64,000 nucleotides of DNA from a virus. Both the position numbers and the translations under genes were made by a program. The first letter of the stretch is position 1. Each line of letters begins with the position of its first letter. Positions 1 through 64,000 of this stretch are shown piece after piece. Location: the IMG/VR virus record IMGVR_UViG_3300042520_001372; one strand, 5' to 3'. The notes beneath the pieces were generated by a model. The model ran no database searches. It was not told the DNA's origin and was given only the letters and a program-made list of their open reading frames with translations.

Positions 1-28
1 GCTAATTTTCATATTATTAATATATGAA

Positions 29-484
29 TTAAGCTCCTAAAATGCCAATATATTCTAGAGCATCCATGAAGTCTTTTTCTTCAAAGTACTTAGCTGTAGA
101 CATATCCATTCTGAATTCATAGTATTCGTTCTTCTTGCCTGGCTTAGGATACTTCTTCTTCTCCTCTTCCTTGACAGGAACTGCCTTAACTCCGGTCCAT
201 CTCCATTCACTCTTATTTGATCCTTGAGCAAATACCATTCCTTTATCGGGCTGGTTAACCGTATTTGGCATCCAGATCTTACCTTCTGCATCTTTAAAGA
301 ATAGATCTTTGTAGAGCTCAGGAAGAATTTCTGCCTGTAAAGTAATAAATTCGCTTCCTTCAGTCATAACAGTGTTGGTAATAAACCCGCAACCGTAACA
401 AAGGTAGTTAGTAACTTCAGGAGAGACTTCCTGAGTGTAGCAAGCATCGGAGCCGCATCTATCGCAGATTGTTAAATTGTCCAT
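29..484 (-). CDS. Hypothetical protein with N-terminal zinc-ribbon (CxxC...CxxC)
   Basis: CDRC and CYGC pairs in ORF; coupled to upstream gene. Confidence 0.6.
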   Translation of the reverse strand: MDNLTICDRCGSDACYTQEVSPEVTNYLCYGCGFITNTVMTEGSEFITLQAEILPELYKDLFFKDAEGKIWMPNTVNQPDKGMVFAQGSNKSEWRWTGVKAVPVKEEEKKKYPKPGKKNEYYEFRMDMSTAKYFEEKDFMDALEYIGILGA

Positions 485-669
485 TTAGTCTTTTTTTTAT
501 AGTCTTCTAAAGCTTTCAAGGATGCTTTTCTTTGAACTACTTTAGTTTTAGTCACGTAGTTATTCATATACTTACCCAGAAGTCTTTCGTGGGTTAGTTT
601 CTGTACCTCTCTCCGGGTACGTCTGAAGAGGTATCTAAAGTTTAAGATAACTGTTAGTAAGTCTTTCAT
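472..669 (-). CDS. Small basic hypothetical protein
   Basis: 65-aa ORF filling the gap, with start/stop overlaps on both sides; start uncertain. Confidence 0.4.
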   Translation of the reverse strand: MKDLLTVILNFRYLFRRTRREVQKLTHERLLGKYMNNYVTKTKVVQRKASLKALEDYKKKTKWTI

Positions 670-1970
670 TATAGCTTTTTAAGTTTAGGTAGTTCAATTT
701 TCTTTAACTGAGGTAGTTGAAGCTTTATCTCCTTTGGGAATTCAGGTATATGCTTGGTTAATAACGTATCTAATCTCTCTTTCATCTTATCATAAGAGAA
801 TTCAGTTTTCGACCTATAAGCCTGTCTCTTTGCTCCGTCAGTATACTTTTTGTAGTTCTCAAATACATCCCTCATTTTTGCTCCTAACATACCTGCATCA
901 GGTGAAAACCATTGAGCGCCTTCTAAAATAATTCCCGGTACGTAAGCACTTGGATGGACTGGTTTTAGTTTTCCTGGGATTAAGGTAACGAATTCTGAAT
1001 CTAAATAATCTAAGTGTCCAGACCAATCACTAACTAGGATCGGTTTCTTTATTAACGAAAATTCTAATAAAGGTCTTCCAAAGCCTTCACCCTTGGTTAG
1101 ATTAACCATTGCTTTTACTTTAGGGTGATTATATAGCTGGTTAACCTCTTGATCGGAAAACTCTCCATGAAGTAGGTAGACGTTCGGGATATTAACAGAA
1201 TTGACAGTCTTTCTGATTGAGGCAATTCTTTTTAGTATCTCTTCTCGGTCCATATAAGAAGTTCCGCCCATTGAAGTTTTAAGTATCAATGCAGGTTTTT
1301 TAGCTTTATTCTTAAATGTTTCATAGAATGCTTTGATGAGTAACCCAACATTCTTTCTATCCTCTCCAAGGTCTCCTTGCAGCCAATGACCGACAAATAA
1401 ATAAGCGAAGTCTTCCTTAATGCTAGAAAGATTAATATCAACTACCTCTTTAGATTCTAAAGGAAGATATTTCGTAATATCTACTCCTTCAAATAAAACC
1501 TCTAAAGGCTTTTCAAGCTTAATAGTTCGTATTAACTGATTTGTTTTTTTATCTTTCTCTTCGAAGTTTGATTTCTCTAAAGCCTCTTTTGAAAATGTAG
1601 ATGATACGAAAGTAATATCCATTCTATTTAGTCCTTCAATCCACTCCGGCGCACACATCGTAGTCTCAACTCCGGCTGTAAAGCCGATGTTGTATTTACC
1701 TACAGCCTGGAATTCATTAGGAACTGTTAACTGAGACCAGATTTCTGGCTGACGGGGTAATTGAGGAGATGTTAAAATATGTTCTTTAAGAAAGCCCCAA
1801 TCCTCTTTAAAGTCTTCGATAAAGCCCCAGGGAGTACTTCCCCATCTTTGTGGTAGTATCTTAACATCATACTTGTCGAGTTCGATGATTGCTTTAACTA
1901 AGTCTCTTGATCTTGATCCATACCCGGAATAGGTATCTATCGGGCAACTAATTACGTATAATGGCTTCAT
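669..1970 (-). CDS. Glycosyltransferase, GT-B/GT4-like
   Basis: SGYG N-terminal motif, RKN motif, EGFGRPLLE donor-binding signature. Confidence 0.85.
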   Translation of the reverse strand: MKPLYVISCPIDTYSGYGSRSRDLVKAIIELDKYDVKILPQRWGSTPWGFIEDFKEDWGFLKEHILTSPQLPRQPEIWSQLTVPNEFQAVGKYNIGFTAGVETTMCAPEWIEGLNRMDITFVSSTFSKEALEKSNFEEKDKKTNQLIRTIKLEKPLEVLFEGVDITKYLPLESKEVVDINLSSIKEDFAYLFVGHWLQGDLGEDRKNVGLLIKAFYETFKNKAKKPALILKTSMGGTSYMDREEILKRIASIRKTVNSVNIPNVYLLHGEFSDQEVNQLYNHPKVKAMVNLTKGEGFGRPLLEFSLIKKPILVSDWSGHLDYLDSEFVTLIPGKLKPVHPSAYVPGIILEGAQWFSPDAGMLGAKMRDVFENYKKYTDGAKRQAYRSKTEFSYDKMKERLDTLLTKHIPEFPKEIKLQLPQLKKIELPKLKKL

Positions 1971-3406
1971 TAATATTTTAATTTATGAACTATCTTCTTT
2001 CTAGCAACTTCTCCTGCAAGGATTAATTCGTATTTTTCTCTCGGTGTCCAAGTTTCAAATAGAGTATCCATATGCTTAACGATTCTTTCTCCCATGATTT
2101 TAGAAGTAAACCCTGCTTCCGGACCTGCAGCCCACTTCCTACCAGCTTCACCTCTCCTCTTTCTCTCTGTATTTCCAAGCAAGTACACCTCCTCGATCAT
2201 CTGAGCAGCATCCTCTGCTTCACATCTATCATCCCAGATGTAAGGAGTTGGTACTGAACCTTGGATTGATCTTGAGACTGGATAGACTGGGAATGCCCAC
2301 TCTCCATGCTCTCTATAAGTACCTCTGTGATTGGATGGGAAATCGTAATCAAAGTCCATCCATACTCCATCTTTAACAAATCTCATCTGGTCTTGCATTC
2401 CACCGGTAACGTTTGCAATAATAGGCATACCTACAAGTAGAGCCTCAGTCAAACATAAACCCCATCCCTCATTCGAGGTTAATAGTATGCAAGTATCTGC
2501 GAGGTTATACAACCAGTTCATCCGAGTATGATCGAACATACCTCCTGTGAAATGAACGTTGATATGCTCCTCCGAACAGAATAATTCAACGACTGCATTT
2601 AAGTCTGTTCCATGCTCTTCAACCGGCTGGGTATGCATAAGAAGTAAACACTTCTTTGCTTTCTCTTTTGGAAGACTATCCACGAAGTGTCTGAATGCTA
2701 AGATTGTATCCGGGATCTGTTTCCGGCGAATGTTCCTGGAATTAAATAGAACGACGAAGTCGATCTCCTTTCCTTGAAACATCTGCTTTTTAAACTCCGT
2801 AAACTCTTTTGAACCTAATACGTCTTCAGTTAACGGTTTAAAATTGTCTTCGTTTACTCCATGAGGTACATACTCAATCATTTTATATTGAGCTTTATCT
2901 CCTAAGACTAATTTATTGATATTAACTGTCTGCTTTGAAATGCCGAACAATGCATCACACGACTCATAAAACTCTTTATTGTAGAGAGGTGCCGGATAGT
3001 CATCCCAAATATTCAAATACACGATCGGGATGTGTCTCCGGATCTCATTCTCCATTTGGAATAACCAAGTCCAATATCTTGGATCGGTAATGATGAAGAT
3101 TGCATCCGGCTTCTCCATTTGAATTAACTGGCGGGTTAGATCGGGATTTCCGTACCCGTCTGTCGGATAGAGCATCACCGAGGAATCCTGGATGCCGGCT
3201 TGCCTGTTAGTATCCTCGGAGAGATCAAAGCGTTGACCAGCTTCTGGATGCTTGACAGCTCCTCCTAAGTTAACCCAATTAAAGTGGTGAGCTGTATTGA
3301 TCACAAGCTCCCGACCCATGTGAGCGATACCGGAATGAACCCGAATGTCATCGCACATTAATAAAATTTTCTTTCGTTTGTCTTTTCGTATGTAACCGTC
3401 TTTCAT
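1970..3406 (-). CDS. Glycosyltransferase, GT-B/GT4-like
   Basis: VPHGV, RNIRRKQ, EGWGLCLTEA signature. Confidence 0.85.
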   Translation of the reverse strand: MKDGYIRKDKRKKILLMCDDIRVHSGIAHMGRELVINTAHHFNWVNLGGAVKHPEAGQRFDLSEDTNRQAGIQDSSVMLYPTDGYGNPDLTRQLIQMEKPDAIFIITDPRYWTWLFQMENEIRRHIPIVYLNIWDDYPAPLYNKEFYESCDALFGISKQTVNINKLVLGDKAQYKMIEYVPHGVNEDNFKPLTEDVLGSKEFTEFKKQMFQGKEIDFVVLFNSRNIRRKQIPDTILAFRHFVDSLPKEKAKKCLLLMHTQPVEEHGTDLNAVVELFCSEEHINVHFTGGMFDHTRMNWLYNLADTCILLTSNEGWGLCLTEALLVGMPIIANVTGGMQDQMRFVKDGVWMDFDYDFPSNHRGTYREHGEWAFPVYPVSRSIQGSVPTPYIWDDRCEAEDAAQMIEEVYLLGNTERKRRGEAGRKWAAGPEAGFTSKIMGERIVKHMDTLFETWTPREKYELILAGEVARKKIVHKLKY

Positions 3407-3415
3407 AATATAACT

Positions 3416-3446
3416 TTAAAATAACTAATTAGTGGGAGGAAGGCAA
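3416..3446 (-). promoter_or_regulatory. Bacteroidota-type (early/middle) promoter TTG-N20-TATTTTAA
   Basis: Minus strand reads TTG ccttcctcccactaattagt TATTTTAA just upstream of the GT gene. Confidence 0.5.
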
Positions 3447-3448
3447 GC

Positions 3449-3637
3449 TTATTTCTCTTGATAATCGATAATTGCCTTTCGAAAGTCTTTATCGTTCAAA
3501 TAAAGGTGAATGCATTTATTTACAAGGTTATGCAGAGTGAACCGGTCGCGTACGCACTCTACTTTAAAATCATTGAACTGGTCTTGTTCCACCTTCACGG
3601 AGGTTAATACCATTGTTTTAGTTGTATCTTTTGTCAT
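3449..3637 (-). CDS. Small putative DNA-binding (ribbon-helix-helix-like) protein
   Basis: 62 aa; short strand (LTSVKV) followed by two helices. Confidence 0.45.
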   Translation of the reverse strand: MTKDTTKTMVLTSVKVEQDQFNDFKVECVRDRFTLHNLVNKCIHLYLNDKDFRKAIIDYQEK

Positions 3638-3687
3638 AAATATATCTTTATAATAAATATATACTGTCCTAAATTCGCGATCTAGAT

Positions 3688-4641
3688 TTATTTAAACTTC
3701 GCCCCTGCATGCTCGCAGTGCCTTGGCTGTTCGTAGAACGGACAAAACTTACAAGCACTAGCCGAGGGTGTTCTTGCATACACTCTCTCTTTTATCTCCC
3801 CTGTCGGTTCGAAACATTCTTTAATAAACTCTTCCATCTTACCAACTGCTTTCTTAGTCTTAATCGGACCTGAAGCTGGAATGAACTCCTGCACTCTCTT
3901 CTGAACGAAATCAGATTGTTCCCAAAGCTTTCTTTTAACAATAAAGAACTTAATATGAATCTTCTCCGGATTAACTCCGAACTGCTTATTAAAGAAATTC
4001 TTATAGAGGATCAATTGAGATTGTTTCATCTCGTCTTTCTTATCCTTGTCACCCCAACCTCTGGTCGAAGTCTTGATATCAAAGATATGATACTCGTCTG
4101 AAGGTTCATGATATAGAACTAAGTCAATAAAGCCTTTGAATAATACTCCCGGATGGTCTTCAATAGGTTGAATCATTAGTGGAATTTCAACTCCTACTAA
4201 ATGCCAACCCTGTTTGCCGAAGTAAGCTGCTCTATTCTTTTTAATATACTTAAGGATAGTGCAGCCGTCTTCGTAGAACTCCTGTAAGTCTTTCGCAGTA
4301 ACAAAATGCTCTCCGTTGTTATTCTTCTTCTCGTCTGAGTAATGGAAGATTAATCCTTCGTAAAGTTTATCTTCTAAGTCCATCGCATCGGCTGCCACTC
4401 CTGATACTTCATATAGGGTTGTTAGCCAGTCCTGAACTGTTTCATGGAATGCTTTACCGAACACAGTATGAATGGAAGGCTTATAGACTTTAATCTTGTC
4501 TTTATAAGTTAGCTTCCAACGGTGAGGACATTGATTATAGACCTGCATTTGAGAGTAAGAGATGTTCTTCTGAGTCTCTTTGTCGATCTCCAGAAGCTTA
4601 TGCTCCCGGATCTGCTTAATTACTTTCGGTAACTTGATCAT
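3688..4641 (-). CDS. PD-(D/E)xK nuclease, Cas4/RecB-like, probable Fe-S staple
   Basis: SYSQ..Y..CP, FG..FH, GFIDLV, DIKT, QL..Y, C-terminal CKFCP...C. Confidence 0.85.
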   Translation of the reverse strand: MIKLPKVIKQIREHKLLEIDKETQKNISYSQMQVYNQCPHRWKLTYKDKIKVYKPSIHTVFGKAFHETVQDWLTTLYEVSGVAADAMDLEDKLYEGLIFHYSDEKKNNNGEHFVTAKDLQEFYEDGCTILKYIKKNRAAYFGKQGWHLVGVEIPLMIQPIEDHPGVLFKGFIDLVLYHEPSDEYHIFDIKTSTRGWGDKDKKDEMKQSQLILYKNFFNKQFGVNPEKIHIKFFIVKRKLWEQSDFVQKRVQEFIPASGPIKTKKAVGKMEEFIKECFEPTGEIKERVYARTPSASACKFCPFYEQPRHCEHAGAKFK

Positions 4642-4852
4642 CGATCTCCTGTTTAAGTCTTTCTAAGTATAGAATACCGTCCATGAGTTCTTCTTGGGCG
4701 TGGTTGATCCATTCTACTTTACTTAGATCTTTTCTATCGAGAGTGTTGCTGTATTTCTTAAAGCCCATCTCGGCTCTATCAACAAACTTATTTAAGATAG
4801 AATCAACAATAGAATCAGGAATGAAGTTAGTATAATTAATCTTTCTGCTCAT
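4616..4852 (-). CDS. Small all-alpha protein, possible MazG-like nucleotide pyrophosphohydrolase
   Basis: KY..TL...W..HAQEELMD..LYL acidic helix motif. Confidence 0.45.
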   Translation of the reverse strand: MSRKINYTNFIPDSIVDSILNKFVDRAEMGFKKYSNTLDRKDLSKVEWINHAQEELMDGILYLERLKQEIDDQVTESN

Positions 4853-5081
4853 CAGCGTATTCCTCTCTTAAGTCTTTAGGTAAAGTATCTAATAGGATCT
4901 TTCCTGTCTTAACGTCGTAGAATACTGGGATGGGCATTACTGCATCTTCGTCAGTACCTGCAACAAAGCGAGAGATTTTCCTTAGGATCATTCCTTCGGC
5001 AAAAACGTGGTTACCTTCTGGTGATAATACCGGCTGGGTATTTTTAAGGTCGATGTTGAGTTTTAAGTCTTGTTGTTTCAT
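4836..5081 (-). CDS. Hypothetical protein
   Basis: 81-aa ORF coupled to neighbours. Confidence 0.6.
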   Translation of the reverse strand: MKQQDLKLNIDLKNTQPVLSPEGNHVFAEGMILRKISRFVAGTDEDAVMPIPVFYDVKTGKILLDTLPKDLREEYADEQKD

Positions 5082-5344
5082 AATTCGTAATCTCCGTAAA
5101 TGGAATATTGTTTTGGTTGTTCTTCTGGTATTTCTACTTCACTAGTTCTAATTGCAAATAATTTACCCTGGATTGGTTCCAGACGGTAGGCTAAAGGCTT
5201 TGAGGTTGCTTTCTGGTAATAAGCTTCTAAAGCATCAGTTATGCTCTTCCTGATCTCCATCTCCCCCTCCAAGGTCCATCTGTCCCCCGGCGGTGTTCTC
5301 TGTGCTATCAACTGTAAGCTCTCCTTGATTTCTGTCTTGTTCAT
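5078..5344 (-). CDS. Hypothetical protein
   Basis: 88-aa ORF, ATGA overlap with next gene. Confidence 0.6.
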   Translation of the reverse strand: MNKTEIKESLQLIAQRTPPGDRWTLEGEMEIRKSITDALEAYYQKATSKPLAYRLEPIQGKLFAIRTSEVEIPEEQPKQYSIYGDYEL

Positions 5345-5543
5345 CTTCTAATGGTTCAACTGTTTGTACTTCATTAACAAAGAAGTATTCGTCTCCGTGT
5401 TTGAATACTTTCTCGGCATGCCATGCCTCTTTTATTTCATTGGCTGATTCGGTAGGGAGAACAGCTCCAGGTCGAAGCTTTAAGATCCTAACAACCTCAT
5501 ACATGTTATCCTGTATAAGAACTATTCTCCCCTTGCCAACCAT
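5235..5543 (-). CDS. Hypothetical protein (C-terminus overlaps next gene by ~110 nt)
   Basis: Starts at groEL stop (TAATG overlap). Confidence 0.55.
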   Translation of the reverse strand: MVGKGRIVLIQDNMYEVVRILKLRPGAVLPTESANEIKEAWHAEKVFKHGDEYFFVNEVQTVEPLEDEQDRNQGELTVDSTENTAGGQMDLGGGDGDQEEHN

Positions 5544-7171
5544 TACCCTAGCATTAATTGATTAGACGCATCGTCCATGCTGTTAGAACCGTTCTCTGTA
5601 AGTTCATCTGCAACTACACATTCAGTCAATAGGATTGTTCCTGCTACTGATGCTGCATTCTCTAGAGCCGTTCTAGTTACTTTAAATGGATCAATGATAC
5701 CAGCATCTTTTAAATTAGTAACATTCTCTTCTGTAAGATTCCAACCTGTCCACTTATCGGAATTCGCGCAAATTTGCCCGCTAATATCAGATATTTGTTG
5801 GTACTCATAACCAGCATTAGTTAGAATTTTATAGAATGGCATTGTACATGCCATGTATATAATTTGATATCCGGTACTTGTCTCACTGGCAGTCCAGCTA
5901 GGCATACTTCGTAGTAAAGCAATTCCGCCGCCAGGAACAATTCCTTCAGCAATAGCAGCTCTTGTAGCATGTAAAGCATCCTCTACTCGGTCCTTCTTCT
6001 CTTTCATTTCAAGTTCTGAATTACCTCCAACGTGAATGATTGATACCCCGCCTGTAAATTTAGCTAAACGCTCCTGAAGCTTCTCCATCTCAAAAGGACT
6101 CTTTGCATTATCGATCTGAGCTTTCAAGTCTTCAATACGAGAAGTAATAGCTTCTACTTCACCTTTACCGTCGATGATAGTAGTAGATTCTTTCTGGATA
6201 TTAGCCTTGCGTGCTTCACCTAACCATGCTTTATCTACCCGGCTTAACTTCATTCCTTTCTCAGGAGAGATTACTTGACCGCCTGTCAAGACTGCAATGT
6301 CTTCCATGATAAGCTTTCTTCTATCTCCGAAGTCAGGAGCTTTAACTGCACATACTTTAATAGTACCTCTCATCTTATTTACAATCAAGGTAGCCAAAGC
6401 TTCATTATCAATATCTTCGCAGATGATCAACAACGATTTATTATCAGATGAAACTGATTCGAGGATAGGAAGTAAGTCCTTAGCCTGTGAAAGCTTCCCA
6501 TCATAAATTAAAACTAAGGGATTGTCTAACACTGAAGACATAGTTGCATTATCAGTAACGAAGTGAGGTGATTTAAATCCTCGATCGAACTGAATACCTT
6601 CAACTGTCTCTAAGTAGGTATCACCCGTCCTAGATTCTTCAATAGTAACAATCCCGTCTCTGCCTACTGCAGCTAATGCTGAAGTGATTAGAGAACCTAC
6701 CTCAGGGTCGTTGTTTGCAGACACAGAAGCGATCTGGTCTAACTGCCCCTCTGAAGTAATATCTTCAGCGATATTTTCTTTGATGTAAGCAATTACTTCT
6801 TTAACTGCTTTATCGATATCGCGTTTAATTTGTACTGCATTACCTCCGTTATCTAAGGCTTTTAATCCTTGATTGGTAATGAATTGAGCAAGTAGGGTTG
6901 CTGTAGTAGTTCCATCACCAGCAATGTTTGCTGTCTTGATAGCTGCTTGTTTAAGCATATCAACGGCGATTGAATGTACTGGGTCTTTCAAAGAGATAAT
7001 CTTTGCAACCGTAACTCCGTCCTTGGTAGAACGAACTTCACCTGTCTCATTTCTATAAACAACATTCCGGCCGTTAGGTCCTAAAGTTGCTGTAACTGCA
7101 TTTGCAATCTTATCAATTCCTTCTGATAATTTCTTGCGTGCTTGGTTTGAATATTCTATCTGTTTGCTCAT
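5543..7171 (-). CDS. groEL: Chaperonin GroEL
   Basis: TLGPNGRNV, TKDGVTVA, GDGTTTAT, KAPDFGDRRK, EGIVPGGG, DPFKVTR. Confidence 0.98.
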   Translation of the reverse strand: MSKQIEYSNQARKKLSEGIDKIANAVTATLGPNGRNVVYRNETGEVRSTKDGVTVAKIISLKDPVHSIAVDMLKQAAIKTANIAGDGTTTATLLAQFITNQGLKALDNGGNAVQIKRDIDKAVKEVIAYIKENIAEDITSEGQLDQIASVSANNDPEVGSLITSALAAVGRDGIVTIEESRTGDTYLETVEGIQFDRGFKSPHFVTDNATMSSVLDNPLVLIYDGKLSQAKDLLPILESVSSDNKSLLIICEDIDNEALATLIVNKMRGTIKVCAVKAPDFGDRRKLIMEDIAVLTGGQVISPEKGMKLSRVDKAWLGEARKANIQKESTTIIDGKGEVEAITSRIEDLKAQIDNAKSPFEMEKLQERLAKFTGGVSIIHVGGNSELEMKEKKDRVEDALHATRAAIAEGIVPGGGIALLRSMPSWTASETSTGYQIIYMACTMPFYKILTNAGYEYQQISDISGQICANSDKWTGWNLTEENVTNLKDAGIIDPFKVTRTALENAASVAGTILLTECVVADELTENGSNSMDDASNQLMLG

Positions 7172-7174
7172 AAC

Positions 7175-7486
7175 TTAAAAAGGTACTGATGTAAAATCGT
7201 CTTCGATGATAGCTAAGATTTGATTCTCTGGACCGATGTAGTAATCTTCTCCTTTGAATTCGAACTTAGTAAAGCCCATCGTTGGTAGAACGGCAATATC
7301 ACCGAACTTGGCTGTAGTCTTTACGAAACCAACTCCTGGGATTGTTATTCCGTCTCCGACAGATATTACCTGGCCGATCTTATTCTTTTCATTTCCTAAA
7401 TCTGGAACGATGATGTTCCCGTGTAACTCTTCCTCCAACTCGTAAGGCTTAAGGATAACTGCGTTATAAATTGCTTTTAATTTCAT
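7175..7486 (-). CDS. groES: Co-chaperonin GroES
   Basis: GNIIVPD mobile loop, G.VISVGDG; adjacent to groEL. Confidence 0.93.
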   Translation of the reverse strand: MKLKAIYNAVILKPYELEEELHGNIIVPDLGNEKNKIGQVISVGDGITIPGVGFVKTTAKFGDIAVLPTMGFTKFEFKGEDYYIGPENQILAIIEDDFTSVPF

Positions 7487-7770
7487 TTTATTGTTATTTG
7501 TTTTAGTTCTTGTAAACGTGTTTTATGACCGGAGATAAATTTCTGCAGGGAATCATAATCTTTATTCTTAATTGAATCTTCTGCAATCACATCTAAACAT
7601 CTTTCTAGATCAGAATAGTAACCAATCGTTTGATCTCTCTCTCTTCCGGAAGTTCCGGCAATAATTTTCTTAATAGCTGTGTAGCAATACTGATCGTATT
7701 GAATGTAATAGGGTTCTAATAACGGATCGGTAATCGTGTAAATACTCGAGTTTTTCTCTTTTTTATCCAT
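7483..7770 (-). CDS. Hypothetical protein, first gene of groES/EL unit
   Basis: 95-aa ORF with AAGTT-ATG start downstream of two promoter motifs. Confidence 0.65.
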   Translation of the reverse strand: MDKKEKNSSIYTITDPLLEPYYIQYDQYCYTAIKKIIAGTSGRERDQTIGYYSDLERCLDVIAEDSIKNKDYDSLQKFISGHKTRLQELKQITIK

Positions 7771-7780
7771 AACTTTACTT

Positions 7781-7827
7781 TTAATATACGAACTTTTATT
7801 TAAATTGCAACTTGTTTATTATAAATA
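7781..7827 (-). promoter_or_regulatory. Tandem promoters: late-type TATTTATA (7820-7827) plus TTG-N19-TATATTAA (7781-7810)
   Basis: Both recurrent motifs are present in a 57-nt intergenic gap. Confidence 0.6.
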
Positions 7828-8160
7828 TTAAATACCAAAACTTTCACCGCAGCCGCAAGTCCTGCTTGCGTTTGGGTTAGTGAATAGGAATCCTTTGCCG
7901 TTTAGGCCTTCAGTAAAGTCTAATTCGGTTCCTAATAAATACAGTAGAGATCTTTTATCAATAACTAATTTTAAACCTTGATCTTCTGATATTTCATCAA
8001 AAGGAACTATCGTATCATCAAAGTCTAAATCATAAGTTAGACCAGAACAACCTCCACCTTTCACCGATACTCTTAAAAAATGATCTTCGGTGCATTGTTC
8101 CTCCACCATCAGTTTGTCTAATTGGGATTTGGCTTTCGTGGTCAAAGTGAATATTTTCAT
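7828..8160 (-). CDS. iscA: Fe-S cluster assembly A-type carrier (IscA/HesB family)
   Basis: LRVSVKGGGCSG, NPNASRTCGCGESF. Confidence 0.95.
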   Translation of the reverse strand: MKIFTLTTKAKSQLDKLMVEEQCTEDHFLRVSVKGGGCSGLTYDLDFDDTIVPFDEISEDQGLKLVIDKRSLLYLLGTELDFTEGLNGKGFLFTNPNASRTCGCGESFGI

Positions 8161-8317
8161 TTCCTATGGTATGTTTTGGTTTGTATGGACAATTTAAGCA
8201 TTTATTTCCGCAACACCTACCTAATTTAAGTAAAGTTTCTGCTGATAATGGGAGTGGTTTTCGTTTTAAGCTGTACCAATCATCATCATCTAATCGTTCA
8301 AGTGTTGTTTTATCCAT
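8030..8317 (-). CDS. Small Cys-rich protein (DUF5522-like), C-terminus overlaps iscA
   Basis: LLKLGRCCGNKCLNCPY motif; TATTTATA upstream at 8350-8357. Confidence 0.6.
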   Translation of the reverse strand: MDKTTLERLDDDDWYSLKRKPLPLSAETLLKLGRCCGNKCLNCPYKPKHTIGNENIHFDHESQIPIRQTDGGGTMHRRSFFKSIGERWRLFWSNL

Positions 8318-8361
8318 TTAGATGTTTATTCTAATAATCGATTATTTTATATAAATATTGC

Positions 8362-10698
8362 TTAGTGACCATCCCTAAAATTCTTTGCTATTTCCGGTGG
8401 TGCCTTTAAGGTTACCCCTGGTAGCTGGGTAGTGGTTTCCATAACATGCTTAACTACTTCAGCTGCTTCATGAACTAAGTCTTCTCTAATCTTAATGATC
8501 AATTGGTCATGAATCTGGGCAATAACGATACCGTCCCAGTCTCTTCTCTTAAACTCCCTATTAATGGCTAAAGCTGCTCGATTAACCACTGATGCTGCTA
8601 AAGATTGAATTTGAAAGTTTAAGCAGTTATTCAAAGCATTCTTATAATCTCCGTAGAGTCTCTTTACATTATCTCCTCCAATCTCTTTAGTAAGATCATT
8701 TCTAAACTTCCAATCCATAATCCTTTCTCCAAAAGAATCATAAACCGCTTTACCTCTATCAAGGTGTCGGATTCGACCTACTTGGTTTTTAATAAAGCCA
8801 TCTCTTTTAAACAATGCTCTTGAATTGTCAATCCATTCAGCAACTCCCGGGAACCCTTTCATATAACCTTCGTGAAGCCTCTTTCCTTCTTCTTGAGGTA
8901 CTCCTAAGGACATTGCAAGTGCGTAAGGAGACATTCCGTAAGCAACTCCTAACGAATAACCCTTTGCTTGATTTCGTTTAGGTGCATCAAGCTTCTTAAG
9001 GAAGTTAGGAGCCTTTTTATCAGCTGATACTCCGTCGGGGTACTTATCTCTTTGTTCGTCAAGCTTTTCGGTTCGGATAGCAACCGTTGAATAGAAATCA
9101 TGACCTTGACTAAAGATCTCTTGCATGGCTTCGTCATTAGATATGGAAGCGAAAATGTGAGGCTCTAAAGACTCGAAGTCATTATCAATCAACAAGTAAC
9201 CAGGGTCTGTTGTAAAGAATGCTCTGATCTCGTTATTGTATTTAACGATGATTGGATCTGCTTCTCCATCTTCTTTAGGCTTAGGTAACTGCTGAAGGTC
9301 AGATCCGTATCTGCCTGACACAGTTCCGTTCTGTTTAAAATAAGGGAAGAAACGTCCATCCTCTGCTTGATCGTAAAATCGATCCACGTAGGTTGACTTA
9401 ATCTTTAGGAGCTTATTATAGATACGTAAGTTCCTACACCATTCGTATTTGTCTGATAAAGCTTGAATCATATCATCATCGAATTGAGCTTGGCCTTTAG
9501 TCGTTTTAGATAACGGCTTCTCTTTCAAGTAGTTAAAAGCGATATCACCTAACTGCTTCTTTGATTGAATATTTAACCACTCCCCGTCGTTAAAGTCTTT
9601 CCAAAGCTTCATAGAAACTTTAGTAACAACTTCTTCAGTTAAGCAATCTAAATCTCCAGAAAGCAAATAATCTTTTACCGGACTATCCTCTAGTATAAGG
9701 ATGTTAGCCTGCTTTAAAGAATAGTTTCTCGAGTTTTTAGGTATAGGGAGCTTATACATATCAACCAACGTACAAGCCCAAGTTCCTTTATGACCTGGAG
9801 GGAATTCAGTTAATGCTGAATCGATAATCCATTCTTTAACTTTTTGTAGCTTAAGTAGTTCTTCAATTACTGCCCGGCGATACTTCTCCTGGTCAGTTAA
9901 GATAGCATCTCTAGTTTGTTCTATCAAAGGTATATCAAGGGCTATCCCTTCGATTTCCATTGGTATAGTAACCTCTCTATAAAGGGGCATTACTTCGTCT
10001 TCAAAGAAGAACTTAGTTAGTCCTTCATGCTCGAGAACCGGTAGAAAGTGATTACAAATACGCAAAGTAAGATCCGTATCCGCAGCAGCATATTCACTCA
10101 ACAGGTTAATATCTGCTTTGTAAATCTCAAAGTTATCTTTAGTAACTGAACCGCCATTCTCCTTAATTGAGTTCTTAAGGTTGATCTGTTCTTGGTTAGC
10201 TGCTTCTTCAACATTCAAACCGATCTTATCTTGAATCATAATGGCGATTGATTTTAGTCCGAAAGGACTTGCTCCATACCCGAATGCTCCTTCTTCTTTT
10301 ACCGTGTGAACTAGTAAAGCAGTATCAACCCAAAGTGAAGGTAGCAAGTTGACTTTGTAGAAGTTATCTGTATAACGGCAGTCAAAAGAAGCATTATGCA
10401 TAACAAGTTTCTTTCCAACCAGCATCGAAATAATCTTCTTTGCTATTCGATGACAGCCAATGCTTTCAATCTGACACTCGTCAAGAGTTTGAGTTTCGTT
10501 ATTCCAAAACATAGTCGGCATATAAAAGCCCATTCCTTCTTCACCCGAAACAGAAAAACCAATAATCCTTCCTTTGCGAGTATTTAAAGAGTCTGTTTCT
10601 GTATCATAAGCAAGAATCTCTTTCTCGTTAATATGCTGGATAAGGAGATCAACTAGCTCTTTGCTATTGACAAGGTAATACTTTTTTTCGACAACCAT
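8362..10698 (-). CDS. polA: DNA polymerase family A (3'-5' exonuclease + polymerase)
   Basis: YDTET, HNASFD, YAAAD exo motifs; SGRYGS, DFESLE (A), RNQAKGYSLGVAYG (B), QIHDQ (C). Confidence 0.96.
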   Translation of the reverse strand: MVVEKKYYLVNSKELVDLLIQHINEKEILAYDTETDSLNTRKGRIIGFSVSGEEGMGFYMPTMFWNNETQTLDECQIESIGCHRIAKKIISMLVGKKLVMHNASFDCRYTDNFYKVNLLPSLWVDTALLVHTVKEEGAFGYGASPFGLKSIAIMIQDKIGLNVEEAANQEQINLKNSIKENGGSVTKDNFEIYKADINLLSEYAAADTDLTLRICNHFLPVLEHEGLTKFFFEDEVMPLYREVTIPMEIEGIALDIPLIEQTRDAILTDQEKYRRAVIEELLKLQKVKEWIIDSALTEFPPGHKGTWACTLVDMYKLPIPKNSRNYSLKQANILILEDSPVKDYLLSGDLDCLTEEVVTKVSMKLWKDFNDGEWLNIQSKKQLGDIAFNYLKEKPLSKTTKGQAQFDDDMIQALSDKYEWCRNLRIYNKLLKIKSTYVDRFYDQAEDGRFFPYFKQNGTVSGRYGSDLQQLPKPKEDGEADPIIVKYNNEIRAFFTTDPGYLLIDNDFESLEPHIFASISNDEAMQEIFSQGHDFYSTVAIRTEKLDEQRDKYPDGVSADKKAPNFLKKLDAPKRNQAKGYSLGVAYGMSPYALAMSLGVPQEEGKRLHEGYMKGFPGVAEWIDNSRALFKRDGFIKNQVGRIRHLDRGKAVYDSFGERIMDWKFRNDLTKEIGGDNVKRLYGDYKNALNNCLNFQIQSLAASVVNRAALAINREFKRRDWDGIVIAQIHDQLIIKIREDLVHEAAEVVKHVMETTTQLPGVTLKAPPEIAKNFRDGH

Positions 10699-10702
10699 TA
10701 CT

Positions 10703-10739
10703 TAAATATATGAAAAAAGCCCTTGGGTTGCAAGGGCTC
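10703..10739 (-). terminator. Intrinsic terminator overlapping a TTG-N20-TATATTTA promoter for polA
   Basis: Minus: GAGCCCTTGcaaccCAAGGGC-TTTTTT-caTATATTTA. Confidence 0.8.
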
Positions 10740-10763
10740 TTAAAAGTTTATTTTTTGGTTTGC

Positions 10764-11612
10764 TTAGATTAGAGCATTCCCTATGTGAGTCATAATATCT
10801 TGTCTAGCACCGTCAACCATTCCTGGCTCTGTCATTGACCCTGCTTTCCATACATTCCAAGCTTTCTCTACCATCTTAACACCGTCTTCGAAGTCAGAAC
10901 CTAGTACATCAATATACCCACCGATCATTTCTTCCTTAATAGTTTGCTTTTCAGCCCATGCAGCAACAATTTTTTCTGCTTCAGCAAGTACACCGTCTTC
11001 ACCATCTACCCTAGTTATAAGTTTTTCAATATACGCCTGAGCTGCTTTCTTTGAAACTACTCCGGATAGAAACTCGTCAGCTTGTCTATTTTCGCCTAGT
11101 TCATCAGCAAGCATCATAATCATACCCATCTGTTCAAAGCTTATAGCGTGAGCTGGTCTGTTTAAGATCTCAGCTGATTTGCTAGATGCTTCATTTATAG
11201 GGCTATCCTCTGGCATTTCTTCAATATAATCTATATCGCTTTCTTGGAAATCCCAGTCACCGCCACCAGCTTCTGTGCCGACAACGCTGCCGCCGTAAGT
11301 CTTACCTGTTGTAGGTGAATAACCATGTACAGTTAAGTCAGCACTATAATTGTCATAGTAGTCTAATACGTCTGCAACTTCCCATTTAATATCGGTAGGA
11401 ATATTACTACCCTCCTTCATTGGAACTGCTCCAGGAACTACAGAAGGTCCGCTACGGAGATCCATTTCTTTTTCTTCTTTTTCGTATTTATTGATAGCAG
11501 CCATTGCAGCAGCATCTTTCTCCTCTTCGGGAGTCATTACACCAGAATTTGTCTTTGGAGCTACTTCACGCATTGATCTTTTAATAAGTTCTTTTATTAC
11601 TGAACGTTTCAT
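10764..11612 (-). CDS. Acidic late protein, putative internal virion protein
   Basis: Own TATTTATA (11617-11624) and own terminator; MKRSVIKELIK leader; repeated (I/L/M)xE motifs. Confidence 0.55.
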   Translation of the reverse strand: MKRSVIKELIKRSMREVAPKTNSGVMTPEEEKDAAAMAAINKYEKEEKEMDLRSGPSVVPGAVPMKEGSNIPTDIKWEVADVLDYYDNYSADLTVHGYSPTTGKTYGGSVVGTEAGGGDWDFQESDIDYIEEMPEDSPINEASSKSAEILNRPAHAISFEQMGMIMMLADELGENRQADEFLSGVVSKKAAQAYIEKLITRVDGEDGVLAEAEKIVAAWAEKQTIKEEMIGGYIDVLGSDFEDGVKMVEKAWNVWKAGSMTEPGMVDGARQDIMTHIGNALI

Positions 11613-11626
11613 ATCTTATAAATAGG

Positions 11627-12148
11627 TTATTTTTTCTGTTCCCAAGCATTAGTACCGCCTTGCCACTGACCGTCGTAGAGTTCGTCTACAGGAGCATTCT
11701 CATGGAAGAACATTTGAGCTGCTCTAGCATTCTTTTCTAAGATTAAGAATACGCTAACAATCATCACCGTACCCATTTTCTCTGTTTCATATCCTGAATC
11801 CCAAACGGGAGAAACAATCGAAGTTCCTGTCCTGTACAGAGAAGATCTATGAAGAACAAACCCAGTTGCATTGTCAGGAATCTTACATCCTTCGTTGAAG
11901 GTGATTGCGTAACTTCCTTTGTCTAATCTCCAGCATTCCTTGCCGTCAATCTTAACGGTATCAACTTCCATGAAGTTTAAAGGATCTATAATAGTTAAGT
12001 CCTTGTAAACTACTGAACCTGCTAAAATGCGTTCAACTTTACATACTGAAAGGTCAATTCCAACCTGGGTTGGTTTTGAGTACTGCGAAGGAATTACAAT
12101 CCCTCTCTCTAATATTTCTTTGCTTGTTAGTAACATATTATTCTTCAA
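11627..12148 (-). CDS. Trimeric dUTPase / dCTP deaminase family protein
   Basis: GIDL, RSSL.R.G, WDSGY, YDGQWQG motifs. Confidence 0.85.
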   Translation of the reverse strand: MKNNMLLTSKEILERGIVIPSQYSKPTQVGIDLSVCKVERILAGSVVYKDLTIIDPLNFMEVDTVKIDGKECWRLDKGSYAITFNEGCKIPDNATGFVLHRSSLYRTGTSIVSPVWDSGYETEKMGTVMIVSVFLILEKNARAAQMFFHENAPVDELYDGQWQGGTNAWEQKK

Positions 12149-12647
12149 TTATTTCTCCGGTGATAAAAGGCTGGTTTCGCTTAGTTCCGTTAGTTGCATC
12201 AAGGCCGTAACCTACCAACCATGCTTCATTATTTAATTCAAATCCGTAGATAAGATCCTCCATATAGGAATAGCTTCTTTTAAATAAAGTAACCGGAGTA
12301 ATTGACTTAGCTCCCTTAGTTTGAAGATGGGCTATCAAGCGTTTCATAGTGTTACCCGAATCGTAGATGTCGTCAACTATAAAGACGTCCTTATCTTTTA
12401 AATCAATTGAGACATCCTTCAGAATATCTACCCGGTCTTGAACTTGCCCTAAGTATGATTTTGCTTGCATAAAGTCGATTTCACAATCAACCTCCATGTT
12501 ACGAACCAGGTCTGCGAAGAACATAAATGCTCCGTTTAGAACTCCGATCATAACCCTTGATGAATTCTCAGGATTGTTTTTGTAGCTTACCTCAAGGGCA
12601 AGACTTTTTACTCTTGTTTGAATTTCCTCTTCTGTGAATAGAACCAT
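12138..12647 (-). CDS. hpt: Purine phosphoribosyltransferase (HPRT-like)
   Basis: GVLNGAFMFFADL, VFIVDDIYDSGNT PRPP loop, LVGYGLD. Confidence 0.9.
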   Translation of the reverse strand: MVLFTEEEIQTRVKSLALEVSYKNNPENSSRVMIGVLNGAFMFFADLVRNMEVDCEIDFMQAKSYLGQVQDRVDILKDVSIDLKDKDVFIVDDIYDSGNTMKRLIAHLQTKGAKSITPVTLFKRSYSYMEDLIYGFELNNEAWLVGYGLDATNGTKRNQPFITGEIIEE

Positions 12648-12652
12648 ATAAC

Positions 12653-13228
12653 TTATTTAATTTTGTACTGCGTATAACTACTTAATGTTGGAACTGTATT
12701 GGAAAAATAATAAACTTCTGTCGTATTTGCAACTTTAATTGTCTTAAAAAATCCATCCGGAATAGTTGCACCGGTTGGTAGCTTCTGAGATCTTGGAGAG
12801 TAAACCATTCTGATCTCAACAAACACTTTACCTTGTTTAGCTAATTCCCTTTCTCTAACCTCTAACATTCTCCAGACTCCTCTGTTTAGTCTTTCATGCT
12901 GTAGTACGCAGTTCACATAGGAGAAAGTCTTAAGGAGCATTTCTCTTGTGCAATTAAAATCAGCAGCAGGAGCACAATGACCTTTGTCCCAAACATTAGC
13001 AACATAGTCGTTAGCATCTGAGGTTACGATGCCAGGAACGGTATAAAAATCCATGCCTGTTCTAGCAGCGGTGCCGGCAGTGCATTGAACTGTGTACCAT
13101 ACTCGTTTAGGTTGTTGAAGAACCTCGGAATAAACTGCTTCATAAATGTCTGTTTTAATATAGATTGAATCTCTTAACTGTGCTAATAATGATAACGGAA
13201 GTAAAAATAAAACTATAATGAATCTCAT
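12653..13228 (-). CDS. Secreted DNA/RNA non-specific endonuclease (His-Me, NucA-like)
   Basis: Signal peptide; WDKGH..PAADF, TFSYVN...Q...LNRGVW..LE. Confidence 0.9.
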   Translation of the reverse strand: MRFIIVLFLLPLSLLAQLRDSIYIKTDIYEAVYSEVLQQPKRVWYTVQCTAGTAARTGMDFYTVPGIVTSDANDYVANVWDKGHCAPAADFNCTREMLLKTFSYVNCVLQHERLNRGVWRMLEVRERELAKQGKVFVEIRMVYSPRSQKLPTGATIPDGFFKTIKVANTTEVYYFSNTVPTLSSYTQYKIK

Positions 13229-13243
13229 ATTAATAAATATGGA

Positions 13244-14407
13244 TTAATTACTTAACGGTGCTTTGATTATTGGGTGTGATTGGTAATTAGTTAACTGGAT
13301 ATCTTCTAATAGGCATTTACAGAAATTATCATCTGCTAAGCCTGAAATGAAGCCTGAAGTGCTAATTGGACCTACTCCGCATTCTCCTGATTCTGTTTGC
13401 CAGAATTCGGTGTTTATATTTAGTGTAGGTAACTCAAATGGCTCTCTGCTAATCTGCTCCTTTGCTTGTTCAATATGGTTGTTATATAGATGCGTATCAC
13501 CTAAATGGCCAACCAGATGCTCAGGTACCATGTTAACTACCTTAGCAATAATTTCTAATAACAAACCGTATGAAGCAATATTAAACGGCAAACCTAAAAA
13601 CACATCAACCGATCTTTGGTTCCAAGATAATGAGATTGCTCGCTTAGGAGTAGATGGTTTAGCTATCTCTTCTACTATGTAAAGATTTTCCCATTCAACA
13701 TTAGTATTCTTCATAACCCATTGAACTTGTTCTTCCCATGTTAGTTCTCTTGTATAAACTTGAAATCCATAATGACAAGGTGGAAGTACCATTTGGTCTA
13801 ATTCACCTACATTCCAAGCATTAACCATTAATCGTCTTGAGTCTGGGTTTGTTTTGAGTTCAGAGATTAGGTTTGCGATTTGGTCAAAATTACCCCAACC
13901 CAATTCATAGCTTGTAGATGTTAATTGTGTTTTTGTTACACCTTCCCAATTTCTCCATTGTTTACCATAGATTGGACCTAATTCACCCCACGTATTAGCA
14001 AACTCATCATCGGTTTTGATTTTGTCAATGAATTCTTCTATTGTAAATGGTTCAGTTAATGTTCTGTTTTTCTTAGAATTCTCTAATAATTTGGTTTTAC
14101 CAACATATTCACCTTTATTATATCTTTTAATATAGGCTTGGTAAGCATCACCATTCCAAATATTACATCCGTTATCAACTAAATATTTAATATTTGTATC
14201 TCCTTTTAAGAACCACATCAATTCAGTAGCCATTGTTTTAAATGCAACCTTTTTAGTAGTTAGTAGTGGAAAACCATTCCTCATGTTATGATGAATCATG
14301 TAACCAAAAATACTTTTAGTTCCAGTTCCTGTTCTGTCTTGCTTGTCGGCTCCAAAGTCAATAATGTCCTGAAGGAGGGATTGGTATTGTTCGTCTAATC
14401 GATTCAT
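13244..14407 (-). CDS. thyA: Thymidylate synthase ThyA (with insertions)
   Basis: DRTGTGT, PDSRR, LPPCH, QRSVDVFLGLPFN, GDTHLY. Confidence 0.97.
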   Translation of the reverse strand: MNRLDEQYQSLLQDIIDFGADKQDRTGTGTKSIFGYMIHHNMRNGFPLLTTKKVAFKTMATELMWFLKGDTNIKYLVDNGCNIWNGDAYQAYIKRYNKGEYVGKTKLLENSKKNRTLTEPFTIEEFIDKIKTDDEFANTWGELGPIYGKQWRNWEGVTKTQLTSTSYELGWGNFDQIANLISELKTNPDSRRLMVNAWNVGELDQMVLPPCHYGFQVYTRELTWEEQVQWVMKNTNVEWENLYIVEEIAKPSTPKRAISLSWNQRSVDVFLGLPFNIASYGLLLEIIAKVVNMVPEHLVGHLGDTHLYNNHIEQAKEQISREPFELPTLNINTEFWQTESGECGVGPISTSGFISGLADDNFCKCLLEDIQLTNYQSHPIIKAPLSN

Positions 14408-14410
14408 AAC

Positions 14411-14593
14411 TTAATCTTGTTTTGTTCCTAATGCCCAAATCGAGTCTGGAAATAATTCAATTCGTAATTTTAAAATAGTGTCTCTGTGTTCCTGGAATTT
14501 ATCTCCCTCAACAGATTTGTGTCCATTTAATATGGCTTTAGTCATCTCATAATCCAACTTAGATATTAAAGCTAACTTTTCAGGCTCGGTCAT
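14411..14593 (-). CDS. Hypothetical protein
   Basis: 60-aa ORF coupled by ATGA. Confidence 0.55.
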   Translation of the reverse strand: MTEPEKLALISKLDYEMTKAILNGHKSVEGDKFQEHRDTILKLRIELFPDSIWALGTKQD

Positions 14594-14991
14594 AATTTAG
14601 ATTCGGGTATTTTAAATGCTCTCTTAACTTGTTCTGAAATTGGGATAGGAATTCCTTCATCGTCTACTCTAACGAAGGTCATGTTGGTTGCAAGTAGAAT
14701 AGCTTCATCGCCTCTAAAAACATTGTAGGCTCTTGCTTGAATCCGGAACGTTGCTGAGGTATTTCCAACCTTAAACATTTCTGCATAGATTTTTATCAGC
14801 TGTTTTTCCTTGGCAGGTTTTCTAAAAACACACTCGTCAAGAGCAATAGTAATCATATTCTGTGACCGGCATTTCTCCATTGCATAAGCTGCCACGGCAG
14901 CATCTACCCATGAAAGCAATTTGCCTCCGAATAGATTGCCGTGAAAGCCTAAATCAGATTTCTTAACGGGGTGTGTTGATAGTAAGTCCAT
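14590..14991 (-). CDS. Acyl-CoA thioesterase (hotdog fold, YciA-like)
   Basis: DLGFHGNLFGGKLLSWVD, VGNTS, TFVRVD. Confidence 0.9.
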   Translation of the reverse strand: MDLLSTHPVKKSDLGFHGNLFGGKLLSWVDAAVAAYAMEKCRSQNMITIALDECVFRKPAKEKQLIKIYAEMFKVGNTSATFRIQARAYNVFRGDEAILLATNMTFVRVDDEGIPIPISEQVKRAFKIPESKL

Positions 14992-15185
14992 TATCGATCT
15001 ACTTCAATTTTATGACCTATTTGATAAGGCATTACTGAAATCACTGTGAATGTATCACATATGCGATCTATCTTTTTCATAGCAGTACTATCCTGCCTAG
15101 GTCGAACTTTAACTGCTTTGTAGCTATACATGTCCTGTGAAAGGTCTGCATGAATTAATGCTACTATAATTAAAACTGTTTTCAT
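14991..15185 (-). CDS. Small protein with signal-like N-terminus
   Basis: MKTVLIIVALI; TAATG coupling. Confidence 0.55.
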   Translation of the reverse strand: MKTVLIIVALIHADLSQDMYSYKAVKVRPRQDSTAMKKIDRICDTFTVISVMPYQIGHKIEVDR

Positions 15186-15976
15186 TATACTGCTCGCTTA
15201 GTGTCCCAGCTTATTATGTGATCCCTTCCTGTCCAATTGTAGCCCATGTCGAATGCTTTTTCTAATGAGATTGGATACTGCTTGATCAATTCCTCTCTGT
15301 TATCACCAGCAGGCATCAACCAGGTTTTATTCTTAGGGATGTTGTGCTTTACTCTAAATTCTTCAATCTCATTCATTGTTTCTTCAGTACCGTCATACAC
15401 TGGTTTGTAATGGTAGTCCGAATGGTATGCAAGGGTCTTCTCAATTGCATCATCATTTAAACGTAGCTTATTATGCTGATCGATCATCTTCTGGTCGACC
15501 AGTTTACCCATTGGAGTAGTAACATCAAGCTTAGGCACACTATTACTAAACTTAGGTGATAGGGAAATAAGACCAATTGGATAATCCGTCTCGACAAAAT
15601 GAGAACCTTCTGTTTCAATAGTTATAAATATTCCTCTTTGATTAGCAAAATGCGTTAATTCATTACATAGATCTGGCTGCATGGTAGGTGAACCTCCAGT
15701 CAACATCATTTCAGTAATGGTTGGATTCTCATCATAAATTTTAATGATGTCGTTAAATGTAATATGCCCTTTCTCAGGGTGTATACTGCTATACCAACTA
15801 TCACACCATCCGCCTTCGCCAAACCAACATCTGTGAGTACATCCGGTTGTTCTGATAGCAACGGTAGGTCTTCCCTGCCTTGAACCTTCAGACTGGATGC
15901 AAGTATAAAGTTCGATGATGGGTAATTTTTTGTTGTAATCTAAAATACGACCTGGTTTTTTAATTTCTATTGACAT
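15185..15976 (-). CDS. queE: 7-carboxy-7-deazaguanine synthase (radical SAM)
   Basis: IQSEG...G.P..IRTTGC, Cys cluster CTHRCWFGEGGWCD, LTGGSP, ETEG, SLSPK; near queD/queC. Confidence 0.9.
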   Translation of the reverse strand: MSIEIKKPGRILDYNKKLPIIELYTCIQSEGSRQGRPTVAIRTTGCTHRCWFGEGGWCDSWYSSIHPEKGHITFNDIIKIYDENPTITEMMLTGGSPTMQPDLCNELTHFANQRGIFITIETEGSHFVETDYPIGLISLSPKFSNSVPKLDVTTPMGKLVDQKMIDQHNKLRLNDDAIEKTLAYHSDYHYKPVYDGTEETMNEIEEFRVKHNIPKNKTWLMPAGDNREELIKQYPISLEKAFDMGYNWTGRDHIISWDTKRAV

Positions 15977-16006
15977 AATATTTTTTATTAATATAGTTAT
16001 TTTTTA

Positions 16007-16546
16007 TTATAGATCCAACTTTTTATTTTGGTTCTTTCTCTTTAATGTTTCTGAGATTTTTTTCTTTTGCTCTTCAGACATTAGCTTACCTAAATTAGTA
16101 CCGACCATGCCTTTTTTAGCTTCTGATATTCTCCTACCTACTTCAACTGGCATTTTTTTACCTTTGTTTGTTCCTCGAGAACCTTCTGCGTAAGCTTTTT
16201 TTAGACTTTCTGAGATTTTCTTTTTATGCTCTTCTGTTTTTTTATTTAAGCTTTCTTTTATTCTCTGGTATGTTTTTGCAGAAACTCTGTACCTACTTTG
16301 GTTGCTTGCTTCCATTGTTGCCATCATCCACAGAGCGTATTTCAGTTTTTGATTTGTTGGGTAAATTTCAGTAAGAAGTAAGTGGGCTAAGAAATGCTCT
16401 TTAGCTGTAAGCTTTACGAGGTTATCTGGATTATTAGTTCCGTGTAAGCATCTAGGTATTATATGATGTGTTTCAAAATACCCACTTATTTCTTCTCTAG
16501 TCTTAGCTTTCAGTACTAATTGATAATAAATTTTTTGATAGTCCAT
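16007..16546 (-). mobile_element. Free-standing HNH homing endonuclease with NUMOD3-like repeats
   Basis: ETHHIIP...G.N...NLV.LT.KEHFLAH; TEEHKKKISE/SEEQKKKISE repeats; TATTTATA at 16551-16558. Confidence 0.9.
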
Positions 16547-16587
16547 TTATTATAAATAGTAGTAAAAATAATTTACTAAGGGTCACA

Positions 16588-16611
16588 CTAGATTTTAATT
16601 TCTACTGTCAT
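16588..16611 (-). pseudogene. Remnant duplicate of queE 5' end (MTVEIKI*)
   Basis: ATGACAGTAGAAATTAAAA vs queE start ATGTCAATAGAAATTAAAA (17/19 identical), 2 nt after queD stop. Confidence 0.65.
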
Positions 16612-16613
16612 AA

Positions 16614-17078
16614 TTATCCTTCGTAAATTGCTGAATTGCGTCCATGTTCCATAAAGTCTACTCGAACTACTCTCACTCTGCCTTCTGTCTCTGTATGAAT
16701 AAATTCCTGAAGCTTATTAAAGATATGCTCAGCAAATTTCTCTGCTCCTACTGCGGGTAGGATTCTTACTTGAGCTGCTCCTGCTCGATCCATTAACTTA
16801 AATGATTCAAGGAACGGATCATCTTCGGCAATAATCATAGTATGATCGAACATATAGTCCATCCATGCTTTTGGATTCATTCCGTCGATAGTTCCTTTAG
16901 CTCTCTTCATTCCTCCGAAATCCCATACCCAGTTCTTTTCGTCTAACTCTCCTTCAAACCATACTTTAAAAGATACTCCGTATCCATGAACGTACTTACA
17001 ATGAGTTCCCTCTGCTTTCCATTGACGGAATACGCAGCTGAATCCGTCAAATACTTTTGTTGATTGATATTTTCCCAT
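16614..17078 (-). CDS. queD: 6-carboxytetrahydropterin synthase (QueD/PTPS family)
   Basis: HCKYVHGY, WVWDFG, FDHT, E..A..I; next to queE. Confidence 0.88.
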   Translation of the reverse strand: MGKYQSTKVFDGFSCVFRQWKAEGTHCKYVHGYGVSFKVWFEGELDEKNWVWDFGGMKRAKGTIDGMNPKAWMDYMFDHTMIIAEDDPFLESFKLMDRAGAAQVRILPAVGAEKFAEHIFNKLQEFIHTETEGRVRVVRVDFMEHGRNSAIYEG

Positions 17079-17081
17079 AAC

Positions 17082-17112
17082 TTAATATATGAACTTTATT
17101 TAATATAAGCAA
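17082..17112 (-). promoter_or_regulatory. Promoter TTG-N20-TATATTAA upstream of queD
   Basis: Recurrent motif, minus: TTG cttatattaaataaagttca TATATTAA. Confidence 0.65.
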
Positions 17113-17115
17113 GCC

Positions 17116-17364
17116 TTAAGCATTATTGTATGCGTTCATAACTGCTGTCGGAGTTTGAACTCCAACCATTCTGTTAACTACTTCACCGTCCTTAACAATG
17201 ATTACTGTAGGTACATTACGTACTGAGTAAGCAGTAGCTAGGTCAGGTTGATCGTCAACATTAATTTTTTGTACTGGGATTGATTGTCCCATCTGTTCCA
17301 TTACTGGTCCGAATTGCTTACAAGGACCGCACCAAGGTGCACTAAAATATAAAATTTTCTTCAT
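17116..17364 (-). CDS. trxA: Thioredoxin
   Basis: WCGPCK active site, cis-Pro VPT. Confidence 0.95.
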   Translation of the reverse strand: MKKILYFSAPWCGPCKQFGPVMEQMGQSIPVQKINVDDQPDLATAYSVRNVPTVIIVKDGEVVNRMVGVQTPTAVMNAYNNA

Positions 17365-17516
17365 ACTAATTCTTCTATAATACCTATTAATTCTGATAAG
17401 ATTAAAATAAATGCTCCAAGGCTGATGCTCCAGAATAGAGCAACGTAGCCGGAGATTCTAACAGCTGATTTTAAAAAGCTTACCAGCTGGTGTAGTTTAG
17501 GGTCTGGTTGGTTCAT
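17361..17516 (-). CDS. Small membrane protein (51 aa; not in ORF track)
   Basis: Translated by hand: MNQPDPKLHQLVSFLKSAVRISGYVALFWSISLGAFILILSELIGIIEELV; ATGA overlaps at both ends. Confidence 0.7.
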   Translation of the reverse strand: MNQPDPKLHQLVSFLKSAVRISGYVALFWSISLGAFILILSELIGIIEELV

Positions 17517-17683
17517 AGTTCTAATAATTCTGTTCCTGGGTTTGATACTAATACTCGTGATGTATTTTCTTTGTGTAGAGCTTTTCCTGCAGCCCAGTTG
17601 TGAGTCCAGATCAGAGAGCCTTGTACCATACCGGCATAAGCTTCTCCGTCTTTATTTACTATTAGGTAATACTTATCCTTCAT
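17513..17683 (-). CDS. Hypothetical protein (56 aa; not in ORF track)
   Basis: Translated by hand: MKDKYYLIVNKDGEAYAGMVQG...ELLEL; fills the gap after queC. Confidence 0.6.
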   Translation of the reverse strand: MKDKYYLIVNKDGEAYAGMVQGSLIWTHNWAAGKALHKENTSRVLVSNPGTELLEL

Positions 17684-18491
17684 GCTTACTCAAAACGTTT
17701 TTAACATGTTCAACTACTTGCTCCCAAGTTACCGGTCCGCCTTCGTCAGCGTATTGAACTGGATCTTTTCTTTGTAGTTTAATGAATGCTTCTACTCTCT
17801 CTACTGAGGATGCTGACTTGTAATCAGAGTACCACCTACCGTTGATCTGGATTGGCTTATAAGAGGTGTTAGTCTTTTCATAAACAGAATCAAAGTCAAT
17901 ATGCATTTTATCGCAGCACTTCTCTCCATCTCTCAAGATTCCAAACTTGGTTGACTTTAGATAGGGAGTATAAAGGCTTACTTTATCTGCACCCCAGTTA
18001 CCTGATTTAAATGCTTCAAAGTCTGCATCCCTAAATTCTTCCCGGCAGTCTGGATAAATAGCATGATCGCCAGAATGGATTCCCATTGCAATAACGCATT
18101 TAGTATTCTTCTGTTCTGAAACTGATAATGCAACTGCTTGAATGATTGAACTGAAGATTTTATTCCTATTCGGAACAACGGTTGCTTTCATATTCTCTTC
18201 AGCATAATGCCCTTCAGGAACATCAGCACCGCCTGTAACTAGAGTAGAGTTAAGCAATTGAGCTAAACCGTCAAGCTTAATTACTTGATATCTGATTACT
18301 GGATACCCTAAGGGGGTTACTTGGTGATTTAAATATTGAACTAGAGCTTTTGCTCTTTCGAGTTCAACTTTATGTTTCTGACCGTAGTCAAAGGATAGTG
18401 CTGTAACTTCGTAGCCATCGGCAAGTAGACGTAGTAACAGTGTTGAGGAATCCATCCCCCCGGATAAGCTAAGCACTGCTTGTTTATTCAT
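17673..18491 (-). CDS. queC: 7-cyano-7-deazaguanine synthase
   Basis: SLSGGMDS, FDYGQKH..E, TVVPNRN, YPDCR. Confidence 0.93.
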   Translation of the reverse strand: MNKQAVLSLSGGMDSSTLLLRLLADGYEVTALSFDYGQKHKVELERAKALVQYLNHQVTPLGYPVIRYQVIKLDGLAQLLNSTLVTGGADVPEGHYAEENMKATVVPNRNKIFSSIIQAVALSVSEQKNTKCVIAMGIHSGDHAIYPDCREEFRDADFEAFKSGNWGADKVSLYTPYLKSTKFGILRDGEKCCDKMHIDFDSVYEKTNTSYKPIQINGRWYSDYKSASSVERVEAFIKLQRKDPVQYADEGGPVTWEQVVEHVKNVLSKHEG

Positions 18492-18625
18492 AATTTTGTT
18501 TTGTTAGCTAATTTACGTAATTTTTCTAAATTATTCAAGTTTATTCGAAAACGATTTTCCCAAATAGCATCTAATACTTTCTTAATTTCAGCTTCATAAG
18601 CTGAATTAATGTCTATTTTTTGCAT
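18488..18625 (-). CDS. Hypothetical protein (45 aa; not in ORF track)
   Basis: MQKIDINSAYEAEIKKVLDAIWENRFRINLNNLEKLRKLANKTKL; ATGA overlap with queC start. Confidence 0.6.
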   Translation of the reverse strand: MQKIDINSAYEAEIKKVLDAIWENRFRINLNNLEKLRKLANKTKL

Positions 18626-18628
18626 AGC

Positions 18629-18904
18629 TTAAAGAAGTAAGTCGTCTGGTTCGTTGTAAAGAATCTTTGTGCTTGGCGTAGCTCCTGTGTCAAAATATGC
18701 TTCTAGCCAATATACAGGGTACATTTTAATTTCTCCTTTGTATTGTCTGTTAGAAACATTTTTTGTTTGTACCACAATTCCTTCTACGAGAGCTGCTTTA
18801 GCTACTTCCAATCCTAATTCACGACCAGCAGCTTTGCCTAAAAAGTCGAAGAGTGATTTGAATTCCATACTACTGCTCATCGTCATTGTCCTCCGGGCCT
18901 TCAT
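18629..18904 (-). CDS. Hypothetical protein
   Basis: ORF with SLFDFLGKAAG motif; true start may be a downstream Met. Confidence 0.6.
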   Translation of the reverse strand: MKARRTMTMSSSMEFKSLFDFLGKAAGRELGLEVAKAALVEGIVVQTKNVSNRQYKGEIKMYPVYWLEAYFDTGATPSTKILYNEPDDLLL

Positions 18905-19070
18905 TAAGAGTGTCTAAGTAGATGAGACCTGATATTACAGCAGAAATTCCATGCCCGAATGCAATCCAAGCGGTTCCTACCCACACTCCTAGAATCATTC
19001 CGAGAATGTTAGCGACTAAAGAGAAAAGAGCGAATCCTTTCCATAATTTTTTTTGTGTAACCTTATTCAT
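18870..19070 (-). CDS. Small two-TM membrane protein
   Basis: Two hydrophobic stretches. Confidence 0.6.
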   Translation of the reverse strand: MNKVTQKKLWKGFALFSLVANILGMILGVWVGTAWIAFGHGISAVISGLIYLDTLNEGPEDNDDEQ

Positions 19071-19270
19071 TATTTTGTTTTTAATTTTCTTTTCTTTTTT
19101 TCCTTTAAAGAATCTAAATACTCTTTTGAATATTTGTGATCTACGCGGTAAGGTCCGCTGGTAGATACGCTCTTGTCATAATACCAAGTAGATACTATCC
19201 CTGTTTCATTAACATACTCCCGAACGTATTTGTCCAAAGGAGCCGGAGGTGGTTTAGGAACGTATGCCAT
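19070..19270 (-). CDS. Hypothetical protein
   Basis: 66-aa ORF directly after a promoter motif. Confidence 0.6.
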   Translation of the reverse strand: MAYVPKPPPAPLDKYVREYVNETGIVSTWYYDKSVSTSGPYRVDHKYSKEYLDSLKEKKKRKLKTK

Positions 19271-19285
19271 AACTTTTATTATACT

Positions 19286-19316
19286 TAAAGATACGAACTA
19301 TTAGTTACAAAAGCAA
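19286..19316 (-). promoter_or_regulatory. Promoter TTG-N20-TATCTTTA
   Basis: Minus: TTG cttttgtaactaatagttcg TATCTTTA. Confidence 0.65.
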
Positions 19317-19463
19317 CTAAAAAATTTCGTAGATTGTATTTGCTTCTTTTTCAGTAACCTTACTTATCAACCTCCACCATGGATTGTTTGACAGTGACTT
19401 TGGAATTTTGGTTGACCCGTAATTCTTTTTCTTGGTGTTTTTTCTTTGACGATGTATTTTCAT
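19317..19463 (-). CDS. Possible small basic protein (48 aa) overlapping SGNH gene 3' end
   Basis: MKIHRQRKNTKKKNYGSTKIPKSLSNNPWWRLISK...; ends exactly at the promoter. Confidence 0.4.
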   Translation of the reverse strand: MKIHRQRKNTKKKNYGSTKIPKSLSNNPWWRLISKVTEKEANTIYEIF

Positions 19464-20157
19464 AGATCTTTAAATTTAATTTATCTATAATACATAGTGC
19501 CATCTTTTTATGCCCTGTAGCGGTCATATGACATAAAAAGTCTCCACAATCAGTTCTTGAAATGCAGTGTGTCTCAATGACTACTGCTCCTTTAATAGAA
19601 TCAATAAGATACTGTTGGAACTTAGCATAACGTTGAGGATAACCTTTATATACATCCCTTCCCTTAATGTTAATACAAGTCACCGGATCAAATCCGGTAA
19701 TAACAATTGGAGTTACTCCGTGTCGGTTGCACATATTAACAATTGCCTGAATATTCTTAACTGATTTCATAGGCGGTCTGTTACCGGCCATATCATTAGC
19801 ACCTCCGTAGATGAAGCAGTAATCAAAGTACTCAGTCACTTTTGCTCTTGCCTGTTCAACCATCCATGCTGTTTGCTTCCCGCCAACGGCAGTATTCAAA
19901 TAAGTCATCTTAGTCTTCTTACAGAGCTGATGCTGCCATCCGTAGTCAGCTGCCGAGTGTGAATCACCAATAAACAAAGCCTTCTTTCCTTTAACTGAAA
20001 GGACTGTGTCTTGTTTGATTGTATCCTGCTTGATAGTATCTACTTGAGGTAATTCACCCCAGGCTAAAGGATCTCTAACGGCAGGTTTTGATTCTACTAC
20101 CACCCATCCCACTACCAGGCTCAAGGCTACTAATACAAGTGCGTCTTTAACTGTCAT
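19360..20157 (-). CDS. Membrane-anchored SGNH/GDSL hydrolase
   Basis: N-terminal TM; FIGDSHS (block I), VGG (II), YGGAND (III), DFLCH (V). Confidence 0.85.
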   Translation of the reverse strand: MTVKDALVLVALSLVVGWVVVESKPAVRDPLAWGELPQVDTIKQDTIKQDTVLSVKGKKALFIGDSHSAADYGWQHQLCKKTKMTYLNTAVGGKQTAWMVEQARAKVTEYFDYCFIYGGANDMAGNRPPMKSVKNIQAIVNMCNRHGVTPIVITGFDPVTCINIKGRDVYKGYPQRYAKFQQYLIDSIKGAVVIETHCISRTDCGDFLCHMTATGHKKMALCIIDKLNLKIYENTSSKKKHQEKELRVNQNSKVTVKQSMVEVDK

Positions 20158-20579
20158 TTTTTAATCTTGATTAAGTATCCTTCCGGAACTGATTTAAATT
20201 CTTCAGCAATCATTCCTTTAAATGATTCGTCAAACATTCCCATATCATATCCTGAATGTAGATAAGGTCCGCCTGAAGGATCGATCATATCGATTTTAGT
20301 AGTATCTGAATAGACTAAACCTCGGTATTTTTTAGATAGTGGAGTTGATTCAAATGTTTTCTTATCGTATTCGTGAACGGCTTCTTTAAACTTACCTAGA
20401 GTCATTTGTTTATCAGTATCAACATCAGCACAATAGGCTTCATAAGCTCTATTATAAACGTTAGGCCACCCGCATCGCATCCATTTAAACTCTCCTTCAA
20501 ACAGAATATCTCCTTCGTCAGTTTTACTAAACGTATAGATGTCCCGGTACCGGTTTTCAAATTCTATTTTACTTTTCAT
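20154..20579 (-). CDS. Hypothetical protein
   Basis: 141-aa ORF, coupled. Confidence 0.65.
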   Translation of the reverse strand: MKSKIEFENRYRDIYTFSKTDEGDILFEGEFKWMRCGWPNVYNRAYEAYCADVDTDKQMTLGKFKEAVHEYDKKTFESTPLSKKYRGLVYSDTTKIDMIDPSGGPYLHSGYDMGMFDESFKGMIAEEFKSVPEGYLIKIKK

Positions 20580-20874
20580 CTTTATTGTATTCCTCCCAGT
20601 TACTGAATTTAAGACCCCACATTAAGCTGCACATAGCCATTTCGCGTTCGGCTACTTTAGCATATAGCTTAAGTTCCTTCATAAGGTATTTCTTACCCCA
20701 TGCTTTCCATTCTTCACTCTGCTCAACAGTCATAGTCCATTGAGCATACCAATCGTCTTTTCGGTCCTTGATATCCTCGTAAGTGACTTCGTGACCGGCT
20801 ACTTCAAACATCTTGTTGATTAGCTCAACAACTGCTTTATTCCATTTCTCTTCTCTACTTAATCGTTTTACCAT
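20569..20874 (-). CDS. Hypothetical protein
   Basis: 101-aa ORF after promoter motif. Confidence 0.65.
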   Translation of the reverse strand: MVKRLSREEKWNKAVVELINKMFEVAGHEVTYEDIKDRKDDWYAQWTMTVEQSEEWKAWGKKYLMKELKLYAKVAEREMAMCSLMWGLKFSNWEEYNKDEK

Positions 20875-20878
20875 ATCC

Positions 20879-20909
20879 TTAATATACGAATAATCTTTCA
20901 GAATTCCAA
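20879..20909 (-). promoter_or_regulatory. Promoter TTG-N20-TATATTAA
   Basis: Minus: TTG gaattctgaaagattattcg TATATTAA. Confidence 0.65.
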
Positions 20910-20910
20910 C

Positions 20911-21333
20911 TCAATCCCACCATTCTTCAATCCTATCGTTCATTATTTTGAACAATAAACGTTTGGCTTTATTATGCTGTGCTTGTATTCTATAATACAT
21001 TTCACCAGTCATAGGTTTAGTATCATAATATTCAGCATAATAATCCTCGTTTTGTATTTTATTGATTAGTCTAACACAGGTCATCATTAATTCAGCATCA
21101 CGTTGGGCGCCATTATGAAAACCAACATGGGCTAAGTGTTTAGCCTGTTTCTCTAATTTAAATTTTAATACCTGAAAAATATAATGATGATCCCAGTCTC
21201 TATCTTTCCAAATGACCCAAAACCATTTATACAAGTTTTTAACTCCATACTTAGTATATTTGTACTGGTAGGGTAGTTCCCATCTTACCCACCTGTAGAG
21301 TTTCCAGTACCATTGATCGTATTCTTCGTTCAT
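20911..21333 (-). CDS. Trp-rich hypothetical protein
   Basis: WKDRDWD...WWD motifs typical of phage early hypotheticals. Confidence 0.7.
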   Translation of the reverse strand: MNEEYDQWYWKLYRWVRWELPYQYKYTKYGVKNLYKWFWVIWKDRDWDHHYIFQVLKFKLEKQAKHLAHVGFHNGAQRDAELMMTCVRLINKIQNEDYYAEYYDTKPMTGEMYYRIQAQHNKAKRLLFKIMNDRIEEWWD

Positions 21334-21683
21334 AACTTAAATAATTCGTATACGCTGTTCCTTGTATTAAACTTAAGATACGAACCATCCTCTGAAGATT
21401 CAACTATTTCTGTAATATCTGTTGTCATCCAAGTAAAGAAATCATTAAACGGAGACATAAGTAATGATCGTCCTATTGCCGGTTCAGTACAGTCTTGCTT
21501 AACTCTACCTTCCTCGTTCCATTCCAACCATTTTATATCCCTGGATTGATTAACTAAGCCATCACGTTCACGAACTAATTTCCAGTTAAATTCGTTTTCA
21601 ATTACTCTTTGCTCAACAGCAATTTTAAATACATTATCCTCAGTTAGGATCATCGGTATTTTTGTTTGTTTAATCTTACTCAT
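21330..21683 (-). CDS. Hypothetical protein
   Basis: 117 aa ending F.TRNSVYEL. Confidence 0.7.
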   Translation of the reverse strand: MSKIKQTKIPMILTEDNVFKIAVEQRVIENEFNWKLVRERDGLVNQSRDIKWLEWNEEGRVKQDCTEPAIGRSLLMSPFNDFFTWMTTDITEIVESSEDGSYLKFNTRNSVYELFKL

Positions 21684-21918
21684 CTGATTTGTGTTTAAGT
21701 ATAAATTTAATACATCCTTTGTAAATTAGCAACTTACATATCCACTTAGGTAGCCAACCTGCCATGTAAGGTTCTGTTTTAGTTAGAACATAGAAGTGAT
21801 TTCCAAACTCAATAGTAGCCAATTCACCTCTTGCTCTAAAGTAGAAGGGTTGCTTTAAGAACCAACCTTCTGCCTGTACCGGGCAATTACCTGACGGTTT
21901 ATATTTCCATTTAATCAT
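21676..21918 (-). CDS. Hypothetical protein
   Basis: GNCPVQAEG...FYFRARG motif. Confidence 0.65.
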   Translation of the reverse strand: MIKWKYKPSGNCPVQAEGWFLKQPFYFRARGELATIEFGNHFYVLTKTEPYMAGWLPKWICKLLIYKGCIKFILKHKSDE

Positions 21919-22097
21919 TCTAGAGTAAATTTACTATTTAGACCTTCCTTTATTCTTGCTAATTCTAACTTATCACTCATCTCTTCATAGATCTCATCAA
22001 AACCTTCCCCACTCTCTTTTGAGAGTTTGTATTGCTCCTCAGTAAGTTCTACTTCGTAGATGCGTTCAGTTCTTTCTATTTTAATTAATTTAGGCAT
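21915..22097 (-). CDS. Hypothetical protein
   Basis: 60-aa acidic ORF, coupled. Confidence 0.55.
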   Translation of the reverse strand: MPKLIKIERTERIYEVELTEEQYKLSKESGEGFDEIYEEMSDKLELARIKEGLNSKFTLE

Positions 22098-22123
22098 AAT
22101 TTTAGTTTTGTATTTCTATTTAA

Positions 22124-22204
22124 TTATTGCTTATTTATTTTTCTTAGTTCAAAAACTATTTGCCATAAAGGTAAAGCTATTAGTAGTGCTGCTAACATTA
22201 TCAT
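22124..22204 (-). CDS. Tiny membrane peptide (26 aa; not in ORF track)
   Basis: MIMLAALLIALPLWQIVFELRKINKQ, started by ATGA at the junction repeat. Confidence 0.5.
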   Translation of the reverse strand: MIMLAALLIALPLWQIVFELRKINKQ

Positions 22205-22242
22205 TGCTCACCTCCTCCGTAGGTTTCGTTGTAGTATTGTTC
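22201..22242 (-). repeat. Gene-junction repeat (…ACCTACGGAGGAGGTGAGCAATGA), copy 1
   Basis: Near-identical copies at 22732-22773, 39082-39111, 40085-40128. Confidence 0.85.
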
Positions 22243-22419
22243 TGCCCATGTATCGCCAGGTCCAGGTCCTGCGTACAATAAAGTATTAGCGGCATCAATG
22301 ATTTGTTGTTTCTCCATTTCTTTGGCTTGTTCTTTCCATTCAGAAGGTATTGAATAACCTGCAAAAAGGAATCTGTCATACAACCACTCCACTGCCGTTT
22401 GTTGTTTATTGTTTGTCAT
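22201..22419 (-). CDS. 'MTNNKQQTAVEWL...YYxxTYGGGEQ' cassette-family protein
   Basis: Paralogous ends shared with 22732-22953 and 40085-40411. Confidence 0.75.
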   Translation of the reverse strand: MTNNKQQTAVEWLYDRFLFAGYSIPSEWKEQAKEMEKQQIIDAANTLLYAGPGPGDTWAEQYYNETYGGGEQ

Positions 22420-22735
22420 TGCTCGCTAATTTTGATTGCAAAAATTCAATTAGTTGTTTCAATTCGTCTTGGTTTAAGAATAATGTTTCTATACCTAAAA
22501 ATGCACATTCAATTCCAACATCCCCGTCTGGATAACCTTTTATACTCCATTGGGAAAGTTCTTGTTGAATGTCAATCCTATCCCATTGTGGGTTTTCTTG
22601 GTACTTGATGTATTTAAATCTTTGTTTATTGTTTTCCATTCTTTTATCGTTTAAAAATTTGTTTAGTGTTTCAGTTGTTTCATTGCTTAATGCTTCATCA
22701 AGTTTGTTTTCAAGTTTGTTTAAGTCAAGGCTCAT
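22406..22735 (-). CDS. Hypothetical protein, apparent fusion containing internal MENNKQ cassette start
   Basis: ...NDKR-MENNKQ... internal copy of the family leader. Confidence 0.6.
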   Translation of the reverse strand: MSLDLNKLENKLDEALSNETTETLNKFLNDKRMENNKQRFKYIKYQENPQWDRIDIQQELSQWSIKGYPDGDVGIECAFLGIETLFLNQDELKQLIEFLQSKLASNDKQ

Positions 22736-22953
22736 TGCTCACCTCCTCCGTAGGTTTGTTGGTAGTATTGTTCGCCCGAAACACATTGTAAATTGTTCAC
22801 TCCTTTCATTTTGATTCCGTGAGCCCATATAATTTCACTCTTATGCATTGCCATATGCTCCTCTAATATAGCATACCAAATGAATTTATCCTTTGGTGTA
22901 TCCCATAACTTGTGGAATAACTGTTCTATTGATGTTTGTTTATTGTTGCTCAT
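22732..22953 (-). CDS. Cassette-family protein (MSNNKQ...GEQYYQQTYGGGEQ)
   Basis: Shared N- and C-terminal motifs. Confidence 0.75.
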   Translation of the reverse strand: MSNNKQTSIEQLFHKLWDTPKDKFIWYAILEEHMAMHKSEIIWAHGIKMKGVNNLQCVSGEQYYQQTYGGGEQ

Positions 22954-23158
22954 TTATTATGCCTTTTTTCAATACAGCTTTAATTTTCCACATATACTCT
23001 CTATAAAGCATATAACTGTGTCTTGCTTGTTGACCGCCCTTTACATTGTGTAAATCTGAAATCATGTCGTCCATTAATCTAGATAAGAAATCTAAATCCT
23101 CAAACACATTTTTTAATGTATTTTCATCCATGTTTACTGTTTTCATATTATTGCTCAT
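22940..23158 (-). CDS. Hypothetical protein
   Basis: MSNN start, coupled. Confidence 0.6.
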   Translation of the reverse strand: MSNNMKTVNMDENTLKNVFEDLDFLSRLMDDMISDLHNVKGGQQARHSYMLYREYMWKIKAVLKKGIINEQQ

Positions 23159-23345
23159 TATTTTTATAAATTACAATACCCCATTTTAACCAACCTATTA
23201 CAATAACACCATTCCCAAATCTTTCCCTAAAAGATTGTTTGTAGTAATAAATTGTAGGAAGTATTTCTACTATATTTTCAAAATACTCAAACCTAATTTT
23301 AATTTTACTGTTACTCATTGCTGTTAAATACTTTAGGAAGTTCAT
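23148..23345 (-). CDS. Hypothetical protein (likely start at internal MSNSK)
   Basis: ILPTI...IGWLKWG motif. Confidence 0.55.
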   Translation of the reverse strand: MNFLKYLTAMSNSKIKIRFEYFENIVEILPTIYYYKQSFRERFGNGVIVIGWLKWGIVIYKNNEQ

Positions 23346-23628
23346 CTAATGTCATTCTACTATTATCGGCTTGCATTTTATACAATTCATCTTGTACTTT
23401 ATCATAGATATTTATTCTACTCATAATCCTAGGATCATTTGATTCTACTGATATAAATTCTAATGTTAGAATAAGTCGTTTAACACCTATTAAAGCACAT
23501 TGTATTGCTTCTTTATAACGTCTATCACAGCTCATAAGCCCATGATTTAATGAACCATTATTAGGCAGTGCGTAATAATATTCATGAATAATTTCTAGTG
23601 CTACTCTTCTATATTGATCTATTTCCAT
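23311..23628 (-). CDS. Hypothetical protein
   Basis: 105-aa ORF, A.QCALI.V motif. Confidence 0.6.
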   Translation of the reverse strand: MEIDQYRRVALEIIHEYYYALPNNGSLNHGLMSCDRRYKEAIQCALIGVKRLILTLEFISVESNDPRIMSRINIYDKVQDELYKMQADNSRMTLDELPKVFNSNE

Positions 23629-23629
23629 A

Positions 23630-23908
23630 TTACCATTGACTTAAAGTGTAGATTAATTTAGCAACATCACTTGCTGTTTGACGAGGCATAACATCACTTC
23701 CATCTACAATCTCAAACCATCTCTCTCCATCAGTCATCAACCAATTCCCTTGATTATCCCAAGCAGCTACTTCTGCTGTTGTTTCACCAGCATCACTGTA
23801 GGTGTGCTTGCCGAACTGAACGCTAATAGTACATCCGTTTTCGAAGGTCATTTGGAAGCCCTTATTGTAGCCTCTCTCAACCATTGTCTTAAATGCTTTA
23901 TCTTTCAT
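23630..23908 (-). CDS. Hypothetical protein
   Basis: GFQMTFENGCTISVQFG...AEVA motif of a common small phage family. Confidence 0.7.
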   Translation of the reverse strand: MKDKAFKTMVERGYNKGFQMTFENGCTISVQFGKHTYSDAGETTAEVAAWDNQGNWLMTDGERWFEIVDGSDVMPRQTASDVAKLIYTLSQW

Positions 23909-23922
23909 AACTTTTATTTATA

Positions 23923-23958
23923 CTAATATACGAAAAAAGGCTCACATAAGCAAGCCTT
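23923..23958 (-). terminator. Intrinsic terminator overlapping promoter TTG-N20-TATATTAG
   Basis: Minus: AAAGGCTTGcttatgtGAGCCTTTTTT-cgTATATTAG. Confidence 0.7.
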
Positions 23959-23966
23959 TCCTCAAA

Positions 23967-24659
23967 TTAATCCATGTCTTTTTCTGTAGAAGACCTAGTT
24001 TGTTTCTTTTCTAATTCTTCTAATTGCCTTTCTAAACGATCAATACTACCCCAGATAATACTTGCTTTAGGATCTAGTCTCATAATATCAGCTACTAACT
24101 CTTCCTGCCTGCCTCTGCTATAAAACCCACTTTCAATATCATCAGCTAGATCTTGCAAATGTTTAGGTGCATGAATAGAGATACGTAGGTCATAGTCTTG
24201 CCATTTAGTCTTCCAATCTACAAAAGCAATACCTTTAGTTAGCTTGCGTAGTAAGTTATGCAAAGTCCAGTTACGAACTCTTACAATAGATTTATCACTA
24301 CCAAACACATGTAAGAAGCGTAAAAACCATCTTGGGCAGAATTTAGGCTTAGCTTCATAGTCCATAGCGAGTACTAGAGGATAAAGAGCATTAAAGTAAT
24401 CACCTCCTTCATCCCATATTTGTGTTCCTAAATACCCATACTTCTCAAATCCTTTAGGAAAGAATATGAAACGGAAATCATCTAACTCTATGTTACGAGT
24501 ATAAATCCTTCCTTTACTGCGTCCTCTCCAAAATAATATACTATACTTGATATTATCTAAACGCTCTTTAAGCGTTGGTGGTTTGTAAAATTTACTATTT
24601 TTATCTATTTTGCTCATAATTATCTTCCGTAAAAAGTTCCGTAGAACCAGTTTGACCAA
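23967..24659 (-). CDS. Hypothetical protein (start probably MSKID)
   Basis: 230-aa ORF. Confidence 0.7.
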   Translation of the reverse strand: MVKLVLRNFLRKIIMSKIDKNSKFYKPPTLKERLDNIKYSILFWRGRSKGRIYTRNIELDDFRFIFFPKGFEKYGYLGTQIWDEGGDYFNALYPLVLAMDYEAKPKFCPRWFLRFLHVFGSDKSIVRVRNWTLHNLLRKLTKGIAFVDWKTKWQDYDLRISIHAPKHLQDLADDIESGFYSRGRQEELVADIMRLDPKASIIWGSIDRLERQLEELEKKQTRSSTEKDMD

Positions 24660-24976
24660 CTGCGTTTCATTTTAGTTACTTTGATATCTACCCGTCGTTT
24701 TGCACAAGTAATCATATAAGTCTTTGGCTTTCCTTCTAAGCTTCTAGTATACTGCTTTAAAGCTTTGCCAAAATCTATCTTATAGATACTAAACAGGAAC
24801 CAGAATAGTTTCTGCTGATGATAGTCGTCAAAGATCCATCGACCGCTCTTGTAAGTAGCTAATTTGCTGTTAGTAGTTGAACCTTCATGCCCGCTGAATA
24901 GTTCAAAATGATCTCGTTGAGGTTTAAAAACCAGGTACTCGGTTTCGCTTAAATTGTAAATGAATGTATTTTCCAT
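24620..24976 (-). CDS. Hypothetical protein
   Basis: 118-aa ORF with AAGTT-ATG start. Confidence 0.65.
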   Translation of the reverse strand: MENTFIYNLSETEYLVFKPQRDHFELFSGHEGSTTNSKLATYKSGRWIFDDYHQQKLFWFLFSIYKIDFGKALKQYTRSLEGKPKTYMITCAKRRVDIKVTKMKRSWSNWFYGTFYGR

Positions 24977-24981
24977 AACTT

Positions 24982-25077
24982 TTATTTCTTATATCGATTT
25001 TCAAAAGAGTATTTTTGAACTGCTGCCACAATAAGGGCGATTAATCCGTAGAGGAATAGTACTGCTAAATATTTCAT
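24982..25077 (-). CDS. Small single-TM peptide (31 aa; not in ORF track)
   Basis: MKYLAVLFLYGLIALIVAAVQKYSFENRYKK; AAGTT-ATG; first ORF after promoter. Confidence 0.6.
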   Translation of the reverse strand: MKYLAVLFLYGLIALIVAAVQKYSFENRYKK

Positions 25078-25100
25078 AACTTATTTTTTTTATCTTATAC

Positions 25101-25131
25101 TTAAGATACGAACAATAATTCAATAAAGCAA
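25101..25131 (-). promoter_or_regulatory. Promoter TTG-N20-TATCTTAA
   Basis: Minus: TTG ctttattgaattattgttcg TATCTTAA. Confidence 0.65.
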
Positions 25132-25134
25132 CTA

Positions 25135-26166
25135 TTAGTAAACTTTTCCTAAATCATCAGTCTTAGCTCGATTAGAAGCTTCCTGTATCTTTGATCTCTT
25201 ACCCCAGGCTGAAAGATGCTTATCGTTTTCGATAGTTTCAATTTGGGTCTGTAGAGGGGGTTTCTGTTCTCCGGTGTAAACTTCGTAAGGTTCTTTTTCT
25301 TCATCTTCGATTTTCCAATCATCCTCCTCTTCTTTAACTAAGGGTGCGTCTAACCATTCCTTATCTTCTTCAGTTAATTTAGGAGTAGGCTGTTCTTCCT
25401 TCTTTGTAAAAGCAAAGTTAGCAGCAATCACCAAAGCAATCGCCAATGGATCAAATACAAAAATAATAACCAGTAAGAACCAGTTGATGATTTTATCCAT
25501 GGGCTGTCCTGTAAGCCCGGAAAGGTATTTCAAAGGACCTAACTCAGAAGAAACTGTTGAGTTTGTTTTAACTTCTAAAATTTTATTCTCTAATGAGAAG
25601 ATAGAATCATTAACTCTATCGAGTTTACTGGAAAGTTTCTCGTCTGAATTAGATGCTGATTCGATTTGTTTGATGCTTGCATTATTGGACCTAACTACTA
25701 AGTTACCTTTTTTGTCTGTGAATTGAGTTGTTGATCCTTTAGATAAACTCTCTTTTAATCCGGCTAAAGATTGTTTCTCTTTGTAGATTCCTTCTTGGGT
25801 CTGCTGATAAAGTTTCTTCTTAGTTTCAAGAGCAAGGATCTGCTGGTCGACAATGGTTGCTTTATTTGCTGTCTCTTGATAGGCTGATGATAAGAATCCG
25901 TAAATACCTGCCGAGGTGATCAGGATTAACACAAAGGCTGCAATTGTTAGATAGGTTCTTAGTACCTTATTTAATTCAGACCAGTATTGATATAGGAGTG
26001 AAGCAGTAACTAGTTTAGCTACTTCTAGTGATCCAGCCATGATTCCTACTGCCAAAGATGCTCCGGCAAATAATTTCATTATACCGGACACAGAATAGAA
26101 TGCAGCTGAAGCTGAAACTGCTAGAGCTGAGAATGCAATAATATATGGAAACAGTTTTTTACCCAT
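25135..26166 (-). CDS. Membrane protein: 3 TM + coiled coil + TM + acidic tail
   Basis: Hydrophobic segments, GIYGFLS, VFDPLA motifs. Confidence 0.75.
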   Translation of the reverse strand: MGKKLFPYIIAFSALAVSASAAFYSVSGIMKLFAGASLAVGIMAGSLEVAKLVTASLLYQYWSELNKVLRTYLTIAAFVLILITSAGIYGFLSSAYQETANKATIVDQQILALETKKKLYQQTQEGIYKEKQSLAGLKESLSKGSTTQFTDKKGNLVVRSNNASIKQIESASNSDEKLSSKLDRVNDSIFSLENKILEVKTNSTVSSELGPLKYLSGLTGQPMDKIINWFLLVIIFVFDPLAIALVIAANFAFTKKEEQPTPKLTEEDKEWLDAPLVKEEEDDWKIEDEEKEPYEVYTGEQKPPLQTQIETIENDKHLSAWGKRSKIQEASNRAKTDDLGKVY

Positions 26167-26170
26167 ACTC

Positions 26171-26201
26171 TTAATGTATGTAATAAATAACTAAAGGGCA
26201 A
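26171..26201 (-). promoter_or_regulatory. Promoter TTG-N20-TACATTAA
   Basis: Recurrent motif. Confidence 0.55.
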
Positions 26202-26202
26202 G

Positions 26203-26604
26203 TTATTCTGATTTATGTTTATCGATCTTATCTAGGATCGCTGTCAAAGCTTCATTCTTAATGAAGCCGGCCTGTGCTGCATTCTTTAATGCACTGATTA
26301 CCTGAAATACTATTAATGGGATTAGAATCGTTTCTGATAACCAGGATGTTCCTTTGAATCCAGCTTCAACCATTATTAAGGCCGTCAAGGTTATGATCCA
26401 GGCAGTTAATGTTTTTAAGATTCTAACTGCTTTGTAAGTCTTAAAGCCTTCTCTTTTAGTTCCGGCAATGATACCGAAAAAACCATCCATGAAGATTACT
26501 GCAACAACGGCAAGGTACTGCTCTGAGTTTTCCATTGCTAGGTTAAAAAAGTAGCTGCAAATGAATGCAAATGCTGCTGATGTTGCAAGAATCGTCGTCT
26601 TCAT
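26203..26604 (-). CDS. Putative holin (multi-TM)
   Basis: D.FFGI..G, several TMs, S.LKNA; next to endolysin. Confidence 0.7.
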   Translation of the reverse strand: MKTTILATSAAFAFICSYFFNLAMENSEQYLAVVAVIFMDGFFGIIAGTKREGFKTYKAVRILKTLTAWIITLTALIMVEAGFKGTSWLSETILIPLIVFQVISALKNAAQAGFIKNEALTAILDKIDKHKSE

Positions 26605-26605
26605 A

Positions 26606-26986
26606 TTATCCTATAAAATCATCTAAGTGGTCTGGAATGCCGTCACCGTCAACGTCGCATATTTCAACGTATCCGAATGCTTTCATAAAACTAGCCACTC
26701 TCTCTTTTAGATCATTGTCTGTATCTTCAAACCAATCTTCTTTTAGATTGTCATGATCTAAGATAGCAATCAGTGCGCTATAAATTTTATCAACATTCTC
26801 AACCAGGTAGATGTCGGATGCCATAAAGTCTAAGCTAAAAGCATAATCATCAATCTGTGGAATTTTAGTTAAAGAATCAATTTTACCAATCTTCTTTTCT
26901 TTTAAAGGCATTTCTTTGCCGAACTTATGAACGTATTCGCCCACGTAGATGTAACCCTGTCCTTCTGGTAATGTAAATTCGCTCAT
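26606..26986 (-). CDS. T5orf172/GIY-YIG-like protein with C-terminal DxDGDG Ca-binding motif
   Basis: GYIYVG...KIG...DWF; DVDGDGIPD. Confidence 0.45.
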   Translation of the reverse strand: MSEFTLPEGQGYIYVGEYVHKFGKEMPLKEKKIGKIDSLTKIPQIDDYAFSLDFMASDIYLVENVDKIYSALIAILDHDNLKEDWFEDTDNDLKERVASFMKAFGYVEICDVDGDGIPDHLDDFIG

Positions 26987-26987
26987 C

Positions 26988-27821
26988 TTATTTTAGTAAA
27001 TTGTAATACTCTTTGAAATGTTTAATTCTGTCAGCAAGTCCAATTGTACCACCGTTAACCCTTTTAGTAACTGCAGTAACTGTTGCATCATCTGCTCCTC
27101 TGTCGCAAATGCCCCATAGCTTATTTGTATCAAAGAACCAAGCAGCTGATGCTAAAGGATACTTTGTAGCTACTAAATCTGGATTGGTTGTTGTATCCTC
27201 AGGAACAAACTTGTCGAAAGCCATGTAATTTGCTTTTCCGGTCAATTGAATGTAACCTCTTCCTCTGAATTTAAAACCTTCTCCTGTTGCTTCTACTCCA
27301 TTACCCATTCTACCTCCGTAGACTCTTGAAGCAATCTTTTCTGGCTTACGAGCATAAGCTTCAGCTAAAGCCAAAGTTGGAAAGTATTTTCCAAAGATGC
27401 CCTGTAGTCCTTTTGAGGAGTAGTTTAAATTCTCCTGAACGGCTTTAAACCCACCTGATTCATGGCCGCATTGGGCCAAGAAGTGAGCAAGTCTTAAAGG
27501 AGAGGTGATATTAAATTTTACAGCAGTGTCAGCAATTTGAGCTATTACTGCGTCGGGAATGTGTCCCTTTAGTTTGTCTAATTTAAATGGACCTGATGGG
27601 ATAGAAGCTGCAGCTGGTGCAGGGGCAGTACCTGGAGTTGTCCCGAACATCTTATTCCATGTTCCGTCTCCTACTATACCGTCAGCAGTTAATGCATTAG
27701 CTCTTTGCCATGCCTTGACCGCTTCTTCTGTCTTAGGTCCAAAAGTACCTATTGCTTCAACGCCTAATTTGGCTTGAAGTTTTTTAACGTCTTCGTTATT
27801 ATCACCTCTTTTTAGTAACAT
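26988..27821 (-). CDS. Endolysin: peptidoglycan-binding domain + GH19 (chitinase-like) domain
   Basis: G.FGPKTE.AVK.WQ...DGIVG; AHFLAQ..HESG, FRGRGYIQLTG..NY, TKRVNGG. Confidence 0.93.
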   Translation of the reverse strand: MLLKRGDNNEDVKKLQAKLGVEAIGTFGPKTEEAVKAWQRANALTADGIVGDGTWNKMFGTTPGTAPAPAAASIPSGPFKLDKLKGHIPDAVIAQIADTAVKFNITSPLRLAHFLAQCGHESGGFKAVQENLNYSSKGLQGIFGKYFPTLALAEAYARKPEKIASRVYGGRMGNGVEATGEGFKFRGRGYIQLTGKANYMAFDKFVPEDTTTNPDLVATKYPLASAAWFFDTNKLWGICDRGADDATVTAVTKRVNGGTIGLADRIKHFKEYYNLLK

Positions 27822-27823
27822 GA

Positions 27824-28093
27824 TTACCCTTCTTCTTCTTCTTGTTTTGGACTTTCGATGTCTTTCTTTCTGTTAGTCCATTTGTCAATAGATGCAATAC
27901 CGAATGAACCTAACACCATTACCATAAATCCGTCGAAGATAATTTTGTTAACAACAAATTCTTTACCTGCATAGCCGGTGATAATGTCTACTAAGAATGC
28001 TATACAAAGCATTAAGAATGCGATGAAACCCACAACGCTTTTTTCGTTGATTGAGTTGTTATCGTCAAATAATTGATGGAAAAATTTTTTCAT
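27824..28093 (-). CDS. Two-TM membrane protein, holin/antiholin candidate
   Basis: Two TMs, charged tail, upstream of endolysin, TATTTATA at 28110-28117. Confidence 0.6.
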   Translation of the reverse strand: MKKFFHQLFDDNNSINEKSVVGFIAFLMLCIAFLVDIITGYAGKEFVVNKIIFDGFMVMVLGSFGIASIDKWTNRKKDIESPKQEEEEG

Positions 28094-28117
28094 ATCTTTT
28101 TTCTTTTGTTATAAATA

Positions 28118-28567
28118 TCAGAACTTTTTGGAAGCATCCTTAAGACTGGCTTGTAATGCTTTAGAAAATGCTTTTTTATTCAAAGGAACCTCACCATTTT
28201 CAACATTTAAGAACATTGCAAAGACGAAAGTGCGTCTTTCTCCTATTCCTTCCCAAGTTCCTGTATTAAAGGCTACTGAAGTTTTAACAATATAATCCTT
28301 TCTTAACCATTGAATGCCCATAATATTAAGCATTTGCTGTGGAGAATAAACAGAATCGATATAAACAGTGACTGTAAACCCTGAAGAATCTTTAGGAGAG
28401 TATCCTTTCTGTTCAATAATATATTCCTCAACTGTTTCTTTTACCCCGAAGGTAATGTCTCTTCCTCCAACCTTTTCAATTTTAGTATTGTTAACAACAT
28501 CAACATGGAAGAAGGTTGAATCGGCAGGAGCCAAAGCAAATAAAACGGTAGCAAGTAGGTTTAACAT
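28118..28567 (-). CDS. Secreted alpha/beta protein (CsgG/LptE-like topology suspected)
   Basis: Signal peptide; strand-helix-strands-helix pattern; TATTTATA just upstream. Confidence 0.55.
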   Translation of the reverse strand: MLNLLATVLFALAPADSTFFHVDVVNNTKIEKVGGRDITFGVKETVEEYIIEQKGYSPKDSSGFTVTVYIDSVYSPQQMLNIMGIQWLRKDYIVKTSVAFNTGTWEGIGERRTFVFAMFLNVENGEVPLNKKAFSKALQASLKDASKKF

Positions 28568-28579
28568 CTGTTATAAATA

Positions 28580-29785
28580 TTAGTAAGTTACTGCCCCGGA
28601 GTATCCTGGTGCAATGATATAGAGGTTAAGTGTTCCTCCTGATGTTAAAGTGGAGGTAGTATGGTTAGTTACTCCCGGATAAGTTGCTCTTAGGTTTGTT
28701 GTACCTGCAGCAATAGCATTGTACTGAGCAGTTGTAAAGATTCTCACATCAGGAGCTATTCTCCATTTAGAAAACCTACCAGCCTTCCTTGCAGCAACGT
28801 AGTATTTGTCTGCAACAGAAATTATTCCATCGTCATTTACATCAAACATATGAAATGATAAACCGGTTCTAGCAGTCTTATTTAAAACAGTATTTGAAAC
28901 AGCTTGAATGTCTGCTGTAGTATAGGCCTGTATTCTGGTTGGAGCGTCTACTTGAATTGTAAATTGATCACCGGCTGCTGTAGTTCTTGAAAAAGAATAA
29001 TATCCTGATGAGTTTGTATTTGCGGTAGCATCTAATGAAGTGGAGGATGTTGTAGTACTTGAGGATGTATTTATCTCCCAGCTAGTACCCGAGAAGGAAC
29101 CTGAAGTAACTAATGTGCTTGCTAACCAAGCACTACCTGTTGATATACCCATCACCTCCTGGTTAGAACCATCTGCAGTAAATGTTCTCCAAACCACTAT
29201 CTGCTTTGAAGCTTGATTTTTAATGAAATATAAATCCCAGGTGTAGTTTACTCCTGTCTGATTGTATTTGCAATTACCTTCGTATCTTACTCTAAACACG
29301 TCTCCGTAAGTTGCATCTGTGTAACTTTCAGTTGAAACATAAGAAACGTTGTTGTCTGTAGAGCTATTATCTACCGAACCTATATGAATGGTTGGTTGAT
29401 TAGGACTAGTAGCATTTCCATTATATCCTGAGCTTGAGCTTGTTCCAAAACAAAACCAAGAGTTAGCATTTACGTGACCTGATGAATAAGTAGTACCTGC
29501 ATAAGAAGGACTAAACCCAGAAGGAAAAGTAACAGCAACAGATGTTTCATCTGTATTAGCACTAGAAAAAAGCACTGAGGTTCCTCTTCCTCTATCAGAA
29601 GGAATACCTGATGTTATTTTAGCTAGAGTACCTGATTTAGTAGTAGCACCTGCTGTACTTTTATAAAGTTTTACCGGAACATTATTTGCTCCAGATCCGT
29701 TTGCGTTGTAGAGGTAACCTGAGTAGGTAAATTGACCCATCAGGGAGTTAGTTAAAAAAAATAGTATAGCTATTAACCACCTCAT
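28580..29785 (-). CDS. Secreted protein: Ig/CnaB-like domain with nidogen-like insert + dockerin-like module
   Basis: Signal peptide; TNSSGYYSF; TTADIQ...FDVNDDGIISVAD; FPSGFSPSYAGTTY...VNANSWFCFG. Confidence 0.7.
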   Translation of the reverse strand: MRWLIAILFFLTNSLMGQFTYSGYLYNANGSGANNVPVKLYKSTAGATTKSGTLAKITSGIPSDRGRGTSVLFSSANTDETSVAVTFPSGFSPSYAGTTYSSGHVNANSWFCFGTSSSSGYNGNATSPNQPTIHIGSVDNSSTDNNVSYVSTESYTDATYGDVFRVRYEGNCKYNQTGVNYTWDLYFIKNQASKQIVVWRTFTADGSNQEVMGISTGSAWLASTLVTSGSFSGTSWEINTSSSTTTSSTSLDATANTNSSGYYSFSRTTAAGDQFTIQVDAPTRIQAYTTADIQAVSNTVLNKTARTGLSFHMFDVNDDGIISVADKYYVAARKAGRFSKWRIAPDVRIFTTAQYNAIAAGTTNLRATYPGVTNHTTSTLTSGGTLNLYIIAPGYSGAVTY

Positions 29786-31167
29786 ATTTTCATTTTTGCT
29801 CCCATTAGTATTTGGTAGTTTAGGATATCCTTACCGGCAATATAAGTACCTCCGGCAGTAATTCCAACTCCAAACGTCTTAGTTAGTCTGTAATTAAGGT
29901 TTAGGAATGGAATAACGATCGGTTTAGATTCAAAGAGAGACTCTGTGTAGTACTTGGAATACGGTGAATACACACCGGCCATGATCACTGTAGCATCTAA
30001 ACTCTTAGTTACTTTTCCTTTATACATAAAACCACCAATAACGATAGTTGAAATCATTTCTTCTCCGAACATCTTACCGTAAGAACCAGCTGCACCGTAA
30101 AGTGCTGTAAAGTTTTTAACTGAGTTTACTCTAACAAATAGAGCTGTATTTGTAATTGATTTAGGTAAAATACTTAACCCATCTGAAATTACATTAATGT
30201 GTTTGTTTCCTTTCTTGTTTGCTCCTATCCAAGATCTAACTACTGAGAAGTTTCCAATCTTTGCATTGACCATGTAGTCAGCTGAGAAGCCTATTGAGGC
30301 TGATCCATCTCCTTTTACTTTGGTGAATGAAGCTGTTCCTCTTGCATCCTGTGCTCCATTAGCTTTAGTCTGAACTCCAACAATATCTCCTGTCATTAGG
30401 ATTGCAGGCTTGGCCGTCTCGACCTTGCCTTTACCGGCTGCCTTAGCCGAACTACTGGATTGTGATTTTTGTGTTTCGGTCTTTTGCTCTTCTACTTTCT
30501 CAGCAGAAGGTTCTTCAGTTTTTGGCTCTTCTGTCTTATTGCCTTCCCCACTGCCTGAACCAGACCCCGAACCTGAACCGCTACCGGAACCCGAACCGGA
30601 CGAACCTGACCCCGACGAGCCGTTCCCGCTGCCGCTTCCAGTGCCTGAACCAGGATCACTGCCATTACCGCTAGGAGGAGGAGGATTTCCATCTTCTGAT
30701 TTTTCGTTTGACTGGTTGTTTTCATTTTTTGAATCAACACTTCCCGAACCAGATGAGGTTGTACCGCCAACGTTATTACCTACTCCTGCACCAGCAGAGC
30801 TACCAACGGATGAAAAATCTAAATTCGAAATTGAATTTAGGTTCATAACGTTGTTAACAATGTTTGAAACCGTATTTGTTTGAGTGGTAGTTGTGGTGGT
30901 TGTAACTGCCCCTTGACAAGGTGATGTTGTTTTGTACTGGTTATAAATATTATTCATCCATAAATCAAAAGTACCATCTTGCAGTTCTAGGTAGCTGAAT
31001 GCTTTTACTTGTCCGTAGTATGCAATTACAATCGGAGTAGACATATCAGCATTAATAAATTTGATCTCTTTAGTGCAAGGATCAACGTACGAATACATAA
31101 AGGACTGCCCGTTTAGAGACAGTCCTATCATGAATAAAAAAAATAATATTTTAGTTTTTAAAGACAC
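29782..31167 (-). CDS. Putative outer-membrane beta-barrel protein with Gly/Ser linker
   Basis: Signal peptide, (GS)n linker, C-terminal alternating amphipathic strands ending YQILMGAKMKI. Confidence 0.65.
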   Translation of the reverse strand: MSLKTKILFFLFMIGLSLNGQSFMYSYVDPCTKEIKFINADMSTPIVIAYYGQVKAFSYLELQDGTFDLWMNNIYNQYKTTSPCQGAVTTTTTTTQTNTVSNIVNNVMNLNSISNLDFSSVGSSAGAGVGNNVGGTTSSGSGSVDSKNENNQSNEKSEDGNPPPPSGNGSDPGSGTGSGSGNGSSGSGSSGSGSGSGSGSGSGSGSGEGNKTEEPKTEEPSAEKVEEQKTETQKSQSSSSAKAAGKGKVETAKPAILMTGDIVGVQTKANGAQDARGTASFTKVKGDGSASIGFSADYMVNAKIGNFSVVRSWIGANKKGNKHINVISDGLSILPKSITNTALFVRVNSVKNFTALYGAAGSYGKMFGEEMISTIVIGGFMYKGKVTKSLDATVIMAGVYSPYSKYYTESLFESKPIVIPFLNLNYRLTKTFGVGITAGGTYIAGKDILNYQILMGAKMKI

Positions 31168-31837
31168 CGTTCCTGATTAAGCTTTCGATTACTTTGGTGG
31201 TAGCAGTCTCTAAAGACTTTCTAGTTGCTTTACCCACAGTACTTTGTGAAAACTTCATATCAAGAGATTTCAAGAACGATTCTCCTACTTTTGTTGACTC
31301 TCCTTCTCCAGATCCGATGTAGACCTGTCCCGTTGTAGCATCAACGAACCTAACTTGGAGACGTATGAAAGTAGTAACAACAACTTTGCTTTTACCCTTT
31401 TCAACAGTCTCATCTTCATCAACAGCAAAATCGGCCACAGTAACATAAACAAAGTAACGAGCAGCTTTAATCTTACCCTTTCCATCAATGGGCTCTTCGA
31501 AGACTCCTTTTTTAGAAGCTTTGAATTGGGTAACCATTCTTTCTTTGATTTCAGCTTTCTCTTCGGTGAATATAAATCTTCTTGTTTCATCTAAATAATC
31601 TAGTACTGATTCGGCAAATCCTAACCCAACGTTCTTCTCTTGAAGGTCTGGGTACAAAGCTAAAACTTTAGTCATATCAACGTTAATTACCTGGACAGCA
31701 TATTTCAAGCTATCTGTGTAATTTGATACTGAAGAGATATCTTTAGTTTCAATAACGTCTTGTTCGGTTGTAGTTTTCATTGAACCACATCCAATCATAA
31801 TAACCAATAAAAAAGCAACAAGGATATTTCTTACCAT
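31151..31837 (-). CDS. CsgG/HfaB-like outer-membrane lipoprotein
   Basis: Lipobox-like MIGC; RFIFTEE, GKIKAARYFV.V.V.DF, LQVRFVDATTGQV pattern. Confidence 0.75.
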   Translation of the reverse strand: MVRNILVAFLLVIMIGCGSMKTTTEQDVIETKDISSVSNYTDSLKYAVQVINVDMTKVLALYPDLQEKNVGLGFAESVLDYLDETRRFIFTEEKAEIKERMVTQFKASKKGVFEEPIDGKGKIKAARYFVYVTVADFAVDEDETVEKGKSKVVVTTFIRLQVRFVDATTGQVYIGSGEGESTKVGESFLKSLDMKFSQSTVGKATRKSLETATTKVIESLIRNGVFKN

Positions 31838-32142
31838 GGATCTTCTTCTTTAGGTTCAGGCTTGGTAGCAGGAGCAGCAACAGGTTTTTCAACTACACGC
31901 TCTTTAATGATTGTGTTTGTTCCACCGCTTGACTGCTTCTGTTGATTTGTGTTGTTGTTCTCTAGATTCACGTTAATAACAGGAGCAGGACCTTGTTCTG
32001 TTTTAGCTTCTTCTTTAGGCTCTTCGCCACCGCCTAAGTGGGTTGCAAACCAGGCACCGCCGGCTGTAACTGCTGTAGTGATAGCACCAATAATTGCTTT
32101 TTTGGTTGCTGACATTACGCCTTCTTCTTTTTCTTCTGACAT
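31831..32142 (-). CDS. Single-TM membrane protein with low-complexity tail
   Basis: AIIGAITTAVTAGGAWF; Pro/Glu/Asn-rich C-terminus. Confidence 0.7.
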   Translation of the reverse strand: MSEEKEEGVMSATKKAIIGAITTAVTAGGAWFATHLGGGEEPKEEAKTEQGPAPVINVNLENNNTNQQKQSSGGTNTIIKERVVEKPVAAPATKPEPKEEDPW

Positions 32143-32159
32143 TTTATTTAGTTTTTATT

Positions 32160-32522
32160 TTAATCCTCTGTTGTACTTGATAAAGATACTCCGTCTTCTT
32201 CATCTGTTTTTTGAATTAACATTTTATCTCTATCTTCTGAATTGAACCAATAATCGATTACTTTGTTTAAGTTACCGACAAAGGCACCTAATAAGATCAA
32301 CAACATTTCTTTCCAGTCGTCAGCTATCTGTACTCCAACGAATACTGCTGAGTTAATTCCTACAATGATTAAAGTAAATAACCCTAAGATTACTAATGTA
32401 ATTTTCCATCTATTGTTCTGCATTTCCTGCAGCATGTTGTAGAATCGATTAGTATCGGATACTTTAGCAGCAGGTTCTGTTGTTGAACCCACTGCTTTTT
32501 TTATTGTTTCTTTAATACTCAT
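32160..32522 (-). CDS. Two-TM membrane protein
   Basis: ITLVILGLFTLIIVGI and MLLILLGAFVG; IDYWF. Confidence 0.7.
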   Translation of the reverse strand: MSIKETIKKAVGSTTEPAAKVSDTNRFYNMLQEMQNNRWKITLVILGLFTLIIVGINSAVFVGVQIADDWKEMLLILLGAFVGNLNKVIDYWFNSEDRDKMLIQKTDEEDGVSLSSTTED

Positions 32523-34411
32523 TTGTTTATAATTATTTTTGAAGTTGAAATTTTAGTATCTGTTTTAACTGATAAGAAATACAAACCATCTTCTAACTTA
32601 GTTAAGTTAACAACGTATTTGTAGTCTCCTGCAGGCATTTTGGTGTTTAACACCTCCATTACCTTTCTGCCAATCAGATCGCTAACCATTACTTCGGTTT
32701 GTGATTCTTGTTCTACTCTGAATTGAACATTAATTATTCCATCGTTTGGATTTGGAAATACTAATAAGTCTTTAAGTTCGTCAAGCTTGATTGCTTTCTT
32801 AACTCTCCTTACTTCAATCACTCCCATTGCTGGTGTAATGTTCATATCCCTTGCATCATTACCTCCCACGTATTTAGGTCCAGTCCAGATAGCTGCGGAA
32901 CCCCATTCATCTTGAGGCTTCTTAGCGATGAACTGAATGTTAAATACATTCTCACCGTCATTTACTAATTGATTTCCTTTTAAGTCAGCTGCACCAAATG
33001 CAACTACTCCGTCAGATGGGTTAGTGTATGAAGTCCAGTTCATCATCTTCTCAGTTAAATCGATTTTCTTAAACTCTAATAATGCTGTATCATACTTTAA
33101 TTCTAATTGAATTGCTCCTAATTGTTTTCCGTCGGTAAGCATTCTTACAGGAACGTTAACTAAGTTACCTTCGTCAACTTTAATTTTAGGCATGTTAACT
33201 TCAATAGTTTCAGTTACATTGTCGTACTGAACTGTGTTATCGATAATGTAGTTTTTAGCATTTGCTGAGTTGATAATCTTAATAGGAGTCAAACGAGCCA
33301 TTTTAAATCCTGTGGAGTTTGCATCTCCTTTAACAGCTACATAGTAAGTGATAGAATCTCTTCCATCTACCGAGTATGTGAAGTTATTAACTGTTGAGTA
33401 AGTAGAAGTCAAGTTAGAGCTTGCTCCGTTGATTGCATTATATTCGGCAACTGTAAAGAACATTACATCCTTCTTAGAGTTAGGCCAAGCAGAGAATCTA
33501 CCTGCTAATCTTCCATATACTGAATAAACGTCTGCAATGCTAATTAAACCATCAGTTCCGTTAACGTCCATTGTGTAGTAATCAAATCCTGCAGGAGTGT
33601 ATTGACCTAAGATAGATTGATTGATCTTCTGTGCATCTGCAGTAGAGAATACGTTACCGGGAGTCATTGTATCTCCTTTAACGACAATTCTAACATCCCA
33701 GTAAGTAGTATCTAAGAATTTTCTAAATACTGTAACTCCATTAGAGTTAGTCTTCTGTACTGCAATTTCAGTCCAGGTAGAAGAACTTTTAGCTCTTTTC
33801 TCTAAACTAACTGTTAAGTTTTTAGCATCTGTACCTGTAACGTTCTTAAACTTAGTAGCAAATCTTAATACCTTCTGATTGAAACGACCACCGTAAGAGT
33901 AAACTACCAAGGTAGTATCATTACCCCAGTTAGTAGCAGCTCTGTTAGAGAATGACTTAACACCTGATACTTTTAAAGTCTTAATAGAATCTAAAGTGTT
34001 CCATGTAGACTCACCAGCATGGGTAAAAGTTAAATCAAAGGTTGCTCCATTAGAGTAGTTAAAAGTTGAGTTAGTACCTGTGTAAGCTAAAGTAACTGTT
34101 AAGAACCCTTGAGTATTACTATCAACATACTGTAAGTATTGATCGGTAGCAGAGATCTTTAAGGTAGGTACAACTGCAGTAAATGCAGTATTATCGTAGA
34201 ATACACGAAACTGCACACCTGTAATTTTCTCAGAAGTAGAAGTGTTGTAGAAATGCAAAGGGGCAACAGTCTGTCCGACAGTAGTGGTTGCTACTTGATA
34301 ACCAGAATCAATTACCACCCAGTGCCCTGTTCCAGGTGATGTTGAAGATGATTGTGCCGATACTCCGAAAACGGCCAATGCCGTCAGAAGGAATGCGATG
34401 AGTTTTTTCAT
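32519..34411 (-). CDS. T9SS-secreted scaffold: cohesin-like + CnaB/dockerin-like + cohesin-like + type A CTD
   Basis: Signal peptide; ITGVQFRVFYDNT; MDVNGTDGLISIADV; VNVPVRM...LGAIQLELKYDT; VFPNP...D.IGRKV...GLYFL...KII. Confidence 0.82.
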   Translation of the reverse strand: MKKLIAFLLTALAVFGVSAQSSSTSPGTGHWVVIDSGYQVATTTVGQTVAPLHFYNTSTSEKITGVQFRVFYDNTAFTAVVPTLKISATDQYLQYVDSNTQGFLTVTLAYTGTNSTFNYSNGATFDLTFTHAGESTWNTLDSIKTLKVSGVKSFSNRAATNWGNDTTLVVYSYGGRFNQKVLRFATKFKNVTGTDAKNLTVSLEKRAKSSSTWTEIAVQKTNSNGVTVFRKFLDTTYWDVRIVVKGDTMTPGNVFSTADAQKINQSILGQYTPAGFDYYTMDVNGTDGLISIADVYSVYGRLAGRFSAWPNSKKDVMFFTVAEYNAINGASSNLTSTYSTVNNFTYSVDGRDSITYYVAVKGDANSTGFKMARLTPIKIINSANAKNYIIDNTVQYDNVTETIEVNMPKIKVDEGNLVNVPVRMLTDGKQLGAIQLELKYDTALLEFKKIDLTEKMMNWTSYTNPSDGVVAFGAADLKGNQLVNDGENVFNIQFIAKKPQDEWGSAAIWTGPKYVGGNDARDMNITPAMGVIEVRRVKKAIKLDELKDLLVFPNPNDGIINVQFRVEQESQTEVMVSDLIGRKVMEVLNTKMPAGDYKYVVNLTKLEDGLYFLSVKTDTKISTSKIIINK

Positions 34412-34872
34412 TTTTGTATATTAATTAGTTGTTTTATTGCATGTTGTTTTAACCAAGGTTCAGGATTAGTAAGCTTATCAATGAAGGTAAGCTCATACCT
34501 GTAACACCATGCCTCCTCTTGTTCAGGAGTAATGATGTACCCTTTTTGTAAAACATGCAAATGTAAACTCTCATGAACCAACACTACAGCGAGGTTGTTA
34601 ATTGAATTTAACTTTACATCTTTAACAGCAACTAGGATTGTTCCTTTGTTTCCATAACTTCCATCATTAGATGAAAACCCTGAAGACCAGAACTCAACTC
34701 TATTACAAACACTATCAATCAGCTGATATTTTTCAATATCGGTCTTTTGAATTAATGTTAACGCTGAATCTATTTTCTTATCCCATCCGTCACCGGCTTT
34801 ATCTATCCTAATCTGGCTAGAAGAAAAACTGGTTATCAAAGAAGTTAAGGCAAACAGAAGCAGTGCTTTCAT
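34408..34872 (-). CDS. Secreted zinc metallopeptidase-like protein
   Basis: Signal peptide; LVHESLH followed by EE..CY..E. Confidence 0.7.
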   Translation of the reverse strand: MKALLLFALTSLITSFSSSQIRIDKAGDGWDKKIDSALTLIQKTDIEKYQLIDSVCNRVEFWSSGFSSNDGSYGNKGTILVAVKDVKLNSINNLAVVLVHESLHLHVLQKGYIITPEQEEAWCYRYELTFIDKLTNPEPWLKQHAIKQLINIQK

Positions 34873-34876
34873 TTCA

Positions 34877-34884
34877 TATAAATA
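34877..34884 (-). promoter_or_regulatory. Late-type promoter motif TATTTATA heading the envelope operon
   Basis: Same octamer precedes structural genes. Confidence 0.65.
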
Positions 34885-34885
34885 G

Positions 34886-34912
34886 AAAAAGGTCTGCGTT
34901 AACAGACCCTTT
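34886..34912 (-). terminator. Intrinsic terminator after RNR
   Basis: Minus: GGTCTG-ttaacg-CAGACC-TTTTT. Confidence 0.75.
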
Positions 34913-34933
34913 CTTAAATTTTTTTGATTAAGA

Positions 34934-36790
34934 TTATTTTACTTCACAAGCACCGCCGGCACAAGCCGCTTCTGCTGCTAAGTCAGTCATATCTTCCAAC
35001 TCAACTACTTTACTTAAATCAACTTCTTTCAAAGTTTCCATCAAAGCATTATACTCTTCTTCCGTGCAATCGGTAAAAGGAGCCTGGACGTAAGTATGTC
35101 CGTCGAATGGTAATACTGAAAGTCCATTGTAAAACTTTCTATTCTCCCACATCCATTCTCCAACTGCATCCCATTCGTCATTCTTGATTGAGACTGTAGC
35201 TGAAACGTTATGAGTATTGTTTCCTTTTCTATGACCGGGCTTAATCCATTCCTTAGTTACCTGCTTTACTCTTTCTAATAAATCAAAAGGTGATTCTGTT
35301 CTCAGGATTGCACCTTCAGGAGCCTTTTGAGGTACCGTAATGATTGCAGTATCATGAGGACGGAACTTATCATCTTCCAATAATTCTGGATGGTAAATGC
35401 TTAGGTAAGTATAAATTGCTTCGTTCTTACCTACTCTCACTCTTCTTAGGTAATAGTCATTATGCCATGCATGAATTCCACTAGAGGTTCCAAGTGCTAG
35501 AGAGGTTGTGCCTGCTGGCTTAACTGTAGTACATCTTGCGGCACTGTTGATTCCTAAAATCTTAGCAACCCTTTCATTTTCTAACTTTACTACTTCAGCT
35601 GCTTTAATCATATCGTAGCTAGTTACAACTCCTGAGCCAATACCGGTCATTGATACTCCGATCAAAGCTTCTTTCTCTGTAGTTCTTTTCCAAACCTCTC
35701 TTAGGTAGTGGAAGTTAGAGTAGCCGGCCTGTAAAGTTCCGATCAAGGCTGCTGCTTTAACTCTACCATCTAAATCCTCTTGAGTCTCAATATCCGAAAC
35801 ATTTACTTCACATAAATTACAGAATTGGAAAGGACGTAGAGCAATCTCACAGCATGGATTAGTTCCCCACTCAGCATTGTTGGTGAAGTAAACCCCTGGT
35901 TCACCTGCTCCTGATGCTTCGATTCTCTTCCAGATATCCCAGAATTGTTCTTTCTCAGTAATTGATCTTACTAAAACAGCTGAGTTATTAGCTCTACCGC
36001 GTTGAGGATTTAATTCCCACCAAGCACCCGACTTACAAGAAATCATTTCATCATCGTCAGGAGAGAATAGAGAAATTAAAGCAGCTCTTCTAATACCGCC
36101 AGCCAATACTGCATCTGCAATATGACAAACTATATCATGAACTTCGATGGTGGTTAATTTATCACCATCTTCTTTTGCTTCAAGCATACCCTGTAACTTA
36201 ACCAAACACTCTCTCAAAGGGCCTGGTCCTGGTGCTTTACCGCCGGCAGTAATTAATCTTGCTCCTTTTGGTCTAATATCTGAGAAGTCAAACTCAATAG
36301 AAGAAGTTCCTCTAAAGTAAGACTTCATTAATACCTTAACTGCATCAGCCCATCCTTCAATAGAGTCCCCGATAAGGAATCTTTTCTTTCGGTTTTTTTT
36401 AGGCTTTCTAATTTCAGGAAGCTTTTCGATGTGATCGTATTGAACTGAATAACCAACCCCGGTTCCTCCTAATAATAAGAACATCACTTCGCCGAAAGCT
36501 CTCCAATCATCGATTGGTAGGAATGCGCAGTTGTAGATACGTGCTGGATTTACTTCGATAGGGCGTCCTGCAAACTGCATTGATCTCATTGAAGGTAAAA
36601 CCTTTTTGTCATAGACGTACTTATAAGCTGCTTCAATCTCCTCTTTCAATTGAGGATACTTCTTTTGATGCATCTCTTTGTTTCTTGTAACCAACTCTTG
36701 CCATGTTTCTCTTCTATTCAAATGCGGTTGGTATTTCGCATATTTCATGAAAACTGTAATCTCGCTTAAAATTTTTGTTGAAATGTCCAT
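34934..36790 (-). CDS. nrdJ: Class II (B12-dependent) ribonucleotide reductase
   Basis: LPSMR, YNCAF, NPCCEI, CNLCEV, TTVKPAGT, C-terminal CAGGAC; no beta subunit adjacent. Confidence 0.9.
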   Translation of the reverse strand: MDISTKILSEITVFMKYAKYQPHLNRRETWQELVTRNKEMHQKKYPQLKEEIEAAYKYVYDKKVLPSMRSMQFAGRPIEVNPARIYNCAFLPIDDWRAFGEVMFLLLGGTGVGYSVQYDHIEKLPEIRKPKKNRKKRFLIGDSIEGWADAVKVLMKSYFRGTSSIEFDFSDIRPKGARLITAGGKAPGPGPLRECLVKLQGMLEAKEDGDKLTTIEVHDIVCHIADAVLAGGIRRAALISLFSPDDDEMISCKSGAWWELNPQRGRANNSAVLVRSITEKEQFWDIWKRIEASGAGEPGVYFTNNAEWGTNPCCEIALRPFQFCNLCEVNVSDIETQEDLDGRVKAAALIGTLQAGYSNFHYLREVWKRTTEKEALIGVSMTGIGSGVVTSYDMIKAAEVVKLENERVAKILGINSAARCTTVKPAGTTSLALGTSSGIHAWHNDYYLRRVRVGKNEAIYTYLSIYHPELLEDDKFRPHDTAIITVPQKAPEGAILRTESPFDLLERVKQVTKEWIKPGHRKGNNTHNVSATVSIKNDEWDAVGEWMWENRKFYNGLSVLPFDGHTYVQAPFTDCTEEEYNALMETLKEVDLSKVVELEDMTDLAAEAACAGGACEVK

Positions 36791-36850
36791 TATATTAATT
36801 TGTATTGTATTTAATAACTAGCCGGTTTTTTTAAAAAATTCCCGGTTTTT

Positions 36851-38221
36851 TTAAGAAAAAGATGAAAGTTTCATGAATTTCTTAGCTAATTCCTTCTTAT
36901 CGAAGCTATCTACCTGGGAAAATGTTGTGGGTGTGTTAGAAGTGGTATCTTCGTAGGTCGGCATATCTTCGGTTAATTCGATATGACCGTTGTTAGTATC
37001 GATCTTTGCTCCGAAGGTCATTCCATCCATTCCGTATCGATTCTTCATAACGTGTACTCGGCCTGTTCCGTGAACCTTATCTTCTTTCTTTCTGGATAAA
37101 GATAAACAGAAGTCAGCAACCATGATCTTATCATATGATCCTGCTGCCTTATCTCCTTCGATAATATCGTCTTTTGCTCCCATTCGGTTAACCTGAGAAG
37201 GTGATAGAACAACTACTTTAAATTCCTTAGCCATTCCCTTACATGCAACGTACATATCATCAATTTCATCTTTCCTTTCAGTAAACTTCTTGGAAGGTGG
37301 TCGGAGATAATCGATGTAGTCAATTACTACCATATCAGGTTTAATGTCTGCGTCAATGCACTTTTGAATATGGGCTTTCAAGGTTGCTACAGAGGCTGCT
37401 TTAGGTGGATACTCTTTTACTACTAGCTTACCGGCCAGACCCTCAACTATGCTCTCAACCTCCGGGCGGTGATGCTGTACTTCTTCGATTGAATGCCCGG
37501 TAAAGTAACAGTCAAATCGTTTACCAACGTAATCCTGTCCTAATTCTAGAGTATAGTAAATGACATTGTAACCCATCTTAACTGCGTGAGCTGCCATTGC
37601 AACCATCATCCAAGATTTACCTCCCCCTGGGTTACCAAATACAATACCTAAATCACCAGCTCCAAAACCTCCTTGGGTTAATTGGTTCAACATAGGCCAA
37701 GGAGTAGGAACGGTGGGGCGATAATCCTCCCGGTAACGGGTCTCAATATCCTTATTATATTCGTGTCCAATGTTTCTATCCTGTCCGGCCTTTAACGCGT
37801 TATCAATCAAGTGCCGAATTGAATCGTAGTCACCTGAGTTTAGAAGGTCAACTGAATTTAATAGAGCTGTTTTTAATTGTTGGTTCTTACAGAAGGCAGT
37901 AAATTCTTCTTCTACATACTGAAGTTCATCATCTGAATGTCGGTAAGCTTCTTTGATCTGCTCAACAATCGAAGTCTTAAGTACATCGTTATCTAGTTTT
38001 TTCACTCCTATTTTTAGAGTATCCATTGAGATTACAGTATGGTATTTATTCCAATACTGTAAAATTTCATTGATAATCCATTTATGAGCAGGGTTTGGAA
38101 AGTGCTCATCGGATAAAATATCGTAGATATTCTGAACGAATTCTTTTCTTGTTAGTAATGCTCCGATTGTTTTTACTTGAAACGCCGGGCCGTAATCGCT
38201 TAGTACTTTTAATGATGCCAT
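36851..38221 (-). CDS. Replicative helicase (DnaB / T4 gp41-like)
   Basis: GNPGGGKS Walker A, YTLEL, VIDYID, SQVNR, MKNRYG. Confidence 0.93.
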   Translation of the reverse strand: MASLKVLSDYGPAFQVKTIGALLTRKEFVQNIYDILSDEHFPNPAHKWIINEILQYWNKYHTVISMDTLKIGVKKLDNDVLKTSIVEQIKEAYRHSDDELQYVEEEFTAFCKNQQLKTALLNSVDLLNSGDYDSIRHLIDNALKAGQDRNIGHEYNKDIETRYREDYRPTVPTPWPMLNQLTQGGFGAGDLGIVFGNPGGGKSWMMVAMAAHAVKMGYNVIYYTLELGQDYVGKRFDCYFTGHSIEEVQHHRPEVESIVEGLAGKLVVKEYPPKAASVATLKAHIQKCIDADIKPDMVVIDYIDYLRPPSKKFTERKDEIDDMYVACKGMAKEFKVVVLSPSQVNRMGAKDDIIEGDKAAGSYDKIMVADFCLSLSRKKEDKVHGTGRVHVMKNRYGMDGMTFGAKIDTNNGHIELTEDMPTYEDTTSNTPTTFSQVDSFDKKELAKKFMKLSSFS

Positions 38222-38266
38222 TTCTTATAACTTCTTTTTATAACTTATTTTAATTAATATACGAAC

Positions 38267-38995
38267 TTAATCTTTATAAATCCACCTATACCCTGCAGAT
38301 TTAAATACTTTTTCTCCTGCTTGATTCTTATGGCAACAATTACGAACTGCAGATGGTGAAAATCCAAACTCCCCAGTTTCTTTTAAACTCTTGAACTCCT
38401 TAATAATTTCTCCGGTACTGTCATTTAACTGTAAAACAGCCCTCCATTTTTTTGGATTTTCTACTCCTTTTTTTGCTTCTGATATAGCTTTTTTTTCATC
38501 AGCAGTCCTAGGTATTCCTTTATTCCAAGAAGCAATTCCTCTTTTTGCTTCTGAAATTCGCTGCTTAGTTTCCTCAGTATGTGAAATACCTGTTCGTGTC
38601 GCTTTACCCCTTCTCCGTTCTGAGATTTGCTTTTTGTGTTTTTCGGTCAAAGTTTTTCCTTTATGTGTTTTTGAATTAGCTTCTTTGAATCCTAATCGGG
38701 CTTCTTCATATACTCTGGAGCTAGGTGTGTACCTACTTTGTTTGGGGTTATGCTGAGTGCACATCTTCCAGAAAGCGTAAGCCCGTGATTGACTATTCGG
38801 TTTATCTCTATATAACAACCAATGCGCTATAAAATGTTCTCTAGCTGTTAATAATACCAAATTTTCTTTTGTATTAGAACCGCCTTCACTCTTAGGTACT
38901 ATATGGTGCTTTTCGTAGTAAGTTTCTTTTGTTTTTGTTCTGTTTTCTTGCTGTGCTTTTTGCACCAGTAAATTGTAATGTTTGTAATATTCCAT
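38267..38995 (-). mobile_element. Free-standing HNH homing endonuclease with NUMOD3- and NUMOD1-like domains
   Basis: EKHHIVPKSEGG.N..ENLVLLTAREHF.AH; HTEETKQRISE; F.SL.E...AGYRW; TATTTATA at 39000-39007. Confidence 0.9.
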
Positions 38996-39084
38996 TTATT
39001 ATAAATAGTCTTAACATCAACATTCTACTATATACTGCAAATAAAAAGTTTTTTAGAAAATTAAACTTATTTTAGTATTTGTCA

Positions 39085-39420
39085 TTACTCACCTCCTCCG
39101 TAGGTTTGTTCAATTAATTTTTTAAGACAAGCAAGTTCTGCTTCTTCGTAGGTTTCAAATCCAAATCCTTTCGTCCAATTTATTTGGTAGTAGTAAAACG
39201 AAAACTCTTTGTCGGTGTCTTTTTTAAATCCAATATAAGAATCTACATAGTGCTTCTCTCTAAACCATCTAAATGCCATAGCGTTACACACTGTTCTATG
39301 AATATCATCTGGGGGTAGTTCATCAAGATACTCAGGTTTCATGTCAGTGTCGGCTAGATTGTGTGTCTCAGCTAACCACTCAAAAAAGTTTAAGTCTTCT
39401 AATTCTGTGTATAGTTTCAT
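39085..39420 (-). CDS. Cassette-family hypothetical (AFRWFRE...YEEAELACLKKLIE-QTYGGGE)
   Basis: Shares blocks with 40616-41050 and the junction repeat. Confidence 0.7.
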   Translation of the reverse strand: MKLYTELEDLNFFEWLAETHNLADTDMKPEYLDELPPDDIHRTVCNAMAFRWFREKHYVDSYIGFKKDTDKEFSFYYYQINWTKGFGFETYEEAELACLKKLIEQTYGGGE

Positions 39421-39438
39421 TTGTTACCTCCGTATGTT
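39418..39438 (-). repeat. Non-coding junction repeat AACATACGGAGGTAACAAATG
   Basis: 21-nt exact copy at 39842-39862. Confidence 0.85.
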
Positions 39439-39654
39439 TTATTTACAAAACTTTTCTAATTTTTGAAGATTAATTATTCCTAATTCTTCACATGCAGACA
39501 TAGATAATTTTACTTCATCTACATTGAAACCTTTTTCAATAATAAAAGTTGCAATGTGTGAACGATTATCAATATGTATAGCAGTTACACGATGGGTAGC
39601 GTCTTTTAGGTCTTTATTGAACCATGTAAGTCCCCAAACTATTACTTTACTCAT
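39439..39654 (-). CDS. Hypothetical protein
   Basis: 71 aa, preceded by partial junction (GGTAACAAATGA). Confidence 0.6.
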   Translation of the reverse strand: MSKVIVWGLTWFNKDLKDATHRVTAIHIDNRSHIATFIIEKGFNVDEVKLSMSACEELGIINLQKLEKFCK

Positions 39655-39844
39655 TTGTTACCTTCTTTTTACAATCTTGGTTTCTTCCAAAAACTTCATC
39701 GATGGTATTATCACTATATCCATCAAGTTTTAATGCTAATTCAAGTGCTTCTCTAATAGCATAAGGATAATTACAAGACTTTGTGTCAATTGTTACAATT
39801 GCAGTTTGTCTTTCTTCGTTAGTTCTGTTAATAGTTATTATCAT
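39647..39844 (-). CDS. Hypothetical protein
   Basis: 65 aa, preceded by junction repeat. Confidence 0.6.
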   Translation of the reverse strand: MIITINRTNEERQTAIVTIDTKSCNYPYAIREALELALKLDGYSDNTIDEVFGRNQDCKKKVTNE

Positions 39845-39860
39845 TTGTTACCTCCGTATG

Positions 39861-40088
39861 TTAAATTACTAAATTTACTTGGGCTATTCCTGAATCGTTT
39901 GAAATGAATATTTTAATACCCATAAATGTTTCAACTTTTACAATACCTTCATAGTCTTTAATGACAGACCTTATCATGAAGTCTTTTGTTGATTCATTCA
40001 TTAAAATACCAATCGGCTTTTTATTATTTTGTGATTCGTATTTCTCTATTTTAAATACAATATCAGCCATTAATTCATCATATGTCAT
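39861..40088 (-). CDS. Hypothetical protein
   Basis: 75 aa, preceded by junction repeat. Confidence 0.6.
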   Translation of the reverse strand: MTYDELMADIVFKIEKYESQNNKKPIGILMNESTKDFMIRSVIKDYEGIVKVETFMGIKIFISNDSGIAQVNLVI

Positions 40089-40411
40089 TTGTTACCTCCT
40101 CCGTAGGTTTGTTCGTAGTATTGTTCACCAGTTAGTGGTAGCGTACTTTCAGGATAATCAATTCCATGAACTGTTCCTTTGTTGTATGCAGTTTCAATTC
40201 TTTGCTTCTCCATTTCTTTGGCTTGTTCAAGTAATTCAATATACTGAATCTCAAATTCTTTAAGTGATATTTCCTCATTGTTTAATTTTGTAAGTAAATC
40301 CACATAAGATTTTGCTAACCACTCTACTGCTAACTTATTGTTTGTCCTATTTTCTGTGTTTGTGTAAACCTGAATTATGTTTTTAAGTTTATTTATTTTA
40401 TTGTTTGTCAT
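40085..40411 (-). CDS. Cassette-family protein (MTNNK...AVEWL...EQAKEMEKQ...GEQYYEQTYGGGNK)
   Basis: Paralog of 22201-22419. Confidence 0.75.
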   Translation of the reverse strand: MTNNKINKLKNIIQVYTNTENRTNNKLAVEWLAKSYVDLLTKLNNEEISLKEFEIQYIELLEQAKEMEKQRIETAYNKGTVHGIDYPESTLPLTGEQYYEQTYGGGNK

Positions 40412-40629
40412 TTGTTACCTCCTTCGTAGGTTAATTCAATTACCTTAAACTCAAGTATTCCAATATTGTTATTGCTATTTACAAAATGTTCAATTTCACC
40501 CAATGTTGTATTCTCGTTACATAACATTGATGGATTTATAACCTTCCAATCATCTGGGCTAATTTGAATACTTGTCTTAAAAGTTGCTACAAATTGTTTC
40601 ACTGCCGTTTGTTGTTTATTGTTTTCCAT
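40408..40629 (-). CDS. Cassette-family protein (MENNKQQTAV...TYEGGNK)
   Basis: Family termini around an unrelated core. Confidence 0.7.
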   Translation of the reverse strand: MENNKQQTAVKQFVATFKTSIQISPDDWKVINPSMLCNENTTLGEIEHFVNSNNNIGILEFKVIELTYEGGNK

Positions 40630-41050
40630 TTACTATTTCAATTAATTTTTTAAGACAAGCAAGTTCTGCTTCTTCGTATGGTTGATATTTCATCTCCCAT
40701 TGTTTAGGGTCTGTATTATAATGACCAATAACAGAAATATCCCACCAGGTAGTTTTATTAATTAGTCCTCCAATATAATTGATTTGACATCTAAGATTGT
40801 GGTTCTCTCTAAACCATCTAAATGCTTGTGAGAATGTTGGTGCTCCGAACCATTTTAACCTATCATGTTTTTGAAAAGGTATATAATCTCCTGATGCATC
40901 TCTTATATTGTTAAAGTAAAATGATTCAGCATTTTTTCCATCATAAAAAGCTAAACAAGGTTCATCAAATCCAAGTTGCTTTAACTCTAAAGCAAGTTCG
41001 TAGGGTACAAATTCTTTGTTCATCTCCGTTTGTTGTTTATTGTTTGTCAT
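40616..41050 (-). CDS. Cassette-family protein (MTNNKQQT...FVPYELALELKQLGFDEPC...APTFSQAFRWFRE)
   Basis: Family leader; first gene after promoter at 41055-41085. Confidence 0.75.
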   Translation of the reverse strand: MTNNKQQTEMNKEFVPYELALELKQLGFDEPCLAFYDGKNAESFYFNNIRDASGDYIPFQKHDRLKWFGAPTFSQAFRWFRENHNLRCQINYIGGLINKTTWWDISVIGHYNTDPKQWEMKYQPYEEAELACLKKLIEIVNGKQ

Positions 41051-41054
41051 AACC

Positions 41055-41085
41055 TTAATATATGAAATTATTTGAATTTAGACAA
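41055..41085 (-). promoter_or_regulatory. Promoter TTG-N20-TATATTAA
   Basis: Minus: TTG tctaaattcaaataatttca TATATTAA. Confidence 0.65.
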
Positions 41086-42108
41086 CTTAAAAAAGGTATC
41101 TGTTGCCCAATAATCAACATTCTTAATAAAATGTGCCAGGCCGTCCATCTCATAAAGCTCAACGAAATGGTTCTTGTGAAAGTCGTTATTCTCTTCGTTG
41201 ATGAGTCCGTTAATGTAATCAATCTGTCTATCATCTAAGATTGGATTCTTAAGATCCATTAACTTATAATGGTTAAGTAGGTTCTGACGTGCAAATAATA
41301 CCCGGGCATAGATCTGGTGCTCTGTTAAATGATCTTCAGCATAGTCGAAGATATCCTGCATTGACATCGGAACATCTAAGATATCCGGGAATAATTTTAA
41401 AAGCGTCTTTGGTCCTAATCCTTTAATGCCTTCAATCTTATCTGATTGGTCTCCAAGCATTGTTTTGTAGATAATAAAATTATCTGGATGAACCATAAAT
41501 TCTCTCTTAACGTCTTTTGGTCCGTAAAATACTTTTGTAACCGGTCTATAGAGAGTTACGTGGTCGTTAACTAGCTGAAGGTAATCCTTATCAGATGAAA
41601 CAATAATCATCTGTGAATTAAACCTCCGGGGTAACTCTTTAGCCATGTAAGCAATCATATCGTCTGCCTCTGCCTTATCGATCATCCCAACTTTAATTGG
41701 TAAACACTGAAGGTAATGAATGATCCTGGTTATCTGCCCAACCTTTGCATCATTTTCATCATCTAAGGATTCAAAAGCATCCCAGTTTGTAATTCGGTTA
41801 ATCCCTCTGTTTGACTTATATTCAGGCAGTAAATTCTTTCTGTTGGTAGAAGATCCTACTCCGTCGAAGATTACGTAAACGCCTGTCGGCTGTACCAGTT
41901 GAATTAATGAACCTAATGATCTAATGAATCCGGCCAGACCTCCAATGTGGGCTCCGTCGTTGTTAGTCATATTGATAGTTGCAAAGTTTCTAAAGAATAG
42001 ATTCAATGCATCAATAACTAATACGCGGGAGTGAAAATTTTCGTCTGTGGGTATTACTTCTTCTACCTCCTTGATGTTAGCAAGTAAGGCTTTGTATTCT
42101 GCTTTCAT
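41068..42108 (-). CDS. 5'-3' exonuclease / flap endonuclease (T4 RNase H-like)
   Basis: LVIDALN, FDG, R..L.PEYK.NR, EADD, SSDKDYLQL, GDQSDKIEGIKGLGPKT. Confidence 0.93.
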   Translation of the reverse strand: MKAEYKALLANIKEVEEVIPTDENFHSRVLVIDALNLFFRNFATINMTNNDGAHIGGLAGFIRSLGSLIQLVQPTGVYVIFDGVGSSTNRKNLLPEYKSNRGINRITNWDAFESLDDENDAKVGQITRIIHYLQCLPIKVGMIDKAEADDMIAYMAKELPRRFNSQMIIVSSDKDYLQLVNDHVTLYRPVTKVFYGPKDVKREFMVHPDNFIIYKTMLGDQSDKIEGIKGLGPKTLLKLFPDILDVPMSMQDIFDYAEDHLTEHQIYARVLFARQNLLNHYKLMDLKNPILDDRQIDYINGLINEENNDFHKNHFVELYEMDGLAHFIKNVDYWATDTFFKLSKFK

Positions 42109-42126
42109 AACTTATTCTAATATAAT

Positions 42127-42153
42127 AAAAAAGCCCTTGACTTGCAAGGGCTC
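42127..42153 (-). terminator. GAGCCCTTG-family terminator
   Basis: Minus: GAGCCCTTGcaagtCAAGGGC followed by T-run. Confidence 0.8.
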
Positions 42154-42175
42154 TTAAATGTTTATTTTTTGTTAA

Positions 42176-42889
42176 TTATCTACCGCTACTGGCTCCAATA
42201 CCTGTATCACTGTAGGTATCCCTAGCTGCTTTTTCATCTGCTAGTTGCATAGCTTCTTCGCTAGAATATTGTTTGCCGTTGTAGCTTAGCATTGGATGTA
42301 GGCCGTAATGTGCTGCATCTTCTAATGCTGCAAGAACAGCCATCCAATCATATTTTGTTAAATCTAACTCTGCAGATAATATATCGTTTGCTGAATCGTC
42401 CATTACAACTGTGTACCCTAGTTTTTCATAGTTTAAGTGATCTTGGGACTCTTCACCTTCGGGGAAATCAAATAATACTTTGCTTTCAGCAGCTTCGTTC
42501 ATCATTTTAGAACTAGAAGTTTTTTGGTAAATAATATACTCATATTGATCGCTGAATAGCACTGCTAATTTTGCACCAGGATATCCTTCTCCTGCTTCAA
42601 AGTCGTACATAACAGCCTCCCCTTCGTCACTATCCTCTTCAAAAGAAGCTTTTTCTTTTTCTAACATCTGTAATAAAGCTTTAGGGTCCATTTCCTTACG
42701 CTCTTCCATAGACCCTCCAGGTCCGCCACCAGCTTCAACTACTTCAACCGGTTTGTTCATGTCAATACCTGCTTGTGCAAAAGCTTCTGCTAAGTCTTGA
42801 GTCTCTTTTTCAAAGTACTCGTTTATCATTCTAGAATTAGTAGTTACCTTATTCTCTACTAAATACTTTTTTAAGTCAAAATTATCCAT
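42176..42889 (-). CDS. MDNFDLKKYLVE-leader acidic protein (putative internal head protein)
   Basis: Shared leader; own TATTTATA and terminator. Confidence 0.7.
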   Translation of the reverse strand: MDNFDLKKYLVENKVTTNSRMINEYFEKETQDLAEAFAQAGIDMNKPVEVVEAGGGPGGSMEERKEMDPKALLQMLEKEKASFEEDSDEGEAVMYDFEAGEGYPGAKLAVLFSDQYEYIIYQKTSSSKMMNEAAESKVLFDFPEGEESQDHLNYEKLGYTVVMDDSANDILSAELDLTKYDWMAVLAALEDAAHYGLHPMLSYNGKQYSSEEAMQLADEKAARDTYSDTGIGASSGR

Positions 42890-42968
42890 GTTTTGTTTTA
42901 GTTATAAATATAATCTAAAGATAAGAAAAAAGCCCCTGCAAAGCAAGGGCTCTTAAGTGTTTATTTTT
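42840..42968 (-). repeat. Cassette junction unit: terminator + promoters + leader-coding DNA
   Basis: Near-identical to ~43473-43601 and related to ~43825-43940. Confidence 0.9.
42926..42952 (-). terminator. GAGCCCTTG-family terminator overlapping TTG-N20-TATCTTTA promoter
   Basis: Minus: GAGCCCTTGCtttGCAGGGGC-TTTTTT-ctTATCTTTAgattaTATTTATA. Confidence 0.85.
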
Positions 42969-42976
42969 ACTATACT

Positions 42977-43522
42977 CTAGTAAGCATAACCAGCAGGAAC
43001 GATGTCGTTCTCGGTTGATTCATTACCTTCTAAGTCATACCAGTAGGTATAAGCTTCTTCTCCATACTCTGCATTGTTCCAATCGTACTCTTGTCCAGAT
43101 ACACCGTAACCTTTAGGGTACTTGTATATAAAGATAACAATACCTCCCTCCATATCCTCTTCACCTACTTTAAAAGTAGTGCCGTTAGGAAATTCGACTT
43201 TACGAACTTTTTGTGGTTTTTTTTTAAGCTCTCCTTCTTTCTTTTCAGCTTCAGAAACAGTTTCATCAATTGATAGAGTTGATATTGTGTAAACTAAAAA
43301 ATCATTGATTTGTTTTTCAGAATAACCTTTCTCTAGTAAATCAAAAGCAACTGCATCAGCACCCTTCACAAACATGTGAAATTTCTCGCTAGAAGCTTCT
43401 TTCTCCATTTTTTCAATGGCATCATAATCAAAACCCGTATTGCTCGAGTATTCATTTGTTATCTGTGAGTTAGTAGTTACTTTATTTTCTACTAAGTACT
43501 TCTTTAAATCAAAATTATCCAT
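42977..43522 (-). CDS. MDNFDLKKYLVE-leader acidic protein
   Basis: Shared leader, unrelated body. Confidence 0.7.
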   Translation of the reverse strand: MDNFDLKKYLVENKVTTNSQITNEYSSNTGFDYDAIEKMEKEASSEKFHMFVKGADAVAFDLLEKGYSEKQINDFLVYTISTLSIDETVSEAEKKEGELKKKPQKVRKVEFPNGTTFKVGEEDMEGGIVIFIYKYPKGYGVSGQEYDWNNAEYGEEAYTYWYDLEGNESTENDIVPAGYAY

Positions 43523-43558
43523 GTTTTGTTTTAGTTATAAATATAATCTAAAGATAAG

Positions 43559-43585
43559 AAAAAAGCCCCTGCAAGGCAAGGGCTC
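43559..43585 (-). terminator. GAGCCCTTG-family terminator/promoter
   Basis: Minus: GAGCCCTTGCcttGCAGGGGC-TTTTTT. Confidence 0.85.
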
Positions 43586-43610
43586 TTCTGTGTTTATTTT
43601 TTAGTTTTAT

Positions 43611-43874
43611 TTACAGTAAGTCACCGCTTTTTTCTAATTCCCTAAAGTAGTCCTTAATGCCTGTATAATTAGTAGATACATTCTTCCATTCTTGAGCGTA
43701 CTCCGCTACTTTCTTAGCTAATTCTCTAGGTGATAGATCTTCGTACTGTGGATGGGACATTACAAAGTCTTCAATAGCACTGTGAGAATTTTCGTTTTCT
43801 GCTTCTTCTATCATTCTAGAGTTTGCAGTAACCTTATTCTCAACAAGGTACTTTTTTAAATCAAAATTATCCAT
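43611..43874 (-). CDS. MDNFDLKKYLVE-leader protein
   Basis: Shared leader, unrelated body. Confidence 0.7.
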   Translation of the reverse strand: MDNFDLKKYLVENKVTANSRMIEEAENENSHSAIEDFVMSHPQYEDLSPRELAKKVAEYAQEWKNVSTNYTGIKDYFRELEKSGDLL

Positions 43875-43909
43875 TTTTTTCTTTTGTTATAAATAGACTT
43901 AAAGAAACG

Positions 43910-43936
43910 AAAAAAGCCCCTGCAAAGCAAGGGCTC
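43910..43936 (-). terminator. GAGCCCTTG-family terminator after recA
   Basis: Minus: GAGCCCTTGCtttGCAGGGGC-TTTTTT. Confidence 0.85.
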
Positions 43937-43957
43937 TTCTTAAAAGTTTTTGGAATC

Positions 43958-45037
43958 TTATTCCGGCTCTTCTTGGAAATAACCGGGTGTTGAATCCTCA
44001 TAAGCTTCTTCTACTACATCGAAGTCTCCTCCTCCTAGAATGGCTGACCATTCTTTGGCATGAGCATCTTTGTACTTCTTAAGCTCTTTCTCATCATCGT
44101 TGATAAATCCGTGAGGTGTCATAATGATCCTGCCTCGGGTTGTAATTCCATTGATATGATTCTTATCAATCTGAAGATTAGTTCTCTTAGCAAATTCTAC
44201 CTGTTTACCATCCTTGATTGCTTTAATCTTGGAAGTACCTGCATTCATAATGTTACCAAACGTTACTACAAAAGTTGCATCATACCACATGGCAAATCCA
44301 CCTTTGTTCATAAGCTTGGGTTGACCCATTGGTGATTCAGGCTTTTGAGTCCATACCTTGTTTACTACTACTAATGTATTAGTATACGGTGAAGACTCTT
44401 TCCTTGACATTACAATCCGTTGATTTACTCCATTACCGAACTGAGTTGACATTGCACCTGCATTCCATTCGTTATTATTCTTGTTAGAACGTACTGAAAG
44501 TTCGCAAGGTACTGAACCGATTGAATCCCAAAGGAATAAAAGATCGTGAGGTAAGCTTCCTTTCTTCTGTTCGTCAATTAAATCTAGAATAAATCCAGCA
44601 ACATCCTCGATTGTATTTAGAGTCTCTCTATCAACGTAGATAAAGAATCCACCGTAATCAACAACCTCACCGGTTCGTTCATCAACCGTTTGATTTACTT
44701 GCAGACCCATTTGAATAGCATGTTCCCAATTCCATTTCATCTCTGTAATAATGAATACTGGAAGGATGCCTGCTTTCTGGGCTGATACTGCAGCTTCAAG
44801 CAATGCTGTAGTCTTTCCTGTATCAGAATGACCTCTCAGCATTACAATGTGACCCATCGGGATTCCCGGGATTGAAGTCACCTCTTGGAAAGATGGTGAT
44901 AGAGGAATCCACTGCTGATCCTTAAATTTTACGTTACCTGTTAAGAGCTTCTTCTCTTTGAACTTATCTAAAGAGAATCCTTTCTTAAGCTCGGCAGACA
45001 CGGCCTCTGTTAAAGAAGCTTTTTCTTTCTTAGCCAT
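43958..45037 (-). CDS. RecA/UvsX-like recombinase
   Basis: GIPMG..V.LRGHSDTGKTT, LWDSIG, KGG..MWY. Confidence 0.9.
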   Translation of the reverse strand: MAKKEKASLTEAVSAELKKGFSLDKFKEKKLLTGNVKFKDQQWIPLSPSFQEVTSIPGIPMGHIVMLRGHSDTGKTTALLEAAVSAQKAGILPVFIITEMKWNWEHAIQMGLQVNQTVDERTGEVVDYGGFFIYVDRETLNTIEDVAGFILDLIDEQKKGSLPHDLLFLWDSIGSVPCELSVRSNKNNNEWNAGAMSTQFGNGVNQRIVMSRKESSPYTNTLVVVNKVWTQKPESPMGQPKLMNKGGFAMWYDATFVVTFGNIMNAGTSKIKAIKDGKQVEFAKRTNLQIDKNHINGITTRGRIIMTPHGFINDDEKELKKYKDAHAKEWSAILGGGDFDVVEEAYEDSTPGYFQEEPE

Positions 45038-45043
45038 AGTCTA

Positions 45044-45907
45044 TTAGAAAGGTAAGTCGTTGGTGTCGTCGTTGAATAAAGAATCGAACTTGTCGGCTTT
45101 TGATTCTACTTTCTTTCCTTGAGATTCTAGAGTAAATGGATTCTCAGATTTTTTCCAAGGAAGTTCTTCCTTTGCAGGAGCAGCAGGCTTTGCATCATCA
45201 AAGTTAGTTACAGGCTCAGAAGAGATTACTCCTTCTTCTTCGTCAGGTGCTAACCATTTCTGCAATACAGACTTCATGTCATCGAAAGACATTCTTGAGA
45301 ATACTTTCAAAGGATCTGGTTGATCGTTCAAGATAGTTTGTAACAATGTGTCGTCATCGGTCAAAGTAGATTCTTTAGTACGTGCACGAACGGTTGTTTT
45401 GTTAAAACCAGTTCCTGTAGTTTCAGCACCCACTGTAGTCAAATTCAAGTCACGACCTGAAATGATATCAGTGTAATCCCCGATGTCTTCATCTTCTACC
45501 ATAGAAAGTAATTCCATGTAGATTTCTTTACCAAAGCCCCAAAGTTTAACTCCGTCTGCTTCTTCACCTCTAACGATAACGGGTACAAATACCCTCATTT
45601 TAGGATCAAGTTTACGTGCTAGTCTCCAAGACTCTTTGTCTTTACTGGTTCTTAACTGCTTGGCGAATTCAACGATAGGATCTTTATCACCCCAGTTTGT
45701 TGGAGAGATGATTGGATTCTTGTCGATTCCGTAGTGAAAATACAGTTCCGAAAAAGGATTTGATTTATTGTACGCGGAAGGTACAATACGGATTGTTTGC
45801 TTGCCCACGGCAGGTTTCCAGAAGACATTCTTACGTGCCTCTCCGGAAGGACGGCTTTGTTGAGTTTGCAAAGCATTCAGCTTTGCTTTAATTGAATTGA
45901 TATCCAT
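45044..45907 (-). CDS. Single-stranded DNA-binding protein (T4 gp32-like)
   Basis: FWKP..G...IRI.P, LWGFGK, D...GRDL, acidic tail ending DLPF. Confidence 0.88.
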   Translation of the reverse strand: MDINSIKAKLNALQTQQSRPSGEARKNVFWKPAVGKQTIRIVPSAYNKSNPFSELYFHYGIDKNPIISPTNWGDKDPIVEFAKQLRTSKDKESWRLARKLDPKMRVFVPVIVRGEEADGVKLWGFGKEIYMELLSMVEDEDIGDYTDIISGRDLNLTTVGAETTGTGFNKTTVRARTKESTLTDDDTLLQTILNDQPDPLKVFSRMSFDDMKSVLQKWLAPDEEEGVISSEPVTNFDDAKPAAPAKEELPWKKSENPFTLESQGKKVESKADKFDSLFNDDTNDLPF

Positions 45908-45917
45908 AAGTTTTATT

Positions 45918-45950
45918 TAAATGTATGAAAATTGCTTTAGACTAGCAACT
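45918..45950 (-). promoter_or_regulatory. Promoter TTG-N20-TACATTTA overlapping weak hairpin (TTGCT...AGCAA-TTTT)
   Basis: Between the fourth leader gene and SSB. Confidence 0.55.
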
Positions 45951-45980
45951 TAAAGTTTAATAATTTTACAGAGTTTGCTT

Positions 45981-46310
45981 TTACTCAGGTAGACCGTTGG
46001 GTTCTCCTAAGATTCCGTGAATAACTCTTCGGAATGTCTTTTGAAATTCTTTTTGCAGAGTTGCCATAACCTCTTCCTGTTGTTCCGGATTATCTTTTAA
46101 GATTTGCATTTTACCGTTAGAACCATCATGATACATTGCGCTCATTTTAAAGAACACCATGGGAGAATTCCCTTCCCCATCATCCACAATTTGCATTTTA
46201 ATAGTAGGTATATCATCAAACTCATTATCGTCCTGTAGTTTATTAAACTCAACAGACTCTTGATGTAACCTATTTTCAACAAGGTACTTTTTTAAGTCGA
46301 AATTATCCAT
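45981..46310 (-). CDS. MDNFDLKKYLVE-leader protein
   Basis: Shared leader; TATTTATT variant immediately upstream. Confidence 0.7.
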   Translation of the reverse strand: MDNFDLKKYLVENRLHQESVEFNKLQDDNEFDDIPTIKMQIVDDGEGNSPMVFFKMSAMYHDGSNGKMQILKDNPEQQEEVMATLQKEFQKTFRRVIHGILGEPNGLPE

Positions 46311-46321
46311 GTTAATAAATA

Positions 46322-46777
46322 TTAAAGTTCAACAATCTGGTGAATCTTTGTGCGTAGAAGCTTAAGATCACCTTGTTGGGTCAATAAAATCGTATTCTTG
46401 TAATGCAGCCAGTTGATTCTAAAGTTCGTATCAACAATGCCTTCGTTTAGGCTCTTAATCAATTCGTTTAAAGCATTAATCGTATAAAGGGTATTTGACT
46501 CTTTTTTTCTATGAACTAGGATAGTATTCTCTGGAATGTTATTAATGTTAGGTTGATCAACATTGTAGGTACAAACGTATTCGTCATTGCTCTTGATATG
46601 CAAAACAAAAATCTTATTATATAAAATAGTATATTCGCTAGATATATCCTTTATAAAGGAATCCACTTCATTTAGTGGTACGAATGTACAAAATAACTTA
46701 TTATTCACGTCTCCGGTATTGATAGTTTCTCTATCATAAATATCAAAGGGGCTGTAAAGTGTTGTAGTCTGGTCCAT
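46322..46777 (-). CDS. Conserved hypothetical protein
   Basis: LFCTF, TYNVD, HRKKESNTLYTINALN motif. Confidence 0.7.
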   Translation of the reverse strand: MDQTTTLYSPFDIYDRETINTGDVNNKLFCTFVPLNEVDSFIKDISSEYTILYNKIFVLHIKSNDEYVCTYNVDQPNINNIPENTILVHRKKESNTLYTINALNELIKSLNEGIVDTNFRINWLHYKNTILLTQQGDLKLLRTKIHQIVEL

Positions 46778-48026
46778 AACTTGTTTTTATTTGTAGGTTT
46801 TTGTCTTTAAATACTGTTAATATCTGCTTAATCTCTTCTTTATCCTGCTTATTAACATCTAATAAGAAAGCATCATAAGTATAAAGTACTAATTTTGTCT
46901 CCTTATTATTAATAATATAGATGATTTCTTTAAGGATTGCAACATTGCTGTAAGTTTCCCAATGCTGAATAACGTAATTAAACAGTTTCTGTGGGTTCAT
47001 ATTGGGTAAATCGCTTTGTTTAAATACTTTTCCTGTCTGCTCAACAGTGTATTTACCTGTCTTCATAAACGTACTCCAGATCTGTTCGATAAGCTTTTGA
47101 GTTAATTTAAAGAATTCAAAGTCTTTGTACTGATCGAAGATATGCCCGTATAGCTGCTTAAATACTAATCCTTTTGCTTCAGTTCGGTCCATTCCGTACT
47201 TAGCTGCAAAATCTTCATAAATATCTCCGGTCGGTGAATCATAACCAACCATCTGTCCAATCAACGTAGGATGATAAGCAGTCAAGTCAATCTCTAATAA
47301 AAAGTCGTTTCTTGGTATAAAAACCGATCTAGAACCGTTTTCCTTAGGTAAAGCAGCAAAGTTTAAGCTGTTAAACGTGTTGGAAGGTCGGCCGGTAGTA
47401 GTATTGAGGTTGTATTGAGTGAATGTATAAGAGTTATAGCGGGATAGAAAGGGTCTCTTCAAGTCAAAGTATCTTTCAAAGGCACTATTAACCTTTAAGC
47501 CGTTTCTTTCTATAAACCAGAATACATTAGATAAATCATCATGATACTCATTAGGGATATATTTTTTAATCACTGGAAGATATTCATCGAATATAATCTC
47601 ACACTGCTCAAAATGCTTTACTATCGGAATTATTAAATTAAGATCCTCCTCTGTATGGTATCTTTGAGAGAAATAACTATGAGCATGAGTCTGCTTTTTT
47701 ACTTCTTTATGCTCAAACAAATTCAGATCGTAAGTATTTGTACCAAAGTAAGTGTGGCTTAATGCTTTTTTATCCGGAGTATAGATTTTCTTAAAAGTTC
47801 TTAGGTATTCTTTAACCTGCAAAGGATCAAACTGTAATGCTTCCGGATGAGAGTAGTTAACTAAGAAGCCTTTCGGCTGGGTAACGTCTCTAAGGTATAA
47901 ACATAACGGAGCATAAATGCTTGGATGCATTTCCGGATGCCTTTGAATCGGAAGTACAAAGATTTCCGGTCCTAATTCAAACTGTACTTTATCAAACTGC
48001 TCTTGAGTCTCTGCTAGCCAAAACAT
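46743..48026 (-). CDS. Second, short family-A DNA polymerase-like protein
   Basis: TTTGRPSN, EIDLTAYHP (A), RTEAKGLVFKQLYG (B), NYVIQ, LYTYDA (C); exo motifs not recognisable. Confidence 0.8.
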   Translation of the reverse strand: MFWLAETQEQFDKVQFELGPEIFVLPIQRHPEMHPSIYAPLCLYLRDVTQPKGFLVNYSHPEALQFDPLQVKEYLRTFKKIYTPDKKALSHTYFGTNTYDLNLFEHKEVKKQTHAHSYFSQRYHTEEDLNLIIPIVKHFEQCEIIFDEYLPVIKKYIPNEYHDDLSNVFWFIERNGLKVNSAFERYFDLKRPFLSRYNSYTFTQYNLNTTTGRPSNTFNSLNFAALPKENGSRSVFIPRNDFLLEIDLTAYHPTLIGQMVGYDSPTGDIYEDFAAKYGMDRTEAKGLVFKQLYGHIFDQYKDFEFFKLTQKLIEQIWSTFMKTGKYTVEQTGKVFKQSDLPNMNPQKLFNYVIQHWETYSNVAILKEIIYIINNKETKLVLYTYDAFLLDVNKQDKEEIKQILTVFKDKNLQIKTSYGPDYNTLQPL

Positions 48027-48064
48027 AACCTTTAACTAAAGATACGGGATTTGAATGTAGAATC

Positions 48065-48760
48065 CTACTTCTTATAGAACTTAAGGTAATCCTCTTTTAA
48101 GAATTGATCAAAACCAAAAAGCTGTAAGTTTACAACTCTCTTCCGAACAATGCTTTGGTTTGTTTGATATACTTGAGATTCCTGCCCGGCTAGTAACCAA
48201 GGTAATGAGAAAGGAACATATTGCTCCCAAAAGAACTTAGGATCTCCAGATGCCAGGCTATCAAACTGCTGCTTATCTAACTCAAGGTAAAGATTCTCAT
48301 TTGCTTTCTTACAAAAGTATCTTTCATATTCTCCAATCTTATAATCATTCTCATCAGGAATAGGAGTTATTCCGTAAGGTAAAAACCGTACTTGATAGTC
48401 TTGAGCTGTGAATTTTTTAATAGCTGTATACTCATTAACTACCTGCTGTTGAAATAACTGATAATTAACTGTTGGTTGATTCTGGATATCGTATGAGCTT
48501 CCGCCTGGTCTTATATTCGGAACATCTAAGTTAAAAGCAACTCCAACCTGTTGGTATTGAGTACCAGCATTTGTTTCGTTATCTCCAAAAGGTAGAATCT
48601 CTCTTGCGTTTGGATCTTGCGGACCTACTCCTGCAAAATACTGCCCTGTTGCAATCTCATAATAAGGACCAGAGTAAGGTTCACCCGTAGCTCTATCAAT
48701 ATACTCCCCGGGATTGGCAGTTAATCCTGTTTTGACGTAATGTTTGGGTAAGTATGCCAT
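48065..48760 (-). CDS. Hypothetical, probable baseplate/tail protein
   Basis: Last gene of tail operon; P...DY..G...RYF.KK. Confidence 0.55.
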   Translation of the reverse strand: MAYLPKHYVKTGLTANPGEYIDRATGEPYSGPYYEIATGQYFAGVGPQDPNAREILPFGDNETNAGTQYQQVGVAFNLDVPNIRPGGSSYDIQNQPTVNYQLFQQQVVNEYTAIKKFTAQDYQVRFLPYGITPIPDENDYKIGEYERYFCKKANENLYLELDKQQFDSLASGDPKFFWEQYVPFSLPWLLAGQESQVYQTNQSIVRKRVVNLQLFGFDQFLKEDYLKFYKK

Positions 48761-48764
48761 AGTC

Positions 48765-51700
48765 TTAGTAGTCTACATTCATTATTATTCTGTCTTTACC
48801 GTACTTTGTTTGATCAGTGGTTGATGGGAATTTAAACGGAAAAGACTTTGCTCCTACTTTACTCACTATTGCATTCATCAAAGCAGTAAATTGTTCCCTG
48901 AATAGCTTCTTGTGGTATGGGGTTAATTTACTTAAATCTAATTTGTTCTTCCAAACAGCTGGGGTTATATTTTCGTTTATTAACCCTCTCATTCTAGCTA
49001 CTGCTTCTGCTTCGTTATCATTAAGAGTACCTTTAGTAGCTTTTAATAGAGGTCTCAAGTTATCAAAACCATCTTTTAATAGCAGCACATCATTTAGCAG
49101 TCTTGCATACTGTATGTAAGTACTTCTTGATGCTGTTCCTGGATCTGAAGCAGGTAAGCTAGATGGGTTTGCATACTCAGCTCCTGTTCTTTCTTCGATA
49201 TACTTTTTATCCTTTATTCCATAAACTTCAATAATATAAGTATTGTTCGGTGCACCGGCCGGGTATATTGCATCAAGCAGTTCTCTCATTGCATCTTTAG
49301 TTGATTTATTATCAGGGACTTTATCCCCTGTCTTATCTCCCTGAGCTACAATCCCAGGTAGAATACATCCGTTACTATCCTTGTATGATGATCCTGCGTG
49401 AATAAGGATACCTCCTCGGTAAGGAACATCACCAAGTCTGAATACAGATCCTAATCCCGGATTGTTGTTTGCTTTTGATTTTGTAAAAGGGTATCTCCCT
49501 GGTGGAATACAGCTTATGCTTGAATTATTACCTTTCCATAGCAGCTCTACAGTGGTGAAGTCTTTTAGTTTTTTACCAGCATTGTCAAATAACTCTAGTG
49601 TTCCTAATGTTTGTCCAATAGTCTGTGACCCAGGAGTCGTGACTTCTTTTAATCTTCTCAATTTTAGTCTTACCGGTCCGGGAGTATTCGAAGGATAAAC
49701 AACTACGCCGGTCGGTGCTGCAGCAGGCCCTGATGTTCCTGTTGGTCCTGCAGAAGCTTTTACTCCTCCAAAATCTTGTGAGCTACTTAGGACAACTACT
49801 GAGTTTGGCACTACTACTGTGTCAATACTGGTTGTCCATTGGTTGTCTTGAATTCTATGTGCAATTCCTCTTATTAAAAACTGTAAAGTTGAACCGTAAT
49901 TGTATGGAAGGAAGCTACTATCTACTGCAAACTGCTGGTAAATCTTTATTCCTGATATTCCGTCAATGGTCATATTCAGGTTGATTGGTAAGAACCCTAA
50001 TATTCCGGTAGCTGTATCAGTATTAACTGCAGTCGCTGATTGAGCAAAAGTAATCATGTTAGTTAAAATACTGCTAAACTCAGATACTTTTTCTTCGTCC
50101 CATGTATAATCAACCAATCCTTGAATATAGTTTAGATATTCTTGTTGTATACTTAAATATGCTTGTCCTAATTGAGCTTGTTTAGCTGCTTTTGCATCTC
50201 TGTCGGCTTGAGTTTCCCCTTTGTTGGTTTTAATTGGTAGTATTCTATCATCCAATCCTCTATTCCATTTAGAAAAAGCAGTAGCATCTTCACCTTTTAT
50301 GTACCCATTAGCTTGTGCTCCAATCGTAATAGTTGAAGCTAATTCATTTGTAATTTCAGTCTTAATTCCAAAGTCTCTAACAAAAGAGCCTTCTTTGTCT
50401 GGATTTAATCCGTAAAGTTTAATTATTCCGCTTGTAGACGGTTTGGGTTGCCGGGAAGGAATAACTACTTCCTCAACAATATAAAATCTTCCCTCTTCGG
50501 CATCGATTGTAGGCTCTAATTTATTTTGTGCTCCTAATGAACTTTGTATACCGTTACAAATTGATTTTAATAAATCAAAAATAGGTACTTTGTTATTATT
50601 GTCTTTTAATCCGTTTATTTCTTTTAGTACGTATGCCATATTAACATACACGTTCATTAATCTTCCTGCATCTTTATGTGTTGGGTCTTGAAAAATTCCT
50701 TCATCTGGGATTTGAGGGAATATTTCTCCTCCGGCTGCATTTAATAGTTCTACTGGGGTTCTAACAACACAGATTTGCGGGTTAGCAGAAACCGTATATG
50801 GTGTTTTGTATATGAGATTAGTCTCAGGGTCGTTATCTAAAGTAATGAGTGGGTTCTGTGCATTAAGATTTACATAGATCATATTTGTATCCCACATATA
50901 CTGTAGCAATGCACCGAATCTAATGTAAAAGTAAATTTCATTACTTTCTGCATTAAAAATTTTTATTGCATCGTATTTTTTATAAACACCTCCTTTAAAC
51001 CTGAAAGGATTAGCAGTAGCTAAAGATCTACATCTGAAAGTACCGTTTGTTGTTGTTTTAATTAAATCTTGCCTAATATCATAAAATAATCGACCTAAAA
51101 CGCTGATATTTTTTAAGATATCAATAACTTCATAATCTGTCTTAGCATCTGCAAGTTTTGCTTGTTGATCTGCCTTAGCTTGTGCTTCCTGTTTTTTCTG
51201 TTCTTGAGTTAGTATACCGCTGGGACTATCCTCTGGCATAACGTTCATTTTTAGAGATTCAATAACATCTCCGTAACTCATTATAACTACTGTAATATCA
51301 TAGGATCCGTCTGGAAGGAAGCTCCAAGTAAAATTACTTATCCTACCAAAGATTGCATCGTAGTTAGCAGATGTATTTATCTTCTTTTGTTCGATATCAA
51401 TGAGTAGCTTAGCTTGATCACCTGTGTATGTATTATCTAAAAATTTAGATGTTAATGTGTCTGAATCTTTAAATGCTGTGTAGTTACCTTCGTTGTCGTA
51501 GTATAAGCTATTTCCAAATTCTATAAATACTGAATATCCAAGTCTTAGGTAAAGTATATCTAGCAGTTCAAACTGCTCTCTACTGTAAGCTTTTATGTTA
51601 ATGGTAGATTCTCTTATAGAACCTCTGTTTCTATTTTTAGTTTCAAAAAAAACAATGCCCGGTGCTGGCCTTGGACCTTGTTCATAACCAAAAGCAGTAT

Positions 51701-51962
51701 ATGAATCCAACCCACCTAGCACAGTACCATCTTTTAAAGTACCTCCGAACAAGCTATATCTTTTAGCTATATCAGGATCTTTATATCTAAATTTGTCAGG
51801 ATACTTAATTACAATGGCCGATGTAAGCTTTATCCAAGCTGAATTTGCATTTTGCTGTAGTAACTGGGAGGTAGATCTTGAAGTGTCTCCAAGTTGTTTC
51901 TGCCTTTGTTTTATCTGATCGGCAACATGTGGTTTAAAACCTTCTCCTGTAATGTTCCCCAT
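48765..51962 (-). CDS. Large baseplate hub-like protein with C-terminal DUF5675-like domain
   Basis: Position after LysM gene; TIDGISGIKI..F, I.H.I...WTT; TVEL.W..N...SCIP.G.Y...ILIHAG...DS.GCIL.G. Confidence 0.7.
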   Translation of the reverse strand: MGNITGEGFKPHVADQIKQRQKQLGDTSRSTSQLLQQNANSAWIKLTSAIVIKYPDKFRYKDPDIAKRYSLFGGTLKDGTVLGGLDSYTAFGYEQGPRPAPGIVFFETKNRNRGSIRESTINIKAYSREQFELLDILYLRLGYSVFIEFGNSLYYDNEGNYTAFKDSDTLTSKFLDNTYTGDQAKLLIDIEQKKINTSANYDAIFGRISNFTWSFLPDGSYDITVVIMSYGDVIESLKMNVMPEDSPSGILTQEQKKQEAQAKADQQAKLADAKTDYEVIDILKNISVLGRLFYDIRQDLIKTTTNGTFRCRSLATANPFRFKGGVYKKYDAIKIFNAESNEIYFYIRFGALLQYMWDTNMIYVNLNAQNPLITLDNDPETNLIYKTPYTVSANPQICVVRTPVELLNAAGGEIFPQIPDEGIFQDPTHKDAGRLMNVYVNMAYVLKEINGLKDNNNKVPIFDLLKSICNGIQSSLGAQNKLEPTIDAEEGRFYIVEEVVIPSRQPKPSTSGIIKLYGLNPDKEGSFVRDFGIKTEITNELASTITIGAQANGYIKGEDATAFSKWNRGLDDRILPIKTNKGETQADRDAKAAKQAQLGQAYLSIQQEYLNYIQGLVDYTWDEEKVSEFSSILTNMITFAQSATAVNTDTATGILGFLPINLNMTIDGISGIKIYQQFAVDSSFLPYNYGSTLQFLIRGIAHRIQDNQWTTSIDTVVVPNSVVVLSSSQDFGGVKASAGPTGTSGPAAAPTGVVVYPSNTPGPVRLKLRRLKEVTTPGSQTIGQTLGTLELFDNAGKKLKDFTTVELLWKGNNSSISCIPPGRYPFTKSKANNNPGLGSVFRLGDVPYRGGILIHAGSSYKDSNGCILPGIVAQGDKTGDKVPDNKSTKDAMRELLDAIYPAGAPNNTYIIEVYGIKDKKYIEERTGAEYANPSSLPASDPGTASRSTYIQYARLLNDVLLLKDGFDNLRPLLKATKGTLNDNEAEAVARMRGLINENITPAVWKNKLDLSKLTPYHKKLFREQFTALMNAIVSKVGAKSFPFKFPSTTDQTKYGKDRIIMNVDY

Positions 51963-51963
51963 A

Positions 51964-52260
51964 TCACGAGTTTATTATATTAAATTGATTAACGACCTCA
52001 ATTGGATTGTAAGGTATTCTAATTTGACCTCCAAGAGGTGGTACTAACGAGTTTTGCTTTAGTTCTTGATTTGCAGTTGAAATAACCCACCATAATGAAC
52101 TGTCACCGTAATACTGCTGTGCTAATAAATCAAAACGATCTCCAATAGTTGTAATAACGTAAATATCATTTTCGTTCAAAGGTATTTCCGGATAACGAGA
52201 AGTCCTATAGGCTCGCTTTCCATTATATTTTGTTTGTGGTATGTTTTGATATCTATCCAT
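51964..52260 (-). CDS. LysM-like baseplate wedge / tail X protein
   Basis: GDRFDLLAQQYYGDSSLWWVI..AN. Confidence 0.85.
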   Translation of the reverse strand: MDRYQNIPQTKYNGKRAYRTSRYPEIPLNENDIYVITTIGDRFDLLAQQYYGDSSLWWVISTANQELKQNSLVPPLGGQIRIPYNPIEVVNQFNIINS

Positions 52261-54308
52261 TAACTCTGATAGTTATTATCGTACCCGCTATCTAAAGCAA
52301 TATATCTCTGAGGTCCGTTCCCTAAATTGGTAGGAGTTTCAAATTTTCCATCGATTTTTTGAACTTGTGGAGTAAACTTATGAATCGGTGTAAAGTTAAA
52401 GCTCGATACTTTGATCATATGCGGTAACTCTTTTACAAAATCATCCCCCCTATTTCGTGGATCTGTAAAGCCATTATCGTTAATTCCTATTTCCCAGGTT
52501 GATTCTTCTGATAGGTCGTAAGTTAGTCCTGTAATGAATCCGGGTTGGTTAAAGAAGTACCCTCCGATAGTCAACTCTACTAACACCCCTCTCATAAAAC
52601 CGTTGTTGTAATCCGGTGCTAATGAAGAAGCTAAGTAGTTAAGTTTTTTATACATTGGAATAAGCTCTTCTTTTGATTGAGCATATACTGTCCAAGATAA
52701 TGAAACTTTTCTATCAAAGCCACTATAAGTATAAAAATTTTCCCCTCTACCTACATATTTGTGAGGTTGCCAATCTGCAGTATAGTTATCGCTTATGTTA
52801 TTTAAAAATGCTCTAAAGTGAATAAATGTTCTTATCTGTTTATTATTTTCATTTATTCCATTTGAATCCATTACGGCAATTCTGAATTTGACTAGGTCGT
52901 TTACGTCTTTATCTTTATCTCCTGAAACATTGTCAGATTGGTATAAAGGTAGAGCGTTTATTGTATCAACTGCTCCTAGCCGTGCACCTTCTGTATTCCC
53001 GACTGTGTACTGTCTTTTGCCTTTACTGTAATCACTTACATCACCTTTTAGTCCAGGATTTCCTAAGTGAACTCTTTTTTCAATATTTTCTTCTGTATAA
53101 GAAGGAGCTAATACGTTAGCACCTACTGCTTTTGCGTCTGCATTGTTTATGTTTCTTAGCTCTTTCCTAAAATCTCTAATTTGACCAGTTTGTCTGTAAG
53201 AAACGCTTTGCTGTAATTGATCTTGATCGTAAGTAAATGCTGTTAAGTTTTGTAAATTATCAACATTATCTTTATCTGCTGTAACTGTCGGTTGTGATTC
53301 TCTCCTAAAAGCATCTGGTACTTTCCCTGAGTTACTAGCACTACCTGTTACTGGAATGTATAAAGAACCGGTTAGGTTACTTAGTGTTGCGTAAATTGAA
53401 TTAGTAGTTAAATCAACTGCATTTTTAGTACCGGTTCCATCTGTTGCTTGGTATATACGAATTGAATCAGCTGTAGGTAATTCTTGTACGTAGTTAACTC
53501 CGTAAATTGCTGAGAATGTATCTTTTGCTGTATTAAGACCTATAATTTCCTGTGTTTTGTTTTCACTGTACCCATACTCTACTTGATTTATAATTCGAGA
53601 TTGAAATGCTTTATTTGAAGCTCCTGTTAATAAAGTAGCATCTTTTAGTATAACATATCTTTCTAAATACTTATAATCAGCTTTATTGTTATTAATCCCT
53701 GTTCTTTGTTCACCTGGGATAGTAATTCTGGTTTGGCCAACTCCTAAAATAGAACCAGGTCCACCTGGGTAGCTGTATAGTACGTTTGATATTTTCCTAT
53801 CATCAACAAAACTATTTGCAAACTTTACTAGTCTATTACTAACTTCAGGCTGTCTTGAAGTAACAACGTCTGTATACGTTCTCAAACTCCCTATACTATC
53901 CGGAATAGGATTTTTACCAAATGTATTAAAATGTAATCCTCCACCATTAACTATTGCTTGAGCAATTGTACTAGTTGGTAAATAAGCACCTTGGTTTAGA
54001 CCCTTGGGACTAGCTTGAGTCTGGACGTTTTGCCTTGATAGTACATTCTGCTTTATTGTAAAAGCAGGTCCTTGGAAAGTATTTGCTGTTAATAATAACT
54101 TAGTTAATCTAGAAGCATCATCTGCAATACTTTGAAAAATTAAAGAACCGCCTCGGGTTAAAACATCTAATCCCCCTGTATTTCCGACCGCATTAAACCC
54201 ATCAGGTATAGACTTTCGGACAAACGGTTGATTGCTTGATCCTCCACCTATCCTGTCCTTAGAGTATTTTAAACTCTTTAGATCAGTTTTTAGGTCGATT
54301 AACCCCAT
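52260..54308 (-). CDS. Tail/baseplate protein (tube-initiator-like C-terminus)
   Basis: FRAFL..ISDNY...W....YVGRGENFYTY.GF.R; follows tape measure. Confidence 0.7.
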   Translation of the reverse strand: MGLIDLKTDLKSLKYSKDRIGGGSSNQPFVRKSIPDGFNAVGNTGGLDVLTRGGSLIFQSIADDASRLTKLLLTANTFQGPAFTIKQNVLSRQNVQTQASPKGLNQGAYLPTSTIAQAIVNGGGLHFNTFGKNPIPDSIGSLRTYTDVVTSRQPEVSNRLVKFANSFVDDRKISNVLYSYPGGPGSILGVGQTRITIPGEQRTGINNNKADYKYLERYVILKDATLLTGASNKAFQSRIINQVEYGYSENKTQEIIGLNTAKDTFSAIYGVNYVQELPTADSIRIYQATDGTGTKNAVDLTTNSIYATLSNLTGSLYIPVTGSASNSGKVPDAFRRESQPTVTADKDNVDNLQNLTAFTYDQDQLQQSVSYRQTGQIRDFRKELRNINNADAKAVGANVLAPSYTEENIEKRVHLGNPGLKGDVSDYSKGKRQYTVGNTEGARLGAVDTINALPLYQSDNVSGDKDKDVNDLVKFRIAVMDSNGINENNKQIRTFIHFRAFLNNISDNYTADWQPHKYVGRGENFYTYSGFDRKVSLSWTVYAQSKEELIPMYKKLNYLASSLAPDYNNGFMRGVLVELTIGGYFFNQPGFITGLTYDLSEESTWEIGINDNGFTDPRNRGDDFVKELPHMIKVSSFNFTPIHKFTPQVQKIDGKFETPTNLGNGPQRYIALDSGYDNNYQS

Positions 54309-54718
54309 TACTTAGGTAAGTTATCTAAATATGGATATTTTCCGGGTATTGTTGGTTTATTACCGTCAAAGTCTAATTGTGATTTAGCTAGACCGGCTAC
54401 GTAGTTTGTCTGCTGGTTATAACCTGTAGGAGTTTTTCCGTCTAGATCTAATTGTGATTTTGCTAAACCGGCAGGGTAGTCGGTGAGTTGATCATAAGCT
54501 ACAGGATCTTTACCATCTAAATCTAATTGAGACTTAGCTAGACCTTCCGGGTATTTAGTTAACTGATCGTAAGACACTGGTGTTAATCCATCTAAATCTA
54601 ACTGTGACTTAGCTAAATCCTGCGGATAGTTACTAACACCACTGTATGATGCAGGGGTTTTACCGTCCAAAGTAGTTAAATCAGAGCCTTGAGTCTGTAA
54701 TTTTATTAATAGTCCCAT
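54308..54718 (-). CDS. Late protein made of 25-aa tandem repeats
   Basis: Four LAKSQLD(L/F)DG units at 25-aa spacing plus a degenerate fifth. Confidence 0.75.
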   Translation of the reverse strand: MGLLIKLQTQGSDLTTLDGKTPASYSGVSNYPQDLAKSQLDLDGLTPVSYDQLTKYPEGLAKSQLDLDGKDPVAYDQLTDYPAGLAKSQLDLDGKTPTGYNQQTNYVAGLAKSQLDFDGNKPTIPGKYPYLDNLPK

Positions 54719-54746
54719 TGTTTGTTAATTTATTATAAATATTTGC

Positions 54747-57074
54747 TTATTGCGTTTTAGAGCGTCCCATATTAAATGCTGTACCTGCTTTACTGCTGTC
54801 GATTTTAAGAGTTCCTTCTTTTGATAATATTTGACCTAAAACATCTTTAACTGCTTTTAATTCTGAAATCATTGGTAGAAAATCTATTGTAGGGGTCTTA
54901 GGTTCTTCGGAAGCTCTTCTAATGGTTGGTGATGCGTTTTTATCACCTTCTGCAGTTCTTTTTATATTTGGTGATACTGCGATTCCGTCTCTAGCATCTG
55001 TAATTGCTGTTGCTCCAAACTTATCTGTGATTGTGAAAGGTCCTTTTCCTGGTCCTACAGTACCGTCCTGTACTGATTGTGCTGAATTGTTTGCAGATGA
55101 TAGTGCACTCGTAATTGCGGCAATTCCACCTACGATAGCAACTGCAGTTATTCCAAGCGTTAATGCTGAAGCCAGTCCTGCTGCTCCTACTGCACCGCTT
55201 GCTAAAGTGCTTGCCATAATTACCAAACTTCCAATAGTTCTAGCCAAAGAAACAGCTCCAATCAATCCAATAACTCCGTAAAGTAAACCAGCGTTGCTTG
55301 CTGCAGATGCAATTAATTCTAATACCGGAGTCAATGCATCAGCTACCTTTGTGATTGCTTTTTCAAGTCTCTGTTGAATAGATACTTGTTTTGCAGCCTC
55401 ATAATTCTGTTCTCCATAAATAGCTTTGAACTGTTCGGCACTTAGGTTATTTAATTCCTGCTGGTATAAAGACTTTCCTAACTGTTCGCTAGTCATTCCA
55501 ACTGCTTTAGCTATGGCTTCTTGTTGAAATCTATTCATTTTAGAATACTCCAATGTTGAAACACTCTGTGCTTCTAATTCCTTAGCAAGCCCTCCTAAAT
55601 CATTATTTAAAGCAAGCTGCCTTGCTTTTTCTAAAGTTAAATCTTTACCTGTTAGTAATTCAGCTTCAAGTTCTGCTGTTATTGAAGATTCAAATTGTAA
55701 TAAATTATTAGCAACTCCGCTTATTTCCCCTAAAGTTAATCCAAGGTTCTTAGCCTCTGTTACTGCTTTTGCTATCTCAGATGTATTAAATGCAAATCTT
55801 GCACCTAGATCCTTGGATACGTTAGCAGTCTCTCGTAGAATGTTACGAGCGTTTAACGCTGTTTTGTTCTGTAGGTTAAAAGCATCGACTGCATTGTAAG
55901 CTTGGTCGGCAATAACCTGTACATTCTGACCTGCTATGGATGAATTAGCTGCTAAGTTTATTGCTTCTTCTGCTGACAATCCTAACTGGTCTCTTAAAAC
56001 TGTTGCACCAACAACGTTTTTAGAACCTAAAATATCTCCTTGTACTCCTAACTGATCGGTAGCTTGCTGTATTGTTTTAAGTAAATCAACGTTGGTTGCT
56101 AAAAACTCTCCGGACGCTATTGCTGCAACGTTAAGTTCGGTAGTTAAACCGGTCATTTGAGTTTTAGCGTACCCTAATGCTCTCCCTGTTTCAACCAATT
56201 GGTTGTTTAGGTCGAACATTTTCTTTACTAGAGTACCAGCAACTGCAAGACCTAAGACTAGAGGATCGGTTAAACCTTTTTTAAGACTGGTGAATAATTC
56301 ATTTCCTAACAGTCTAAGAGAATCTACCTTTGAGAAGGTTCCTTGTCCATTTTCTTTAGCTTCTTGTAAAGTCTTTGTAACTTTAGCTAAAGCTTCTCTT
56401 GCTGCATTTCCTACGCCTGGTATTTTTCCAAGAAACTCTGTTAGTTTACCGGCTGCTCCTAAGCTTTCATCTAGCTTTTCTTGAATAACTAGTTCTTTTT
56501 CTCGGAGTGTAAGTTGTTTTTTAAGTTCGTTGGTATTTGTTTTTGAATAAAGTAACTGTCTTGCTTGAGTGCTTAGTGATTCAACATTTGTACTTAGAAT
56601 AACTTCTTCTGCGGCAATTTGAGTTTGTAATCTTGCTAGTTTGGCTGCACTAATCTTTTTACCTTCTGCAGCAGATTGTAACATCTTAGCTTCTTTAGCA
56701 GCTAATTTTTCGACACTCTGTAAAGATTTCTCTGTTATTTTTAATTTGGTTCTCTCATCTCTTGTTAAAGTAGAGAGTATTGCTTTATTCTGTAGATCAG
56801 CTTTAAGAATTAACTCTTTATTCTTTTTAATCTGATTTGTAATATCTTTAACTGAAGATAACCCTGTCTTTTGGTTTAAAATAGCATCCGCTATTTTCTT
56901 ATTAGTATTTAATAAGTTCTGATCAAAGGTAGTCTGCCTTGTTCTAATCCCTAAAACTTCTTTTAATGACTCAACAACACGTACAGAAATATCATAACTC
57001 TCCTGCTGTAGAGCTCTTCCTTCTCTTAGAAGTCTATTTTCTTCCTGTAACAGTCTTATTTCTTCGGGAGTCAT
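54747..57074 (-). CDS. Tape measure protein
   Basis: Long helical Ala/Leu-rich protein, hydrophobic C-terminal segments, after tail chaperones. Confidence 0.85.
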   Translation of the reverse strand: MTPEEIRLLQEENRLLREGRALQQESYDISVRVVESLKEVLGIRTRQTTFDQNLLNTNKKIADAILNQKTGLSSVKDITNQIKKNKELILKADLQNKAILSTLTRDERTKLKITEKSLQSVEKLAAKEAKMLQSAAEGKKISAAKLARLQTQIAAEEVILSTNVESLSTQARQLLYSKTNTNELKKQLTLREKELVIQEKLDESLGAAGKLTEFLGKIPGVGNAAREALAKVTKTLQEAKENGQGTFSKVDSLRLLGNELFTSLKKGLTDPLVLGLAVAGTLVKKMFDLNNQLVETGRALGYAKTQMTGLTTELNVAAIASGEFLATNVDLLKTIQQATDQLGVQGDILGSKNVVGATVLRDQLGLSAEEAINLAANSSIAGQNVQVIADQAYNAVDAFNLQNKTALNARNILRETANVSKDLGARFAFNTSEIAKAVTEAKNLGLTLGEISGVANNLLQFESSITAELEAELLTGKDLTLEKARQLALNNDLGGLAKELEAQSVSTLEYSKMNRFQQEAIAKAVGMTSEQLGKSLYQQELNNLSAEQFKAIYGEQNYEAAKQVSIQQRLEKAITKVADALTPVLELIASAASNAGLLYGVIGLIGAVSLARTIGSLVIMASTLASGAVGAAGLASALTLGITAVAIVGGIAAITSALSSANNSAQSVQDGTVGPGKGPFTITDKFGATAITDARDGIAVSPNIKRTAEGDKNASPTIRRASEEPKTPTIDFLPMISELKAVKDVLGQILSKEGTLKIDSSKAGTAFNMGRSKTQ

Positions 57075-57109
57075 CGTTTATATGTTATAAATATTTGAGA
57101 CTCCAAGTT

Positions 57110-57364
57110 TTACTTATACTCTACTTTCCCCGGATTCATTTTAAAAGCTTCCATCTTATTTACATTTCCTGAAGAGTCCATTAAGGATGTACTGTTACCT
57201 TTCTTGCTTGCAGCTTTTGTCTGCTCGTTTTGTTTATCGTAATATTCTTGAATTCTACTGAAAGTAAACTTTCTTAGCCATAATGGCATATTATAGATTG
57301 TATTATAGTCATACCCTCCCTGGCCGTGAAACACTATTTCATGTATCTCGGAAAACAAATTCAT
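57110..57364 (-). CDS. Tail assembly chaperone, frameshift (G-T-type) portion
   Basis: Frame stays open back to T8 run at 57398-57405; YNMPLWLR motif. Confidence 0.7.
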   Translation of the reverse strand: MNLFSEIHEIVFHGQGGYDYNTIYNMPLWLRKFTFSRIQEYYDKQNEQTKAASKKGNSTSLMDSSGNVNKMEAFKMNPGKVEYK

Positions 57365-57383
57365 CCTTGCCTGACTAATAGTC

Positions 57384-58112
57384 TCAGGCGTCAGGCCAAA
57401 AAAAAGAGATCCCCACCGGTATAGCTACCGTTGCGTTACTGTCTTCAGGATAAAAATTTAAATCTGTGTCTGGTTGAACTTGAGAAATGTAAGTTCTTAG
57501 TGCTCTAGAGTCTCTTGCAAGTAATCTAGTGTCTACAAACTCTCTGATAGTCTTAGCTTCAGTATTTCCCTCTATTGATACAATCATGTACTTCAAACGG
57601 GTAGAAAGCTCAGGACTTGCATCTTTACTAATCTTCTTATATCCGTCAAGCTCTCTTTTGATTGCATCTTCGTCTTTATGTGTTAGGATCTTGAAAGTTA
57701 TGTTTGTACCTGTGCTCGGTAAAGTAAACTTAAACTCATTTACTCCCGGGGTAATTAAACTCTCATCGAAAAATTTATTTTCGATCTTTGATAAATCTAC
57801 ACTGTAAGTCTTTCCGCTGTAGGTAAAGCTATAATCTGCTCCATAACCTAAAACTCTGGCTGCAACTAATACTGCATTTTTGTCTCCAACAACTAAATCA
57901 TCGTAGTTTATTTTAGAAACGATCAAGGACTTTAAAAGCTTATCTATAACTGTTCCATTCTCAATGTAAGATTGGTTGGTTAAGATATCCTCTTCTTTTG
58001 CAGTCATGTACTTCATCTCAATTTTACCTGAAGATAAAGGGTTTGATTCTGGATAGAGAAGACCCTTAGAGGGTAGTTCTACTATTTCGGTGGGCATGCT
58101 GAATTCTGACAT
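57384..58112 (-). CDS. Tail assembly chaperone / T4 gp26-like baseplate hub assembly protein
   Basis: ELPSKG..Y, MTAKEEDIL, GDKNA.L..AR; ends SFFWP. Confidence 0.8.
   Translation of the reverse strand: MSEFSMPTEIVELPSKGLLYPESNPLSSGKIEMKYMTAKEEDILTNQSYIENGTVIDKLLKSLIVSKINYDDLVVGDKNAVLVAARVLGYGADYSFTYSGKTYSVDLSKIENKFFDESLITPGVNEFKFTLPSTGTNITFKILTHKDEDAIKRELDGYKKISKDASPELSTRLKYMIVSIEGNTEAKTIREFVDTRLLARDSRALRTYISQVQPDTDLNFYPEDSNATVAIPVGISFFWPDA
57398..57405 (-). other. Putative programmed frameshift site (U8)
   Basis: TCT TTT TTT TGG; shift to +1 frame (=-2) joins downstream ORF; -1 frame hits TGA. Confidence 0.7.
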
Positions 58113-58179
58113 ATACTTTTTGTTATAACTATTCTCTTATAAATATATATAAATCTGGTATTTTGAAAAGTTTAACAAT

Positions 58180-58211
58180 AAAAAAGCCCTCTCTAATGAA
58201 TAGGAGGGCTC
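58180..58211 (-). terminator. Intrinsic terminator after tail tube gene
   Basis: Minus: AGCCCTC...GAGGGCT-TTTTT. Confidence 0.75.
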
Positions 58212-58233
58212 TTTCTTTAAGGTTATTTTTACT

Positions 58234-58722
58234 TTAAAAGTTGAGTATGCAATAATCCATTCCGATGTTTAGAGTGATGTTCTGTGCTTCAGCATCAGTA
58301 TCCCAGTTAAGATCGGCAAACTTGGCAGACTTAATGAATGCTCCTTTGATAATCCATTCTGAAACGATATCACCGACAGGACCTAAGATGTCAATAGTTA
58401 AATCCTTCTTGTAGAAGTCACTGTAACCATCTCTACCTGTTACTGATTCGTGGTGAAGACGTACCCACTCCATTGTTGCTTGAGCACCAGAAGGAGTAAT
58501 TGGATCGTACAAAGTCATTGAAATATCTGACCATGCATTTCTGCCTTTTACTTTTCTGTATACGTTAATGTGGTTTAATTTGATTTCCTCAGCAGTTACT
58601 TCAATTCCGGTTACACCTTTGATGAAGTATGAAGGAATACCATCCACATACATTATAAATCTATTCGCTACTTTGGGTTCAAAGGCGGTGAAGAAGATTT
58701 CATTTGGATTTAATACTGCCAT
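58234..58722 (-). CDS. Tail tube protein (gp19-like)
   Basis: FEPK..NRF, W..I..TLYDP, EW, W.IKGAF; follows sheath. Confidence 0.9.
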   Translation of the reverse strand: MAVLNPNEIFFTAFEPKVANRFIMYVDGIPSYFIKGVTGIEVTAEEIKLNHINVYRKVKGRNAWSDISMTLYDPITPSGAQATMEWVRLHHESVTGRDGYSDFYKKDLTIDILGPVGDIVSEWIIKGAFIKSAKFADLNWDTDAEAQNITLNIGMDYCILNF

Positions 58723-58754
58723 GTTGTTTTATGTTTATCAGTTATAAATAGTTA

Positions 58755-60488
58755 TTAACCTGGGAATGTAGCTCCTGTTGGCGTTAAATTAAAGTCTAAG
58801 TAGATGAATTCAGCAGTCTTGGTAGGCTGTAAGTAAATCTGACCTACTAATTGGTTTCTGTCGATTACGTCAGCAGTGTTATTAGAGTCGTCCATGATTA
58901 CTTTGAAAGCATAAAGACCTTGTCTTTGCTGTACCGAAGTCAAATAAGGATTAACTTGAGCTAAGAAGCTGTTTCTGGTTGCGATAGTGTTCTGTTCGAA
59001 TACCAAGTTGTCAGCAATTTGAGAAATATAATCTTTAACTGTAATCAACAATCTTCTAACGTTTACCCGATCCAAAGCAGAAGCTTTTTTCTGTAATGTT
59101 TTTTGTCCGAATACTACAACACCTTGGTTAGGGAAAGTAGCAATTGGGTTAACATTACCTTCGTATAAAGTATCTCTGTCTCCTTGAGTTAATTTTCTTT
59201 CTGCTCTTACTACTGTAGATAATCCACCTCTGTTAAATCCAGCAGGTGCAAACCAAGCTTCAGTTGAGTTATCATTGAATGCATAAACTGCAGGGATTAA
59301 AGTAGAAGCCGGTACCCATACTGCATTACCTGTAGTAGGATCTGCTGCTTGTACCCAAGGCCAATAAGTTGCACCGTAAGATGTATCCATTCCTAATGCT
59401 TGGCCGGTTACTGTGTTTAAAGCAGTTCCGTAAGGAACCATATCAACTACTGCGATATTGTCTCCCCTGTTCTGTGCATTTGATACTATTGTAGAAATTT
59501 GAGTTGCAGCACTTATTCTGTTTAAACCTGGCATTGAAACTACGTTGTAGCTATATTCGTCAGGATTAGCAAGTAAGTTTAACATGGTAGTGTAATCACT
59601 TCCTGTAACACCTTGAGAATCTGCATTTAAAGTCAAACCAGCATTTTCGTAAAAGAAAGCTTGTCTTGCATTGTTAAAAGGGGTTCCTATAGCTGCACCA
59701 AAAGCACCTGAACAAGCAGTTGGAATAGATCCGGTAAATTGAGCCTTAGCAGTTCCGTTGTTATCGAAGTAGTTTGGAGTCTGGAAGTTAACAGCTTTAA
59801 CTCTTACATAAGCAGAAGCATTAGCGTAGGATCCAGAAGTTTGAATATAGTAGGTTGAACCGTCAGTTGCGATGTTTTGAGCTTGATCTCCAAGTACTCT
59901 TGAAACGTAATTAGAAGCTTTAGGATCTAACGATAAGTTAGTCCATGTTTCTAAAACAACTTTAGAGTTCCCAGTATCATCACCTTTTCTGATTAGTAAT
60001 CCGAAAGTTCCTGATGCTGAGTTAGGAGCAACAATTTCCCACCTAACGTTATCAGCAGATCCTGAAGCTAACGTATTGTTAGTGCCTTCAGTAGAAGTGC
60101 TGTTCATGATGGTTCCTTTAGATAATGTTTCTAATACAAAAGGAGCTACACCTGAAGTAGGTCCACCTGACCCTGTGGTCATCATAGATGAAGTTGCTCC
60201 TGTGTAGGTACCATTCGTAACTCTGCCTACCAACAAAGAATCACCGCCGTTTTGGAAGTAGTTATATGCTGCTATTGAGGTAAAATAGGTGTAAAAATCT
60301 GAACCTGATTGAACCAGGGTTCCATAGATGTTTTGGTATTGTGAGTAAGTAGTAACAACAGTCGGTACTATAGGGCCTTTAACTGTAGGTCCTAAGATGG
60401 CTGCTCCGGCCTGTACGGGCTGGGCAGTTAAGAACGACTGATCGTTTTCTCTTGCTAAAACACCAGGGGATAATAAAGTTTCTGCCAT
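58755..60488 (-). CDS. Tail sheath protein (gp18-like)
   Basis: SPGV..RE.D, YWPW, WFAPAG.NRG, NPI, GQKT, VRRL, FEQN, P.KTAEFI. Confidence 0.96.
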   Translation of the reverse strand: MAETLLSPGVLARENDQSFLTAQPVQAGAAILGPTVKGPIVPTVVTTYSQYQNIYGTLVQSGSDFYTYFTSIAAYNYFQNGGDSLLVGRVTNGTYTGATSSMMTTGSGGPTSGVAPFVLETLSKGTIMNSTSTEGTNNTLASGSADNVRWEIVAPNSASGTFGLLIRKGDDTGNSKVVLETWTNLSLDPKASNYVSRVLGDQAQNIATDGSTYYIQTSGSYANASAYVRVKAVNFQTPNYFDNNGTAKAQFTGSIPTACSGAFGAAIGTPFNNARQAFFYENAGLTLNADSQGVTGSDYTTMLNLLANPDEYSYNVVSMPGLNRISAATQISTIVSNAQNRGDNIAVVDMVPYGTALNTVTGQALGMDTSYGATYWPWVQAADPTTGNAVWVPASTLIPAVYAFNDNSTEAWFAPAGFNRGGLSTVVRAERKLTQGDRDTLYEGNVNPIATFPNQGVVVFGQKTLQKKASALDRVNVRRLLITVKDYISQIADNLVFEQNTIATRNSFLAQVNPYLTSVQQRQGLYAFKVIMDDSNNTADVIDRNQLVGQIYLQPTKTAEFIYLDFNLTPTGATFPG

Positions 60489-60544
60489 TATATTTTAGTT
60501 TGTTAGATAGTTCTAATATAAATAGTAATTAGACCTTCAAAAAG

Positions 60545-61438
60545 TTACTGGATGTCGTTGATATCACTTACCACTTCGGTAGTGAAGTTCACCCTGCCCT
60601 TTGAAAAAAACTTCTTAGTTGCTACTAACTCTTTATTAACTGCGTTAGGTATGATATACCCATACATTTTTATATTAAAGTTTGTTTTAATTAGTCTCTC
60701 TTCTCCTTGACTTAACGTTTCGTTGTTGGTAAAAGTGTCAATCCGGGCACGGAATTTAAATCTGTTAGGGTCTCCCCAGTATGAATCTGAAGCATAATTA
60801 ATTCCTTCGACTATTTGGTTCATTTGTTCAATATAGTAAGTCCAAATAATGCATTCGTAGTTTAAAGTAACGTAATCTGGGATAACTACTGCCTGGTAAA
60901 CGGTTACGGGTTTTCTATTATTTAACAGGTTAAAATTAGAATAAGCATCTCCTTTTTGGTAAGCTTTACCTGCAATTACATAATTCTGAGGATTGTTTGC
61001 ATCTAGCTTATTTCCGACTGCGTATGACTTATCCATCGATGTTCTTCTAAACATAATAATGGGTGCCATAATTTTATCGTTCTTATCTCTATAATATCCA
61101 TCTTTTTGCACTGCTTTCCATCTTTCAGGGTTTCCGTAGATGATCGGAACAGCAATAGTAGTTCCATTCTGGTATACTTGAGGTTTTATTACAGTATCAA
61201 AATAGAAAGCAATAGCTTCGTCTATATCACCAATACCGACTGTGTAATCTTTAACGGTTTCTCCTTTAACTGAGATCTCGTTTGCCCTGTAAGCTTTAGC
61301 TGTAGCGGGATTATTCTGATTAGCAAAAACAGGTAGTGGGGTGATAGCATTGTTTGGATTATCCAACAATGGATCCTGTTGAGAGATAGAAATTTCTCTT
61401 TGATTTTTTGGTACCGGTTTTCTAATTTTGTTAGCCAT
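60545..61438 (-). CDS. Tail completion / sheath terminator (gp15-like)
   Basis: VPIIYG.PERW, P.I.F.R, PDYV.LNY, QMNQIVE. Confidence 0.75.
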   Translation of the reverse strand: MANKIRKPVPKNQREISISQQDPLLDNPNNAITPLPVFANQNNPATAKAYRANEISVKGETVKDYTVGIGDIDEAIAFYFDTVIKPQVYQNGTTIAVPIIYGNPERWKAVQKDGYYRDKNDKIMAPIIMFRRTSMDKSYAVGNKLDANNPQNYVIAGKAYQKGDAYSNFNLLNNRKPVTVYQAVVIPDYVTLNYECIIWTYYIEQMNQIVEGINYASDSYWGDPNRFKFRARIDTFTNNETLSQGEERLIKTNFNIKMYGYIIPNAVNKELVATKKFFSKGRVNFTTEVVSDINDIQ

Positions 61439-61929
61439 TACATTCTCTCCTTAGTTATTCCAAGTTTATCTGCAGCAATTAAGTGAGTCTGCACAATTAT
61501 ACTAATTGATGAGCCGTAATTCTCTAACCCTTCAGAGTACGAGTATTCCGGTACCTTTCCTACGAAGTATTGGTTGTCAACTACTGAATCAACTTCATAG
61601 TAGTTTTCGTAGTAAAATACTACATCTCCTACCTCTGGGGTAATTTCTGCTTCTATTAAATCATCTCTAAAAAAAGCAAAAGTTAAAGCTCTTGAAGTAT
61701 CGGGTCCGAAAGCATCTGAAGTCCATGTTTGATCTCCACGTTGAATTAAAACGTTAAGTAGAACAGGTTCATTAACAAATTTGTCGAGTGCTTCTCCATA
61801 CATATTAGTTGTAGAAGCTCCCAGAGTAATTTTATAGTAACCAACCTGTTGAGTTATAATGTTAGGTAATAACTCTCGGTTAATACTATTAATTAACAAG
61901 ATATCTCTTCTTCTTCCAAATAAGGCCAT
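61438..61929 (-). CDS. Neck / head completion protein (gp14-like)
   Basis: NMYGEA, P.VGD.V.Y...YYEV; position. Confidence 0.7.
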   Translation of the reverse strand: MALFGRRRDILLINSINRELLPNIITQQVGYYKITLGASTTNMYGEALDKFVNEPVLLNVLIQRGDQTWTSDAFGPDTSRALTFAFFRDDLIEAEITPEVGDVVFYYENYYEVDSVVDNQYFVGKVPEYSYSEGLENYGSSISIIVQTHLIAADKLGITKERM

Positions 61930-62247
61930 TTAGATCTCCTCTACTTTTTGTAATTGTTTAACGCTATACTTAAATTTCTTTAGTTCTGGAATTTGTGCTA
62001 GAGATTCTTTTTTTATTATTTCAAAGGTTTCCTGCCCTGGTTTGGTCGTTACTACTTTTAATTGCAGTAGTCCTCTTGGGTTAAGATCTTCTTTATCAGT
62101 TTTATTGTTTACAACCGTAACATATTTCATGCTTCTGATGATTTGTGCAATATCAGTAATGTTGGTAGTATCTGAGAATTCAACATATACCAAAGTTTGG
62201 TACATTGAATAAGTTACTTCGTTTAATAAGTCTGTTAACTGTACCAT
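61930..62247 (-). CDS. Late hypothetical protein with L.DLLNE leader
   Basis: TATTTATA upstream (62256-62263). Confidence 0.6.
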   Translation of the reverse strand: MVQLTDLLNEVTYSMYQTLVYVEFSDTTNITDIAQIIRSMKYVTVVNNKTDKEDLNPRGLLQLKVVTTKPGQETFEIIKKESLAQIPELKKFKYSVKQLQKVEEI

Positions 62248-62248
62248 G

Positions 62249-63403
62249 TTATGCTATAAATATTGGTTGTGGAACCATATTAAGTTCTTTCTGTTTATAA
62301 TCAGCCTCTAAAGATCTTCTTTCGAGTAATTTCTCTCTTGAAGTTTCTTCTAGGTAGTTCCTTAGTTTATCTAACAGCAAATTCTTTTCTGCAGTAGCTG
62401 CAGTAATCAAATCAGCTGAGTTTAAAGTAACTTCCGCCCCAGGTATGGGTAAGGTTCCGTATTTTCCTCTAACGTATCCAAGCATTTCTTTTGCTAAAGA
62501 TAGTGTATATTCAAAGATCCACTGCCTTCCTATAGAATTAATTTGTGTATAGTTTGGATTTGCATAGGGAACATTAGAAACGTTAGAAACCAATGCTGAT
62601 GAGTTAGCCATTACCGGATTGTTTCTTTCTGAGTTCTTAATGTACTCAAAGAACATTTTACCTTCGTCCACAGTTGGTATTGGAAATAATCTCAGTCTGT
62701 TGTTTACTAATTCAAAAGAGTAGTTTGACTTTCTGATTTGATCGTTAAACTCAATAGCTTGAATCTTCTGAAGATCGTAATTGATTGGCATCAGAAGGAA
62801 GTTAATTGCTGGTGAATAGTTCCCCCATCCGAATGTATCTAATAGGTTCATCATACCTGTCCCTGTTCCTGCATAAGGATCAAAGTAGCGAACGATGGCC
62901 GGAGGTGATTCGTAGAATACTCTTTTAATTTCAATTGTATCTCCAGGAGTTAAAGAGGCAGAAGCACTAGCCCATACATTCATATTATAATCCTGCTGAC
63001 CGGCAATAGTTGTAAAAGAACCTGTATACCAAGTTACTGTTCCCCCTACTCCGGCTTCTTCTCCGTACTGATTTGACATTCTAACAATAGCTCCGAAGTT
63101 TGGTTGTATTACTGAGTTATTTAAATTAGATCCGGTAGAAGCTCCTTCCATTGAGAGGAAGTCCTGTCTTACTTTAAATGCATAAATTTCATTTCCGTAA
63201 GTTGTTACTGCTTCTTCAAAAGCTGTATAGAAGTTGATATCCTGCAATTCGACATCAACCAATGGGTATCCTAGTCTTCTTGCACAGAAATTTGATACCT
63301 TATCAGCATCCGTTTGAAACTGATAATCATTATCGTAGAACCCAAAAGGAGTATCTCCGGGAAAGAAGGATGAGGAACCGGGCCAGATTTGAGCGTTAGC
63401 CAT
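62249..63403 (-). CDS. Neck protein (gp13-like)
   Basis: RRLGYP.V.VEL, W...Y....KE.LG.VRGKY..LPIPG..VTLN. Confidence 0.85.
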   Translation of the reverse strand: MANAQIWPGSSSFFPGDTPFGFYDNDYQFQTDADKVSNFCARRLGYPLVDVELQDINFYTAFEEAVTTYGNEIYAFKVRQDFLSMEGASTGSNLNNSVIQPNFGAIVRMSNQYGEEAGVGGTVTWYTGSFTTIAGQQDYNMNVWASASASLTPGDTIEIKRVFYESPPAIVRYFDPYAGTGTGMMNLLDTFGWGNYSPAINFLLMPINYDLQKIQAIEFNDQIRKSNYSFELVNNRLRLFPIPTVDEGKMFFEYIKNSERNNPVMANSSALVSNVSNVPYANPNYTQINSIGRQWIFEYTLSLAKEMLGYVRGKYGTLPIPGAEVTLNSADLITAATAEKNLLLDKLRNYLEETSREKLLERRSLEADYKQKELNMVPQPIFIA

Positions 63404-63429
63404 ATACTAATAAATAGTATTGGATTTGC

Positions 63430-64000
63430 TTACTTGATCTGGGTCAGAGTTACGATTACAGAAGGGACTGCTACTCCTCCGTTTGTTGGTCCAGCAGCTT
63501 CGGCAACTAATTGAACACTAGCACCTCCGTTAACATAGCATACTAACTCTAAGAAATCTCCTGCAATTAAGCTTTCAACAAAATTCCATGCTCCAACGTA
63601 TTTGTGGTTTTGGTTTTGAATATCAAGCCCTGTATTACTGTATGTTTGATTAACACCATTTTTTCTTAGCCAAATATATACTTGAGGACCTCCACCAACT
63701 GTGGTTTGTACTTGAGTTGAAAATTGAAGGTTGTAAATACCTGTTCTAGTTACTGTTAATCTTGAATTTGATACTACTGAAATTCCGTCATTGATGACGG
63801 GGGTATTTAGGGTAATGGATGCTGAAGCACCTGATACTATTGTTTGAGTTGTTGTATCGTAGAATGTACCAACTGATAGAGTTGATACTCCATTCTCAGC
63901 ATAAGAGGAAGTTAAAGCATAAGAGGCAGAAGTTGCAAATGATGCTGTCCCTGCAACGTTACCTAGCAATGAACCGGTAATTGAAGTAAATCTACCTATA
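63430..64000 (-). CDS. C-terminal part of a fibre-like virion protein (C1q/BclA-like beta domain); 5' end outside window
   Basis: GS.LG..TASFATSASYA repeat, TGIYNLQFS.Q, W.RKNG, GDFLEL; frame appears to continue to window edge. Confidence 0.65.
   Translation of the reverse strand, partial: IGRFTSITGSLLGNVAGTASFATSASYALTSSYAENGVSTLSVGTFYDTTTQTIVSGASASITLNTPVINDGISVVSNSRLTVTRTGIYNLQFSTQVQTTVGGGPQVYIWLRKNGVNQTYSNTGLDIQNQNHKYVGAWNFVESLIAGDFLELVCYVNGGASVQLVAEAAGPTNGGVAVPSVIVTLTQIK

Follow-up and report, generated by a model that had tools for sequence, protein, structure and literature searches.

A putative lectin-display operon in Immutovirus-like Flavobacterium myophages

Gene content and borders of the operon

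The locus lies in a stretch of viral DNA of 64,000 nucleotides (the window), part of a complete 166-kb Immutovirus-like Flavobacterium myophage genome with direct terminal repeats, in which genes for tail sheath, DNA polymerase, RNR, helicase and endolysin mark the phage identity. From 34872 down to 28118 on the minus strand, eight ORFs follow each other in the same orientation, separated by 0-20 nt or slightly overlapping, and all eight products are exported or membrane-bound, as judged by inspection of their N-termini (Table 1). Cleavable signal-peptide-like leaders were recognised in w154, w630, w461, w401 and w149, a lipobox (IGC) in w228 and TM helices in w120, with a weaker TM signature in w103. 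The tight packing of eight co-oriented genes for envelope proteins, reported in a preliminary description of the sequence, is thus confirmed.

Table 1. Features of the operon, in the order of transcription (window coordinates)
Feature	Position	Strand	Description
Terminator-like hairpin	34886-34913	-	12-pair stem followed by T run, rho-independent type; 3' of RNR gene; upstream operon edge
TATTTATA box	34877-34884	-	4 nt before w154 ATG
w154	34408-34872	-	secreted, 154 aa; HESxH and downstream EE..CY.YE; putative minimal zincin
w630	32519-34411	-	signal peptide, then cohesin N, prealbumin-like sandwich and dockerin-like module, then cohesin C and type A CTD
w630 cohesin N (residues 42-150)	33962-34288	-	Pfam Cohesin, E 2.4e-4
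w630 sandwich and dockerin-like module (residues 176-310)	33482-33886	-	CarboxypepD_reg/transthyretin-like sandwich and dockerin-like helix-loop-helix
w630 cohesin C (residues 404-514)	32870-33202	-	Pfam Cohesin, E 1.4e-11; 45.2 bits alone
w630 CTD (residues 551-629)	32525-32761	-	T9SS type A C-terminal sorting domain (PF18962, TIGR04183, PDB)
w120	32160-32522	-	small two-TM membrane protein
w103	31831-32142	-	membrane anchor at N-terminus, spacer rich in Pro, Glu and Lys, C-terminal PW invariant
w228	31151-31837	-	lipoprotein, CsgG/TolB_N-like superfamily, without CsgG-type transmembrane hairpins
w461	29782-31167	-	signal peptide; N-domain of 65 aa with two Cys; linker; 12-stranded outer-membrane beta-barrel at C-terminus
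w461 barrel	about 29785-30405	-	AF2, 12 strands, pLDDT 81.5
w401	28580-29785	-	Sec-exported, no CTD; prealbumin-like sandwich interrupted by tip, then dockerin-like module
w401 variable tip	about 29051-29650	-	interrupts prealbumin-like sandwich
w401 dockerin-like module	about 28766-28924	-	after sandwich
w149's own TATTTATA box	28572-28579	-	motif match
w149	28118-28567	-	small secreted protein, homologous to but shorter than the second CsgG-like paralog in a bacterial module

The TATTTATA motif is enriched in the phage (21 matches against 8 expected, 20 of them on the coding strand). Genes for replication, structure and lysis all have it upstream, which makes it a generic promoter-like element and no marker of late genes, and the late expression initially proposed for the operon is not supported. 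The operon directly adjoins the lysis cassette. In a related phage without the operon (L140, helicase 77% identical), RNR is followed by a holin-like gene and the endolysin, and because RNR there directly abuts the lysis genes, the operon appears to be a discrete accessory insert.

Among the smaller products, w154 has no match in Pfam, NCBIfam or the PDB, and language-model searches (Atlas) gave DUF6647 and eCIS_core as leads (score 0.93). Its HESxH motif does not vary in a family alignment of 20 homologs, nor do Glu residues further downstream; of the original peptidase assignment a plausible small zincin is retained. The gene is missing from some related loci (e.g. L017 and L064). The w120 gene is highly conserved where present and is missing in about a quarter of the related loci and in the cultured Flavobacterium phage immuto; both genes are dispensable in many relatives. 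In a comparison with spanins, in which a type II membrane protein with a periplasmic coiled coil is paired with a small outer-membrane lipoprotein, w103, whose stop overlaps the w228 start, appears by inspection disordered and Pro-rich rather than coiled-coil, and w228 is a folded domain of 210 aa, not lipidated in immuto.

Cohesin, dockerin-like and lectin modules

Two cohesins had been proposed for w630, and both were recovered. The whole protein matches Pfam Cohesin (PF00963) over two stretches with an E-value of 7.8e-14 (52.5 bits, gathering cut-off 24.1), the C-terminal copy (residues 404-510 in this match) being strong and the N-terminal copy falling slightly below the cut-off when scanned alone (21.8 bits). 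The sandwich between them has a transthyretin-like match in the PDB (E 1e-3). The type A T9SS CTD likewise stands, above the cut-offs of both PF18962 (Por_Secre_tail; E 1.6e-12, 41.7 bits vs 23) and the NCBIfam model TIGR04183 (E 8e-11, 48 bits vs 27); it also matches the solved CTDs 8glk and 8glj, and its PNP and GxY motifs are invariant among 18 homologs. It is the sole CTD in the phage genome. Because of this sorting domain, w630 should be exported by the host T9SS and fixed on the cell surface. In immuto the equivalent protein is split into gp014 (cohesin N and dockerin, without CTD) and gp015 (cohesin C and CTD), which implies a non-covalent association of the two halves.

The w401 protein has no CTD, and its C-terminus is homologous to residues 202-347 of w630 (BLASTP E 2e-19, 36% identity), in agreement with the earlier proposal of a shared dockerin-like module in a protein lacking a CTD. 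The tip that interrupts its sandwich differs among relatives: at this position we found C-type lectin (Lectin_C, E 8e-16), PA14 (E 7e-8) and GEVED (E 6e-13) domains, besides the type present in the window. In two loci (L002 and L003) w228, w461 and w149 are 97-100% identical to those of the window, but the tips differ; tips are thus exchanged by recombination between near-identical phages. The tips at the w401 position are predicted to bind glycans.

The assignment of the dockerin-like module holds in part. Direct matches to Pfam Dockerin_1 (PF00404), obtained for 4 of 13 members with a best E of 0.014, stay below threshold. HHalign relates the module to bacterial segments that combine CarboxypepD_reg and Dockerin_1 (96.3%, E 1.9e-9), and three of these (in L109, L110 and L111) pass the Dockerin_1 cut-off of 22.9 bits, with 28.8, 23.6 and 42.9 bits. 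The dockerin identity is thus putative, suggested through transitive homology via the bacterial segments. The second repeat is canonical, with DVNDDGIISVAD and a helix, and the first keeps its helix, STADAQKINQSILG, with a degenerate loop, leaving a single canonical DxNxDG loop overall.

Most of the anchor is copied from a tail of host-type giant adhesins. Residues 176-630 of w630 are collinear with the CarboxypepD_reg-Dockerin_1-Cohesin-CTD tail of chromosomal giant T9SS proteins of Bacteroidota, adhesin-like proteins with HYR or Big_1 domains (L107-L112) that share with w630 a K.GD.N motif before the cohesin. Unlike these, the phage w630 has a second cohesin in place of the giant adhesin body, the phage adds a separate CTD-less protein in which the same dockerin base carries a lectin tip, and in immuto the tail is divided into two genes. 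Since the bacterial giants hold dockerin and cohesin in one polypeptide, the pair may partly form an intramolecular stalk rather than a docking pair. The cellulosome-type scaffold of the preliminary description is therefore not retained, as this tail already exists within single Bacteroidota adhesins. Noncellulosomal cohesin-dockerin assemblies have been described (Peer et al. 2009, as cited in PMC6487960). The phage proteins resemble both kinds of assembly in combining an anchored cohesin protein with a cargo that bears a dockerin-like EF-hand module. They differ in that no enzymes are involved, the cargo is a lectin, the anchor would use T9SS instead of SLH or sortase, and the phage dockerin has one canonical Ca loop, docking being predicted from sequence.

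The lipoprotein-barrel set, its bacterial counterpart and distribution

The best fold and profile match of w228 is CsgG. A profile search reaches CsgG in the PDB with an E-value of 1e-4, 15 of 39 homologs match Pfam CsgG (PF03783), and the AF2 model (pLDDT 85) retrieves CsgG with Foldseek (E 1e-6) and with VIA (Z 11.8, followed by PelC with 9.6 and LptE with 8.1). CsgG, to which w228 is also similar in being an outer-membrane lipoprotein, has two amphipathic transmembrane beta-hairpins that form a 36-strand barrel, whereas w228 has neither: at the position of hairpin 1 there is a short, highly charged AVDEDETVEKGKSKVVVTT and hairpin 2 has no counterpart, which is true across the whole family including its bacterial members. 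Hence, of the CsgG-like pore initially proposed, the superfamily and fold are retained but the pore is not supported, because the membrane hairpins are absent. Its likeness to PelC, LptE, FlgT and LpoB, relatives of periplasmic or outer-membrane-associated type, is no smaller than its likeness to a pore.

The beta-barrel proposed for the operon is borne out: AF2 predicts a 12-stranded barrel at the C-terminus of w461, preceded by a disordered Thr- and Gly/Ser-rich linker of about 150 aa. All Foldseek and VIA matches are outer-membrane barrels (CymA, Z 15.8; PelB, Z 14.6, rmsd 3.1; PgaA, Z 14.2), with Z-scores that are not specific among barrels. The N-domain, long linker and 12-strand barrel are compatible with a type Va autotransporter, in which an N-terminal passenger is joined to an alpha-helical linker inside a C-terminal barrel of 12 strands. 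No linker helix is predicted in w461, and the autotransporter barrels AIDA-I and Hbp score lower (Z 11) than many other barrels. A lipoprotein of CsgG/LptE-like fold that works with a beta-barrel is found in the PelC-PelB and LptE-LptD pairs, as would be the case for w228 and w461, and searching by fold with either protein retrieves the PelBC entry 9h80. In contrast to PelB and LptD, the w461 barrel is built of 12 strands instead of 16 or 26, without a TPR or jellyroll periplasmic domain, and the phage set includes no polysaccharide synthase or Lpt genes.

Together with w149, these two genes match a three-gene bacterial module in the same order (CsgG-like A, barrel, CsgG-like B), an order common to L084, L096, immuto and the window. 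The w149 protein aligns with the bacterial paralog B (HHalign 95.7%, E 1e-8), and its Atlas leads are Lipoprotein_16, DUF4410 and LptE. The set w228-w461-w149 is thus the phage version of a bacterial outer-membrane module. In bacteria the module often has caspase-like proteins as neighbours, transglutaminase-like ones being found there too, and it occurs where cohesin and dockerin genes are absent. It is present in Spirochaetia, Nitrospinota and Thermodesulfobacteriota, which are not known to possess a T9SS. Its relatives are mostly not beside T9SS cargo, the only such case being L083, so the two halves of the operon may be functionally independent.

Among phages, every one of the 80 IMG/VR loci that were retained keeps the synteny of the operon, and so does immuto (gp013-gp019), whose tail sheath is only 52% identical. 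A divergent phage-like locus (L098) carries w228 without barrel or lectin. Among 50,697 isolate phage records, homologs of w228 or w630 were found only in the four immuto records, and just 3 of the 301 host-family genomes contain a w228 relative, the one inspected lying on a phage-like contig; the operon is thus not a standard chromosomal locus of this family. The phage clade is represented by 743 protein variants of w228 and 125 confirmed IMG/VR stretches. A literature search found no published description of the operon.

Proposed function and alternatives

We suggest, with about even confidence, that this accessory operon, carried by Immutovirus-like myophages of Flavobacteriia, remodels the envelope of the infected cell through the display of glycan-binding lectins. 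The host T9SS would export w630 and attach it at the cell surface, where its spare cohesin would be bound by the dockerin of the CTD-less w401, leaving the lectin facing outward. The predicted stoichiometry is two cohesins for two dockerins, and the same count over three proteins in immuto. More speculatively, the lipoprotein and barrel set, with w103 and w120 as inner-membrane tethers, would provide an outer-membrane passage or platform for the CTD-less partners, working like PelC/PelB or LptE/LptD and not as a CsgG pore; alternatively, the lectin may leave the cell already bound to w630. The likely benefit would be the binding of variable surface or environmental glycans: masking of glycan receptors could block superinfection and the loss of progeny on debris, and the infected cell might also be made adhesive. 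The most ambitious form of this proposal, which we offer tentatively and on the unlikely side, is that a virulent phage builds, on the cell that it is about to lyse, a surface organelle in which a T9SS-planted cohesin anchor, a captured bacterial translocon and docked swappable lectins serve to mask glycan receptors or to attach infected cells to hosts or particles, and whose lectin cassette would evolve like a receptor-binding protein.

The outer-membrane set would have no export role if two independent modules shared one insertion site, one for T9SS lectin display and the other (w103, w228, w461 and w149, with or without w120) a separate device such as a channel or envelope stabiliser acting on permeability, lysis timing or exclusion. 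The occurrence of bacterial homologs of w228, barrel and w149 without cohesin or dockerin genes, also in phyla not known for a T9SS, is in line with this, as are the TATTTATA box of w149 and the neighbouring lysis cassette. We nevertheless find it rather unlikely, given that immuto, the main clade and a 254-kb phage contig (L099) all keep the two halves side by side despite deep divergence, that w401 is inserted between the barrel gene and w149 in the window, and that no function suggests itself for the outer-membrane set alone.

We consider it very unlikely that w228 is a true CsgG-type pore exporting w401 or some amyloid-like substrate and assisted by w149 and w154 in the manner of CsgE and CsgF. 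Besides the structural and sequence matches of w228, this reading could draw on the lipobox of the protein and on the JGI annotation of one metagenome relative as CsgG. Against it stand the missing hairpins, the absence of the lipobox Cys from the immuto ortholog, the fusion of the w228 domain to periplasmic caspases and kinase sensors, and w149 being itself a CsgG-clan domain, neither CsgE nor CsgF. No Pfam or NCBIfam curli family (CsgE/F, CsgA/B) was matched among the operon neighbours, and no curlin-like repeats were seen. The exported proteins could also build nothing on the cell surface and instead leave the cell in vesicles or when it lyses; the soluble lectins and enzymes would then act externally, for example by coating debris or neighbouring cells or by conditioning the matrix. 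A lytic phage frees periplasmic content anyway, T9SS cargo may also be released, and any outer-membrane route of the CTD-less lectins is hypothetical, but we judge this improbable, as neither the CTD anchor and membrane tethers nor the lipoprotein-barrel set would be accounted for, nor the equal numbers of cohesins and dockerins.

Some phages encode envelope proteins that serve exclusion or fitness, such as Llp of T5 and Bor and Lom of lambda. Like these, the operon would insert lipoproteins or barrels into the outer membrane of the host during infection, with receptor masking as a candidate benefit. Those are single small proteins, whereas the operon is an assembly of six to eight genes with host T9SS and recombining lectin tips. 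The bacterial module of CsgG-like A, barrel and CsgG-like B is uncharacterised and deserves study in its own right, and the cultured relative immuto, which grows on Flavobacterium sp. LMO8, makes these ideas directly testable. With the Bacteroidota-specific T9SS co-opted, cohesin-dockerin pairs used outside the cellulosome and lectin tips that recombine, such a conserved assembly would take "virocell" surface engineering to a new level, single-protein additions being already known. Given the great abundance of this clade in lake metagenomes, any influence on aggregation, superinfection or attachment to particles could be relevant to the turnover of carbon in fresh water.

Genomic setting and distribution of the operon

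The window is part of a complete IMG/VR virus record of 166,276 bp that has direct terminal repeats, and every long ORF of the window is on the minus strand. PHROG scans identified genes for tail sheath, head–tail adaptor, DNA polymerase, DnaB-like helicase, recombinase, exonucleases, RNR, ThyX, QueE, GroEL and endolysin, and the closest cultured relative is the Flavobacterium phage vB_FspM_immuto (Immutovirus; here immuto), with 52% identity in the tail sheath. ORF calling recovered the eight-gene operon of the preliminary description (w154, w630, w120, w103, w228, w461, w401 and w149, in this order), and by inspection all eight products carry a signal peptide, a lipobox or TM segments, as had been stated. 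No informative match was obtained for any of the eight genes in PHROGs, nothing among the isolate phages matched the operon DNA by megablast, and no published description of the operon was found in the literature searched.

The IMG/VR comparison yielded 125 confirmed stretches, from which 80 loci were retained. Synteny, which had been proposed as a check, is conserved: the operon order is kept in 80 of the 80 loci and in gp013–gp019 of immuto, whose four records were the only ones matching among 50,697 isolate phage records. Many relatives lack w154, with an invariant HESxH motif, and w120, a protein with two TM segments; the core comprises w630, w103, w228, w461, w401 and w149. The w103 product combines a membrane anchor with a Pro/Glu/Lys-rich spacer and an invariant PW at the C-terminus; w154 matched no family, nor any PDB entry in a single-sequence search.

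A hairpin terminator is found 3′ of the RNR gene, a TATTTATA box lies 4 nt ahead of the first ATG of the operon, and downstream of the operon there are a small TM protein, an endolysin (PG_binding_1 and GH19 domains; phrog_181, E 1.5e-64) and a holin-like protein. In a related phage (L140; helicase 77% and RNR 76% identical) the holin-like gene and the endolysin follow at most 90 nt after RNR, and this direct adjacency indicates that the operon is a discrete insert and L140 the empty site. The lysis region of the window closes with a 343-aa protein for which no family matched, and which may assist lysis or take the place of a spanin, in a phylum whose spanins are poorly known.

The operon had been described as late-expressed, a reading that we rejected. 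The TATTTATA motif is over-represented in a strand-specific manner (21 observed versus 8 expected), and since it stands ahead of replication and structural genes as much as of lysis genes, it is generic and uninformative on timing. It is found a few nucleotides before gene starts in every functional class, a placement that suggests nearly leaderless transcripts arising from a generic −7-like box.

A relative of w228 is present in only three of 301 host-family genomes, and the copy in one of these (G001) is located on a divergent phage-like contig, L098, where w228 is found and the barrel and lectin proteins are absent. This rarity, together with deep conservation in the phage clade, led us to reject the possibility that a host locus was captured recently and only once. 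The entire operon is present in divergent form (w630 43%, w228 53%) on L099, a 254-kb contig in a Bacteroidetes MAG that also has a tail-sheath-like gene (1020 aa) and is probably a jumbo phage binned into the MAG.

Coordinates of the operon, the related loci and neighbouring features
Feature	Sequence	Coordinates (strand)	Description
Operon	window	34872-28118 (-)	eight genes, w154 to w149
TATTTATA sites	window	e.g. 60517-60524, 42903-42910, 11617-11624	21 sites, a few nt before start codons
Small protein	window	26606-26986 (-)	between endolysin and holin-like gene; ends in DVDGDGIPDHLDD, Ca-binding-loop-like motif
343-aa protein	window	25135-26166 (-)	several N-terminal TM helices, long Lys/Glu/Ser-rich helical-looking region, another TM helix
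Empty site	L140	3311-6398	RNR to lysis genes
w120 homolog	L098	5902-6471	C-terminal extension with DGDG...DHDGDGKIDEY Ca-loop-like repeats
Bacterial module	L084	787-3591	A-fam2-B
Bacterial module	L096	6953-9523	A-fam2-B

The cohesin anchor and the lectin protein

The two cohesins and the type A T9SS C-terminal sorting domain (CTD) previously assigned to w630 were both recovered, the former as two copies of Pfam Cohesin and the latter by Pfam Por_Secre_tail and the NCBIfam type A T9SS sorting domain. This CTD is the sole one across the phage genome. Solved cohesins were not reached in a search of the PDB with the w630 profile. Between the cohesins there is a prealbumin-like sandwich followed by a helix-loop-helix with a DxNxDG loop; the dockerin-like segment proposed here is supported through homology to Pfam-scored Dockerin_1 segments, its direct Dockerin_1 matches being sub-threshold. 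The profile of this module retrieves chromosomally encoded Bacteroidota proteins longer than 1,100 aa, whose matched segments receive Pfam scores for CarboxypepD_reg plus Dockerin_1 (exceeding the cut-off in three proteins) and are followed by Cohesin and then Por_Secre_tail. From this order and the HHalign match of the module to the bacterial segments (probability 96.3%, E 1.9e-9), residues 176-630 of w630 are, as judged from sequence, collinear with a C-terminal tail that exists ready-made in giant adhesins of host type, and the adhesin body is replaced in w630 by a second cohesin. In immuto the anchor is split in two, gp014 bearing the N-terminal cohesin and dockerin, and gp015 the C-terminal cohesin and CTD.

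The w401 protein lacks a CTD, and its C-terminal 150 aa show homology to the module of w630 (E 2e-19), in agreement with the preliminary description. Among 74 typed loci, the same w401 leader and base bears four types of tip: C-type lectin (29 loci; Pfam E 8e-16), the type of the window (24), GEVED (16; E 6e-13) and PA14 (5; E 7e-8). A further type is found in L099, and gp013 of immuto is a C-type lectin form. In two loci (L002 and L003) the flanking genes are 97–100% identical to those of the window and the w401 tips are different, so the tip is exchanged through recombination. The profile of w401 gave no match in the PDB. We also considered that the tip could be a decoy copied from the phage's own receptor-binding protein, and rejected this, as the 166-kb genome has no paralog of the tip.

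The outer-membrane set and its bacterial counterparts

For w228, described previously as a CsgG-like pore, the relationship to CsgG was supported and the pore was not. The profile of its homologs matches CsgG in the PDB (E 1e-4), 15 of 39 homologs have a Pfam CsgG match, and the AF2 model (pLDDT 85) has CsgG as top match (Foldseek E 1e-6; VIA Z 11.8), followed by CT253, PelC, FlgT and LptE. In w228 and its whole family, a short charged hairpin occupies the position of CsgG transmembrane hairpin 1 and the counterpart of hairpin 2 is missing, and thus a CsgG-type pore is not supported. The β-barrel was confirmed in w461, where the C-terminal 222 aa are predicted to form 12 strands (pLDDT 81.5), with structural neighbours that are all outer-membrane barrels (CymA Z 15.8, PelB 14.6, PgaA 14.2, BcsC 12.7). 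CsgG-fold proteins appear to be rare in phages: the only other CsgG-annotated viral BFVD protein resembling the w228 model is A0A6J5RM04 (394 aa, uncultured Caudovirales), and one unnamed BFVD protein also resembles it.

Bacterial relatives of w228 are found in Cloacimonadota, KSB1, Fibrobacterota, Ignavibacteriales, Rhodothermales, Spirochaetia, Nitrospinota and others, in operons (loci L083–L097) composed of A, a CsgG-like lipoprotein and the w228 counterpart; fam2, a protein of about 410 aa that matches nothing in Pfam and has a barrel-like C-terminus; and B, a second CsgG-like protein, of which w149 is a shortened homolog (HHalign 95.7%, E 1e-8). The C-termini of fam2 and w461 align weakly (HHalign 51%, E 1.5e-4), and we regard the two as the same module only when this alignment is combined with the order A-fam2-B, which is common to L084, L096, gp017-019 of immuto and the window. 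A-fam2-B is an uncharacterised bacterial three-gene envelope module, with large secreted caspase-like (Peptidase_C14) or transglutaminase-like proteins as frequent neighbours; in other proteins (P0174, P0249) caspases and Ser/Thr kinases are fusion partners of this CsgG-like domain.

A possible lectin-display assembly

Two other roles were set aside: a spanin function of w103/w228 on their architecture, by inspection only, and virion decoration on account of the export signal present on every product. The set formed by the lipoprotein and the barrel, of bacterial origin by capture, would provide an outer-membrane route or platform for partners devoid of a CTD, or else it would constitute a device independent of lectin display. 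A complex prediction with both cohesins and full-length w401 gave no answer (score 0.01, without controls) and speaks neither for nor against binding. Cohesins and dockerins are equal in number, two and two, in both the fused form of the window and the split form of immuto. The parts of the operon, as read from their sequences, are consistent with a lectin-display assembly, in which a cohesin protein anchored by way of the T9SS would carry lectins that have a dockerin and tips subject to recombination.

Follow-up and report, generated by a model that had tools for sequence, protein, structure and literature searches.

In a T4-like phage from a lake source, a row of small genes, all on the minus strand, is linked by constant blocks of DNA at which homology to related phages begins and ends. 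We consider it likely, with a probability of roughly 70%, that these blocks are crossover points for homologous recombination, through which mini-gene cassettes are shuffled. The window analysed here, 64,000 nucleotides long, is part of a genome of 166 kb. The sequences compared directly show the blocks and where they occur, the points at which the mosaics break, and the varied combinations of neighbours.

An insertion hotspot filled by mini-genes

The array constitutes a hyperplastic insertion hotspot between the genes of RNase H and of the replicative helicase, filled by mini-gene cassettes (Table 1). The RNase H/FEN gene is conserved at 52–97% identity in 47 related loci, and the helicase is 63% identical to that of Flavobacterium phage immuto. 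Of 37 relatives in which the gap between the two genes could be measured, 22 have one of 2–64 bp. Here it reaches 2846 bp; in 11 close relatives, together with this window, it spans 400–2850 bp and its contents are wholly different. An HNH endonuclease gene alone (81% identity) occupies it in one locus, L021, and GIY-YIG endonuclease genes lie in it in L007, L014, L023 and L028. When the locus was searched at the nucleotide level against cultured phages, the sole match was a 108-nt segment of the HNH gene, to T4 mobE. The window contains no tRNA genes.

Table 1 Features of the array, its anchors and the second array.
Feature	Position	Strand	Description
Replicative helicase, DnaB-type (gp41-like), downstream anchor	36851..38221	-	Pfam DnaB_C, 65.2 bits
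Free-standing HNH-NUMOD homing endonuclease, own upstream motif	38267..38995	-	Pfam HNH + NUMOD3; phrog_655 E 3.9e-41
10-codon cassette-start remnant	39053..39085	-	Partial start motif; truncated by endonuclease insertion
Terminal junction, extended SD allele	39082..39105	-	Predicted 16S-tail pairing -17.3 kcal/mol
G111	39085..39420	-	A144 paralogue with family-type tail TYGGGE
Junction F71/G111	39417..39437	-	Exact 21-mer, non-coding
F71	39439..39654	-	Open reading frame
E65	39647..39844	-	Homologues in L077 (92%) and L133 (83%)
Degenerate junction E65/F71	39647..39665	-	GAAGGT replaces GGAGGT; 8-nt overlap
Junction D75/E65	39841..39861	-	Exact 21-mer, non-coding
D75	39861..40088	-	Unrelated to mini-protein family
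C108	40085..40411	-	Three-helix mini-protein family member; mosaic gene
Junction C108/D75	40085..40108	-	Encodes tail TYGGGNK; ends in ATGA overlap
Internal constant block, within C108	40202..40225	-	Encodes QAKEMEKQ
B73	40408..40629	-	Open reading frame; family start and tail only
Junction B73/C108	40408..40431	-	Encodes tail TYEGGNK; ends in ATGA overlap
Constant gene start, copy 2	40605..40629	-	2 mismatches; overlaps last five codons and stop of A144, other frame
A144	40616..41050	-	Constant start, then second Met and phrog_12005 body; G111 paralogue
Constant 25-nt gene start, copy 1, head of A144	41026..41050	-	Exact; encodes MTNNKQQT
RNase H / flap endonuclease, upstream anchor	41068..42108	-	Pfam 5_3_exonuc_N, 114.7 bits
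Second array; same start, tail and junction	22149..23345	-	Sequence
Junction copies of second array	22732-22755 and 22201-22224	-	Same regular expression
Exact start copy, second array	22395-22419	-	Pattern search

Searches of Pfam, PHROGs and the protein atlas, and of the PDB with Foldseek, gave no function for the mini-proteins. A144 is 100% identical in L242 and 69% identical in L195, and shares exact blocks of 39 and 23 nt with G111. The protein of D75 is 93–97% identical in L103, L105, L067 and L098. Among the 280 loci compared, F71 has no homologue.

Constant blocks at gene starts, inside genes and at junctions

The initial annotation had placed a repeated junction motif before six ATG codons. 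The copies are there; all genes of the array are encoded on the minus strand, and each position given is the low end of an ATGA overlap; at 39082, the junction copy precedes the 10-codon remnant and no gene. Two exact 21-nt copies had been reported outside the upstream reading frame, which is correct, with each copy starting one base lower than first placed. They begin at or just past the upstream stop codon and out of frame with it, hence they are non-coding, and the junction does persist as a nucleotide element. Neighbouring genes overlap by ATGA, 8 nt or 14 nt at A144/B73, B73/C108, C108/D75 and E65/F71, and are separated by 16 nt at D75/E65 and 18 nt at F71/G111.

Full junctions, located by a regular-expression search, number seven in the window: five in the array (39082-40431) and two in the second array (22201-22755), the degenerate copy being additional. 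A count over the whole 166 kb, as had been suggested, finds the 14-mer core (at most one mismatch) five times, in this array only. A 17-mer with up to three mismatches matches 5 times against 0.15 expected, a number reached in none of 100 shuffles.

Gene starts share a sequence too, as had been noticed: 25 nt recur exactly in the two arrays, with further inexact copies, among them partial ones at 40397-40411 and 39071-39085. The internal block of C108 agrees with 22306-22329 at 23 of 24 nt; the pattern used to search for it permits A or G at one position. Metagenome depth over this block is 160–719, compared with about 15–25 in the unique stretches of the array.

At least 119 viral contigs contain the exact junction 18-mer, whereas its reversed control is found in 3; the exact 25-mer start is present in at least 116. 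Among 91 listed instances of the 18-mer, 38 encode the tail of a mini-protein family described below, 25 the ends of other proteins, and 28 lie in short frames or non-coding DNA; 95% of the pairs among them have nothing in common on either flank. With the two exact 18-mer copies of the window added, the resulting 93 instances fall into 79 upstream and 72 downstream body clusters. The phages themselves differ as well: 52 of the 67 listed loci of at least 8 kb have no large protein in common with this phage. The 25-mer start is prepended to unrelated bodies, including reading frames that retain their own Met and lipoprotein signal peptides.

Homology to relatives breaks at the blocks

Every homology edge that we inspected against relatives falls inside the constant blocks. 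With L007, homology stops at the last base of the start at the head of A144, resumes at the GGAGGT of the B73/C108 junction and stops again inside the C108/D75 junction; over C108, the identity is 94.8% (327 nt). The 3′ 134 nt of C108, at the same time, match another gene, in L017, at 97.8% identity; the left edge of that homology lies at the internal block and the right edge within the C108/D75 junction. D75 and its junction, read off the alignment, are 97–99% identical in five contigs: the identical junction is kept, similarity ends right after ATGA, and four different genes follow.

Gene order is variable among relatives. The cassettes A144, B73 and D75, and others beginning with MKLYTEEQ and MKLYTQHQ, recur in a different order in L242, L103, L067 and L105. 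The start and tail alleles of B73 vary with its neighbours across contigs; in L103, a B73 body of 93% identity bears the other alleles of both. The earlier suggestion that breakpoints track the motif, with small genes shuffled as a result, thus agrees with the edges found, in the junction or in the shared start. It had described the linkers as microhomologies, and linkers are indeed present at the breakpoints; they are, however, blocks of 18–45 nt from the N- and C-terminal tails of a widespread mini-protein family, plus one internal block, rather than bare microhomologies.

Joints at gene boundaries are only partly diagnostic, since mosaic joints survive selection there under any mechanism. 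The joint at the internal block and those in non-coding copies are the stronger cases.

A model of cassette exchange

Because the blocks are identical over 18–45 nt in many co-occurring phages, they can act as crossover points for homologous recombination. Exchange would proceed through three of them: the 25-nt start (MTNNKQQT), the internal block (AKEMEK) and a 3′ block made of the last codons (YY..TY), a Gly-Gly(-Gly) tail and the stop/start overlap. Crossovers would arise both within one genome and between co-infecting phages. Their expected outcomes are body swaps, the capture of unrelated open reading frames, gene fusion or halving, and cassette deletion. At each exchange, the 3′ block would supply the downstream gene with a start region, namely GGAGGT, A at -3 and -6, then ATGA.

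We infer that recombination through the blocks, by the RecA-like protein of the phage or by a host protein, made the mosaics, and that the junction works in translation. A RecA-like gene had been noted nearby; it lies at 43958-45037 and passes the Pfam cut-off. Frequent conversion, or selection on RNA, could maintain the nucleotide identity of the blocks.

A strong Shine-Dalgarno sequence in a phage of Bacteroidota

GGAGGT sits about 5–6 nt 5′ of the ATG, and positions -3 and -6 are A; the Shine-Dalgarno (SD) sequence of the junctions is predicted to pair with the 16S tail at -10.9 to -17.5 kcal/mol. The leaders of other genes of the phage are SD-less and A-rich. On sequence grounds it is plausible that the junction gives a translationally coupled start, as first proposed.

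Indirect indications point to a Bacteroidota host. A T9SS type A sorting domain in the protein of 32519-34411 scores 41.7 bits (cut-off 23), the nearest of the cultured phages has a Flavobacterium host, the SD-less, A-rich leaders fit this phylum, and a 22-mer searched against genome contigs has only two matches, both in short Bacteroidia MAG contigs. Bacteroidia ribosomes are reported to be blind to SD sequences (PMC7797042, PMC13000453), which makes the coupled-start reading problematic: a strong SD stands in an otherwise SD-less phage whose host is thought to ignore SDs. In Flavobacteriales, the start of rpsU, the gene of bS21, carries an exceptionally strong SD within an SD-less genome (PMC9976891, PMC13000453). 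The phage itself has no bS21 gene.

It is conceivable, though we think it improbable, that the junction is also a portable regulated start, whose rpsU-class SD would be read mainly by a minority of Bacteroidia ribosomes, those lacking bS21 and so having a free anti-SD, or by terminating ribosomes that re-start. If so, the phages would own a private translation channel for fast-evolving accessory genes, and the linker would spread among unrelated phages by bringing that channel along.

The junction might instead be kept solely as a very good signal to start or re-start translation, with genes exchanged by other means and joints coinciding at their boundaries. The strong SD, the placement of the A residues, the ATGA or longer overlaps and the unstructured junctions would all suit such a role, as would the SD-led starts at loci picked independently of the 18-mer, which form three or four stereotyped alleles. 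We regard this as unlikely. Positions irrelevant to the SD, namely the preceding TAC and the spacer in its exact form, are identical in more than 100 unrelated contexts, and crossover also takes place at the internal block, which is no start signal. In addition, 89–93% of the large genes in these phages lack an SD core, and the reported SD-blindness of the ribosomes would leave such a signal unread.

Blocks from the ends of a mini-protein family

C108 and the genes at 22201-22419 and 22732-22953 belong to one family of proteins of about 65–110 residues, with the motifs QQTAVEW, AKEMEK and YYNETY in this order. A144, D75, E65, F71 and G111 are non-members. A family search returned 1963 hits; no Pfam or PHROG family matched, and the protein search against cultured phages gave no match. 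In a structure model, the helices take up residues 9–67, the start residues form an unstructured coil, and the last five residues have a mean pLDDT of 41. The junction and the shared start derive from the disordered tails of this very large family of three-helix mini-proteins of ~70 residues. Lying in disordered protein ends, they would tolerate attachment to anything, and the blocks have ended up on unrelated genes as well as in DNA that codes for nothing.

Ordinary paralogy is an alternative reading: a single small gene duplicated in tandem, its termini conserved by protein selection, with no shuffling. The family just described fits such an origin, and so does the paralogy of A144 and G111. 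It is nevertheless very unlikely, being contradicted by the identical junction between unrelated genes and by the non-coding copies: junction copies flank D75, E65 and F71, none of which is related to the family, and two copies here, with 28 of the 91 listed elsewhere, do not code or lie out of frame. Both start and tail are predicted to lie outside the folded core, distant family members carry many other tails, and in other phages a given body adjoins different genes.

No sign of a dedicated recombination system

The array had been called integron-like, with no dedicated recombinase in sight. The absence is borne out: a search of the 166-kb genome for the tyrosine recombinase family PF00589 gives no hit, whereas the controls are recovered in 14 of 14 genomes. 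The integron label itself does not hold, as there is neither an integrase nor an attC-like hairpin. Six junctions folded as DNA have minimum free energies between -1.9 and -3.6 kcal/mol and are no more stable than shuffled sequences, with z-scores about 0 (from -0.95 to +0.46). We therefore rejected the integron reading.

A site-specific system that recognises the junction and moves the cassettes, whether integron-like or driven by an endonuclease, is accordingly very unlikely. It would fit the recurrence of homing endonuclease genes, HNH or GIY-YIG, in the same gap, and the breaks they make could stimulate local repair. However, endonuclease homologues occur in just 3 of 119 and 5 of 104 of the listed loci that carry the motifs, on which count a general endonuclease-dependent mechanism was rejected, and joints are also found at the start and internal blocks, whose sequences differ from that of the junction. 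General homologous recombination, rather than an integron-type mechanism, is most likely.

Blocks as branch points in metagenome assemblies

All comparison sequences are short-read metagenome assemblies, in which exact repeats of co-occurring phages could yield some chimeric contigs. In k=31 Logan unitigs from three lake metagenomes, the unitigs end at every block, and block depth reaches up to about 30 times that of adjoining unique stretches; the blocks are thus branch points of the assembly graph. That assemblers jumped between phages at these common repeats, and so produced the mosaics, is highly improbable all the same: reads, like the larger k-mers that assemblers commonly use, are longer than the blocks (18–45 nt), and identical combinations come from different samples, namely D75 followed by MKLYTQHQ in both L103 and L098, and the order A144-B73-C108 in both the window and L242.

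Contigs of the three lake metagenomes and one RNA library show no rearrangements inside this phage. The many apparent joints in these contigs, with sides of only 20–35 nt, most likely stem from other phages that share the blocks, and they serve here solely to identify the blocks as branch points of high depth. The contig from the RNA library is a relative of 90–95% identity and does not demonstrate transcription of this array.

Comparison with known systems

It has long been asked by what means phages acquire and trade their many small accessory genes. Here, unusually sharp breakpoints and a population-wide sample, of more than 100 contigs from many otherwise unrelated freshwater Bacteroidota phages, make cassette exchange testable in a new host group. 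The junction offers a simple sequence handle for finding variable gene arrays, and a strong SD in phages whose hosts hide the anti-SD bears on work on specialised ribosomes in Flavobacterium.

The rpsU start resembles the junction in that a strong or extended SD stands out among A-rich, SD-less leaders. The phage element is instead repeated ahead of many unrelated mini-genes, and its reading by ribosomes without bS21 is a candidate function.

With integrons the array has in common that small genes without promoters follow one another in a single orientation, with a repeated element at their ends and a content that varies between relatives. It differs in having no integrase, no folded site of the attC type, and joints at three different blocks.

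In lambdoid and other mosaic phages, boundary or linker sequences are found at the joints of modules, as discussed in the modular theory, along with relaxed homologous recombination by phage recombinases. Short conserved boundary sequences where unrelated modules join are a common trait. The present blocks are much more uniform and much more numerous, with exact 18- and 25-mers in over 100 contigs; they partly code for protein tails, and join single mini-genes instead of functional modules.

A close parallel is offered by the promoter-early stem-loops (PeSLs) that T4-type phages carry in their hyperplastic regions (Arbiol et al. 2010, PMC2839356; Comeau et al. 2014, PMC4122927), which, in relatives of coliphages, are among the few worked examples of such gene exchange. 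In both cases, T4-like genomes have variable regions in which short conserved motifs recur from one small non-essential gene to the next, edges of indels or replacements between close relatives fall at the motif, and recombination between copies is the proposed cause; for PeSLs, recombination between nearby copies also releases mini-circles. The array behaves like the PeSL shuffling of T4-type phages.

The linker itself is of another kind. A PeSL is an intergenic promoter with a terminator hairpin; the junction combines a coding tail, a ribosome-binding site and a stop/start overlap. Promoter-like sites are not enriched (16 against 18.3 expected), and the array contains no terminator-like sites on the coding strand, the sole one on that strand lying upstream of the RNase H gene. 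Lacking integrase, hairpin, promoter and terminator, the array is neither integron-like nor a set of PeSLs. Here, moreover, the second block consists of the eight codons with which the next gene opens, the third is intragenic, the host belongs to Bacteroidota, and the blocks are common to otherwise unrelated phages. Altogether, the same outcome as with PeSLs would be reached via a different linker, made of protein-tail codons and a start signal.

Organisation of the mini-gene array

The source of the window is a 166-kb virus record that has terminal repeats and a G+C content of 36.6%; the window corresponds to bases 2379-66378 of this record, read on the reverse strand. Every gene of the mini-gene array lies on its minus strand; each cassette is named by a letter and its length in residues.

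Features of the mini-gene array and related elements, in window coordinates
Feature	Position	Strand	Remarks
RNase H/flap-endonuclease gene	41068-42108	minus	Pfam 5_3_exonuc_N; seven small ORFs downstream
A144	40616-41050	minus	phrog_12005 type; paralogue of G111; first cassette
B73	40408-40629	minus	small ORF of array
C108	40085-40411	minus	member of three-helix mini-protein family
D75	39861-40088	minus	small ORF; non-coding junction after its end
E65	39647-39844	minus	small ORF of array
F71	39439-39654	minus	small ORF; non-coding junction after its end
G111	39085-39420	minus	A144 paralogue bearing family-type tail; last cassette
10-codon remnant ORF	39053-39085	minus	after seven small ORFs
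HNH-NUMOD homing endonuclease gene	38267-38995	minus	after remnant ORF
DnaB-type helicase gene	36851-38221	minus	after homing endonuclease gene
Junction copies, full	40408-40431, 40085-40108, 39841-39861, 39417-39437, 39082-39105	minus	pattern search
Degenerate junction copy	39647-39665	minus	pattern search
25-nt start block, exact	41026-41050, 22395-22419	minus	pattern search
25-nt start block, near-exact	40605-40629	minus	pattern search
Second array	22149-23345	minus	gene starts and tails same as in main array
Longer junction form, extended SD	22732-22755, 22201-22224	minus	in second array
Exact direct repeat, 39 nt	40637-40675, 39109-39147		A144/G111; ~1.5 kb apart
Exact direct repeat, 23 nt	40803-40825, 39254-39276		A144/G111; ~1.5 kb apart
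MDNFDLKKYLVENKVT genes	42176-43874		three genes

Full junction copies contain a GGAGGT Shine-Dalgarno (SD) element. Genes are joined in two ways: either the next ATG overlaps the stop codon that ends a TYGG(G)(NK/E/EQ) tail, or the start block, which encodes MTNNKQQT, overlaps the last codons of the upstream gene (..N-D/G-K-Q-stop) in another frame. The 17-mer was found five times at up to three mismatches, against 0.15 expected, and the 14-nt core, at up to one mismatch, has five copies in the whole genome, all within the main array. The initial annotation reported two exact 21-nt copies lying mostly beyond the upstream ORF: both exist, after D75 and F71, and are non-coding, but each lies one base lower than it had been placed (39417-39437 and 39841-39861).

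The 109-residue ORF at 22406-22735 has a MENNKQ start block inside it, and in the relative L007 the same body is a 77-residue gene starting at the block; from its sequence, this ORF looks like two cassettes fused at the linker. Recombination at the A144/G111 direct repeats could delete the entire array interior.

A mini-protein family shares the constant blocks

One very large family of small phage proteins includes C108 and the products of the genes at 22201 and 22732; it has 1963 matches at E ≤ 0.001 and corresponds to no Pfam or PHROG family. Three motifs are conserved in it: QQTAVEW close to the start, AKEMEK in mid-protein and YYNETY toward the C-terminus. In an AlphaFold model (mean pLDDT 80.6), three helices occupy residues 9-67, preceded by the MTNNKQQT start as unstructured coil; the GGGEQ tail has a mean pLDDT of 41, and a structure search matched the model to no solved fold. 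Distant members have many different C-terminal endings, which marks both the MTNNK prefix and the GG(G)NK/EQ tail as local additions to the family termini. The start block also fronts A144, from a different family, ahead of its second Met, and the family tail is found on G111.

Similarity between relatives breaks at the blocks

The shuffling proposed in the initial annotation called for breakpoints at the motif, and the homology edges with L007, with L017 and around D75 indeed fall in junction, start or internal blocks. With L007, identity covers the RNase H gene together with the 25-nt start and is lost at the last base of this start; it returns at the B73/C108 junction, from GGAGGT onward, holds at 94.8% across C108 and ends inside the next junction. 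With L017 the match is confined to the 3' 134 nt of C108 (97.8%), from the internal AKEMEK block to the junction. D75 and its non-coding junction are 97-99% identical, as read from the alignment, in the window, L103, L098, L067 and L105; similarity stops just past ATGA, with four different genes next across the five contigs. On the upstream side of D75, L105 joins at the beginning of the 3' block.

A144, B73, D75 and two MKLYT.. cassettes are found in other orders and genomic settings in L242, L103, L067 and L105. Beside A144 and C108, B73 has a MENNK start and a TYEGGNK tail; in L103 it has MTNNK and TYGGGEQ, so block alleles follow the neighbour and not the body. On the minus strand of L063, around the 18-mer, a start block is followed immediately by a junction, apparently an empty cassette that lacks a body. 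The sequences show these joints and cassette combinations, with the main caveat that every relative was assembled from short metagenomic reads; that identical orders recur across different samples speaks against assembly chimeras.

The RNase H-helicase gap is an insertion hotspot

Relatives gathered by RNase H protein comprise 47 loci (52-97% identity). The RNase H-helicase gap is 2-64 bp in 22 of the 37 where it was measured, and 400-2850 bp, with very different contents, in 11 close relatives and the window. The inserts comprise between one and four members of another constant-leader family (MDNFDLKKYLVENKVT), endonuclease genes of the GIY-YIG or HNH kind, a lipoprotein-like gene, or arrays of the window's kind (the window and L007; also L016 and L017, where the contig ends within the gap). 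This interval is therefore an insertion hotspot, and gene order among the relatives is not fixed.

Members of the second constant-start family share ~24 identical first residues on unrelated bodies, and most have a ATATTTATAAC-type motif ~10-20 nt ahead of the ATG. They share hotspots with mini-gene arrays, occurring in the window and downstream of the RNase H gene in L006, L008, L011, L013, L015 and L020. In a close relative (L027:868-1518) the hotspot holds no array but one gene of 216 residues, whose product bears a lipoprotein-type signal peptide. The HNH-NUMOD gene is 78% identical over 108 nt to mobE of T4-like coliphages; an 81% identical copy is the sole gap content of L021, and a GIY-YIG gene takes its position in L007. 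In some relatives an insert of ~1.5 kb (L022, L023, L028, L041, L043, L044) or ~0.6 kb (L036, L045) interrupts the helicase gene after residue 202, and the ribonucleotide reductase gene is interrupted near residue 315 (L022, L041, L043, L044; inserts of 0.6-1.5 kb). Because the helicase ORF of L023 terminates at a stop codon, the inserts may represent introns or another kind of mobile insert and not inteins.

The linker is common to unrelated phages

At least 119 viral contigs contain the exact 18-mer, against 3 for the same letters reversed. Of the 91 instances that could be used, the family tail is coded by 38 and the end of another protein by 25, and 28 are short-frame or non-coding; 3891 of 4095 pairs have nothing in common on either flank. 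With the window's two exact copies added (93 instances), bodies form 79 upstream and 72 downstream clusters, and 8 of 14 recurrent downstream bodies have at least two different upstream partners. Since 52 of the 67 motif loci of at least 8 kb share no protein of ≥150 residues with the window phage, the linker is common to otherwise unrelated phages.

At least 116 contigs have an exact copy of the 25-mer start, ahead of family bodies, MKLYTEEQ with its own Met kept, A144-type and MTPKEK-type bodies, and lipoprotein signal peptides. At 151 loci chosen without the 18-mer, SD-led starts are a few stereotyped alleles. Seventeen lake-water metagenome runs contain at least 70% of the stretch's sampled words; unitigs of three lake metagenomes end wherever a block lies, and the blocks are covered several-fold to ~30-fold more deeply than adjoining unique stretches, which fits blocks common to many co-occurring phages.

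Strong SDs in an SD-poor genome

Four lines of evidence point to a member of the Bacteroidota as host. Among cultured phages, Flavobacterium phage immuto is the closest (helicase, 63% identity), and the only two 22-mer genome matches are Bacteroidia MAGs, one from Lake Mendota. A T9SS type A sorting domain (TIGR04183; 41.7 bits, cut-off 23) is present in the phage protein encoded at 32519-34411, implying secretion by the host's type IX system. Leaders are A-rich, and even a 4-mer of the SD core precedes only 27 of 215 genes; motif-bearing loci elsewhere are likewise SD-poor (7-11%).

The genome's only strong, well-spaced SDs are those of the two arrays' junctions. There, the energy predicted for pairing to the 16S tail is -10.9 to -17.5 kcal/mol, against ~0 at ordinary leaders; the stronger allele falls within the <-13 kcal/mol class reported as characteristic of rpsU in Bacteroidota (PMC9976891). 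In this phylum, ribosomes are reported to be SD-blind unless bS21 is absent (PMC7797042, PMC13000453); no bS21 gene was found in the phage. The junction spacer supplies A at -3 and -6, which favours initiation in Flavobacterium (PMC9976891). We infer a translational role for the junction, in which its SD may take part.

Proposed mechanism and known systems

The best-supported account is general recombination mediated by the blocks. The blocks, which come from the tails and middle of the expanded mini-protein family, would act as short homologies, both within one genome and between co-infecting phages; exchange at them would move cassettes, half-genes and foreign ORFs. Both this mechanism and its rate are what we infer.

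An integron is ruled out by the lack of a tyrosine recombinase in the 166-kb genome and of secondary structure at the junctions. The term "integron-like" of the initial annotation is thus abandoned; its remark that no dedicated recombinase is visible holds, endonuclease homologues also being near only 3/119 and 5/104 motif loci. The promoter-early stem-loop (PeSL) cassettes of T4-type phages are, in the strict sense, likewise excluded, by the unstructured junctions and the absence of promoter or terminator enrichment in the array. The outcome is nevertheless the same as that of PeSL shuffling (PMC2839356, PMC4122927), reached with a linker of another kind that also carries a putative start signal.

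Follow-up and report, generated by a model that had tools for sequence, protein, structure and literature searches.

The Dar anti-restriction proteins of phage P1 are loaded into the capsid via N-terminal signals and delivered with the DNA. P1 is not T4-like, the Dar proteins depend on one another for loading, in a set order, and to our knowledge they share no short cleavable tag. In the case of T4, the internal proteins include a nuclease inhibitor, and IPI* acts on GmrSD. The partner of the T4 capsid targeting sequence (CTS) is, as far as we know, still not defined. T4-type phages also carry promoter/stem-loop cassettes, and the IP loci of T-even phages are polymorphic; in these hyperplastic regions, conserved regulatory junctions flank exchangeable small genes. 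Targeting and processing in T4 have been described (PMC9026906, PMC3012670, PMC5694885). The CTS on the internal proteins is removed by the gp21 prohead protease (PMC9026906, PMC3012670). In the giant phages phiKZ, 201phi2-1 and SPN3US, the propeptides of ejection proteins are cut after Glu by a T4-related protease (PMC5694885).

We analysed a window of 64,000 nt, which is part of the complete genome (166,276 bp, ~166 kb) of a T4-like Flavobacterium phage. Its closest cultured relative was the Flavobacterium phage immuto. Four minus-strand genes in the window began with a common leader, which is probably a capsid-targeting propeptide, removed by a protease, on exchangeable head cargo. Degenerate back-translation of the first 12 codons gave exactly four matches in the window, at four minus-strand ORF starts, and none in shuffled sequence. 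A fifth copy was not found in the whole genome by six-frame scan and profile search. Gene 1 (42176..42889, minus strand) encoded 237 aa, with leader residues 1-24 at 42818-42889. Gene 2 (42977..43522, minus strand, 181 aa) and gene 3 (43611..43874, minus strand, 87 aa) carried leader residues 1-24 at 43451-43522 and 43803-43874, respectively. Gene 4 (45981..46310, minus strand, 109 aa) carried leader residues 1-13 only, at 46272-46310, and departed from the others after residue 13. Residues 1-13 were identical in all four genes and included L-V-E at residues 10-12. In three of the four, K-V-T-x-N-S followed and then a second hydrophobic-x-Glu site at residues 22-24. The back-translation search and the alignment thus bore out the initial annotation, which had described the identical 13-residue start on four genes and the K-V-T-x-N-S continuation in three. 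The second site was canonical in two of the window genes and in most of 81 relatives. In gene 2 it read I-T-N-E, with Thr and not an aliphatic residue at P3, and was less canonical. Gene 4 was without this second part of the leader altogether.

The extent of the leader was examined in 81 unique leader ORFs. Residues 14-24 were also conserved, although the ORFs had been collected with a pattern spanning residues 1-13 only. Column information fell to background directly after Glu24, and the commonest residue after Glu24 was Ala, as at T4 sites. The four window copies differed pairwise by 3-6 of 39 bases, and all differences were synonymous. Ser19 was encoded by both TCN and AGT codons and Leu10 by five codons. 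Selection thus acts on the leader as a peptide and not as DNA. In addition, between the window phage and immuto the leader was more conserved than the polymerase (34%), the exonuclease (42%) and SSB (45%).

The window phage carried a set of T4-type head genes. A gp21-type prohead protease gene was identified (Peptidase_S77 PF03420, E 4.9e-32; phrog_207, E 1e-58). The His and Ser catalytic motifs were kept when the protein was aligned with T4 gp21, and an L-I-E site near its own N-terminus was kept as in gp21. The major capsid protein gene was of the gp23 type (PF07068, E 5.6e-74). Between the protease and capsid genes was an acidic 315-aa gene (pI 4.4) with many hydrophobic-x-Glu sites, which was taken as a putative scaffold by position and composition, without a PHROG family match. 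The protease gene was present in all five complete relatives tested.

A leader HMM across related phages, suggested in the initial annotation as a way of counting distinct bodies, showed a large family. Among 1.84 billion representatives, the profile matched 1351 protein clusters (50% identity) with E<=0.001, and 105 IMG/VR leader ORFs gave 51 body clusters. A leader gene was located directly between the protease and scaffold genes in four relatives (L012, L042, L064 and G003), elsewhere within the head cluster in L066, and just before the large terminase gene in immuto and G002. Four or five leader genes were present in immuto (host Flavobacterium sp. LMO8). The slot between recombinase and exonuclease held different leader genes in phages with 94-99% identical recombinase. 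In our literature search, no paper was found on the exact leader sequence or on a CTS in Flavobacterium phages.

The bodies behind the leader were compared. Similarity between the four bodies was not found by BLASTP, in line with the divergence first described. None of the four proteins gave a Pfam or PHROG match above threshold, and in the ESM Atlas the gene 2 body matched small viral hypothetical proteins, and these only weakly. AlphaFold2 models of genes 1 and 2 showed compact alpha/beta or beta domains (pLDDT 80-90), in which the joints and the leader were exposed, low-confidence segments. The gene 1 body was modelled as two alpha/beta modules (approximately residues 31-122 and 135-224, minus strand). 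They were separated by a low-confidence linker at residues 124-132 (42494..42520, minus strand), which was a remnant of the leader's second half and ended M-N-E. The C-terminal module of gene 1 was found in other phages alone behind the identical leader type, and also behind a second type of leader (type 2). In the gene 2 body, on the minus strand, a helical module was followed by a linker with V-S-E at its end and then by a beta-rich module (residues 100-175). The gene 3 body reappeared as the first module in a 649-aa multi-leader protein. The second half of the leader recurred as a joint between modules, with 39 matches in 248 proteins against 0.7 in shuffles, and module swapping occurred at these joints. 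Of the proposed variation by gene capture, only module shuffling among phage proteins was seen; a cellular homologue of any body was not found.

The four bodies had pI values of 4.2-4.7, and the initial annotation had read this acidity as possible DNA mimicry. This part was not supported. Across the leader family, the median body pI was 4.8 (75 bodies) and 12% were above 8. The whole proteome of the window phage was acidic, with a median pI of 5.5; since 36-40% of all its ORFs had a pI below 5, acidity was rejected as an argument for mimicry. The two modelled bodies were compact and gave no informative structural match. In whole-model fold searches (Foldseek against PDB; VIA-align wide), the best Z values were 6.0-6.6, for matches to ferredoxin-like or helical arrangements of a generic kind. 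Neither a known DNA-mimic fold nor a known anti-restriction fold was recognised in the fold searches with these models.

The type-2 leader pointed to the scaffold. It contained R-M-Q-K-L-A-G-I-I, which was identical to a conserved C-terminal motif in the scaffolds of related phages, and it likewise ended in hydrophobic-x-Glu. In L091, it started five tandem genes in the recombinase-exonuclease slot, and it also started a 75-85% identical copy of the gene 1 C-terminal module. In the case of the first leader, residues 1-8 were loosely similar to the conserved scaffold N-terminus (rank 5 of 217 N-termini, z ~2.5). A profile-profile comparison of the leader with the scaffold alignment (hhalign) found nothing, and because only this rank remained, the likeness was treated as weak. 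Complex prediction of the scaffold with a 32-residue leader, run without controls, gave no answer (score 0.00) and carries no weight either way. Tentatively, cargo might be loaded by scaffold mimicry, in which one leader copies the C-terminal motif of the scaffold and the other maybe its N-terminus, each with a protease site behind it, so that any protein, or a chain of modules linked by that site, could be inserted, released within the head and injected; we regard this scheme as somewhat doubtful. If it is true, the more than 1300 leader-tagged clusters would be a rich and unexplored source of counter-defence proteins that Bacteroidota phages inject. The link between the type-2 leader and the scaffold C-terminus suggests a concrete rule for addressing cargo to a T4-type prohead.

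Another reading is that the leader proteins are accessory components of the prohead core or scaffold, like T4 gp67 and gp68, which enter via the leader, shape assembly instead of entering the host, and are degraded or expelled at maturation. The acidic bodies resemble the scaffold in this respect, and the position of the leader gene between the protease and scaffold genes of relatives is consistent with it, as is the loose N-terminal similarity. However, proteins of the scaffold type stay conserved within a lineage. The bodies, in contrast, differed between phages whose neighbouring genes were 94-99% identical, and they spanned dozens of unrelated families. The two modelled bodies were predicted to be compact and globular rather than extended acidic coils, and the profile-profile comparison was null. 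An accessory core role is thus unlikely.

All four leader genes were located between genes for a 5'-3' exonuclease, a recombinase, SSB and a family-A polymerase, which confirmed their reported placement among replication genes. In this phage they sit in the replication module, not in the head module. Gene 4 had the SSB gene on one side and a conserved 151-aa gene on the other, and a different leader gene occupied the equivalent position in immuto. Upstream of each gene, we found the element that the initial annotation had noted as TATTTAT(A/T), 3-13 nt before the ATG in all four cases. The TATTTATA form was located on the minus strand at 42903..42910 for gene 1 (13 nt before the ATG), 43536-43543 for gene 2 and 43888-43895 for gene 3. 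Gene 4 had the form TATTTATT at 46314-46321 on the minus strand, 3 nt before the gene. On the gene strand there were 45 copies of TATTTATA, against 6 on the opposite strand. Copies preceded the ATG of the sheath, tube, baseplate hub, adaptor, portal, other head and fibre-like genes by 3-36 nt, and many were only 3-5 nt from the ATG. TATTTATA was not found ahead of the exonuclease, recombinase, SSB and polymerase genes next to the leader genes. Judging from the genes that bear it, TATTTATA may be a late promoter. A Sigma70_r2 search gave two candidate sigma genes in the window phage, and a late sigma homologue was not found in a single-sequence search with T4 gp55.

These data bear on the idea that the leader is a tag for a partner outside the head, such as a modifying enzyme (RiPP-like radical-SAM), a replication protein, or a degradation or localisation factor. 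The replication genes around the four leader genes fit this idea, but TATTTATA is common to leader and virion genes and missing from those neighbours, and head genes are the constant companions of leader genes in relatives. No enzyme gene recurred beside the leader genes in 80 loci, and the protease motif stands at the end of both leaders. We consider such a partner very unlikely. A recognition tag for a radical-SAM/SPASM enzyme was rejected: the sole radical-SAM gene in the genome was QueE-like, lay 27 kb off and had no SPASM-type match, and a maturase gene linked to the tagged genes was not found.

The repeated unit extended beyond the coding leader. A terminator-like GC hairpin with a T-run was located after gene 1 (42129..42155, minus strand), and sister hairpins at 42928-42954, 43559-43589 and 43910-43940 on the same strand bracket genes 1-3. 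Because of this bracketing, each of the three genes appeared to be its own transcription unit. A 155-nt junction, consisting of the hairpin, TATTTATA, the start codon and the leader, was found at 42814..42968 on the minus strand, with further minus-strand copies at 43447-43601 (89% identical) and 43799-43953 (65%). Since approximately 65 nt of upstream DNA with the terminator hairpin and the TATTTATA element were common to three of the four genes, the repeated unit was the whole cassette junction. The upstream DNA of gene 4 was unlike that of the other three, yet it encoded the same 13 residues. T4-type phages shuffle genes at conserved promoter/stem-loop cassettes, and the shared non-coding DNA and near-identical hairpins would fit a functionless peptide that is a by-product of a mobile DNA junction spread by homologous recombination, but this is highly improbable given the fourth copy, the purely synonymous differences with serine kept across both codon families, the retention of the peptide in phages with core proteins only 34-68% identical, and its presence inside proteins, where a promoter is unneeded. 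Recombination at the junction probably moves the cassettes, yet leaves the constraint on the peptide unexplained.

We therefore return to the head-loading propeptide. The core of the T4-style reading, a capsid-targeting leader cut at hydrophobic-x-Glu by the prohead protease, agreed with every test run. It is supported by the protease, capsid and scaffold genes, the Glu boundary, the shared motif, the head-cluster loci, the slot turnover and the scaffold-mimicking leader. The first part of the leader (residues 1-12, ending L-V-E) would act as an address and bind to some component of the prohead core or shell during assembly. The second part (residues 13-24) would be a polar Thr/Asn/Ser spacer, whose hydrophobic-x-Glu end presents the cleavage site to the gp21-type protease. 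The leader genes may be insulated late cassettes in the order terminator, TATTTATA and leader, and their proteins would then be made together with the head proteins and join the prohead through the leader. Firing of the protease would free the bodies from the leader, and the variable body would remain in the head as cargo. The scheme predicts binding, cleavage, packaging and ejection together with the DNA. Acidic proteins are a less obvious fit beside packed DNA, and they might leave the head as scaffold fragments do. Going by the T4 precedent and the quick turnover of the slots, a role of the bodies against host defences is conceivable, though less likely than not.

Should the tag function in this way, a single short profile would be enough to pick out the injected proteins of a large group of aquatic Bacteroidota phages from sequence alone. 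The tagged proteins would be the first to meet the host defences. Since nearly all bodies are without a known family, the tag supplies a ready candidate list. It could also double as a handle for packaging when these phages are engineered in laboratory strains.

Compared with the giant phages, the system was alike in head-internal proteins processed after Glu at a short motif, which is predicted here, in identical N-termini on diverged bodies, which are paralogues there, and in several cleavage sites per propeptide (PMC5694885). Giant-phage propeptides, however, are mostly longer than 100 residues and come from conserved families of paralogues; they do not form a short universal tag attached to hundreds of bodies that are unrelated. 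The closest likeness was to IPI, IPII, IPIII and Alt of T4, where a short N-terminal propeptide with a hydrophobic-x-Glu end also stands on otherwise unrelated proteins (PMC9026906, PMC3012670). Each phage encodes a gp21-type protease, a gp22-like scaffold and a gp23-type capsid protein. In T4 and here alike, the genes lie scattered away from the head cluster as small separate transcription units, and close relatives differ in their set of bodies. The 19-residue IPI propeptide (NC_000866) has an aromatic-containing short head, a Thr/Ser-rich spacer and I-T-E followed by Ala, which is similar to the layout of the leader. Only the layout was alike, and there was no significant sequence similarity to the N-termini of IPI, IPII and IPIII from NC_000866. 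In contrast to T4, the leader has 24 residues, is longer and is clearly bipartite, and the bodies are mostly acidic (median pI 4.8), whereas IPI-III are basic (pI 8.9-9.5). The scale is far larger at 1351 clusters. Multi-module proteins use the leader's second half again as a joint, and the same phages also have the type-2 leader, which copies the C-terminus of the scaffold. Unlike the junctions of T4-type cassettes, the junction described here extends into the coding region, and the encoded peptide itself is under strong selection.

The window came from a complete virus genome of 166,276 bp with terminal repeats, in which it covers bases 2379-66378 as the reverse complement. The initial annotation had described four genes with a common start, and an ORF scan and a degenerate-pattern search showed that the finding was real. 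Gene 1 (42176-42889, 237 aa), gene 2 (42977-43522, 181 aa), gene 3 (43611-43874, 87 aa) and gene 4 (45981-46310, 109 aa), all on the minus strand, shared a 13-residue N-terminus, the leader. A degenerate DNA pattern of the first 12 codons matched at these four starts only and gave no match in shuffles. No fifth leader copy was found in the whole genome by six-frame and profile scans. The likeness reached residue 24 in three of the four copies, and gene 4 departed after residue 13. The remainders of the proteins, the bodies, gave no BLASTP match among themselves, which agreed with the complete divergence claimed for them. None of the four proteins matched a Pfam or PHROG family. The suggestion that the acidic bodies are DNA mimics was not supported, since the proteome was acidic overall and both structure models resembled nothing but generic folds.

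The leader was then followed across other phages, and the family was far larger than could be seen from the window. A scan of IMG/VR, in which a degenerate pattern constrained residues 1-13 and left residues 14-24 free, gave 106 ORFs at 82 loci. Conservation beyond the pattern was observed at Lys14, Thr16, Asn18, Ser19 and Glu24; position 20 was basic or Gln, and positions 21-22 were aliphatic. Column information was at background from residue 25 on, where Ala was most frequent. At E<=0.001, 1351 proteins among 1.84 billion cluster representatives matched a profile built on the first 32 residues, and 146 of them passed E<=1e-10. The IMG/VR bodies (n=105) formed 51 BLASTP clusters. In a larger set, 239 bodies formed 68 single-linkage clusters, including one giant component that arose because modules are shuffled.

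The second part of the leader, residues 13-24, was also found at joints within the bodies. Gene 1 was a fusion in which residues 124-132 were a relic of part 2 with terminal M-N-E, and its C-terminal module occurred alone behind a canonical leader in other phages. In the gene 2 family, one beta-rich module stood behind four different N-terminal modules, and part 2, either as a copy or as a relic, formed every junction. The joint motif occurred 39 times within the bodies of 248 leader proteins vs 0.7 times in shuffles, and some long proteins carried a complete second leader. AlphaFold2 predicted the domains well, and the low-confidence segments between them were the joints and the leader.

The closest deposited relatives were the Flavobacterium phages vB_FspM_immuto, 160-kb myoviruses with approximately 72% DNA identity over the recombinase and SSB genes. 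The head genes followed the T4 order, with a Peptidase_S77 prohead protease (T4 gp21), an acidic scaffold gene and a gp23-type capsid protein, the scaffold gene lying between the other two; the portal and terminase genes conformed to this order as well. T4 gp21 cleaves after Glu in Leu/Ile-x-Glu (PMC9026906, PMC5694885). The protease here could be aligned with gp21 across both catalytic motifs (His and Ser), and it kept an L-I-E site near its N-terminus. The N-terminal extension of the capsid protein ended in V-I-E. The protease was present in all five complete relatives tested.

The position of the leader genes varied among relatives. In this phage, the gap between the recombinase and exonuclease genes held the leader genes of 87, 181 and 237 aa. 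Where the recombinase was 94-99% identical, the same gap held varied leader genes of 94, 117, 120, 137, 148, 189, 196, 300 and 322 aa. In distant relatives, with capsid proteins 57-59% identical, a leader gene lay directly between protease and scaffold (loci L012, L042 and L064 and genome G003, at 157296), and in locus L066 it was elsewhere in the head cluster. The leader genes of some relatives occupied a slot in the late region. In immuto and in the related genome G002, they lay immediately upstream of the large terminase gene. The adjacent 333-aa and 99-aa genes of immuto at this site (G005:C1:117631-118931) corresponded in G002 to a single 530-aa ORF with a complete internal leader (G002:C1:36342-37934). 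Other candidate leader products of immuto were one of 171 aa, encoded between the SSB gene and a 151-aa gene, and one of 75 aa, encoded after the protease gene.

A second type of leader was found on related cargo. Homologues of the gene 1 C-terminal module (75-85% identical) also stood behind a different N-terminus containing R-M-Q-K-L-A-G-I-I followed by Thr-Glu. In related phages, the same nine residues made up the motif conserved at the scaffold C-terminus. In this genome, the relaxed motif R-M-x-K-L-A-G-L occurred in two real ORFs only, at the last residues of the scaffold (C1:136545-137492) and at the start of the acidic 272-aa product of a late gene outside the window (G000:C1:99543-100361), where M-T-E followed. 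Locus L091 (4618-7226; IMG/VR 3300046007_014813) carried five tandem type-2 genes with differing bodies, and these filled the late-region slot used by type-1 genes in other phages. The two leader types co-occurred in contigs, and both terminated in hydrophobic-x-Glu. In phage P22, the scaffold C-terminus binds the coat protein. A scaffold-like motif ahead of a protease site would be the design expected for loading of cargo and its subsequent release, because scaffold C-termini bind coat protein in other phages. The type-2 leader is the strongest indirect support for putative head targeting by the whole system.

The best explanation was that the leader is a putative T4-style head-loading signal, removed by the protease and carried on exchangeable cargo, and we consider this probable. 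An anti-defence function of the bodies would be a reasonable extension by analogy, though a tentative one. The proteins may instead have a core or scaffold-accessory role, being loaded into the prohead and then expelled. The acidity of the bodies would fit such a role, but their extreme diversity fits it poorly.

We also considered whether the shared leader has a purely DNA-cassette origin. Genes 1-3 had a common 155-nt unit consisting of a GC hairpin with a T-run, then TATTTATA and, 13 nt farther on, the leader with its ATG. Terminator-like hairpins lay 3' of the recombinase gene and of each of genes 1-3, so each of these three genes is an insulated unit. However, a pure cassette fails to account for two observations. 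The pairwise leader differences among the four copies (3-6 of 39 bases) were all synonymous, and gene 4 encoded the same 13 residues without any of the upstream DNA of genes 1-3. In addition, other phages supplied 76 distinct leader DNAs, in which Ser19 was encoded by both TCN and AGT and Leu10 by five codons. Constraint therefore acts on the peptide. These codon patterns pointed to selection on the leader peptide itself, although the repeated DNA forms a cassette junction. Another kind of repeated junction was observed at 39067-41051 and 22201-22776 (repeat families D5-D7), where several small minus-strand genes had a conserved stop/start overlap. Their C-termini were Gly-Gly-(Gly)-Asn-Lys from a GGAGG-containing stretch, and the next gene opened with M-T-N-N-K-Q-Q-T.

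The TATTTATA element occurred in the whole genome in 45 copies on the gene strand vs 6 on the opposite strand (60517-60524, 58743-58750 and 57086-57093 are examples in the window). It lay 3-36 nt 5' of the start codons of the genes for tail sheath, tail tube, baseplate hub, head-tail adaptor and portal, and the distance to a virion-gene ATG was often only 3-5 nt. It also preceded two head-cluster genes, fibre-like giant genes, two HNH endonuclease or endonuclease-like genes and all four leader genes. The genes around the leader genes, for exonuclease, recombinase, SSB and polymerase, had no such element in front of them. These results pointed to TATTTATA as a putative promoter or start signal of the late class. 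Late mRNAs would be leaderless or nearly so if it acts as a -10-like element. The phage encoded at least one sigma factor; two genes matched sigma-70 region 2 (G000:C1:87367-87903 and C1:102207-102941), one of them in a PHROG sigma-factor family, and either may encode the factor that recognises the element. Of the two endonuclease genes with TATTTATA upstream, 38267-38995 (minus strand) matched homing/HNH endonuclease families, and 16007-16546 (minus strand) had an HNH-like N-terminus by eye without an NCBIfam match. In T4, many homing endonuclease genes are placed behind late promoters, and the position of both candidates was similar. Three tandem 75-nt repeats, 65-72% identical, were observed at 54350-54574 within a 136-aa late gene carrying TATTTATA.

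A role of the leader as a tag for a modifying enzyme fails, as the sole radical-SAM gene was QueE-like and unlinked to the leader genes. This gene lies at 15185-15976 (minus strand). The immuto phages are reportedly named in work on 7-deazaguanine DNA modifications (PMC10516641), and with the QueE-like gene this suggests that the phage may modify its own guanines.

The head-loading leader was compared with the internal proteins of T4 (NC_000866). IPII and IPIII have a common 10-residue propeptide with terminal I-A-E, and the T4 scaffold N-terminus terminates in the same way, in I-A-E-A. The 19-residue IPI propeptide opens with a short aromatic head and continues through a spacer rich in Thr and Ser to I-T-E, with Ala as the next residue. 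The leader here was similar to that of IPI in layout; however, it had no sequence similarity to those of the T4 proteins, and its bodies were acidic, whereas IPI, IPII and IPIII are all basic. Met1, Asn3, Asp/Glu5, Leu6 and Lys8 were common to the type-1 leader and the N-terminus of the scaffold, a likeness that ranked only fifth among 217 N-termini. No leader-scaffold likeness was detected by hhalign, and the resemblance is a weak lead. The principle of leader-directed loading is known from T4 and was foreseen in the literature (PMC9026906). New features are a bipartite leader that is reused at polyprotein joints, cargo that is acidic, the size of the family and a second leader that mimics the scaffold.
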